From a virus (taxonomy: Duplodnaviria; Caudoviricetes): a stretch of 34,426 nucleotides of DNA. Under the pieces are notes generated by a model that was not told the DNA's origin, searched no databases, and saw only the letters and a list, made by a program, of their open reading frames with translations. A program made the translations under genes and the position numbers. The stretch is from positions 1 to 34,426 of IMG/VR virus record IMGVR_UViG_3300031965_000102. The stretch is one strand, 5' to 3'. Shown piece by piece: positions 1 to 34,426 of the stretch; the first letter of the stretch is position 1; every line of letters starts with the position of its first letter.

Positions 1-380
1 AAAAAAAGGGTAGTAGTGTTTTTGAAAATCAGTTCGAGGAATTTTGGAATTCCTTTCCTGTAGTTAATCGCACGAAAGGCTCAATGAAAAAAGCAGAACA
101 AAACCTTAAGGCCGCACTAAAGAAAGATAACTTTAATCAAATATCAAAAGGAGTAAATAGCTATGCAGAATTTATCAAACGTAATGGACAAAGTAATGCA
201 GACGCATTCCGGTGGCTTGCTGATGAACGGTGGAGAGATGATTACACAATCCAATTCCAGCAAAAAACAGGAAGCCCCCAGAAATCAAAACACCAAAGAG
301 CCAGAGAAGCCCTTGGACTCGATATCCCAGAACAAAGAAGCTCAGAGCCGATTGACATCACTCCTGCTGATTTGTTTTGA
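1..380 (+). CDS. Phage replication initiator protein, C-terminal part (5' truncated)
   Basis: The frame is open from base 3 (KKGSSVFENQFEEFWNSFPVVNRTKGSMKKA...), so the gene starts before the ATG at 84. FEEFW..P...K..A and WL.DERW.D motifs are typical of phage initiator C-termini. Confidence 0.75.
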   Translation, partial: KKGSSVFENQFEEFWNSFPVVNRTKGSMKKAEQNLKAALKKDNFNQISKGVNSYAEFIKRNGQSNADAFRWLADERWRDDYTIQFQQKTGSPQKSKHQRAREALGLDIPEQRSSEPIDITPADLF

Positions 381-762
381 TACAATGGACACGTTTGGGA
401 AGGAGCCTGAGCAGCTTGCCAACATTGCGGAAGTGTTTAAGCTCGTCTTAGGCCGATTCACTATTCAGCAGGTCGAAATGGCATTCAGAATTTATATGGA
501 AAAAGAAACTACCATGCCTAAGCCTGCTGATATAGTTAAAATCATAGAGCCTCCCGTAGAGCCTAGAAAGTGGTGCAAGGTAACATTCTTGGATATTAAA
601 CGTAAGAAGCGGGAGAATGTCTTTACTTCGCTTGCCGAAGACCAGTATTGCGAAGATTTTATACGGGCGGCTACTTCGACAACAGGCGATGAGAGGGCGT
701 TGCTTGAGGCTGGATTAAGACAGGAAAGCTTAGAGCATAAGCAGTACTGGATTGGGAATTAA
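163..762 (+). CDS. Putative helicase loader/inhibitor (lambda P / G39P-like position)
   Basis: AAAGGAG RBS at 147-153. Follows the initiator and has a MPKPADIVKII motif like loader-type proteins. Confidence 0.55.
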   Translation: MQNLSNVMDKVMQTHSGGLLMNGGEMITQSNSSKKQEAPRNQNTKEPEKPLDSISQNKEAQSRLTSLLLICFDTMDTFGKEPEQLANIAEVFKLVLGRFTIQQVEMAFRIYMEKETTMPKPADIVKIIEPPVEPRKWCKVTFLDIKRKKRENVFTSLAEDQYCEDFIRAATSTTGDERALLEAGLRQESLEHKQYWIGN

Positions 763-816
763 GCGGGGCGTTATCTATAGGCGGGGGTATTACGGTGAGG
801 TGAGTAAAAATAGTTG

Positions 817-845
817 TTGACATTATATAATGTATAGATTATAAG
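817..845 (+). promoter_or_regulatory. Sigma70-like promoter with overlapping palindromic operator
   Basis: TTGACA(817-822)-N17-TATAAG(840-845), with perfect 14-bp palindrome ACATTATATAATGT at 820-833. Confidence 0.65.
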
Positions 846-866
846 GGTAGCAGGACAACAAAAAGG

Positions 867-1112
867 ATGAATAAAATGAATAATAATTGGTCGGAAGTTT
901 GTATATCAGATAAAACAGGCAAGAAATCATTTGTATGTATTGCAAGCCCCATGTCAACTCATAGTGAAATAAAAAACCTAACGCACCACATGAACAATGC
1001 AAAGAAAAATCCAAGTCAATACAAATTCTTAGATGTTGCTAGTATGTTTATTATGGTTGATGGGCAGCCTAATATGACTGATGATGAGCTTCTAGCGGCG
1101 TTGGGGGTATAA
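867..1112 (+). CDS. Hypothetical protein
   Basis: 81 aa ORF after the promoter, first of a tightly packed run. Confidence 0.7.
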   Translation: MNKMNNNWSEVCISDKTGKKSFVCIASPMSTHSEIKNLTHHMNNAKKNPSQYKFLDVASMFIMVDGQPNMTDDELLAALGV

Positions 1113-1113
1113 G

Positions 1114-1353
1114 ATGACTAAGCACGCTCAAATCGTAGGAATAGACGGCACTGAAATATATATCAGTGATGGGGGTTGCTTAGGCAGTCCATTATCTCGA
1201 TTTGTTTTTGCAGAAACGGTAAAAGAAGCAAGGGAAAGGTGGAATAAGAAATATCCAGATGCTTATGTGAGCGATAACCAATTGGAGGTTCTGGCTAGGG
1301 ATAGCTCTCAAAGAAGGATAGTCGATTTTAAGTTTATAGAGGATGGTGAGTGA
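1114..1353 (+). CDS. Hypothetical protein
   Basis: 79 aa ORF abutting its neighbours. Confidence 0.65.
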   Translation: MTKHAQIVGIDGTEIYISDGGCLGSPLSRFVFAETVKEARERWNKKYPDAYVSDNQLEVLARDSSQRRIVDFKFIEDGE

Positions 1354-1771
1354 AATGTCATATTACGGAATACTAAAAGAGCCTACGGATAAGACGTTGG
1401 AAACAATAGAAAGCACGGTATTGAAATCTTTTGAGCATTTAACGCCGCAAGTGGATAAGTTCATTGACAATGTGCGGGATAAGCTTTGGAGTGATTTTGA
1501 GAATTTCTTAATTGCCGATAATATGGAAAATATAAGGCTTGCCATATCTAGGGAGTGCCAAACAATCATAGAAGCATTTCTTTGCGGAGATACAGAGACA
1601 CTCAAGAAAACCATGATACTTTCGGATTATACCCATAGCCGCTTGCACGAAGTGCGTATGGCAATCTTTAAGGCTTGCGGAGATGAATTGCAAAAAACTG
1701 TTGTGCAGGAATTAGAAGATAAGGTAATTCGCCTTAAAAAAGATGTGGAATTCTATAAGGAGCGTAGGTAA
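1343..1771 (+). CDS. Hypothetical protein
   Basis: 142 aa helical ORF with GAGG RBS and TAATG coupling to the next gene. The start may be 1355. Confidence 0.75.
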   Translation: MVSEMSYYGILKEPTDKTLETIESTVLKSFEHLTPQVDKFIDNVRDKLWSDFENFLIADNMENIRLAISRECQTIIEAFLCGDTETLKKTMILSDYTHSRLHEVRMAIFKACGDELQKTVVQELEDKVIRLKKDVEFYKERR

Positions 1772-2022
1772 TGAAGCATATCTGGCTAGTAACTAAATAT
1801 ACTGATAGTACGGAAGAATTGTTATCTATTCACTCTACTAGAGAAGGGGCAATTCTCGCCGCCCAAGAGGTATGGGGTAGGCATGATGAAAGTACCCTAA
1901 GCGAGTCTGAATTAAAAAGATATAGAGAATGGAAAAGCACAAAAGATTCATTTTCTTGTAAATTCATAGATGATGATACTGTGTATGAATATAGAGTTGA
2001 TAGGGAGGAGTTAAGGCGATGA
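1771..2022 (+). CDS. Hypothetical protein
   Basis: 83 aa ORF with a 'W.V........LSIHSTREGA' N-terminus common in small phage proteins. Confidence 0.75.
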   Translation: MKHIWLVTKYTDSTEELLSIHSTREGAILAAQEVWGRHDESTLSESELKRYREWKSTKDSFSCKFIDDDTVYEYRVDREELRR

Positions 2023-2195
2023 ACTTAACAAGACTTGAAATATATCACTTGCTAGCCCTCTTACTAGAAAGGCAGAATAGCGGTGATTATAGTGGGAACC
2101 CACGACATTATTATAAGCGAAATAACGACTTGATTGAAAAATTTGAGGAACACGTAGCAAACTTAACAAGGATACAAAATGAAAAAACCAGCTAA
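2019..2195 (+). CDS. Small hypothetical protein (58 aa, not in ORF track)
   Basis: ATGA overlap and GGAGGAG RBS. Reads MNLTRLEIYHLLALLLERQNSGDYSGNPRHYYKRNNDLIEKFEEHVANLTRIQNEKTS. Confidence 0.7.
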   Translation: MNLTRLEIYHLLALLLERQNSGDYSGNPRHYYKRNNDLIEKFEEHVANLTRIQNEKTS

Positions 2196-2340
2196 CGAAC
2201 TTAAAACCCCTCCCTATGTTCGGAAGGCGATAAAGAAATACGAATCCGAATGGGTAGAGTTTCGCAAGCGGGTGTTTAAAGACGAATTCGAAAAGCTCCT
2301 AGCCTACTGGAAAAAGCTAGTGGACAGCAGAAAGCGGTGA
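2179..2340 (+). CDS. Small basic protein, possible ribbon-helix-helix-like DNA binder (53 aa, not in track)
   Basis: MKKPANELKTPPYVRKAIKKYESEWVEFRKRVFKDEFEKLLAYWKKLVDSRKR, with AAGGA RBS. The 'RKA.KKY' pattern occurs in small phage regulators. Confidence 0.6.
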   Translation: MKKPANELKTPPYVRKAIKKYESEWVEFRKRVFKDEFEKLLAYWKKLVDSRKR

Positions 2341-2479
2341 GCCTATTTATCACATAGAGGAGCTTGTAGGCAGGAATATCCGCACTATACAGCGTCAGGA
2401 GTCAGGAGAATGGGTTGTAGGTGAGAAAGTGGCGGAAAGGGTGATGGAGCTTAAGAATAACCAACAAAAACAGGACTGA
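2339..2479 (+). pseudogene. Remnant of an XRE-type HTH gene
   Basis: Frame without a canonical start ahead of the motif: ...EELVGRNIRTIQRQESGEWVVGEKVAERVMELK...* resembles the recognition-helix half of an HTH. In-frame TAG at 2318-2320. Confidence 0.45.
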
Positions 2480-2483
2480 AATC

Positions 2484-2894
2484 GTGAACGTAACTGAAAA
2501 ATACCGCAAGGCTTGCGATGATGTAGCGAGAGTGTTTACCGAAAAGTACTTTAAGCACGAACGCTATGGGATAGATACAGACTGGGCGGGGGGTGAAGTC
2601 GGCGGGGTTTACTGTGTCGCTGGCATGTATTTAAACGTGGACAGAATGATTGAAGCCTTGGAAACTAAGGCTACGTATGAACAGCTTGCGGATTTTGCAG
2701 ATTTAGAGCTTGAATGTGGTATGGCATATTCGGAAGCTACAAAATCCATCGAAGAAAGCCCCGCTCCCCCGATTAATTTTAGGAACTTTGTAAAGTACGG
2801 GTTAGCGTTGGTGGATAAAACGGGCGTGGCGGGGTCAAACTTGCCGCCGGAGCAACAAGAATGGATTTTAGATATACGGCGGGGCAGTAAATGA
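2484..2894 (+). CDS. Hypothetical protein
   Basis: 136 aa, GTG start, CAGGA RBS. Confidence 0.7.
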   Translation: MNVTEKYRKACDDVARVFTEKYFKHERYGIDTDWAGGEVGGVYCVAGMYLNVDRMIEALETKATYEQLADFADLELECGMAYSEATKSIEESPAPPINFRNFVKYGLALVDKTGVAGSNLPPEQQEWILDIRRGSK

Positions 2895-3091
2895 AAAACA
2901 AGCAGCCTGTAGCGTTATTTAAAACGCACTTGCCAAAAAAGGGGAAAAGGTGGAGTCCAGAAGAGGACGTTAAATTACTGGAAATGGCTGAATCAGGTAA
3001 ATCATACCTTAAGGCCGCCAGAGAATTAGGCCGGCCTTATAGCGTGATTGCTAGGAGATTGTGGATTTTAAGAAAGCAGAACACTCCGTAA
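2891..3091 (+). CDS. Myb/SANT-like (GcrA-N-like) HTH DNA-binding protein
   Basis: RWSPEEDVKLLEM...GKSY..AARELGRPYSVIARRL motif. Confidence 0.7.
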   Translation: MKNKQPVALFKTHLPKKGKRWSPEEDVKLLEMAESGKSYLKAARELGRPYSVIARRLWILRKQNTP

Positions 3092-3200
3092 ACTACCGAA
3101 GCTCCGCCGACAGCCCGGAAAAAATCGTAGTTTGTTGGGGGAATGCATAATGAAGCGCGGGTGTTATCCAGCCTGTTTAAGGTTGGGAGGTTGTTAAAAC

Positions 3201-3240
3201 TTGATTATTTAGCTATTTACGGTATGATAATATAATTATC
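3201..3240 (+). promoter_or_regulatory. Putative promoter of the packaging operon
   Basis: TTGATT(3201)-N16-TATGAT(3223), with inverted repeat GATAAT-ata-ATTATC at 3226-3240. Confidence 0.5.
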
Positions 3241-3258
3241 ACACAAAAAAGGTTAAGC

Positions 3259-3672
3259 ATGAGCTATCTTATTAAGGTTGAGGGTGAGTTGGTAGTAAAA
3301 GATGGCGCAGGCCGAATGATAGAGTTTTACGAGGAGGATTTCATACTTGATATATCAGACAAAAACAAAGCACGCTCCCTGATTCGCAAGGGATTAATCA
3401 CAGAAAGACTGCAAAAGAAAACACATGGTTTTAAATCAGTCAGAACATGTCAGGTGATATCAATAGAGCCTACAGAAGAAAAATCAGAAGTAAGCGATTT
3501 AACCACGGCTATGCTAAAAGCCATAGAGTTGGGATGCGTCCCCGAAAATATAGATAATTACAAAAGACAAGACTACAAGCTTAAAGCTGTACAAAAAGCA
3601 ATAGAGAATTTCGAACAACGCAAGAAGGCAAAAAAGCCCGATAACGTGACAAATGAAGGTGTTGTTGATTAA
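3259..3672 (+). CDS. Hypothetical protein upstream of terminase
   Basis: 137 aa, AAAGG RBS. Confidence 0.75.
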   Translation: MSYLIKVEGELVVKDGAGRMIEFYEEDFILDISDKNKARSLIRKGLITERLQKKTHGFKSVRTCQVISIEPTEEKSEVSDLTTAMLKAIELGCVPENIDNYKRQDYKLKAVQKAIENFEQRKKAKKPDNVTNEGVVD

Positions 3673-3706
3673 TAGTGTAACAATTCTAAAGTAGATTTAT
3701 GGAATT

Positions 3707-4069
3707 ATGGGATTAAAGCCCGGAAAGAAAGCAGGAAGTCCTAAAACAGGCGGTAGGACAAAAGGAACGTCAAATAGGCTCACGGCTGATTACAAAGACA
3801 TTATAGCCAAAAGCAACCCTATTGATTTCCTCATTAGTGCATTTACCAAGGGTTATATTGAGGGTGCGGTTAATCCCATTCAAGAAGATGATAGCGATAA
3901 ATACCTAACATTGACCTTTAAAGAGCGTTGTGATATAGCTCGTGACCTTGCTAAGAAGATTGTTCCTGATTTAAAGGCTGTTGAACATACCGGAAAAGAT
4001 GGCGAGGCTATTGACCACAGTATTACAGTTACGTTTATCACTACTAAAAGTGGAATAACTAAATCCTAG
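3707..4069 (+). CDS. terS: Terminase small subunit (putative)
   Basis: KTGGRTKGTSN N-terminal motif and VEHTGKDGEAI C-terminal motif, directly upstream of TerL. Confidence 0.8.
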   Translation: MGLKPGKKAGSPKTGGRTKGTSNRLTADYKDIIAKSNPIDFLISAFTKGYIEGAVNPIQEDDSDKYLTLTFKERCDIARDLAKKIVPDLKAVEHTGKDGEAIDHSITVTFITTKSGITKS

Positions 4070-4109
4070 ACGCCTTAAATCGCGGCAATATAGTAACCAC
4101 AGGTTTATT

Positions 4110-5426
4110 TTGGCCAATGTCACCATCCCAGAAGCCTTCAAAGAGCTATTCATTCCCAAGCGATATAAAGTTTACTATGGCGGCCGTGGTGGTGCTAAGT
4201 CACACGCTATTGCCAGAGCGCTGCTTATTAAAGGCATGGAAAAGCCTTTGAGGATTGTTTGCGCTCGCGAGATACAGAGGGCAATTAAAGGCTCTGTACA
4301 TGCTTTGCTTGCTGACTTGATCCGTAGTCATGAACTGACAGGCTTCTATGAAATTCAAGAGGCGATGATAAAGGGCAAAAATGGGACAGAGTTTATATTT
4401 CGTGGCTTAAAGCACAACACCACTGATATGAAATCGCTTGAAGGTGCTGATATTCTGTGGATAGAAGAGGCCGAAAACGTTTCAAACAACTCATACGAGA
4501 TAGCAATCCCGACAATCCGAAAAGAAAAATCCGAAATATGGGTATCGTTCAACACCAAGAATATTACAGACCCTACGTACAAACGGTTTGTTGCCACTCA
4601 AGACCCTGATATATTATGCCGTAAGGTGTCATGGCGTGATAATCCATTTTTTCCGGAGGTTTTGGACAAAGAGCGTCAACGCTTAATGCGTGACGATTAT
4701 GAGGCGTATTTACATGTTTGGGAGGGTGAGCCTGATATTAGGCATTCCGGGGCTGTTTACGCTAAGAAAATAGCCAAGGCAAGGGAAGAGGGGCGTATTA
4801 CAACAGTTCCTTACGATGCTAATTTCCAAGTATTTACCGCGTGGGATTTGGGATTCGGTGATGCCACGTCAATTTGGTGGTTGCAGTTTGTCGGGCGTGA
4901 GCTGCGCTGGATAGATTTCTACGAAAACAACGGAGAATTACTAGACCACTACGCAAAGGTTATAAAAGAAAAGCCGTATAATTATTACGCTAAAGGGCAT
5001 TTTCTGCCGTTTGATGGTGCTGCTGGTAATATTAGAGGTGAGGCTGTCCCTACGCAATTAAAGAAAATGGGTATTGATACAACTACGCTGCCAAAAGCGA
5101 CGGACTTGCGAGCTGAAAGAGATTTGCTCAACAACACAATAGCCTTCTCGGTATTTGACGATAAGAAATGTGCTGATGGCATATTATCATTGGAGAGTTA
5201 TCATTTTGAATGGGATGAAGATAGGGGGGTGTTTAAGAAAGAGCCGCTACATGATTGGAGTTCAAATGGAAGCGACGCCGCCCGATATGCTGCTGTTGCC
5301 GCCAGTAAAATCAAAGGTGGATTATTAAACTCCACACCGACCGCAATCACCAACAAGGCAGCACCCTTACAATCAGTTTCAAGATTTAAAGGCAATAACG
5401 CAAAAAGATTGCGGGGTAGGAGATAA
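4110..5426 (+). CDS. terL: Terminase large subunit, PBSX-like
   Basis: Walker A YGGRGGAKS, Walker B WIEEAE, nuclease motifs AWDLGFGD and PLHDWSSNGSDAARY. TTG start. Confidence 0.95.
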   Translation: MANVTIPEAFKELFIPKRYKVYYGGRGGAKSHAIARALLIKGMEKPLRIVCAREIQRAIKGSVHALLADLIRSHELTGFYEIQEAMIKGKNGTEFIFRGLKHNTTDMKSLEGADILWIEEAENVSNNSYEIAIPTIRKEKSEIWVSFNTKNITDPTYKRFVATQDPDILCRKVSWRDNPFFPEVLDKERQRLMRDDYEAYLHVWEGEPDIRHSGAVYAKKIAKAREEGRITTVPYDANFQVFTAWDLGFGDATSIWWLQFVGRELRWIDFYENNGELLDHYAKVIKEKPYNYYAKGHFLPFDGAAGNIRGEAVPTQLKKMGIDTTTLPKATDLRAERDLLNNTIAFSVFDDKKCADGILSLESYHFEWDEDRGVFKKEPLHDWSSNGSDAARYAAVAASKIKGGLLNSTPTAITNKAAPLQSVSRFKGNNAKRLRGRR

Positions 5427-5437
5427 AATGCTATTCT
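5409..5437 (+). promoter_or_regulatory. Putative sigma70-like promoter for the portal operon
   Basis: TTGCGG(5409)-N17-TATTCT(5432) with an extended -10 TG. Confidence 0.45.
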
Positions 5438-5466
5438 ACATATGGAATTTGTGAAATGGGGGTTGT

Positions 5467-5796
5467 ATGGCGGGTGTTAGTATTGGCACCTTGGCGTTGG
5501 CTGCTGGAGCAGCTGCCGCCGGGGGAACTGCGGTGGGGGTAAAACAGGTTAAGGATAGCAAAGAAAGCGCGGCAAGGGCGCAATTTTCTGCGGCAAGGGC
5601 AGCGGAGGATAAGCAGGCTGCACTAAAAGCCTCAGAGGAAAAGGCCGCCTCTGATAAGCTGGCGATGGAAGAAGAAAACAAGAAGAAAATATCAGCCACT
5701 CAGTCGGAGAGTAAGAGGTCGGCATTAAGTAATTACCTTGCACAAGAGGGCGGAAACGAGCAGAGCCGCAGAAGGTTCTTAGTTGGGGCTAAGTGA
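5467..5796 (+). CDS. Small Ala-rich virion-associated protein
   Basis: Gly/Ala hydrophobic N-terminus plus coiled coil, in the pre-portal position. Confidence 0.65.
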   Translation: MAGVSIGTLALAAGAAAAGGTAVGVKQVKDSKESAARAQFSAARAAEDKQAALKASEEKAASDKLAMEEENKKKISATQSESKRSALSNYLAQEGGNEQSRRRFLVGAK

Positions 5797-5951
5797 TGGA
5801 TAAACGCAATAAACTTGGCAGATTTGTTTTCTTTAAATTGGCGAACAGCCACTTTCATACCAACTTTCCCAAGCTTTATTTTAAGATTCTAGGTAAACGA
5901 AAGTGGCTAATATTTACGTGGTTTTCTTATCAGTTCCAGTATGAGTCTTAA
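5796..5951 (+). CDS. Small basic aromatic-rich protein (51 aa, not in track)
   Basis: TGATG coupling. MDKRNKLGRFVFFKLANSHFHTNFPKLYFKILGKRKWLIFTWFSYQFQYES fills the gap to the portal gene. Confidence 0.55.
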   Translation: MDKRNKLGRFVFFKLANSHFHTNFPKLYFKILGKRKWLIFTWFSYQFQYES

Positions 5952-5954
5952 TAA

Positions 5955-7643
5955 ATGAAAGAATATAAAAAAGTCATAGACGACTTCAACCGCATGAAAA
6001 CAGAGCGTTCCAATTGGGATGTTATGTATCAGGTGCTCGGTGAATACATTTCCCAAATCAAACAGAACTTTGAAGGGCAGCCCTCTAATGGCGAATTCCT
6101 AACAGAAGAGGTATTTGATTCTACCGGAGCATTTGCAGCTTACGGTTCTGCCAGTGCTTTGCTTGGGATGTTGTGGCCGGGAACTGCTAAACAAGCTCTC
6201 GAGATAACTCCTCCCGAAGATATGCCGGAATCCACAGAGCTTTCAGAGTTTTACGGAAACATGACCAAGAAGCTGACAAGGGCTATGGATGACCCGAAAG
6301 CTAACCTTGCGCTTGCCTTGGATGAATACATGCTTGACCAGATGATATTTGCAACGTCTGGTGTTGGTGTTGAGCGTGGGGATGAATCTAAGTTATTGTA
6401 TAAGGCTTATGGTGTTAAGGAGATTTACATAGGCGAGGGCAAAAACGGCAGGGTTAATAAGATAGCGTTGTTCTATGAATGGGATGCGGTAAGGGTAGTC
6501 GATGAATATGGCGAAGATAGCGTAAGCGAAAAAACCCGCAAGGCTGCTGAATCTGGAATGAACGCAAAGGTTAAAATCCTAATTGTAATACAAAAGCGCA
6601 AAGAGAAGAAAGCAGAGAAGGGCAAGTTTGCCATGCCCTATGAGTCCCTGCATCTTGAATACGAAACTTATCATTTACTTAAAGAGGAAGGATTCCACGA
6701 GTTACCCATTGCGGTTGTCAGGTTCCGCAAGTTAAACTATGAGAAGCAGGGACGTGGCCCCGGAATGAATGCACTACCTGATATTAGGGAGGCGAATGCT
6801 TTACGTGAGGCTGTTATCATCGCCACTGAAAAAGCCCTTGATATGCCGATTGGTGTTATTGATGACGGCATGTTGGGTGGTGGCACTATTGACACTTCCG
6901 CTCGAGCCGTGAATGTGTTTAATGCGTCTGCAAATATAGGCAATACGCCACCTGTTTTTGATATCGGTAAAGCTCCTGATATACGATACGCAGAGGCAAG
7001 GCTTGAGAAATTAGAACAAACAATATCCCAGCATTTTAGCATTGATAGATTAATAGACTTCAACAACGAAACGCAAATGACGTTTGGCGAGGCTCAAATC
7101 CGTGACCAGATAAGGACGGCCTCACTGCTCGGATTGTTCAGCAGACAGATAGCTGAGGGATTTACTCCGATTATCGAGCGTAGTATTAATATGTTATGGC
7201 GTGACGGTGAATTTGGAGTTATGCCTGGCAGTGAAGAGGAAATTGAATTAAAGGCGCTGGGAAAAGAGGTTAAATACTTCCCCGAAGAAATACAAAAACG
7301 CCTTAAGGCTGGTGAAGATATTTATGAGATAACCTATAAGACAAAAGCCGCTAATGCGGCAAGGGCAGAAGAATATATTGCCATTATTGACGTGATGACC
7401 TTTGCCACTCAGGCAATGGCGGTTGATGAGTCGGTAAGACACAGGGTTGACCTTCATGAGGGAATTAAGACTATTGCCAATATACGCGCGTTACCAGTTG
7501 GTATTATACGTCAGGATGACGAGGTTGAAGCTTTAACCAGGCAAGAACAAGAGCAAATGCAGCAGATGCAGCAGATGCAGATGGCAGAGCAAGCGGCTGG
7601 AGCTTATGAGAAGGCAGCTAAGGGAGATGCGGCATTAGCATGA
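5955..7643 (+). CDS. Portal protein (head-tail connector, Bbp21/T7 gp8-like)
   Basis: 562 aa, FDSTG..A, GRGPGMNALPDIR and MT..E..IR motifs, Q/M-rich C-terminus. Confidence 0.9.
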   Translation: MKEYKKVIDDFNRMKTERSNWDVMYQVLGEYISQIKQNFEGQPSNGEFLTEEVFDSTGAFAAYGSASALLGMLWPGTAKQALEITPPEDMPESTELSEFYGNMTKKLTRAMDDPKANLALALDEYMLDQMIFATSGVGVERGDESKLLYKAYGVKEIYIGEGKNGRVNKIALFYEWDAVRVVDEYGEDSVSEKTRKAAESGMNAKVKILIVIQKRKEKKAEKGKFAMPYESLHLEYETYHLLKEEGFHELPIAVVRFRKLNYEKQGRGPGMNALPDIREANALREAVIIATEKALDMPIGVIDDGMLGGGTIDTSARAVNVFNASANIGNTPPVFDIGKAPDIRYAEARLEKLEQTISQHFSIDRLIDFNNETQMTFGEAQIRDQIRTASLLGLFSRQIAEGFTPIIERSINMLWRDGEFGVMPGSEEEIELKALGKEVKYFPEEIQKRLKAGEDIYEITYKTKAANAARAEEYIAIIDVMTFATQAMAVDESVRHRVDLHEGIKTIANIRALPVGIIRQDDEVEALTRQEQEQMQQMQQMQMAEQAAGAYEKAAKGDAALA

Positions 7644-7948
7644 TTGAAATAGACCAGAAGTGTTTTGTCACCGCTCTGAATGAAGTTGCCGCAACTGATA
7701 GCGGCAAGATAGTATTAGCTTGTTTAAAGGATTCCTGTCAATGGGATGAGACGTATTTATCTTCTGATAATCCACAGGCAACGCAATTCTACGCAGTGAA
7801 GCGTGGGATATACGGAGGCCTTCGCAAACTAATCAAAATCAGTTACCTAAAAGAAATCGAATATAACTATAAAAGGAAAGCCGAAGATGGAAGAAAACCC
7901 ACAAAACCAAGAAACGCAAGGCCAAGCGACAGAGCAAAGCCAAAATGA
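7640..7948 (+). CDS. Bbp19-like protein
   Basis: TDSGKIVLACLKD motif, between portal and scaffold. Confidence 0.7.
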   Translation: MIEIDQKCFVTALNEVAATDSGKIVLACLKDSCQWDETYLSSDNPQATQFYAVKRGIYGGLRKLIKISYLKEIEYNYKRKAEDGRKPTKPRNARPSDRAKPK

Positions 7949-8729
7949 GTTTACTATCCCAGATAGCTATAAAGACCGTGGGTGGGCTGAGAAGATTAAA
8001 TCCACTGATGATTTGTGGAAAGGTTACGATAATGCCCAGTCTTTAATCGGCAAGCGTCCTGCGGGGATTCCATCTAATGATGCGAGTGACGATGATTGGA
8101 ATCAGTTCTATAAAGCGATGGGTAGACCTGATGAGCCAAAGTATGATTTTAACGACCCTGAGGGATTGCCGGAGGGGTTTGACACCAGCTCATTTAAAGA
8201 GCAAGCAGCGCAGATATTGCATAAAGCTGGATTAAACACTAAGCAAGCCGATGCGGTTTATCAGGAGTATTTAAAGCTTGAGCTGGAGTCCGCTAATCAA
8301 CAGGGAACGCAATCCGCAGAGCAGCAGGCCGCCCTTGAGGAGCAGTTTGAGAAACTAACCAAAGAGCATTTTGGTGATGATGTAGACAAATACACAGAGT
8401 TAACAAAATTAGAATTTGATAAACATGTACCTCAGTCTTTAAAGGAGACGTTCACTAAGCTTACTGACATGCCTGATGTTTTAACAGCCTTAATGGCTTA
8501 TACAAAAAGCAAGCAAGGAGAGATTGACAGGATTAAGAAAGAGTACAATGCAGAAGGCAGTTTATCGAGTGGCGAGCAGAGCGCATCAAGGAATATTGAA
8601 GATGTCCACAAAGAGTGGGCTAAGCTTGTTACGTCTCCATCTGCGAGAGATTTTACCAGCCCTGAATATAAACAGACTATGACAAAAATACAAGAGCTGC
8701 AGGGTATAATAGACCGCAGCAAAAAATAA
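7887..8729 (+). CDS. Capsid assembly scaffolding protein
   Basis: Acidic. Motifs DDLWKGYDNAQSLIG, FYKAMGRPDEP.Y and KAGLNTKQA, directly before the capsid gene. Confidence 0.85.
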   Translation: MEENPQNQETQGQATEQSQNEFTIPDSYKDRGWAEKIKSTDDLWKGYDNAQSLIGKRPAGIPSNDASDDDWNQFYKAMGRPDEPKYDFNDPEGLPEGFDTSSFKEQAAQILHKAGLNTKQADAVYQEYLKLELESANQQGTQSAEQQAALEEQFEKLTKEHFGDDVDKYTELTKLEFDKHVPQSLKETFTKLTDMPDVLTALMAYTKSKQGEIDRIKKEYNAEGSLSSGEQSASRNIEDVHKEWAKLVTSPSARDFTSPEYKQTMTKIQELQGIIDRSKK

Positions 8730-8758
8730 TTGCTATCCACGGTCATTTAATGTACAAT
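8730..8758 (+). promoter_or_regulatory. Sigma70-like promoter for the capsid operon
   Basis: TTGCTA(8730-8735)-N17-TACAAT(8753-8758), predicting +1 near 8765. Confidence 0.65.
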
Positions 8759-8764
8759 TATATT

Positions 8765-8841
8765 GACGGATACCTGCTTGCAGCCCATCTGACACAGGAC
8801 AATACCTGAGATAGCGCCCACCTATATGTGGATACCGTATC
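8765..8841 (+). ncRNA. Structured cis-regulatory RNA in the capsid 5' leader (three hairpins)
   Basis: P1 8765-8789, P2 CAGG/CCTG 8795-8808, P3 8810-8841. GGATACC and GCCC each occur twice, in swapped order. Confidence 0.6.
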
Positions 8842-8881
8842 GAATTAATCATTCTTTACAACACATACAGGAGGACTACTC

Positions 8882-9766
8882 ATGGTAGATTCCATTGACC
8901 AAAATCTAATCATACAATTCTCTGAATTAGTACACGCTGAGGCGCAGCAGATGACTGCACGCTTGAAGCCGTACGTCCAGCTGAAACAAATGACTGGTGA
9001 TGTCTTCGCTTATGATGGCTTAGGCCGCGTTGAGGCAAGGCAAGTATCTGGTCGTAATGTTCCGGCTACTTTTGATGATATAACTCATAACAGACGTAAA
9101 ATCACCCGTAACCGTTTTGTAGTTAACCTTCCGGTTGACGCCTCCGATGTTCGAGGCGCTTTAATTAATCCTGAATCTGAATACGCAAGGGCTATTGCTT
9201 CTGCCGCACTTCGCCAGTATGACCGCACTATTTATGATTGCGCGTTTGCTGACGTGCTGACAGGTCGTGATTTTGAAACTACAGTTACCGCCGCTAATGA
9301 TGGTGTAGTTACGGTAGATGCTACTGCTGGCTTGACATATGAAAAGATTTTGGAGATTAACCAGAACTTCATGGATAACGATGTTGGAACGGAAATGGCT
9401 GAAAAGCTATACGGTACTATCACGGGTGACGAGCATACGCAGTTAATGCAGGAAGAGGAGTTAATTTCTTCTGACTTTAACCGCGCATTCGTTGTTGAAT
9501 CCGGCAAGATTAAACAGGCTTGCGGTATTGACTTAATACCTTTTGCGGCTTCTGTACCTAGCCCGATTATCCCGGTTGCAAGCGCGGAGCGTGAATTATT
9601 ATTTGCCTCTTCTCGTGGTATTTGCCTTGGCATCTCTAAGGAGATGTCAATCAAGATTCAGGAACGTAACGACTTAATCGAGACTACGCAGGTTCAGGTA
9701 GTGTTTGAGATTGGTGCGGTTCGTACTGAGGGTGTATTGGTTCAGAAAGTACGTGTAACAGCATAG
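8882..9766 (+). CDS. Major capsid protein
   Basis: 294 aa, AGGAGG RBS, follows the scaffold. QFS..VH..AQQ...RL N-terminus and GAVRTEG..V C-terminus. Confidence 0.9.
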   Translation: MVDSIDQNLIIQFSELVHAEAQQMTARLKPYVQLKQMTGDVFAYDGLGRVEARQVSGRNVPATFDDITHNRRKITRNRFVVNLPVDASDVRGALINPESEYARAIASAALRQYDRTIYDCAFADVLTGRDFETTVTAANDGVVTVDATAGLTYEKILEINQNFMDNDVGTEMAEKLYGTITGDEHTQLMQEEELISSDFNRAFVVESGKIKQACGIDLIPFAASVPSPIIPVASAERELLFASSRGICLGISKEMSIKIQERNDLIETTQVQVVFEIGAVRTEGVLVQKVRVTA

Positions 9767-9776
9767 GGGGTATATT

Positions 9777-10583
9777 ATGACTGATACAGTCAGAACAAGA
9801 CTTGATGCGCTAGAGTTGGCTACTGTTGGCTTAAGCGCAGCTGAACTAGCGGTGTTGGATGGGGTTACACCCGGAACGGCAACAGCTAGTAAGGCGGTGG
9901 TTTTAGATTCAAGCAAAGGCATTTCAACCATCACTTCTGCGACGATAACCACGCTAACTGCACCAACAATAGCAGGGGATATTACCTTTGCTGATGGTAC
10001 AACTGATGTGGATATTGCATCACATGACGGAACTAATGGATTGCAACTTGGTGGCACGCTGGTAACGGCACTTGCTGCTGATTTGAATATCTTAGATGGT
10101 GTAACAGCAACTACGGCGGAAATTAATGCTGTAGCAGACGCATCAACGCGTATTGTCGTTTCAACGGATGCTGGCACACTGGCTTTAACCAAGGCGTTAC
10201 ATGCCAATCGTATAGTTGATTTCAACGATGCGGACGGGGCAATTTCCCTGCCGGCATCCGCTGGAACTGGCGATATATACGAGGTTTGGTATGGAACGGC
10301 ATGTACTGCTGCTGCTATTACCGTTGCGGCTGGAACGGATGATGAGTTTATTGGCTTTGTATCGGGCGTGGACACTGATGCCGATACCAGCTTACATTAT
10401 CCGGCGTTAGCTGCTGATGATTATGACACTATCAGTTTGGCTGGTGCTACTACTGGCGGTAATGTAGGTGATTGGTTTAGATTCACTGATGTTGGCGCGG
10501 GTATATGGAAAATCGAAGGACATGTAACACAATCGGGCGGTTCAGAAGCTGATCCATTGAGTGACGGTTCTATAACATCTTAA
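9777..10583 (+). CDS. Putative head fibre / decoration protein
   Basis: A/T/G/D-rich, with repeated AAELAVLDGVT / AADLNILDGVTATTAEIN stalk motifs and a beta-rich C-terminal domain. Confidence 0.6.
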   Translation: MTDTVRTRLDALELATVGLSAAELAVLDGVTPGTATASKAVVLDSSKGISTITSATITTLTAPTIAGDITFADGTTDVDIASHDGTNGLQLGGTLVTALAADLNILDGVTATTAEINAVADASTRIVVSTDAGTLALTKALHANRIVDFNDADGAISLPASAGTGDIYEVWYGTACTAAAITVAAGTDDEFIGFVSGVDTDADTSLHYPALAADDYDTISLAGATTGGNVGDWFRFTDVGAGIWKIEGHVTQSGGSEADPLSDGSITS

Positions 10584-10595
10584 AGGAGAATAAAA

Positions 10596-11096
10596 ATGGC
10601 AGTAGTTGATTTATATTCACAGACTGACTTAGAAGCAGGCAATGGGAAGAAATTCCCTTCGCTTAATGGACTTGGTACGCAGACATATACAGCGGTTGGA
10701 ACTGCTGTAGTTGTTTCGGCTGATTCTGATACTTCGGTTTATAGGGTTATTCCTAATATGCCGTCAAACGCAGTGCCTATTAATATTTGTATCCATCACG
10801 GTACAATTACTTCCGGTACTGATTATGACCTTGGTTTGTATAAAACTAACGGTGGTGCGGTTGTGGAAGTTGATATTCTTGCGGATGGGCTTGACCTATC
10901 AACAGCACGCTTGATTGCAGTGTGGAATAACGCTGGCATGACTTCGCTTGATATTGTAAACGGCACTCAAACGCTTGCTACGCTATCAGGACAGACAGAC
11001 CCAGACGCTTCTTATGATATTTGCCTAACTGCAAATACTGTAGGTTCTGCTACGTCAGAAGAAATCCGCGTTACTTTTACATATGCGTTAATATAA
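10596..11096 (+). CDS. Putative capsid decoration protein
   Basis: 166 aa beta-rich protein with AAAGGAG RBS, last gene before a terminator. Confidence 0.65.
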   Translation: MAVVDLYSQTDLEAGNGKKFPSLNGLGTQTYTAVGTAVVVSADSDTSVYRVIPNMPSNAVPINICIHHGTITSGTDYDLGLYKTNGGAVVEVDILADGLDLSTARLIAVWNNAGMTSLDIVNGTQTLATLSGQTDPDASYDICLTANTVGSATSEEIRVTFTYALI

Positions 11097-11104
11097 TAAC
11101 TGAT

Positions 11105-11130
11105 GGAGGGCAGGTAGCCCTCCTTCTTTT
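11105..11130 (+). terminator. Intrinsic terminator closing the capsid operon
   Basis: GGAGGGC-aggta-GCCCTCC followed by TTCTTTT. Confidence 0.85.
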
Positions 11131-11142
11131 AAAGGGGCATTT

Positions 11143-11781
11143 ATGGCTATTGAGTCAAAAACAGATATCTGCAACTTATCGCAAGATTTATTAAGTGGCG
11201 GTGTGGTTCAGGACGTAGATGCCCCTACAAGTCCCACGGAGGAATTGCTTAACCGATGGTACGACCAGTGCCGCAAACAGGCGTTAAGAGAACATCCTTG
11301 GAACTTCGCAGCTAAAAGACAAATAATCGCCGCATCTGCCACAGCTCCTGCGTTCGGATATACCAAAGCCTTTCCGCTTCCCAATGACTTTATAAGATTA
11401 CTTACAATTGAATCCGATGAGGGGCAATTAATACGCCCGGAGAATTACCAGATTGAATCACATGAAGGAGTTAAATCCGTATTAATAACCACGGACGCAA
11501 CAAGTGTAAGGCTTCGGTATGTTTACAATATAGAAGATGTAACAAAATTTGACGCTATGTTTATATCTTATCTGGCTATGACTATAGCACTGGCGACGGC
11601 ATATAAGATTACAGAATCTAACGGAAATGTAGAGAGAATTGCCCAACTCCATAAACAACACGCCGCTATGAGCAAGGCTATTTCAGGACAGGAAAGACCG
11701 CCTACAAGGATAGAGAGAAGCAGAAATAGGGAGGCGAGAACTAACGGCTCTTATAGAAACTCACACAGGATTACATTTTAA
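11143..11781 (+). CDS. Tail tubular protein A / adaptor (T7 gp11-like)
   Basis: DICN..., LREHPWNFA and F.LP.DF.R motifs. Confidence 0.85.
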   Translation: MAIESKTDICNLSQDLLSGGVVQDVDAPTSPTEELLNRWYDQCRKQALREHPWNFAAKRQIIAASATAPAFGYTKAFPLPNDFIRLLTIESDEGQLIRPENYQIESHEGVKSVLITTDATSVRLRYVYNIEDVTKFDAMFISYLAMTIALATAYKITESNGNVERIAQLHKQHAAMSKAISGQERPPTRIERSRNREARTNGSYRNSHRITF

Positions 11782-14087
11782 TGGTTAGTGTAAACGTATC
11801 ATATCCTGATTTCTCCGCAGGGGAAATAAGCCCTAAGATGTACGGTCGTCATGATTTGGCGGCTTTTTATAATGGTGGGCGCAGGGTTGAGAACTTCATA
11901 ACAGAAGTTGCTGGCATGGCTCGCTTCCGTACAGGTTCGATTTATTCCGCAAAGACACAAGGAAACCTAGAGGCTTTCCTGTATACGTTTAATTACAGCG
12001 AGTCCTTATCGTTCATAATGGAGTTTACCGATACTAAATTAAGGTTTTACCGCAGTAGTGGAAGGGTTCACGAAACAGCGCAAGATATTACAGGAGTGAC
12101 TCAAGCTAACCCTGCGGTGGTTACTTATGACGGCGCGGATAACTATTCTAATGGTGATAAAATATTTATTACTGGTGTAGTCGGAATGGTTGAATTAAAT
12201 GGCAACGATTATACAGTTGCCAATGTTAACACTGGTGCAAATACGTTTGAACTATCTGGTGTTAATAGCTCTGCTTTTACTGCGTATTCTTCAGGCGGCA
12301 CAGTGGCGGTTATCACAGAAGTAACTACTCCATTTGCTGCGGCTGATTTACCAGAATTAAAATTCAGCCCTGTAGTTAATGGCGTAATGTATATAGCGCA
12401 TCCTTCTTATAATCCACAAACATTAACATTTACGTCCGCTACAAGTTGGGCGATGGCTAACCACACTCCTACTGCTTTGACGGTGACAGCTGATAACAGA
12501 CCTTCTGCGGTGGGTGTATATGAGCAACGGTTGGTATATGGCGGCTCAAATAATAACCCCAACAGATTATGGTTTTCGAAATCAGGGGATTTTGGAGATT
12601 TTACAACAGGCACAACAGTAACAGACGGTATAGTTTATTCAATAGCCGGTTCTGTAGGAAGGATATTGTGGCTAACGGGAACATCTGACTTTCTGGCTAT
12701 TGGAACTTTAGAAGATGTATTTCAGGTAACGGGCGGTATAGACGATGTGATAACGGTTGATAGCATTTCTGTTAAACCGACTAATTCATTCGGCGTTTCG
12801 GATATGATGCCGATAGATAAAGGCAACCAGATATTACACACGCAAAGCAACAACTTAATATTGCGCTCGTTTGAGTATGACGTTGCCGCTGACGGATATA
12901 GGCCGATAGACAGGAATACGATTGCAGACCATATCACGTCTTCGGGATTAAAGCAGATAGCCTATCAAGAGGGTAGGCCTAATATTATGTGGGCTGTTAA
13001 GAATAATGGTGTTCTGGTGGGAATGACGATAGAGGATTCAGAATCTATATCAGGCTGGCACAGACATACTTCCGATGGTGATATTAAATCCGTTGCAACA
13101 CTCCCGAGGGCTAATGGCTATAATCAATTATGGCAATGCGTAGCGAGAGAGGTTGACGGCTCTACGGTATATTATATCGAGTTCTATTCAGACATTGTTA
13201 ATTACGTTCGCCGTGAAGATTATATATCCGGATTTACTGCCGCTGATAAATTAGTCGATGATGCTATTTACGAGAACTTGTTATTTGAGAATCAGAAGGA
13301 ATATATCCATCTTGATTCGTCCATATCTTATTACGGTGATGAATTGGGTTTAGACGCAAGCGCAACGCTAACCCCAGCGGCAACCACAGGTACGGGCGTT
13401 GAGTTCACAGCCAGTGCTGCGGTGTTTGATTCCTCTATGGTTGGCAGGGAGTTATGGAGAAAGTCCGTAACAGGGGTGGAGATAGGCAGGGCTGAGATTA
13501 CAGATTATACTTCAACTACAGTGGTAGAATGTACTATACTAGAGGACTTTGACGCTACCACCGCAATCCCTGCGGGTGAGTGGTACTTAACTGCGGGTTC
13601 ATTGGCTGGCCTTGACCATTTAGAAGGTGAGGAAGTTTCTGTAGTTACTGACGGCGGACAACATGATATGAAAACCGTTACAGACGGTGCGATTACTTTG
13701 GATGAGCAAGCTTCCGTTGTGCATGTCGGATTGCCTTTTACAGGGTATTTAGAAACTAATGATTTAGAAGGCGGCGGCACTAATGGAGTTGCCCAGACTA
13801 AACGAAAGAATGTCCATGCGGTAGGGTTTAGGTTTTTAGATACTTTATATGCGAAATATGGTACAAGTTATTATAAGTTGAATCAAATAGAAATGCGCTC
13901 TGCCAGTATGAAAATGGATAGACCGCCATTGATGTTCACGGGAGATACGAAAGAAATCTACGCCAATGAAAGCAGCGATAATAATGACGGTGGCTGGAGT
14001 CGGCAAAAGAGGGTGGTGGTTGTGCAAGACCAGCCGTTCCCATGTAATCTACAGTTAATAGTTCCTTATATGAGTGTATCAAATTGA
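11781..14087 (+). CDS. Tail tubular protein B / nozzle (T7 gp12-like) with E1-FCCH-like insert
   Basis: FSAGEISP.MYGR.D start, plus EQRL..GG, WFSKSGDF.DF, GWHRH, GLDHLEGE.V and VGLPF motifs. Confidence 0.88.
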   Translation: MVSVNVSYPDFSAGEISPKMYGRHDLAAFYNGGRRVENFITEVAGMARFRTGSIYSAKTQGNLEAFLYTFNYSESLSFIMEFTDTKLRFYRSSGRVHETAQDITGVTQANPAVVTYDGADNYSNGDKIFITGVVGMVELNGNDYTVANVNTGANTFELSGVNSSAFTAYSSGGTVAVITEVTTPFAAADLPELKFSPVVNGVMYIAHPSYNPQTLTFTSATSWAMANHTPTALTVTADNRPSAVGVYEQRLVYGGSNNNPNRLWFSKSGDFGDFTTGTTVTDGIVYSIAGSVGRILWLTGTSDFLAIGTLEDVFQVTGGIDDVITVDSISVKPTNSFGVSDMMPIDKGNQILHTQSNNLILRSFEYDVAADGYRPIDRNTIADHITSSGLKQIAYQEGRPNIMWAVKNNGVLVGMTIEDSESISGWHRHTSDGDIKSVATLPRANGYNQLWQCVAREVDGSTVYYIEFYSDIVNYVRREDYISGFTAADKLVDDAIYENLLFENQKEYIHLDSSISYYGDELGLDASATLTPAATTGTGVEFTASAAVFDSSMVGRELWRKSVTGVEIGRAEITDYTSTTVVECTILEDFDATTAIPAGEWYLTAGSLAGLDHLEGEEVSVVTDGGQHDMKTVTDGAITLDEQASVVHVGLPFTGYLETNDLEGGGTNGVAQTKRKNVHAVGFRFLDTLYAKYGTSYYKLNQIEMRSASMKMDRPPLMFTGDTKEIYANESSDNNDGGWSRQKRVVVVQDQPFPCNLQLIVPYMSVSN

Positions 14088-14476
14088 AACATAGATATTA
14101 CACAAAAGAAGATTATCCTCAGTTAGTTACTTGGTGGCACGATTGGGGGTGGGATGCTATGCCGGAGGTAGCCCTGCCAAAAACAGGTATAATTATTTCA
14201 AGGGATGGCGTGGATTTGGCGGCTTCATTTATATATGCGACTGATTCGTGTGTGTGTTGGGCTGAAAACTTCATTACCAATAAGAAAGCCCCAAGAGAAT
14301 TGAGAAAAGGCTCGGTTGATTATCTCATTGAGATGACTATCGAGGAGGGCAAAAGACAGGGATTTTTAGTAATGATGTCGTCCGTTCATCATGAAGGGCT
14401 GATAAAAAAGCTGTTAAAAGCCGGATATGATGAGAATGTTGAATCTGGTATGACTAATTTAACGAGGGTTTTGTAA
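14084..14476 (+). CDS. GNAT-like virion assembly protein (T7 gp13 position)
   Basis: 130 aa with a GNAT-like pattern ending LIKKLLKAGY. Supported by synteny. Confidence 0.6.
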   Translation: MKHRYYTKEDYPQLVTWWHDWGWDAMPEVALPKTGIIISRDGVDLAASFIYATDSCVCWAENFITNKKAPRELRKGSVDYLIEMTIEEGKRQGFLVMMSSVHHEGLIKKLLKAGYDENVESGMTNLTRVL

Positions 14477-14919
14477 TGGCGGCAGTAAGCTCATTTGTGT
14501 TGGCGGCTGCGGCTGCGGCTTCCGTTGCCGGTGGTGTTCAGGCGCAGAAAGAGGCAAAGAAGCAAGCTAATCTGGCTATGGAGCAGTCAACAGCGGCGGC
14601 GGCAGAAACTAAACGCCAAACTGATAGAAGTGTAACGTTAGAGGAGCGCAACATAAAAGATACGCAAGACCGCCAGAGGTTAGCTTATCTTGCATCTGGT
14701 GTTACCTTGGAAGGCTCACCCTTATTAAAACTGGAAGAAACACGTAGGCTTGGTGCGGAGAATCTTGAGGAGATACAAAAAGCCGGGGAGGCAGGTTCTG
14801 CGGCTCAATTAGCAGAAGGTAGGATGACAGCACAGGCCGCTAAGTCAAGAGGCAGGCAGGCTTTGATAAGTGGTATAACAGGTGGCGCGAGTTCTGCCGC
14901 TAGAATTGCGGGTAAATAA
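14476..14919 (+). CDS. Internal virion (ejection) protein, gp14-like
   Basis: Ala-rich hydrophobic N-terminus and a Q...Y.ASGV.LEGSP motif. Confidence 0.75.
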   Translation: MAAVSSFVLAAAAAASVAGGVQAQKEAKKQANLAMEQSTAAAAETKRQTDRSVTLEERNIKDTQDRQRLAYLASGVTLEGSPLLKLEETRRLGAENLEEIQKAGEAGSAAQLAEGRMTAQAAKSRGRQALISGITGGASSAARIAGK

Positions 14920-16796
14920 TGAGGATACCAAATTACACAAAAGGATTAGTTTTAGAGAGGGCAACGCCTAATCAGGTTAATCTTGGGCAGATAGAAGCCG
15001 CAGGTGCTGAATTTGGCGGCGCGGCTCAGCTATTGGATTTAGGTGGGCAGGTACGCAAGCAAATGGAGGTAACTAATAGCAGAGTGGCTGCAAATAGTGG
15101 AATCATTAGTAAAAAAACCAACGATATAGAAGCCCGCCAAGGATTACAAGAAAAGTGGCAAGACAGTCCGATAGGATATGCTAAGGCGGCTCAAGACTTA
15201 TACAAGGAAAGAGACGAGGCTATACTGGAGTCTCTACCGGATGACGCTGCGAGGCGGGATTATAAGCTTGAGGCTAGTAAAGTAAACTTACTCCACTTTC
15301 AGAACGATACAACATGGGAGGTGACTCGCTCTGCCGAAGTGTCCACAAATAAGGCCGACCAATCTATAAGAGACCTTGAAACAATGGCGTTTCGGGGAAC
15401 TCCGCTAGAAGAGCTTAAAAGGGATAGGCAGGAGACGACATTCTCTCTGGGCGGTGTATTGGCACAAGACCAGCTTGTGAAATTTGACGAGAAAGCCGAA
15501 CAACGCATTGTTACAGCGTCCATTGAAGGATTGATAGACAGAAACCCTTATGAAGCAAAAGAGGTTCTGGATAGCAGAGAGTATGATTCTGCGCTAGGGG
15601 TTGATAAGTTGTCGTCACTTACCACTAAGGCAGAGAAGGCTATTATAGCGCAAGAGAAGGCTGACCTTGCTCTGGAAGAGAGAAACGATAGTTTTGCGAT
15701 GGTGGGTTTAGCTTTGGACGGGAAAGCCATACTAGACCCTTTCGATAAAGACACAAAGAAAGCTGTTGATACATACTATCAGGAATTTACTGCTGATTTA
15801 CAAACGATGCCCCCACAGGAGCGTTTACAAGCACAATTAGAATTTGTATCTAAAGTGGGTGTTTACCCCCCCGCGATGGAGAGTGCCATATCGGCGCAGC
15901 TCAATAACGGGAGTGCGGAGCAGAAGATACAGGCAGCGGAGTTTATCGACTCTGTAGCGGTTAATAATCCATCTACTGCATTGCAGATAAATGAATCGCA
16001 GAGGGCGAGGGCAAGGAGTATAGTAAGTGGTATAAACGCAGGGCTGCAACCAGCTAAAGCCGTTGAGCAAGCGGAGGCCAATGCTTTCAGGAAGGATACA
16101 CCCGAATATAAACAAAGGCTAGAGAATTTCACCCGTAAGGGCGGTGAGAAGGTGAAGTTTAAAGAGGGTGATTTTACAGAGTTTTTCCGGCGCGACCCGG
16201 GTAGAATACCAGATTCTATGCAGGCTGATTGGGAATTATTGAATCAGAATTATTATATGGAAGGTATGGACGCTTCCGAGGCGGCAAAGCTTGCTACCGA
16301 TACGGTTAAGTCGCAGTGGTCAATCACCAACGCAGACGGAAGTAACCGATGGATGAAGTATTCTCCCGAGTCCGTTTATGGGAATGATGCTGGCAGTGAT
16401 TGGATAAAAGGACAGTTAGAGCATGATATATCTCAAATACCAAGCTTCGTTGAACAGGGTAAAAAGCTGTATCTCGCTGTAGACCCGAGAACTATCAAAT
16501 CGCCGAATAAAGCTTATCAGGTATTCCACAAAGACGATAATGGAGCGTTGCAGCCTTATTTCGCAGAAACGGGGGAGCAAGCTATCTTCGTTCCCGACTT
16601 CAAAGAAAGCCCTGCCTATAAGAAGCTGCTGGAAGAATTTAACGGTGATGCAGAGCGCGCTATGGAGCGCGCAATAATGTTTCGTGATGTCAGGTCGGTA
16701 AAAGAGGAAAAGCGAATACTTAAGAGAAAGCGCAAGGTTGACAGGTCACGCGCCCTTATGGAGAAGGTGGAGGGGTTGTTTGATGCCGATAATTAA
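14919..16796 (+). CDS. Internal virion (ejection) protein, gp15-like
   Basis: 625 aa helical protein starting MRIP.Y. Supported by synteny. Confidence 0.7.
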   Translation: MRIPNYTKGLVLERATPNQVNLGQIEAAGAEFGGAAQLLDLGGQVRKQMEVTNSRVAANSGIISKKTNDIEARQGLQEKWQDSPIGYAKAAQDLYKERDEAILESLPDDAARRDYKLEASKVNLLHFQNDTTWEVTRSAEVSTNKADQSIRDLETMAFRGTPLEELKRDRQETTFSLGGVLAQDQLVKFDEKAEQRIVTASIEGLIDRNPYEAKEVLDSREYDSALGVDKLSSLTTKAEKAIIAQEKADLALEERNDSFAMVGLALDGKAILDPFDKDTKKAVDTYYQEFTADLQTMPPQERLQAQLEFVSKVGVYPPAMESAISAQLNNGSAEQKIQAAEFIDSVAVNNPSTALQINESQRARARSIVSGINAGLQPAKAVEQAEANAFRKDTPEYKQRLENFTRKGGEKVKFKEGDFTEFFRRDPGRIPDSMQADWELLNQNYYMEGMDASEAAKLATDTVKSQWSITNADGSNRWMKYSPESVYGNDAGSDWIKGQLEHDISQIPSFVEQGKKLYLAVDPRTIKSPNKAYQVFHKDDNGALQPYFAETGEQAIFVPDFKESPAYKKLLEEFNGDAERAMERAIMFRDVRSVKEEKRILKRKRKVDRSRALMEKVEGLFDADN

Positions 16797-19700
16797 TCAT
16801 AGTGAAGTGGGGCAAAGTTTTACACCGGGATTCCGTGCCGAGCCAGAGGAGGTTAAACACGAGCCGGAAGCGAGGGATGTTTTTAGGGCTGCATTCGAGC
16901 GTGAGAACACAATAGGTTCGGCACTACAGACAGTTAGGGGCACTGCCTTTGACTCTACGTTTAACCCGTTTGATAGCTTGGAGGGTTATGAGGATAAGGC
17001 CACTAGTTTTGCTTATGCGAACACACCGGAAGAGGTCGCTGGGATTAAGGCTAAAATTGATAAAGAGCGCGATAATGAGAGGTTGCTGCAAGATGCCGGG
17101 ACGTTAGGGTTTGTAGCTGGCATGACTGCTGGTATATTCGACCCTATAAACCTTATTCCGATTGGCGGTGCGGCTTATAAATCTTACACTATGGGCGGGA
17201 GTATATTAAAAGGAGCCGCCAATACCGCGAGAGCCGGGCTAATATCTGCTACGGCGGCTGAGGCCGCATTGCACGCCACGCAGGAAACCAGAACGCTAGG
17301 AGAAAGTGCGGTTAATGTGGCAGGTGCTACATTGCTATCCGGCGTGCTAGGCGGTGCGGTTGGCTATGTGGGCGGAAGAAATCTAGGTAAATTAGGCAAA
17401 CAGATTGAAGATGATTTGGTAGTTCCAAGACCTGACGAGGCAGATATCGGAGAGCCTAACAGCGTTATATTAGGCGGCTCAGTTGGTGCGGCGGCGGTTC
17501 GTAGCACTACATTAGCAGAGGAAGCATTAAGTAAGGCTTGGGGTTTAGAAAAAGGGATGGCGAGGCTTAACCCTAAATTAAGGCTGTCCACGTCACCATC
17601 GGTTGAGGCTAGAAGATACGCTCAGGATATTATGGAAACCCCGTTCTTTTATGAAAAGAATGACGCTGGAATTGCTAATCCTATAGCTATCGAAACTATT
17701 GTTGCTATGCAGGATGCGCGTGCGGCGAAGGTTATAGACATTCAAAACAGCACTTTTACTAAATATAAAAAACGCGCAAAAGCAGATGGTGCTGACTCGC
17801 TGCCCTATCTGGAGTTCAAGCAGGAAATATCAAAAGCATTAAGAAGAAGTGATACCCACGCTATACCGGAAGTGCAGGAGATGGCGAAGGCTTATCGTAG
17901 AGAAATATTTGACCCCATGAAAGAGGCGGCTATCAAGGTCGGATTGCTGCCCGAAGATGTTAAAACCACAACGGCTGATAGTTACTTGTACCGATGGTGG
18001 GATAAGCAGATAGTGGCGGCCAGAAGGAACGAATTGCGTCCTATTATCTTGGATAGCCTAAGGGCCGACCTTGGCAAAACCATAAAGAAGTTTGATGTTG
18101 GCACTGATATTAAGGCCAGAAATATTCAATCTGAAATAGATGAATTATCAATGGCGGGACTGAGAGACGATACCGGGTTTGTGGAAGGCGGGAAAGATAT
18201 AACCGAAGCGGAGATATTAGATGCGATACGGCAATTAAAGTCTCCACCCAAGAAACCCGAAACTTTAATATCGTTTCTACATAAATCCGGTGGCTTAGTA
18301 GATAGCGGGGGGGAGTTAAAGCATATAGGGCTGACGAACAAAGCAAGACCCGGCTTTGTTCGCAAGAGTGGGATGAATTTTGACGATGCTGCTTTGAAGG
18401 CTTGGGAGGACGGGTTCTTTCCTCATCTTCAAGAGCGTCCTGATATAGAAGATTTACTCGGGGCTATCAGAGATGATTACACTGGTAATCTGGTGGTTCG
18501 TGAGTCCGACAGGGGCTATGCACAAGAGCTTGAGAGGCTGGCTGATATCCAGCGCGGCCTTGATGAGTTGGGTGTGGATATAGATAAGTTCAAAGGCGTA
18601 AGGCGTATAGATTCCAATGTTGATATAGAGAAATTAAAAAGCAGTGTTAACAAAATACAGGCAGAAAGGCGATTACAGAGGATAGAAGATTTAAAAGGCC
18701 GCTCTGTAGAGCTATCGGCTTCTCGTGCTGAAATTAGGGCGACGCAGTTGGATTTGTCCGAAGATGAACTGTCAATGATTGTAGATAATATTATTGATAA
18801 TATCCTCGGTGGCGCAGATACAAGAATACCTTATGACCTACCGCTTGCAGCGCGTGGACCACTAAAAGAGCGTGTGTTAAATTTTGTGCGCGATGATGCC
18901 GTTGAGAGCTTTCTGGTAAACGATGCGGAGGCTGTAGCAAGGCAGTTTCTTAGAACAATGGCTCCTGATATAGCCATTAAGGAAAGGTTCGGGGATTTAA
19001 ATATCATCGGTAAAGACGGTATTATAACCCAAAAGATTAACGATGGTTATAACGCCTTAATTGATAATGCTAAAACAGATAAGGAAAGGGTGAGGCTTGA
19101 GAAGCTCAAGAAGTCTGATATGCGAGATATTGAGGCGGTTGTTAATCAGATACGTGGGACATATGGCATACCCGAAAATCCCGATTCCGTTATTGTCCGT
19201 TCAGGACGGGCGATTAGAAATCTGAATTATATTAGCAAACTTGGTGGAGTTACGCTTTCATCTATTCCTGATGTGGGGCGTGCTGTCATGGTGCATGGCA
19301 TGATGAGGACTCTGGGTGATGGGATAGTTCCCCTTGTTACCAAGTTCAAAGCATTTAAGCTGTCGGCAAGGGAAGTCAAAGAGGCTGGCACTGCATTGGA
19401 CATGACCTTAAACACAAGGGCTTTAACTATAGCGGAATTGAACGACCCATACGTTAGGGGTAATAGATTTGAAAAGGGGTTGCAGAATCTATCAAATACG
19501 TTCGGTAAGTTTACTTTAATGGCTCCATGGAATACAGCGTTGAAGCAATTTTCAGGGGTTATTACTCAAGGCAGGATTATAGATTCTGTTGCTAAGAGCG
19601 TTAAAGGAGCTATTAAGCCTAAGGACGCGCGTTATCTTAATATGGTTGGTATAGATGTTAACATGGCAGGCAGGATTGCTAAACAGTTAGAAGCGCATGG

Positions 19701-20388
19701 TGATGATATGGATGGCGTTAAGATAGCTAATACAAATCGCTGGACTGATAACGAGGCAACCTTGGCATATCGGGCGGCGATTAAGAAAGAAGTGGATAGA
19801 ATCATTGTAACTCCCGGCGCGGGTGACTTGCCATTGATATTAAAGGGTACGGAGGCCGGGAAAATGATAGGGCAGTTTAGAAGCTTTTCATTTGCGGCAA
19901 CTAATAAAATTTTGATATCTGGCTTGCAGGAGAGGGATGCTGCGTTTCTAAATGGGGTTGTTCTTTCTGTCGGTTTGGGAATGATGGCTTATGCGGTTAA
20001 GACTTTAGACTCTGGCAGGGAGTTAAGCGATGACCCTGCGGTGTGGATACAAGAGGGTTTTGATAGGTCGGGATTGTTGGGGATATTGTCCGAAGGCAAC
20101 CAGATAGCTAATAAATTAAGCCGTGGAACGGTAAGCCTTCAGGCTTTATCAGGTCAGCCGCCTTTAACTCGCTACGCCTCTGTTAATGTAATGGGCACTT
20201 TACTTGGTCCATCGGTCGGAACTGTTCAGGATATAACACAAATAACAGGTTCAGCCGCTACTGGTGAGTGGACTAAATCCGATAGCAGGGCGTTAAGACG
20301 GATGATTCCTTATCAAAACCTTATGATTGTCAGGCAGTTATTTGACGAAATGGAAGAGGGTATAAACGATGGCCTTGGTGTGGAATGA
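16783..20388 (+). CDS. Large internal virion (ejection) protein, gp16-like
   Basis: About 1200 aa. ATG 16783 with GGAGG RBS is preferred to 16738. Hydrophobic Gly/Ala segments, GQFRSFSFAA, and C-terminal LRRMIPYQN. Confidence 0.8.
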   Translation: MPIINHSEVGQSFTPGFRAEPEEVKHEPEARDVFRAAFERENTIGSALQTVRGTAFDSTFNPFDSLEGYEDKATSFAYANTPEEVAGIKAKIDKERDNERLLQDAGTLGFVAGMTAGIFDPINLIPIGGAAYKSYTMGGSILKGAANTARAGLISATAAEAALHATQETRTLGESAVNVAGATLLSGVLGGAVGYVGGRNLGKLGKQIEDDLVVPRPDEADIGEPNSVILGGSVGAAAVRSTTLAEEALSKAWGLEKGMARLNPKLRLSTSPSVEARRYAQDIMETPFFYEKNDAGIANPIAIETIVAMQDARAAKVIDIQNSTFTKYKKRAKADGADSLPYLEFKQEISKALRRSDTHAIPEVQEMAKAYRREIFDPMKEAAIKVGLLPEDVKTTTADSYLYRWWDKQIVAARRNELRPIILDSLRADLGKTIKKFDVGTDIKARNIQSEIDELSMAGLRDDTGFVEGGKDITEAEILDAIRQLKSPPKKPETLISFLHKSGGLVDSGGELKHIGLTNKARPGFVRKSGMNFDDAALKAWEDGFFPHLQERPDIEDLLGAIRDDYTGNLVVRESDRGYAQELERLADIQRGLDELGVDIDKFKGVRRIDSNVDIEKLKSSVNKIQAERRLQRIEDLKGRSVELSASRAEIRATQLDLSEDELSMIVDNIIDNILGGADTRIPYDLPLAARGPLKERVLNFVRDDAVESFLVNDAEAVARQFLRTMAPDIAIKERFGDLNIIGKDGIITQKINDGYNALIDNAKTDKERVRLEKLKKSDMRDIEAVVNQIRGTYGIPENPDSVIVRSGRAIRNLNYISKLGGVTLSSIPDVGRAVMVHGMMRTLGDGIVPLVTKFKAFKLSAREVKEAGTALDMTLNTRALTIAELNDPYVRGNRFEKGLQNLSNTFGKFTLMAPWNTALKQFSGVITQGRIIDSVAKSVKGAIKPKDARYLNMVGIDVNMAGRIAKQLEAHGDDMDGVKIANTNRWTDNEATLAYRAAIKKEVDRIIVTPGAGDLPLILKGTEAGKMIGQFRSFSFAATNKILISGLQERDAAFLNGVVLSVGLGMMAYAVKTLDSGRELSDDPAVWIQEGFDRSGLLGILSEGNQIANKLSRGTVSLQALSGQPPLTRYASVNVMGTLLGPSVGTVQDITQITGSAATGEWTKSDSRALRRMIPYQNLMIVRQLFDEMEEGINDGLGVE

Positions 20389-20389
20389 A

Positions 20390-20418
20390 TTGTAAATAAC
20401 ATAAAAATAATGTAGATT
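20390..20418 (+). promoter_or_regulatory. Putative sigma70-like promoter for tail fibre/lysis genes
   Basis: TTGTAA(20390)-N17-TAGATT(20413). Confidence 0.5.
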
Positions 20419-20436
20419 AAATGCAGAGGAATTAAC

Positions 20437-22023
20437 ATGACAATATCCGATACGGCTACTAAGTTCAGGTATGAGGGTAACGGCACCACAGATACGTTTG
20501 CGTTCAGTGGCAAAGCCTTTACCGCCGCGGACTTGGTTGTTGAGCTTATCACAAGGGCAACGGATGTATTAGCTGAAACCCTTACAATCACAACTGATTA
20601 TACTGTAACAATTGCAACTAATGGCACTGCTAGTATTGTAACGGAAACAGCAAAGATACCAACGTCATTGCAAGATATTCAGATAAGACGTGATTTAGCG
20701 AAGACCCAGACAACCGTACTGCCTACTGGTACAAAGTTCCCCGCCAAGTCCGTTGAAACTGCAATAGATAGGGCGGTAGGGATTACGCAGGATTTGAACG
20801 AGGCTGTAACGCGTTCGTTAAAATTCCCCGTAACTTCATCTACCACCGTAGCAGCGTTGCCAGAGCCTGTTGATGATACGGTATTGGCTTTTGACGGAAC
20901 TACAGGATTGTTTAAGAGGGGAGCTACGAACGCAAGTTTAGTTGCGGGGGCAGCGGATGCGGCGACTTCCGCATCTAATGCTTCTACGTCCGCATCTAAT
21001 GCTTCTACGTCCGCATCTAATGCCTCCACATCAGCAACACTTGCTAGTCAATGGGCGACACTAACCTCCGGACAAGTAGCATCAACTGATTATTCCTCCA
21101 AGGCTTATGCTATAGGCGGTACGGGTGTAACCAATGCCGCTGGAGCTGCGAAAGAATGGGCTACGAAAGCTGAGGACTCTACGGTAGACGGCACGTTGTT
21201 CTCTGCATTACACTATTCTGCCAAGGCTTCCGACAGCGCGGACGCAGCCGCGGCAAGCGCGGCGGGTGTTAATCTACCAGATATTGAAGCGGGGGATGCT
21301 ACTAGGATACTTAAAGTAAATTCTGGCGAAACTGGCTATGAGTTAGCGGCTAAGCTACCAGATTTCACGGCATCCAAACGGGGTGCTATTGTAGTGCAGA
21401 ATGACGCGGATGATGGCTTCGAGATTCTATCTGACCAAGGAACGACTGGACAAGTTTTGCTTTCTGGTGGAGCTAACGCCCTACCCACTTGGGGAGCTAG
21501 CAGCCCTTGGGTTCTGCTTGAAACACAAACGGCAAGTACCTCGGCAACTATAGATTTTACAAGTGGGATTGATGATACTTACACATGCTATGCTATTCAG
21601 ATAACAGATTTATTACCGGCAACAGATATTGTAGATATTTTAATGACATTATCAGTGGATGGGGGAAGTAATTACCTTTCTAGTAATTACGCACATTATA
21701 CTGCCACAGGCAAGGCAAATTCTGCGACGTTGACGGGAGAGGCATCTAATGGGGATACGTCTATACCACTTACATCAGACCCAATGGGGAACGCAGCAGG
21801 CGAATCTTTAAGCGGACTAATATATATATCAAATCCAGCCAGTACGGCGAGATATAAAATTATTAATTATCACATTGGTTACTTTTCGTCGTCACCGTTA
21901 TTATTTTATTATTCTGGCTCTGCTACATATCAAGGAGCAACAACCGCCATAAATGCAATTAGATTTGCGGCATCTAGCGGCAATATAACATCAGGAACAT
22001 TCAAATTATACGGGATAAGTTGA
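20437..22023 (+). CDS. Tail fibre protein
   Basis: T7 gp17-like N-terminal anchor (YEGNGTTDTFAF...DYTV...IRR), Ala/Ser stalk, and tip domain WVLLETQTAS...SGTFKLYGIS. Confidence 0.85.
   Translation: MTISDTATKFRYEGNGTTDTFAFSGKAFTAADLVVELITRATDVLAETLTITTDYTVTIATNGTASIVTETAKIPTSLQDIQIRRDLAKTQTTVLPTGTKFPAKSVETAIDRAVGITQDLNEAVTRSLKFPVTSSTTVAALPEPVDDTVLAFDGTTGLFKRGATNASLVAGAADAATSASNASTSASNASTSASNASTSATLASQWATLTSGQVASTDYSSKAYAIGGTGVTNAAGAAKEWATKAEDSTVDGTLFSALHYSAKASDSADAAAASAAGVNLPDIEAGDATRILKVNSGETGYELAAKLPDFTASKRGAIVVQNDADDGFEILSDQGTTGQVLLSGGANALPTWGASSPWVLLETQTASTSATIDFTSGIDDTYTCYAIQITDLLPATDIVDILMTLSVDGGSNYLSSNYAHYTATGKANSATLTGEASNGDTSIPLTSDPMGNAAGESLSGLIYISNPASTARYKIINYHIGYFSSSPLLFYYSGSATYQGATTAINAIRFAASSGNITSGTFKLYGIS
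20968..21030 (+). repeat. 3 x 21-bp tandem repeat encoding SASNAST
   Basis: TCCGCATCTAATGCTTCTACG twice exactly, plus one degenerate copy. Confidence 0.95.
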
Positions 22024-22025
22024 TC

Positions 22026-22322
22026 ATGAAAGAAGTCATAAATTTAAACGGTGAATTAGAACTAGTGCCTGTTGATACGGTTGTTAAAACTATCAACGGC
22101 AAGCATTACCTTTTAACACAAGCTGAACAAGATGAGTTAGCAGCAAGAGCGGCAGCATGGGAAGCTGAAGCGATACAAAGACAGGCTTTAGAAGAAATCC
22201 AGCGCCTTGAGGCTCAAATAACTTCCCGCCGTACCAGAGAGGCAATTTTAGGCACTGATAACGGCTGGCTGGCTAATCAGGAATCTTTAATCGTAACAGA
22301 ACGTAATAAATTAGGAGAATAA
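22026..22322 (+). CDS. Small tail-fibre-associated protein (possible chaperone)
   Basis: ATG at 22026, directly after the fibre. LT.AEQ.E..AR...W and IQRLEAQIT.RR.REA.L motifs. Confidence 0.65.
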   Translation: MKEVINLNGELELVPVDTVVKTINGKHYLLTQAEQDELAARAAAWEAEAIQRQALEEIQRLEAQITSRRTREAILGTDNGWLANQESLIVTERNKLGE

Positions 22323-22325
22323 GAA

Positions 22326-22682
22326 ATGGCAGAAATTACACCAAGCTTTCCAGAACCTATATCGGGTAACAGGGGAGCTATACTATGGGAAACTCTAGAC
22401 GGTGGCGACACTGGCGAATGGTTTGAGCTTCTGGACTTCAACGGTAATACAGTTCAGGTTAAAGGTACTTTCGATAGCAATACATTAACCATGCAGGGCA
22501 GTAATGATGCAGGCGAATCAAAAACGGCATTTACCTTAACCGATAATAACGGTTCGGATATAGCCTTAACGGCTGTTGGTGGAGTTCTTATAGCAGAAAC
22601 CCCCCGGTTTATACGCCCTTCTTTAGGTTCTGGCTCAAGTTCTGATATTGATGTAACGGTTCAATTAAGGAAAGTGAAATGA
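22326..22682 (+). CDS. Small beta-rich structural protein
   Basis: AGGAG RBS. VQVKGTF...L..QGSND...P.FIRP pattern seen in podovirus tail-appendage genes. Confidence 0.7.
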   Translation: MAEITPSFPEPISGNRGAILWETLDGGDTGEWFELLDFNGNTVQVKGTFDSNTLTMQGSNDAGESKTAFTLTDNNGSDIALTAVGGVLIAETPRFIRPSLGSGSSSDIDVTVQLRKVK

Positions 22683-22997
22683 GCAGAAGGCGTAGGGCGA
22701 TAGGCGGGAATACTTTAGGCGTGGGCGAGGGGCTTCTTGCGTATTACGACACCACAAGCGCAAAGATGCTGGGTAGACGCTGCGTGGGGAGGCAGGACGC
22801 TTCCGGAGGATACTACCGCAAAACCACTAACGGGCGTGTTTGTGGACTCTCCAGCTACGGCGCTGGAAGTAACCTATAAGTTACAGATAATACGAACATT
22901 AAACGGTACTGCATATTTTGGCCGGACAAGTGACGTATCTGATGGAAACAGGTCATCCATACCATCTTCTTTAATAGTAACGGAGATAGCTCAATGA
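22679..22997 (+). pseudogene. Second fibre-like gene, internally deleted or frameshifted
   Basis: N-terminus MSRRRRAIGG...GLLAYYD is in one frame. The fibre-tip tail FVDSPATALEVTYKLQ...SSLIVTEIAQ is in the +1 frame. Confidence 0.65.
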
Positions 22998-23449
22998 TTG
23001 AATATTTCGCGGCAGCTTTGCACTGCCTGCATCCCGGATGTGAATTTACCATTAACGGGGATGAATACGAAGGGCTGACATGGCTCACTGATGGTATTCC
23101 CAAACCCACTAAAGAGGATGTTATAGCGGCTGCGGCTATCTGTAGGGATAAGGCAGAAAAAGACTATCTGAAAAAGCAAATAGACGAGGACACGAAAGCG
23201 AAGCTGGCACAATCCTTTACGGTTATACTCTCGATAGGTGAAAGGGAAATTTACCCGAAAATTGAGGATTTAACTATTTTAAAACTGACATATGACAAGG
23301 AGGTTTCTATAGACTGGATATTTGCTGATAATTCCGTTGAGCAGATAAGCGGCGGCGATTTAAGCATCGTGGTTAACGCAATTGCGGATAGAAGGTCGGA
23401 TATCATATTAAGTGGCAGAACTGCTAAGGATGAGGTTGATAATGCCTAA
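22994..23449 (+). CDS. Tail-fibre-associated protein (XkdW-like N-terminus, DUF4376-like C-terminus)
   Basis: AL..L.PG.EF.I.GD.YEGL.W....PKPT and WIFADNS motifs. Confidence 0.65.
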   Translation: MIEYFAAALHCLHPGCEFTINGDEYEGLTWLTDGIPKPTKEDVIAAAAICRDKAEKDYLKKQIDEDTKAKLAQSFTVILSIGEREIYPKIEDLTILKLTYDKEVSIDWIFADNSVEQISGGDLSIVVNAIADRRSDIILSGRTAKDEVDNA

Positions 23450-23699
23450 GCTTAAGATTGACCCTAGAATCTCATGGGGTAATATAATCACTATCATATG
23501 CGGCTTCTTTGTCGTCATAGGCTGGTTTGTGGCTATGGAAACTGCTAATGCGGGTAGGGATTCTAAAATAGGGGTTTTAGAGGAAAAGGTTACTAAGATT
23601 GAGAGCATAGAAAAGCGGATGCAGGAAGTGCAGGTAACGGTTGGGCGAGTGCAGGAAAAACAGGATTTAATGTTGCAGATATTGAGGGATAGGCGATGA
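23442..23699 (+). CDS. Single-TM membrane protein with coiled coil (holin-like)
   Basis: ATG 23442 with GAGG RBS. ISWGNIITIICGFFVVIGWFV TM segment, before the lysin candidate. Confidence 0.65.
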   Translation: MPKLKIDPRISWGNIITIICGFFVVIGWFVAMETANAGRDSKIGVLEEKVTKIESIEKRMQEVQVTVGRVQEKQDLMLQILRDRR

Positions 23700-24100
23700 A
23701 CATACTTACACTAAACCGTTATTATTCTGACGATGAGTGTACTTTAGGCGTTCTGTCCATAGTAGGGCAGAAAGACCCTATATGGTACACGATAGAAAAG
23801 CCGTGGTTGGATAATAAGCCGGAAGTATCCTGCATACCGAGGGGAGTGTATGACGTTAAGCCATACAGCAGCCAGAAATACCCGGATACTTTAGAGATAT
23901 GCAATGTGCCAGATAGGACACATATACTCTTCCATACCGCAAACTGGGCAAATCAGTTGCAGGGCTGTATCGCCCCGGGGTTATCAGCTGGTTATATTAT
24001 GTGTGACAGAAGGTTGCAAAAAGCGGTTACAAATAGCGTTCAGGCTATGTATCAGATAAAAGAAGCTATGGGTAAGGAGTTTGTGTTGCAGATAATATAG
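23696..24100 (+). CDS. DUF5675-family protein, putative endolysin
   Basis: TLG.L, YTIEKPW..N....SCIP.G.Y and VP.R..ILFH.AN....L.GCI.PG motifs. Confidence 0.85.
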   Translation: MNILTLNRYYSDDECTLGVLSIVGQKDPIWYTIEKPWLDNKPEVSCIPRGVYDVKPYSSQKYPDTLEICNVPDRTHILFHTANWANQLQGCIAPGLSAGYIMCDRRLQKAVTNSVQAMYQIKEAMGKEFVLQII

Positions 24101-24109
24101 GGGTAGATT

Positions 24110-24502
24110 ATGGGAATAGGTAAATTTTTAGGCATAGGAAAAGAGATAGCAGAGCCTGTAGACGCTATCGGCAATGCTTTTGACAAGCTGTTTACATCCG
24201 ATGATGAGAGGCTCTCACGCGCGGAAATGATGGAGCGGATAAAACAGGAGCCGGGTAAATGGCTTAGTACGCTTGACCAGATTTACGCAAAAAGTGATGA
24301 TTTGTTCTCTCGAAGGGCGAGGCCTTTTTGCGTGTATATTGCGGGGATTAACGCTTTTCTACTTGGGTTGGGTGTTGTCTGGCTGGGTAAGGGTGATGTA
24401 CCTGAATGGTATGTAACCATGACCACAACGGGCTTTTTGGGCGCGTTGGGGATTTACGGAATCGCAAGAAGCTTAGAAAAGATTGCAGGAAAAACGAAAT
24501 GA
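24110..24502 (+). CDS. Holin, 3TM (GTA holin-like) family
   Basis: DKLFTSDDER, F..RARP and LG.YG..RS.EK motifs with TM segments. Confidence 0.8.
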   Translation: MGIGKFLGIGKEIAEPVDAIGNAFDKLFTSDDERLSRAEMMERIKQEPGKWLSTLDQIYAKSDDLFSRRARPFCVYIAGINAFLLGLGVVWLGKGDVPEWYVTMTTTGFLGALGIYGIARSLEKIAGKTK

Positions 24503-24612
24503 TGGACTTATTAAGAGCTATAGGCAACCTCCTCACCCGCAAACAAATGATGCGGGCGGGTATTGTTATTACCGGGATTGTGCTTTTAGGTATGCTTTTA
24601 GGTAGCTTTTAG
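24499..24612 (+). CDS. Small membrane peptide (37 aa)
   Basis: ATGA overlap. MMDLLRAIGNLLTRKQMMRAGIVITGIVLLGMLLGSF. Confidence 0.55.
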   Translation: MMDLLRAIGNLLTRKQMMRAGIVITGIVLLGMLLGSF

Positions 24613-24627
24613 GTTGATTGCGGGGGG

Positions 24628-24807
24628 TTATATTATACGGTTTAGTACTTTTCCCAACACCTTTTTCCATCCGGATACTTCTTTCACCTCGTTATTCACC
24701 TGGCGGACTGCATTATCTATGGCTATATGAGTGCGGTTTATCAGCATCTCCGCGCGCTCCCTACGGGCGTTTATCTTTGCCCGTCGCTTGCATTCTTCTT
24801 TTGTCAC
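24628..24807 (-). CDS. Small basic hypothetical protein (59 aa, not in track)
   Basis: GTGA overlap and AAGGAG RBS. MTKEECKRRAKINARRERAEMLINR...KVLNRII. Confidence 0.65.
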   Translation of the reverse strand: MTKEECKRRAKINARRERAEMLINRTHIAIDNAVRQVNNEVKEVSGWKKVLGKVLNRII

Positions 24808-25022
24808 TCTAAGAACTCCTTAAAATGTTCGTTACTTCCTTCGATAATCTCCTTAATGATTTTATCCTGTCCAGCGGTTAGCTCGTGATACTTCGTGTAA
24901 GGACGTAAAACTTGGTCATAGAACGTTTCTATCGCAAGGCGCATGTCATCTGCGTTAACAAGGTTGTTAGCCTTCCAGTCGGCGTTATCTTCTTCTGTGT
25001 CTAGTTCAATAGTTGGTTTCAT
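24804..25022 (-). CDS. Hypothetical protein
   Basis: 72 aa, overlapping its neighbours in the operon. Confidence 0.7.
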   Translation of the reverse strand: MKPTIELDTEEDNADWKANNLVNADDMRLAIETFYDQVLRPYTKYHELTAGQDKIIKEIIEGSNEHFKEFLE

Positions 25023-25287
25023 TTTTGTTCCCTATGGGAAATTTAATTACGTTTCCTTCTTTCTTTTGATACTCACCTTTGACTCTATCAAACGGGAGCG
25101 TGTCCTTTTTTCCATAGTCCGTAACATAACCATTAATTAATCGCCTGTTAAACTCCAGACATTCATCATTTATTTTACACATATCGTCATAACATTTCTG
25201 CTCAAATCTAACTTTTGAACGGAGTCGTAGGTTGCTTATAAATAAAATTATAATTATGCCGATAAGCCATATATTAAGAAGCATCAT
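25006..25287 (-). CDS. Hypothetical membrane-anchored protein
   Basis: N-terminal TM segment and C-terminal NVIKFP motif. Confidence 0.7.
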   Translation of the reverse strand: MMLLNIWLIGIIIILFISNLRLRSKVRFEQKCYDDMCKINDECLEFNRRLINGYVTDYGKKDTLPFDRVKGEYQKKEGNVIKFPIGNKNETNY

Positions 25288-25511
25288 ACTGCCCCCTCGC
25301 CGTATTCAGCGAGGACTCTTACTTTTTCAAAAAATTCAAGCGCCTGATTCGCTCGTTTTTTAGCGTGCGTACATTTCAATTTATTCCACCGCCCTGTATC
25401 TGGATTTAAGATTTTAGGCTCGTAAGCTGGTTCGCAAATAGGTAAAGCTATTATGCAGTCCTGAAAATGTACCAACTGATAACCGTACGGAACTTTAATC
25501 AACATCCTCAC
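25284..25511 (-). CDS. Hypothetical protein
   Basis: 4-nt overlaps on both sides. Confidence 0.65.
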   Translation of the reverse strand: MRMLIKVPYGYQLVHFQDCIIALPICEPAYEPKILNPDTGRWNKLKCTHAKKRANQALEFFEKVRVLAEYGEGAV

Positions 25512-25798
25512 CCCCTTGCCGCTTTTAGCGCGGCTCTTGCTAATATTTTAGATAATTCAATCCCTAGCAGAGGACTGACGAGATAGTGGCCGTCTGGGTT
25601 TGGGCTTTGTTTGACTAAAGGGCATATAATTCGCATAGCCTCCGCCGCCCTCTCCACCTCCTCTTCCGTGGGTTCGGGGCGTTCACTCAAGTTAATAATA
25701 ACCGCCTGTATAAATTCAGCCTCTTCTCTATCCATGCCGCTTGTATATCCATCTATGATATCCCGTAGGATGTCTATTGCTTGCTGTGCTTCTGTCAT
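25508..25798 (-). CDS. Hypothetical protein
   Basis: EEVERAAEA...ARAALKAA motif common in small phage proteins. Confidence 0.7.
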   Translation of the reverse strand: MTEAQQAIDILRDIIDGYTSGMDREEAEFIQAVIINLSERPEPTEEEVERAAEAMRIICPLVKQSPNPDGHYLVSPLLGIELSKILARAALKAARG

Positions 25799-26037
25799 AT
25801 TTTTATCTTCCTTTGAATAAGCCGCTTTTCACACTTGTTACAGTATACTCCCGCAAAATCCCCATTGTTGTTATATTGGGCTGTACGATCAGCTAACGGG
25901 TGTGTACACACTTCACACTCAGCCCTCTTCCACTCCTTTGTCAAAACCTCCACTTGAGCCTCTAACGTTAATATCCGAACTTCCATGCGGTGCCTCCATT
26001 TAAACAGGCTTTTTAGACGGTTTTTAATTCGGTTCAC
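25795..26037 (-). CDS. Small zinc-finger protein
   Basis: CEVC...CNKC. Confidence 0.65.
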   Translation of the reverse strand: MNRIKNRLKSLFKWRHRMEVRILTLEAQVEVLTKEWKRAECEVCTHPLADRTAQYNNNGDFAGVYCNKCEKRLIQRKIKI

Positions 26038-26311
26038 TTGCCATCTCCTTTAATTGGTGGTAAAGTTCGCTTCCATTATCTTCCGATTCAATAAAGCCAG
26101 CCGCGTTAGTATAGCCTGTTTTCTCTGTATATGTTACTTCCGGCAACTCCTTCACAAGAGCGTTTAGGGCAGCTTCTGCCTCTTTCCTTACTCTCTCCCA
26201 CGTAGCGGCGTCCTCGTAGGAGCGCAACTCTCTCCTCCTCACTTCGCAAGCGTCTGGCGCGTATATAGCCATAGCCATGGCCTCTATAAGCTCTTTACGG
26301 TCTATTTCCAT
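26024..26311 (-). CDS. Hypothetical protein
   Basis: ELIEAMA.AI...W.....EAEAAL motif. Confidence 0.7.
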   Translation of the reverse strand: MEIDRKELIEAMAMAIYAPDACEVRRRELRSYEDAATWERVRKEAEAALNALVKELPEVTYTEKTGYTNAAGFIESEDNGSELYHQLKEMASEPN

Positions 26312-26501
26312 GATCCAACCTTATTATAACATCATATAACTGCGCTAATATTAACCATAAAATACCATTAGTTTGGTTGCCCTCAAAAAACTGCCAACCG
26401 GCGAGAGCAATAAAACATAACATAAAGACCAAGCTCGTTCCCAAGGCTATTAATTTGAGTTTTTTGTTATCATTCAGTTTTTTGTTATCATTCATTTTCA
26501 T
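26295..26501 (-). CDS. Small two-TM membrane protein
   Basis: Two hydrophobic segments and an N-terminal duplication. Confidence 0.65.
   Translation of the reverse strand: MKMNDNKKLNDNKKLKLIALGTSLVFMLCFIALAGWQFFEGNQTNGILWLILAQLYDVIIRLDHGNRP
26458..26493. repeat. Exact 18-bp tandem duplication (NDNKKL x2)
   Basis: AGTTTTTTGTTATCATTC twice. Confidence 0.95.
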
Positions 26502-26509
26502 CCGCCTTT

Positions 26510-26779
26510 TTAGTTGTTCTTTATTCCGTAGCGTCTTTCCAAAACCTCAACGCCCCGTTCCAGAACTGCTTGCCTCTGGGTTTCTACGTCCTGCAGCTTA
26601 CTAAGTTTTAAGTGGCAAGCCTGCAACCTACGCTCCAACTTGCTTTCCCAGGTAATGCCCAATAGTCTTTCAATAGCGTTAGGTTTCCTTACGATGTCGA
26701 TTTCCTTACCATATGCTATTATGATATTGGTATCTATACTTCCCCGATATATTGATATATTATTTAATATATTAGACAC
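26510..26779 (-). CDS. Hypothetical protein
   Basis: GTG start with AAGGAG RBS. Confidence 0.65.
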   Translation of the reverse strand: MSNILNNISIYRGSIDTNIIIAYGKEIDIVRKPNAIERLLGITWESKLERRLQACHLKLSKLQDVETQRQAVLERGVEVLERRYGIKNN

Positions 26780-26822
26780 AGTCTTCTCCTTTTAGTTGGT
26801 TGATATACCGCATGGTATTCTG

Positions 26823-27053
26823 TTATCTCCACTTATCGGCCTGATGTTTTGCCCAGAGTATAGCGGAATACACAACAAGGCTCACAGAGGAGGCCAACAG
26901 AAGGAACGGAACTATAATATCCTTTTCGCCCCCCGGGAAGAAGTAGCTTATCGCTAAGCTAATACCCCACCCCGCCCCTATAAGCGCCCCCCATTTAACT
27001 ATCAGGTCAATTACCCAGTAAAGCACGTATTTCTTGTATTTATATAGCTTCAT
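26823..27053 (-). CDS. Two-TM membrane protein
   Basis: ATG 27053 with GGAG RBS is preferred to 27083. Confidence 0.65.
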   Translation of the reverse strand: MKLYKYKKYVLYWVIDLIVKWGALIGAGWGISLAISYFFPGGEKDIIVPFLLLASSVSLVVYSAILWAKHQADKWR

Positions 27054-27294
27054 ATTTCTCCAGTATCTTTTTCCACTCCGCAATATCGCAAGAGCCTCCT
27101 GCCGTTCCGTGCTCCATAGCGAAGTTAATATTCTCGCATATTAGCGTTTGCCACTTTTCCGGCAACTCATCCCAGTGCTTTAACAGCCTTTCTACGCACT
27201 CATTAACTGCATATGTCCGGCGGCCTAAGCAGTAGCGGAATGACTCCAGAAGTATGGTTTGTAAATCTTCTTTGTCTGTGGCTATTTGGGTCAT
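27040..27294 (-). CDS. Conserved phage hypothetical protein
   Basis: FRYCLGRRTYAV...CD...W motif. Confidence 0.75.
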   Translation of the reverse strand: MTQIATDKEDLQTILLESFRYCLGRRTYAVNECVERLLKHWDELPEKWQTLICENINFAMEHGTAGGSCDIAEWKKILEKYEAI

Positions 27295-27755
27295 TTTTCC
27301 TCCATCGGCATAAAAAAAGCTTCACCGTTGCGTTCCACTATTCTATCAATTGCATGTGTATTATAGGCGGATTCCTTACCTCTAAAACTTCTAGATAAAT
27401 TGACATAACTACATTTAGTAACCGATTCACAAGCCTTTACATAAAGCATATAACCATCAACCTTAACCCAATCCCCCACCTGCGGTTTAAATATATCATA
27501 GCTATCGGGGTGGATATAGATGTTGCCAGAATATCTATCATCAGGGTCATTACCCCCAAAAGCAAAATCACTATGAATATTTGAGGCCTCTATATAATGA
27601 ACAGTTCCATCATCTGAAGTGTCAACCTGCAATGCAGTAACATTTAGCATCCCATAATCTTCATCTTCGTAACTATGAGGAATCTGCAAATTTACGCCAA
27701 ACTCTCTAGCCATATACGCTGCTGCTAACGTGTCTTTGTAGTAATATTCAGTCAT
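27291..27755 (-). CDS. Hypothetical protein
   Basis: 154 aa with YY.D.LAAAYMAREFG and YIHPDS..IF.P..GD motifs. Confidence 0.75.
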   Translation of the reverse strand: MTEYYYKDTLAAAYMAREFGVNLQIPHSYEDEDYGMLNVTALQVDTSDDGTVHYIEASNIHSDFAFGGNDPDDRYSGNIYIHPDSYDIFKPQVGDWVKVDGYMLYVKACESVTKCSYVNLSRSFRGKESAYNTHAIDRIVERNGEAFFMPMEEK

Positions 27756-28039
27756 TTCCCTAAAACCTCCCCTGCCAGTTTCCAGCCATCTGCTTTCATC
27801 TCCTCGTACACCTCGTCTTTGCCAACAGCTTCTTTAATATGCTTGGCCTCAAGCAGCAACCTTAAAGCCTCCTCCTGCTTATGCGCCCTCGTTGCTAAGA
27901 TACCATAAGCCTTTTGACAATATTTCAGCATGGTTTCCATGTCTTCATAGCTCCAGGATTCATATCCCCTAACCGGGACGTCCTTAACATAAAGCTCCCG
28001 TGCAGCGTCTATTAAACCTCTTTTTATTTCTTCACTCAT
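27752..28039 (-). CDS. Hypothetical protein
   Basis: 95 aa, coupled to its neighbours. Confidence 0.7.
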   Translation of the reverse strand: MSEEIKRGLIDAARELYVKDVPVRGYESWSYEDMETMLKYCQKAYGILATRAHKQEEALRLLLEAKHIKEAVGKDEVYEEMKADGWKLAGEVLGK

Positions 28040-28233
28040 TATTCCGCCCCCGCTTCTACTATACTATACCCACCCGCCCATATAATACCAAACGGCACTT
28101 TAGGTTCCTTAGCGGCTAAAGCCTCGGCTATTAAATCGGCGTATTCATACTCCCGTGCAACGGCTATTGGCTTCTGACCCCGCAATATTATATATCCCTG
28201 TATGGGGTACGTAAAGGGTATCAAATCACTCAT
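28039..28233 (-). CDS. Hypothetical protein
   Basis: 64 aa with GGGAG RBS. Confidence 0.65.
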   Translation of the reverse strand: MSDLIPFTYPIQGYIILRGQKPIAVAREYEYADLIAEALAAKEPKVPFGIIWAGGYSIVEAGAE

Positions 28234-28369
28234 ACAATCTCCCTATCCTCTCATTAATTAAATTCAACTGCGCCTGAAACTCCATTCTGGCTTGCGCTTC
28301 ACCCGCCGAATAGCCGATTCCGAAACTTAATGCCGTTAAGATTAATATAAATAGCATTGATACTTTCAT
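28226..28369 (-). CDS. Small membrane or secreted protein (47 aa, not in track)
   Basis: GGAGG RBS. MKVSMLFILILTALSFGIGYSAGEAQARMEFQAQLNLINERIGRLYE. Confidence 0.7.
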   Translation of the reverse strand: MKVSMLFILILTALSFGIGYSAGEAQARMEFQAQLNLINERIGRLYE

Positions 28370-28392
28370 ACTATGCCTCCCATTTAAATATA

Positions 28393-28749
28393 CTATTTTA
28401 CAGTCCTCACCATGCTTCTAAGTAGTATATTAACCGCCTGCTGCTGCTCTTCGGATAGCTTGTTAAAGCCCCACATCGCTTCCCCCGTGCGCCTCGGGGA
28501 TTTAACAACCCCACACTCCTCCGCGTCTACAAAATAGGATAACGGCTTATTAAAGCTCCTTGCCAGTAGTATAAGCCTGCTTGCGGATACGCGGTCTTTC
28601 CCGTTTTCGTATTTGCTTACCTGCTGCTGTGTAACGCCCATAACAGCGGCAACATGCGTGCGTGACGCGCCGTTTTCAATACGTAACCATTTTATCTTAT
28701 TGCCTATAATAGCGTCAAGGCTATGCGTTTCGGGTGTGTTTCTGGTCAT
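28393..28749 (-). CDS. XRE-family HTH transcriptional regulator, alphaproteobacterial type
   Basis: D..IG.KI..LR...GVTQQQVSKYENG.DRVSASRL..LA.......YF. Confidence 0.9.
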   Translation of the reverse strand: MTRNTPETHSLDAIIGNKIKWLRIENGASRTHVAAVMGVTQQQVSKYENGKDRVSASRLILLARSFNKPLSYFVDAEECGVVKSPRRTGEAMWGFNKLSEEQQQAVNILLRSMVRTVK

Positions 28750-28754
28750 GGCGC

Positions 28755-29858
28755 TTACCCCTCTTTAACTGCAATAAATTTTCCGTTTTCTACAGTATAT
28801 AAAACGTCTTCTTTTAAAATCTCGTTATCAATTTTGCCTGAAACTATATTAATAATGTTTTCATCTTCTTCATCGTATTCAGCGAGAACGAGCCAAGCTC
28901 CCAACTTGCCTTTTGCTTTACTTTTTACTCCCCTGCATAGGGCGATAGAGTTTATGCCCTTCGCCACAGCCGTACTGGAGTGTTCATTCGCCACAGCCGC
29001 ACTGTAGCTTTGATTCGCCACAGCCGCACTGGAGTGTTCATTCGCCACAGCCGTTTTCTCACTGACTCTTGTTAATATTTTAGCGCAAGCGCTTTGAATA
29101 AATGCGCTGATTTCAAAGTTAAATTTTACTTCAAAACCAATTTTTGTAACAAGGGGTTTGTACTGCCATAAATCGAACTCTCTATACTCTTCTCCATCAT
29201 CACCATAAAATGTAGCTTCTTGAAAAAGGTACTTATCGTTGTAAAATCTGTTTTTCTCCGGGTGAAGCTTAGCCTTGATTATCTCTATATTCACATAACC
29301 CAAGTTCTTCATTTCGCTATCACCAACTGACATGCCCATTTCTTCAAGGAAGGCTACAATATATTTAATGTATTTGGGGTTTATCGACCCGTTGCCCCTA
29401 CCCTTAATTTGCTGGTCACGCTCCATAGTGCAATGAGGCATGTTTTCTTTATCGCGCAAGGAGTATATTTCAACACGGCGGCCATAGTAACTGCCAACGC
29501 AATGGCGCATTAGAAAGCCCTCTCGTTTATATGCGTTTTCCCCTACTAACTTTATTATTTTAAACCCATCGCCAAAATCTTTAATAAGCTCAATATCTGA
29601 CTCCAACTCCTGAATGTCTGAGCCTTTCTTTATTAGTGTTTTATTCTATTTATCTGTGTTATTTTTAGCCTGTTCATAAGACATTTTACCGATACGTTTA
29701 GGACGCTTGTCGGAAGCAAAGTAATCAATAATATGCTCCACTTCGGACTGCTCCGGTTTGTCTTTTTCAAGACGTGGTTTTAGATGGGTGTTTATCCACG
29801 CGAGTACGTCTTGTTCTACTCCGACGCCTTGCGCATATTTTATTATTTCGTTTATCAT
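28755..29858 (-). pseudogene. PcfJ-like domain protein interrupted by one in-frame TAG (29646-29648)
   Basis: Track ORFs 29646..29858 and 28755..29606 are in the same frame: ...AKNNTDK*NKTLIKKGSDIQELESDIEL... PcfJ-like EGFLMRHCVGSY...IYSLRD...QIKG..N. Confidence 0.75.
28960..29053 (-). repeat. About 3.5 x 27-bp repeats encoding AVANEHSS(A/T)
   Basis: TTCGCCACAGCCG recurs at 28960, 28987, 29014 and 29041. Confidence 0.95.
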
Positions 29859-29880
29859 AATCCTATCCTCTGTTAAATTC

Positions 29881-29925
29881 AGGCGGTGGCAACTTCGCCT
29901 TTTAGCTTTTTGTTTTCTTTTTCTA
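29881..29925 (+). terminator. Putative terminator oriented antisense to the leftward operon
   Basis: AGGCGGTG-gcaa-CTTCGCCT followed by long T tracts on the + strand. Confidence 0.5.
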
Positions 29926-29936
29926 ACCTTTTGTTT

Positions 29937-30104
29937 TTATCTTCTAAAACAGAATACTCGTTCTAGGCTTGCAAGGAGCCGTTCCACCTCCTTCACTTCG
30001 CTAAACTCGCCGCTCATAACCCTCCGGAATTCCGCGGGGGTTGGTGTAATTTCGTCTTTGTATCCAAGCCGGATTTCTAACTCCATTTTAAAGTTATCTA
30101 ACAT
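29937..30104 (-). CDS. Small hypothetical protein (55 aa, not in track)
   Basis: AAAGGAG RBS. MLDNFKMELEIRLGYKDEITPTPAEFRRVMSGEFSEVKEVERLLASLERVFCFRR. Confidence 0.7.
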   Translation of the reverse strand: MLDNFKMELEIRLGYKDEITPTPAEFRRVMSGEFSEVKEVERLLASLERVFCFRR

Positions 30105-30106
30105 CG

Positions 30107-30904
30107 CTAACTCCTTTCATATTGTTGTAAATCTTCATTCGGGTTTATCGGTTCGCTAATAATATGCTGATGCTCATTGAGGAAATATTCCCGTATGTCA
30201 TCCATATATTTATTACTCTCCAATTTCGATAGACTTGCTGTTGACTTGCCATTTAAAAACATCGCCTTAAACATCCTATGCACAAAGTCATTATTCAGAC
30301 AAACCAGAATCACTTTCAGAACGTCACTTACAAACCTATCCGGCCTTTGCTTGTAAAAAGCTATCGCCTGAGCATAAATGACTCCCCATTGCGCCTTGTT
30401 CTGTTGGTTGCTACGCCTTTGCACCGCCCTTTCCAATGTCATCTTTACTTTAGGTGCTTTGGGGTTTTTAAAGTACCGCTTTAACATTTGCCAATGCGCC
30501 ACCAACTGCCCCGGATGCTCGATGATAAACGTCTTTCTCCAGCGCGCTTTTTGCTCTTCTAGCTCTGGAGGCTGCACCCCGTTTATCCACAAGCATAAAT
30601 ATCTTATCGCCTCACACTCCCACCACTGGGGAGGACAATAAATGCCCTCCCCCTTCTGATGCTGCATACTATGCTCTTCCTGATGCATCGGCACTGCAAA
30701 GTAAGGCGGCTTCTCCCCCATGCCCGCACCCATAGAAACACGCCTTACGTGACAGGCGGGATTAAGCCCCTCCCCGTCCTTGTACTCCGAGTAAGTTTCA
30801 GTGAACACGGAAGGCCAGCGCCTCAACCAGTTAAGATACTCCTCCTCAGCGCCTCTTTCCCTCGCTCTTTGCATCAGGCTGTTTAATTGTGTTTCTTGTT
30901 TCAT
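30107..30904 (-). CDS. Fusion of a DUF968/YbcO-like putative nuclease domain and a NinB/Orf-like domain
   Basis: N-terminal YLNWLRR.P...ACHVRR...GAGMG.KP...AVP...EH..QH. C-terminal RRSNQQN..W...STASLS..E...Y...I. Confidence 0.7.
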   Translation of the reverse strand: MKQETQLNSLMQRARERGAEEEYLNWLRRWPSVFTETYSEYKDGEGLNPACHVRRVSMGAGMGEKPPYFAVPMHQEEHSMQHQKGEGIYCPPQWWECEAIRYLCLWINGVQPPELEEQKARWRKTFIIEHPGQLVAHWQMLKRYFKNPKAPKVKMTLERAVQRRSNQQNKAQWGVIYAQAIAFYKQRPDRFVSDVLKVILVCLNNDFVHRMFKAMFLNGKSTASLSKLESNKYMDDIREYFLNEHQHIISEPINPNEDLQQYERS

Positions 30905-30996
30905 AGCTCTATTGTATTAGTGTTTTACCTACTTCGGAGGGGGTATTTTACTATTTTCTAAGTAAAATACATGGGCGCAATTTTGCACCCATCTTT

Positions 30997-31743
30997 TTAA
31001 GTCCCCTCATTAACAATCCTCAAAGGCTCACCTGATAGCGGTACGGCAGAGACTCCAACCATTTCTGCAAAACGCTCTATCTCTTCTTTGCATAATTTGT
31101 ATATCGCCTTATAATGCACCCCTGCATCTATGTTTTTATGTATAATCCTTGCCACAATACTTTCTGCTGTTGCTAGGTGTATCAATTGCATCTCGTTTAA
31201 TAATCTTCTAATTTTATTTGGCTTTTCTATAGCCTCTGCGAAATAAAACAACGCCTTGTATTCCATGTCAGTTATTAAGCTATAATAACGACTAGCACTC
31301 TTACTTTTGTTTTTTACCGCATACCCAACCAACCTTTCTATTGCATCCGTCTCTAGTTTTCTTAAAAGCTTTCCGTTATTTCTTGTTAAGTTCCAAGACT
31401 CGCTACCTTGGTTCTGTTTTTGAATGGATAATACTTGCTGCATCGAGTCAAATGCTTCGATAAAATCCTCCTTAAACTTTCCCGCCTTCTTACCAGTAAA
31501 TCCCATTATAACGAACGAGTAACCCTTCCATGTCATCTCGTAGACCAGGTATTCAAGTTTATTGTTTTGTACCTTTTTTGACACCGCAAAATTTCGGTGT
31601 CGAAATTGTGACGAACACTCTATATTTTCTATCGCCCTGATAACGTCATCGTGCCTTTTTCCAAATTTATTTGCGACTGTTACCGAGTCCGTATAGGCGA
31701 TGTTATTTCTGCTATAAACTAAGATTTCGTTTTTATTTGTCAT
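30997..31743 (-). CDS. rha: Rha-family phage regulatory protein
   Basis: TDS..VA..FGKRH.DVIR.I and YEMT..G..F..MGFTGKKA.KFK..FIEAF. ATG 31743 is preferred to 31881. Confidence 0.92.
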   Translation of the reverse strand: MTNKNEILVYSRNNIAYTDSVTVANKFGKRHDDVIRAIENIECSSQFRHRNFAVSKKVQNNKLEYLVYEMTWKGYSFVIMGFTGKKAGKFKEDFIEAFDSMQQVLSIQKQNQGSESWNLTRNNGKLLRKLETDAIERLVGYAVKNKSKSASRYYSLITDMEYKALFYFAEAIEKPNKIRRLLNEMQLIHLATAESIVARIIHKNIDAGVHYKAIYKLCKEEIERFAEMVGVSAVPLSGEPLRIVNEGT

Positions 31744-31750
31744 TTTAAAC

Positions 31751-31835
31751 TCTTTGGCGGAACGGACTTGCAAAATAAACACGAGTGTTGAGATAGGAGT
31801 CCTTGCGGTTTTCCCCTGGTCCGTTCCATTAAAGA
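31751..31835 (-). ncRNA. Structured 5' leader of rha
   Basis: Closing stem TCTTT..GGAACGGAC / GTCCGTTCC..AAAGA encloses a CC-GCAA-GG hairpin and AACAC/GTGTT. Confidence 0.55.
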
Positions 31836-31905
31836 AGATGATACATGATTGTGACTCACATTTATTTTGCACCCCCATCATACCACCCGAAAAATTTAAG
31901 TCAAA

Positions 31906-32193
31906 CTAAAACATCAATTCATCGTCCAGCTCTTCAACCGCAAAGTCTGCCTGCTGTGGCTGGCCTTGTTGCTGCGGAGAATCCTGCTGATGCTCCTGCT
32001 TCGGCTCATACAGTGACAGCAAGACAGTATCCCTATTGCTTTGTAGCCCCGCAGGATTGAAAGTCCTGTCCAGAAGAATGAATGGCTTCCCGTCCTTCTC
32101 CATCACAACACCCACGTTTTTATAACGCTTCTTCTCTTCGCCGTGTTTGTTTGTGTAGCTGCCTAATGTAGCTACTATGTCGTATTTTTTCAT
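31906..32193 (-). CDS. Putative single-stranded DNA-binding protein
   Basis: Y...GEEK.RY.NVG motif, Q-rich linker and acidic tail EELDDELMF. Follows Sak and the exonuclease. Confidence 0.7.
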   Translation of the reverse strand: MKKYDIVATLGSYTNKHGEEKKRYKNVGVVMEKDGKPFILLDRTFNPAGLQSNRDTVLLSLYEPKQEHQQDSPQQQGQPQQADFAVEELDDELMF

Positions 32194-32198
32194 ATCAA

Positions 32199-32867
32199 CT
32201 ACTCCGTAAAAGTTAAACGCTTATAAACACTCTCTATCGCCTGAACGTCCTGCAAACAATAGTCTTGAACTTCCTTATATTTCCCCGCCTTGACATATTC
32301 CCACACCTTAGAGCCGTCCAGTTCAGTTTTTGGAGATTCAATGCCCAGGTACTTACAAAGGCTATCAAGGCTCACCCTGCCATTACCTACCCACAAGGCC
32401 ATAGTATCTGTATAGCTCCCCTTCCAAACTGCATCATGGGCGGGAAGTACAAAGCCGGGCTTTACTTTGTGCACTATCATCCTATGTAGTAAAAACGGTA
32501 AATCAAAACCTGATATGTTATGCCCGATAAAATGAGGCTGCTTATATGTTCTAGAAACCACCTCTGCCATAACCTCATTAAATTCCACCAGCATCATCCT
32601 TTCGGATTCGGGGCTCAGGTCACCTCTGGTTATTATTATGGGGTTAGTTACCTTTAGCCCTGTGCAAAATATCTGCCCCATACCGCCGTTAAATGAGGTT
32701 TTAGCAACCAGCTCCTCACCTGCGGCAACCCCGTTTTCCTCCATCCACTTCGCTATAGTTTCGGGCTTCTTATGGGTGGCTGGCGGCTGTACAGTGTCTT
32801 TTAGCTCTTTAATCCAGCTCTCGTTTTGCGTTGGGATTGTCTCGATATCTATAAAAACTTTATTCAT
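32199..32867 (-). CDS. 3'-5' exonuclease, PolB-related DnaQ-like
   Basis: ExoI FIDIET, ExoII GHNISGFDLPFL and ExoIII YCLQDV. Confidence 0.9.
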   Translation of the reverse strand: MNKVFIDIETIPTQNESWIKELKDTVQPPATHKKPETIAKWMEENGVAAGEELVAKTSFNGGMGQIFCTGLKVTNPIIITRGDLSPESERMMLVEFNEVMAEVVSRTYKQPHFIGHNISGFDLPFLLHRMIVHKVKPGFVLPAHDAVWKGSYTDTMALWVGNGRVSLDSLCKYLGIESPKTELDGSKVWEYVKAGKYKEVQDYCLQDVQAIESVYKRLTFTE

Positions 32868-33478
32868 TTTCTTACCTCTGTTTCTTTGTTGATTTTCTCC
32901 GCCAGGTCGGGATAATCCGATATAATTTTTTTCAGGAACGTACTGTTATCTTTTTGTAAATCCATAAGACCCTGCTCGTTTGTTACGGCTTGCAATTTCT
33001 CAATGTAACTTTCAGTCCACTTTTCGGCATTCTCCTTTTTTTGGGTCGGGGTTAACTCCACCCCTACGCTTTTTTGCGTTTTATCGTACAAAGCCAGTCC
33101 AAAAGGATTGCCAAACGTCATAAAGGCTCTTTTCATAGCGTCCGTTTCGGCCTCTTTAGCCGCCCCCTCTATAGCGTCAAATTCATCTTTAGCAACCTGA
33201 CTGCCGTTTCCAGTTCCCTCCCTGACCACATCGCCTACGGTTATCCTCACCATAGCCTCGTAGCCCACCTTAACCTTTTCGCCGTATGCGTATCTGCACA
33301 CCTGCTTATTATAGACTGTTTCACGCTTCCAGCAGCCAAAGCCAAATATCCTATTCGCTTCGGCTATAACATGCCAACCCTCAATGTATGACAGCATCAC
33401 CTCAGCTTTACTTCTTTGGCTGACCGCCGCCGGATTCAGCTTCTGCTTTAACATCTCGTCTTGTTCTGTAGTAAACAT
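32864..33478 (-). CDS. Rad52/Rad22-family single-strand annealing protein (Sak-like)
   Basis: LSYIEGWHVIAEANRIFGF..W, REGTG.G and AKEAETDAMKRA...FG..FGL.LYDK. Confidence 0.95.
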   Translation of the reverse strand: MFTTEQDEMLKQKLNPAAVSQRSKAEVMLSYIEGWHVIAEANRIFGFGCWKRETVYNKQVCRYAYGEKVKVGYEAMVRITVGDVVREGTGNGSQVAKDEFDAIEGAAKEAETDAMKRAFMTFGNPFGLALYDKTQKSVGVELTPTQKKENAEKWTESYIEKLQAVTNEQGLMDLQKDNSTFLKKIISDYPDLAEKINKETEVRK

Positions 33479-33480
33479 AT

Positions 33481-33552
33481 CTAACCCCTTAAATAGTAAT
33501 CATAATCCATCTGCTCGTCTTGTTCGCCATACAGGCTATATTCATCATCCAT
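33481..33552 (-). CDS. Acidic Tyr-rich micropeptide (23 aa, not in track)
   Basis: TGATG coupling. MDDEYSLYGEQDEQMDYDYYLRG ends 2 nt before the sak ATG. Confidence 0.55.
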   Translation of the reverse strand: MDDEYSLYGEQDEQMDYDYYLRG

Positions 33553-33752
33553 CACACCCCCATATCAATTGACTTTTTCCTTGCTTCATACCTCTCCCTA
33601 TGGAGCTTAAGCCGCTCCACCATCTTCCTCTTGTCCGACCGAATTTGCAGCATAGTCATTTTGTGGCTGTCACGTATAGTCATGATTAGCAGTACAAATA
33701 TGCACGCCCAAACGACCAGACAAACAACCGCAGCGTATAGTAAATACTCCAT
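33552..33752 (-). CDS. Single-TM membrane protein
   Basis: N-terminal TM segment, basic tail, GAGGGGG RBS. Confidence 0.7.
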   Translation of the reverse strand: MEYLLYAAVVCLVVWACIFVLLIMTIRDSHKMTMLQIRSDKRKMVERLKLHRERYEARKKSIDMGV

Positions 33753-33761
33753 AATACCCCC

Positions 33762-33902
33762 TCAGTTTAATAACATTTTAAAACAAGTGTCGTATGAATA
33801 CTTCACCTGGCATTGCTGCATCGCCACATTATCCGCCTTGGACATGGTGTATAAGAATACAGACAAGCACCAACCGACTAGTAATATGTATCTGATTTTC
33901 AT
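33762..33902 (-). CDS. Small membrane or secreted protein (46 aa, not in track)
   Basis: GGAGGGG RBS. MKIRYILLVGWCLSVFLYTMSKADNVAMQQCQVKYSYDTCFKMLLN. Confidence 0.65.
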   Translation of the reverse strand: MKIRYILLVGWCLSVFLYTMSKADNVAMQQCQVKYSYDTCFKMLLN

Positions 33903-34042
33903 AACCCCTCCATAGCATCTATCAATTCACAAATCCCATCTTTCAACTTTCCTTCGTTAAGCTCTCTGGCGATGCTTATAAGCTCCTGCCTTACCTGCTT
34001 GTAGAAATAGGCGTTAAAGTCTATTACGTTTGATTTCGGCAT
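33899..34042 (-). CDS. Small hypothetical protein (47 aa, not in track)
   Basis: AAGGAGG RBS. MPKSNVIDFNAYFYKQVRQELISIARELNEGKLKDGICELIDAMEGL. Confidence 0.7.
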   Translation of the reverse strand: MPKSNVIDFNAYFYKQVRQELISIARELNEGKLKDGICELIDAMEGL

Positions 34043-34044
34043 GG

Positions 34045-34426
34045 TTAGTCCTCCTTAATAAGGTTTAAAATGCCGTGGGGTACCGTTGCTCCGCCCTCAA
34101 GTGAGGTGCATGTTATGGTTTTCTCGGCTTCACTTACCCTTTTATGGATAGCAACCCCCGCGAATACACTCAACCCACAAGAGATTTTGGATTTACAGTT
34201 AATATACAACCCCGCCGATATTCCAGAGAAACAGCCAGCCTTTATATACCAGCCAGCCTCTATATACTCGCCAGCCTTTATAGACTCGCCAGCCTCTATA
34301 TACTCGCCAGCCTTTATAGACTCGCCAGCCTCTATATACCTGCCAGCCTTTATATACCCGCCAGCCTCTATATACCCGCCAGCCTCTATAGACCAGCCAG
34401 CCTCTATATACTCGCCAGCCTTTATA
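34045..34426 (-). CDS. Hexapeptide-repeat (I[KE]AGx[YS]) beta-helix-like protein, 5' truncated (not in track)
   Basis: Open frame IKAGEY-IEAGWS-IEAGGY...IKAGCFSGISAGLYINCKSKISCGLSVFAGVAIH...LIKED*. Confidence 0.85.
   Translation of the reverse strand, partial: IKAGEYIEAGWSIEAGGYIEAGGYIKAGRYIEAGESIKAGEYIEAGESIKAGEYIEAGWYIKAGCFSGISAGLYINCKSKISCGLSVFAGVAIHKRVSEAEKTITCTSLEGGATVPHGILNLIKED
34234..34426. repeat. At least 10.7 x 18-bp tandem repeat
   Basis: GCCAGCCT(T/C)TATA(T/G)ACNN units from 34234 to the window end. Confidence 0.97.

Follow-up and report, generated by a model that had tools for sequence, protein, structure and literature searches.

Many podoviruses from two capsid families, abundant ocean phages among them, carry a small bulged RNA module in the leader of the major capsid gene, and this module is real and widespread. 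The original prediction concerned a 34,426-nucleotide stretch of DNA from a tailed virus (Caudoviricetes), called the window here. It placed a promoter and three hairpins, P1 to P3, before the capsid gene, with the same asymmetric loop in P1 and P3. The promoter, hairpin and loop strings are all present (Table 1), with the loop strands GGATACC and GCCC occurring twice each. The base of P1 also includes a C8767·A8787 mismatch, which had gone unflagged.

The window on its own is weak evidence for this element, and homologues settle the case. The minimum free energy of the leader is only modestly low (z-score -1.82), and the minimum free energy structure differs from the proposed fold because P2 and P3 pair with the start region in it. 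A promoter scan of the window gives 7 sites against 5.6 expected. Shuffling the scaffold-capsid gap produces two modules by chance in 14 of 1000 rounds and a repeated 7-mer of one kind or another in 1076 of 2000.

The genes around the leader are podovirus-like, with tail genes 3' of the major capsid gene. The assignment of the scaffold-like protein is a lead and not firm. Among its neighbours in the Atlas are clusters with PF05396 (33% of members) and one cluster of a capsid assembly protein (TM 0.49). Residues 69-79 of the capsid protein are strongly basic; close relatives conserve this stretch, and T7-like capsids do not. A search of the whole window for tRNA genes found none. Elsewhere in the window, a three-copy repeat with a 27-bp period (28960-29053) lies within an ORF with a weak PcfJ-like hit (28755-29606), and an array of 18-bp tandem repeats downstream of the ORF at 33520-33915 reaches the contig end (34198-34426); the array possibly represents replication-origin iterons.

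Table 1. Features of the head-gene region and capsid leader in the window
Feature	Position	Strand	Basis or detail
Terminase	4110-5426		podovirus-like window
Portal	5955-7643		
Bbp19-like small protein	7640-7948	+	29 of 30 feature hits have PF25181; Pfam search gave no match
Scaffold-like protein, candidate ligand	7887-8729	+	position; phrog_3742
Predicted sigma70-type promoter	8730-8758	+	TTGCTA (8730-8735)-N17-TACAAT (8753-8758); start predicted near 8765
P1 hairpin, module copy 1	8765-8789	+	long strand GG-A-UAC-C 8768-8774; short strand G-C-CC 8783-8786
P2 hairpin	8795-8808	+	covaries in close relatives; variable or replaced in distant ones
P3 hairpin, module copy 2	8810-8841	+	short strand 8816-8819; long strand 8830-8836
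A/U-rich spacer and Shine-Dalgarno sequence	8842-8874	+	GGAGG (8870-8874)
Major capsid protein	8882-9766	+	PF19821 / phrog_3437

Close relatives conserve the duplicated loop and show compensatory changes in the stems around it. Sufficient upstream sequence was available for 147 of 166 capsid loci, which gave 91 non-redundant leaders. Both loops are found in the window's arrangement in 75 of these, compared with none in each of 20 shuffle rounds. An alignment of 23 sequences, made up of the window and 22 of the 33 leaders with the short architecture, has 90.4% of its cells paired under a structure drawn by hand, against 29-47% when the partners are slid. Double changes occur at 10 of the 20 pairs, and two pairs are often broken (in 9 and 13 of the 23 sequences). 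P2 has double changes at all four of its pairs and is 73.9% paired; RNAalifold alone recovers nine pairs and misses P2. A model built from the alignment matches 36 of 82 sources, always on the + strand and, by coordinates, in capsid leaders; it matches the window once and does not match any of the distant groups. The expectation of a structured + strand RNA directly behind a conserved promoter is also borne out, since a predicted sigma70 promoter lies upstream of the module in 50 of the 75 relatives (control, 14 of 375). In 32 of these 50 the promoter lies 9-11 nt before the first GG.

The arrangement of the hairpins is less constant than the loops themselves. While the promoter and hairpins are kept with compensatory changes in relatives, P2 is not conserved in distant leaders: its length varies greatly, and the distance between the modules ranges from 15 to 56 nt. 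The opposite orientation of the two loops is not conserved either, and neither the three hairpins nor the pseudo-symmetry is supported as the defining trait of the element. Both loops have the same orientation in a Burkholderia/Yersinia-like group and in phage ZP6, and T7-like leaders have a single copy. The variable orientation and copy number argue against a rigid dimer or a fixed tertiary geometry. Inspection by eye gave no support for a four-way junction or a 5'-3' closing helix, and the predicted probability of cross pairs between the two copies is about zero.

The conserved unit is an 11-nt module. It starts with a G-C pair, its second pair is A·C or G·U, and after a 3-nt bulge whose middle base is A it closes with any Watson-Crick pair. 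The leader parser accepted any purine (R) opposite any pyrimidine (Y') at the second position, which is almost never Watson-Crick: the 206 modules include 139 A·C, 65 G·U, one A-U and one G-C. By leader, the 75 two-loop relatives comprise 32 with A·C in both copies, 39 with G·U in both, two discordant, two with A-U and none with G-C. The third bulge base is C (71) or A (1) with A·C, and G (49), U (28) or C (1) with G·U; it is the same in both copies in 70 of the 75 leaders. Given these counts, the most plausible view of the loop is a 3-nt bulge next to a non-Watson-Crick pair, with three variable bases that belong to one class, either amino or keto. R, Y' and the third bulge base may be joined in a triple or a wobble geometry (amino A, C and C/A; keto G, U and G/U). 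The first bulge base faces position 6 most often as U·G (91 of 150), followed by U·A (13), U·C (12), C·A (4), C·U (2) and others, and the C·A form dominates the pelagiphage sets. The pair above the bulge uses all four Watson-Crick forms, and variants with an insertion have a 4-nt bulge. Overall, the bases of the loop stay the same in leaders whose stems and spacing are free to differ.

The module has the character of a + strand RNA. Its stems vary with covariation, the flanking pairs include 37 G·U against 9 A·C, and RNA tetraloops cap the hairpins, all of which argues against a DNA site. cUNCGg caps are found in 33 of 46 T7-like modules and GNRA caps in 43 of 62 pelagiphage-like P1 modules (counts inflated by kinship of the sequences), and reverse-complement cap forms are almost absent. 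Nearest-neighbour folding gives the module a low probability (medians 0.38, 0.0 and 0.16), and its stability would therefore have to come from a ligand or from non-canonical contacts. The module follows immediately on a promoter and opens a long late operon, a placement like that of an antiterminator acting on host RNA polymerase, for which HK022 put is a precedent. Autographiviridae use their own polymerase for late genes, and the module is present there too. Together with the evidence against a DNA site, this makes a put-like antiterminator or a DNA-level site highly improbable.

The module extends across the PF19821 capsid family. Under a relaxed rule, 342 PF19821 loci gave 220 non-redundant leaders. 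At least two modules are found in 76 of 87 leaders of the close group (shuffles, 19 of 435) and in 46 of 63 of the Burkholderia/Yersinia-like group (20 of 315), where both are typically in the P3 orientation; 11 of the 17 leaders with fewer than two match the variant with an extra bulge base. The relaxed rule is noisy in the pelagiphage-like group, with 17 of 70 leaders against 26 of 350 shuffles, and a looser test finds a second pelagiphage copy in 56 of 58 against 48 of 1160 shuffles. Cultured carriers include HTVC010P, Lederberg, ZP6 (G·U type, its first copy identified by eye), Vibrio 1.182.O, DU_RP_II and YeP5. Module density around PF19821 starts peaks between -200 and 0 (0.77 and 0.58 per 100 nt, against 0.01-0.23 elsewhere). 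In a sequence-only scan with the PF19821 form, 9 of 120 matches precede PF19821 genes, and the rest, only part of which are annotated, look like chance or one coding-sequence family. Pattern counts in the carriers' own genomes are at control level. A first loose pattern scan was rejected as chance, with 3 of 120 matches having a downstream second long strand and none falling on the capsid profile.

Phages with T7-gp10-like capsids carry the module as well, in one copy and with a strong tie to the capsid gene. PHA00201 presumably denotes this T7-like capsid. In the HTVC019P group the module is found in 46 of 48 leaders, compared with 2 of 48 reverse complements and 26 of 240 shuffles. Other carriers are P-SSP7, Syn5, KBS-P-1A, P-SCSP1d, TRX32-1 and vRsoP-WF2. 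A second copy occurs in 4 of 97 T7-like leaders (shuffles, 24 of 485). A pattern of 19 letters, modelled on leaders of the HTVC019P group and of cyanophages, matches about 620 stretches. Among the 120 matches listed, its two free positions are complementary in 117, and 115 of the 118 ORFs behind it are major head proteins. A strict scan of 17, 17 and 12 kb of P-SSP7, HTVC019P and Syn5 finds one site each, always in the capsid leader. In P-SSP7, where hli and psbA lie between scaffold and capsid, the module stays at the capsid start. The profile similarity between the two capsid families is weak (E 1.4e-4). No module was found at the capsid starts of T7, SP6, phiKMV, P22, BPP-1, TPWB-05 and Vibrio D105; the scaffold and capsid genes abut in P22, BPP-1 and TPWB-05. 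Epsilon15 and Piluca each gave one long-range match inside the upstream gene, which was judged to be chance.

Several T7-like loci contain other elements. A Glutamine-II riboswitch lies upstream of the module in cyanopodovirus capsid leaders (L584:5523-5576 and L693:1552-1605), and in several such leaders (L794, which is Syn5, and L693) a hairpin resembling a tRNA T-arm was seen by eye just before the module. A further conserved hairpin is present in HTVC019P-group leaders (L590-L669); it ends in GGCAAC, lies about 110-135 nt upstream of the capsid start and is possibly a degenerate module. One group I intron lies at the end of a T7-like capsid ORF (L684:2417-2641). In the annotation of vRsoP-WF2 the capsid gene is split into two parts that flank a gene for endonuclease VII (L793:121-1580), and the module precedes the first part.

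Both copies of the module switch type together, about nine times on the capsid tree. The tree includes 70 capsids, five truncated ones being left out, and the A·C/G·U type changes nine times for copy 1, eight times for copy 2 and nine times jointly. Independent pairs agree in 6.6 of 7 cases and none oppose (p 0.016). Two pelagiphage-like capsids (L579 and L581, 76-77% to HTVC010P) have the G·U type among A·C-type relatives and are useful for ligand mapping. The main result against simple RNA-protein co-evolution is that no protein residue tracks the type: no column predicts it above 0.81 in capsid (69 rows), 0.78 in scaffold (55) or 0.77 in the Bbp19-like protein (42). Capsid position 59, considered as a specificity residue, fails the phylogenetic test (p 1). 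Selection against cross-pairing could produce the concerted change, since discordant copies would be perfect Watson-Crick partners. Alternatively, two modules could dock on each other by like-with-like non-canonical pairs in a self-contained tertiary fold, which would force concerted change and fit the identity of the third bulge base in the two copies. However, orientation and spacing vary, 93 of the 97 T7-like leaders have a single copy, and a few discordant pairs exist (L204, L278, L463 and L481), and such a fold is very unlikely.

The favored reading, at about even odds, is that a phage head protein, most likely the scaffold, binds the module to set capsid translation. Taken separately, scaffold as ligand is possible but somewhat unlikely, and capsid or another head protein is less probable again. 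The leader would be transcribed from the predicted promoter, and its two bulged modules would likely fold into a specific non-canonical shape. A head protein, most likely free scaffold, would then bind them and set the translation of the capsid protein; we infer the ligand, the binding and the direction of control. In the window's group the P3 region is predicted to be a competitor of the ribosome-binding site; a ligand that makes P3 fold would therefore free the site, and scaffold would activate capsid synthesis. A second option would be repression by free capsid.

Energy estimates are consistent with this competition in the close group. Opening the ribosome-binding site costs 11.0 kcal/mol with the real 5' part and 8.4 with a shuffled one (27 of 38, from every second of the 75 leaders), and the cost falls from 12.0 to 8.2 when both modules are forced in all 75; the leaders tested are related to each other, and the energy model takes no account of non-canonical pairs. 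The register of the competition is not fixed, and only 5 of 74 T7-like leaders have the module strands as the main partner of the ribosome-binding site. The module lies in the 5' leader, as judged from the predicted transcription start, and ends 43-113 nt before the capsid start in the close group and 48-122 nt before it in T7-like leaders. It does not overlap the ribosome-binding site and lies too far away to occlude it directly. The spacer is 72% A/U, compared with 52% in the capsid gene (75 leaders).

The exclusive tie to capsid genes, both in the ORFs listed behind the 19-letter pattern and at the strict-scan sites, favors binding by a head protein. Further points in favor are the constancy of the loop bases, the joint switching of the two copies, the place of the module at the capsid start in P-SSP7, its absence where scaffold and capsid genes abut, and the precedent of the P22 scaffold. 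Against it, scaffolds are net acidic (median -11), and T7, SP6 and phiKMV have a scaffold and a separate capsid leader yet lack the module. The original prediction also named a Bbp19-like protein as a possible ligand. It is not the common one, because the annotations of P-SSP7, HTVC019P and Syn5 have no gene separating scaffold from portal, and BPP-1 lacks the module despite having bbp19. The capsid-only context, together with the variable start distance (43-122 nt), copy number and orientation, would also suit an assembly tether, in which scaffold or portal is captured on capsid mRNA and procapsids nucleate co-translationally with output unregulated. Many podoviruses lack the module and the literature searches turned up no precedent, and a tether of this kind is quite unlikely.

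The main rival, which is rather unlikely, is a host factor that enhances or stabilises a very abundant message. A host protein or the ribosome would read the module as an rRNA-like C-loop mimic, or the module would block an RNase. The absence of any phage protein that tracks the RNA type fits this, as do the location of P1 at the predicted 5' end and the occurrence of cUNCGg and GNRA caps, which are stable. An A-CAA-U/A-C variant is also common to SAR11 phages from the two capsid families, whose long strand is the commonest 16S helix-15 C-loop strand, ACAAU, in Table 12 of PMC4551918. Low GC alone could explain the SAR11 variant, however, the module is found only before capsid genes, and the types flip among close relatives on near-identical P2 backgrounds. 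By reasoning from length, the stems are too short for an RNase III site.

Binding of a head protein would bear on the balance of capsid and scaffold in tailed phages, an old question with few known sites. Tentatively, the module may be an ancient RNA site common to the T7-like and PF19821 lineages, at which a head-assembly protein binds capsid mRNA and gates translation on scaffold supply or nucleates procapsids, with two interchangeable amino/keto isoforms that change in both copies together. If this is true, HK97-fold head assembly is coupled to RNA in some of the most abundant marine phages. The breadth over two capsid families and the three-base amino/keto swap are unusual for an RNA structure. 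With its 11 nt the module is a well-defined target, and because phages that carry it are in culture and tractable (Syn5, P-SSP7, ZP6 and HTVC010P-type), direct testing is possible; it also serves as a short capsid-gene marker in metagenomes.

The module as a unit is apparently undescribed. As the original prediction had it, no named family can be assigned: Rfam 15 covariance models have no match on the module in the window and 60 loci, where the only matches are Glutamine-II riboswitches and a group I intron. The literature searches, whose coverage leaves out most subscription journals, found no description of it. CsrA/RsmA sites and TwoAYGGAY are GGA-containing repeats, and the module resembles them in this respect. 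It is not a CsrA/RsmA site, however: its GG is paired with CC and is not part of an unpaired GGA, and GGG and AGA variants without GGA exist. The main texts of PMC5737381 and PMC2864571 do not mention 'capsid'.

Other phage RNAs and sites resemble the module in position or function. GP20-a and GP20-b (RF02991 and RF03003) and the candidates of Fremin 2023 are likewise structured RNAs upstream of phage structural genes and are proposed to be cis-regulatory (PMC10690425). Among the candidates covered in the accessible part of that source, DNAVirus_231, 3706, 3823, 3864 and 5397 lie before PHA00201 genes and DNAVirus_5613 lies before capsid_maj_Podo; by gene position, the only basis of comparison, these anonymous candidates may overlap the T7-like form of the module. 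The P22 scaffold provides a functional parallel, since head-gene control is post-transcriptional there and the scaffold N-terminus has been implicated in autoregulation of translation, according to the available portion of 10.1101/2022.12.13.520362. In contrast to the RNA described here, which belongs to the capsid gene, the P22 scaffold controls its own synthesis, and P22 has no module before gene 8 or gene 5.

The closest structural relative is the C-loop of 16S helix 15 and the thrS operator. Like the module, it has a 5-nt long strand, a 2-nt short strand and a 3-nt bulge with a central A, and the pelagiphage variant shares its long strand ACAAU (PMC4551918, Table 12). C-loops are described as increasing the helical twist for protein binding (PMC9516175; see also PMC8570644, all as far as these sources were accessible). 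The members listed in PMC4551918 and PMC9516175 close the 1-7 pair with Watson-Crick pairing, whereas 204 of the 206 modules have A·C or G·U there. C-loops are also characterized by a tWH pair of the first bulge base with position 6, typically C·A, and by crossing base triples in 3D. In the module the first bulge base is mostly U opposite G, and the third covaries as amino or keto. Because its 1-7 closing pair is not Watson-Crick, the module is, judged by sequence, C-loop-like yet outside that family.
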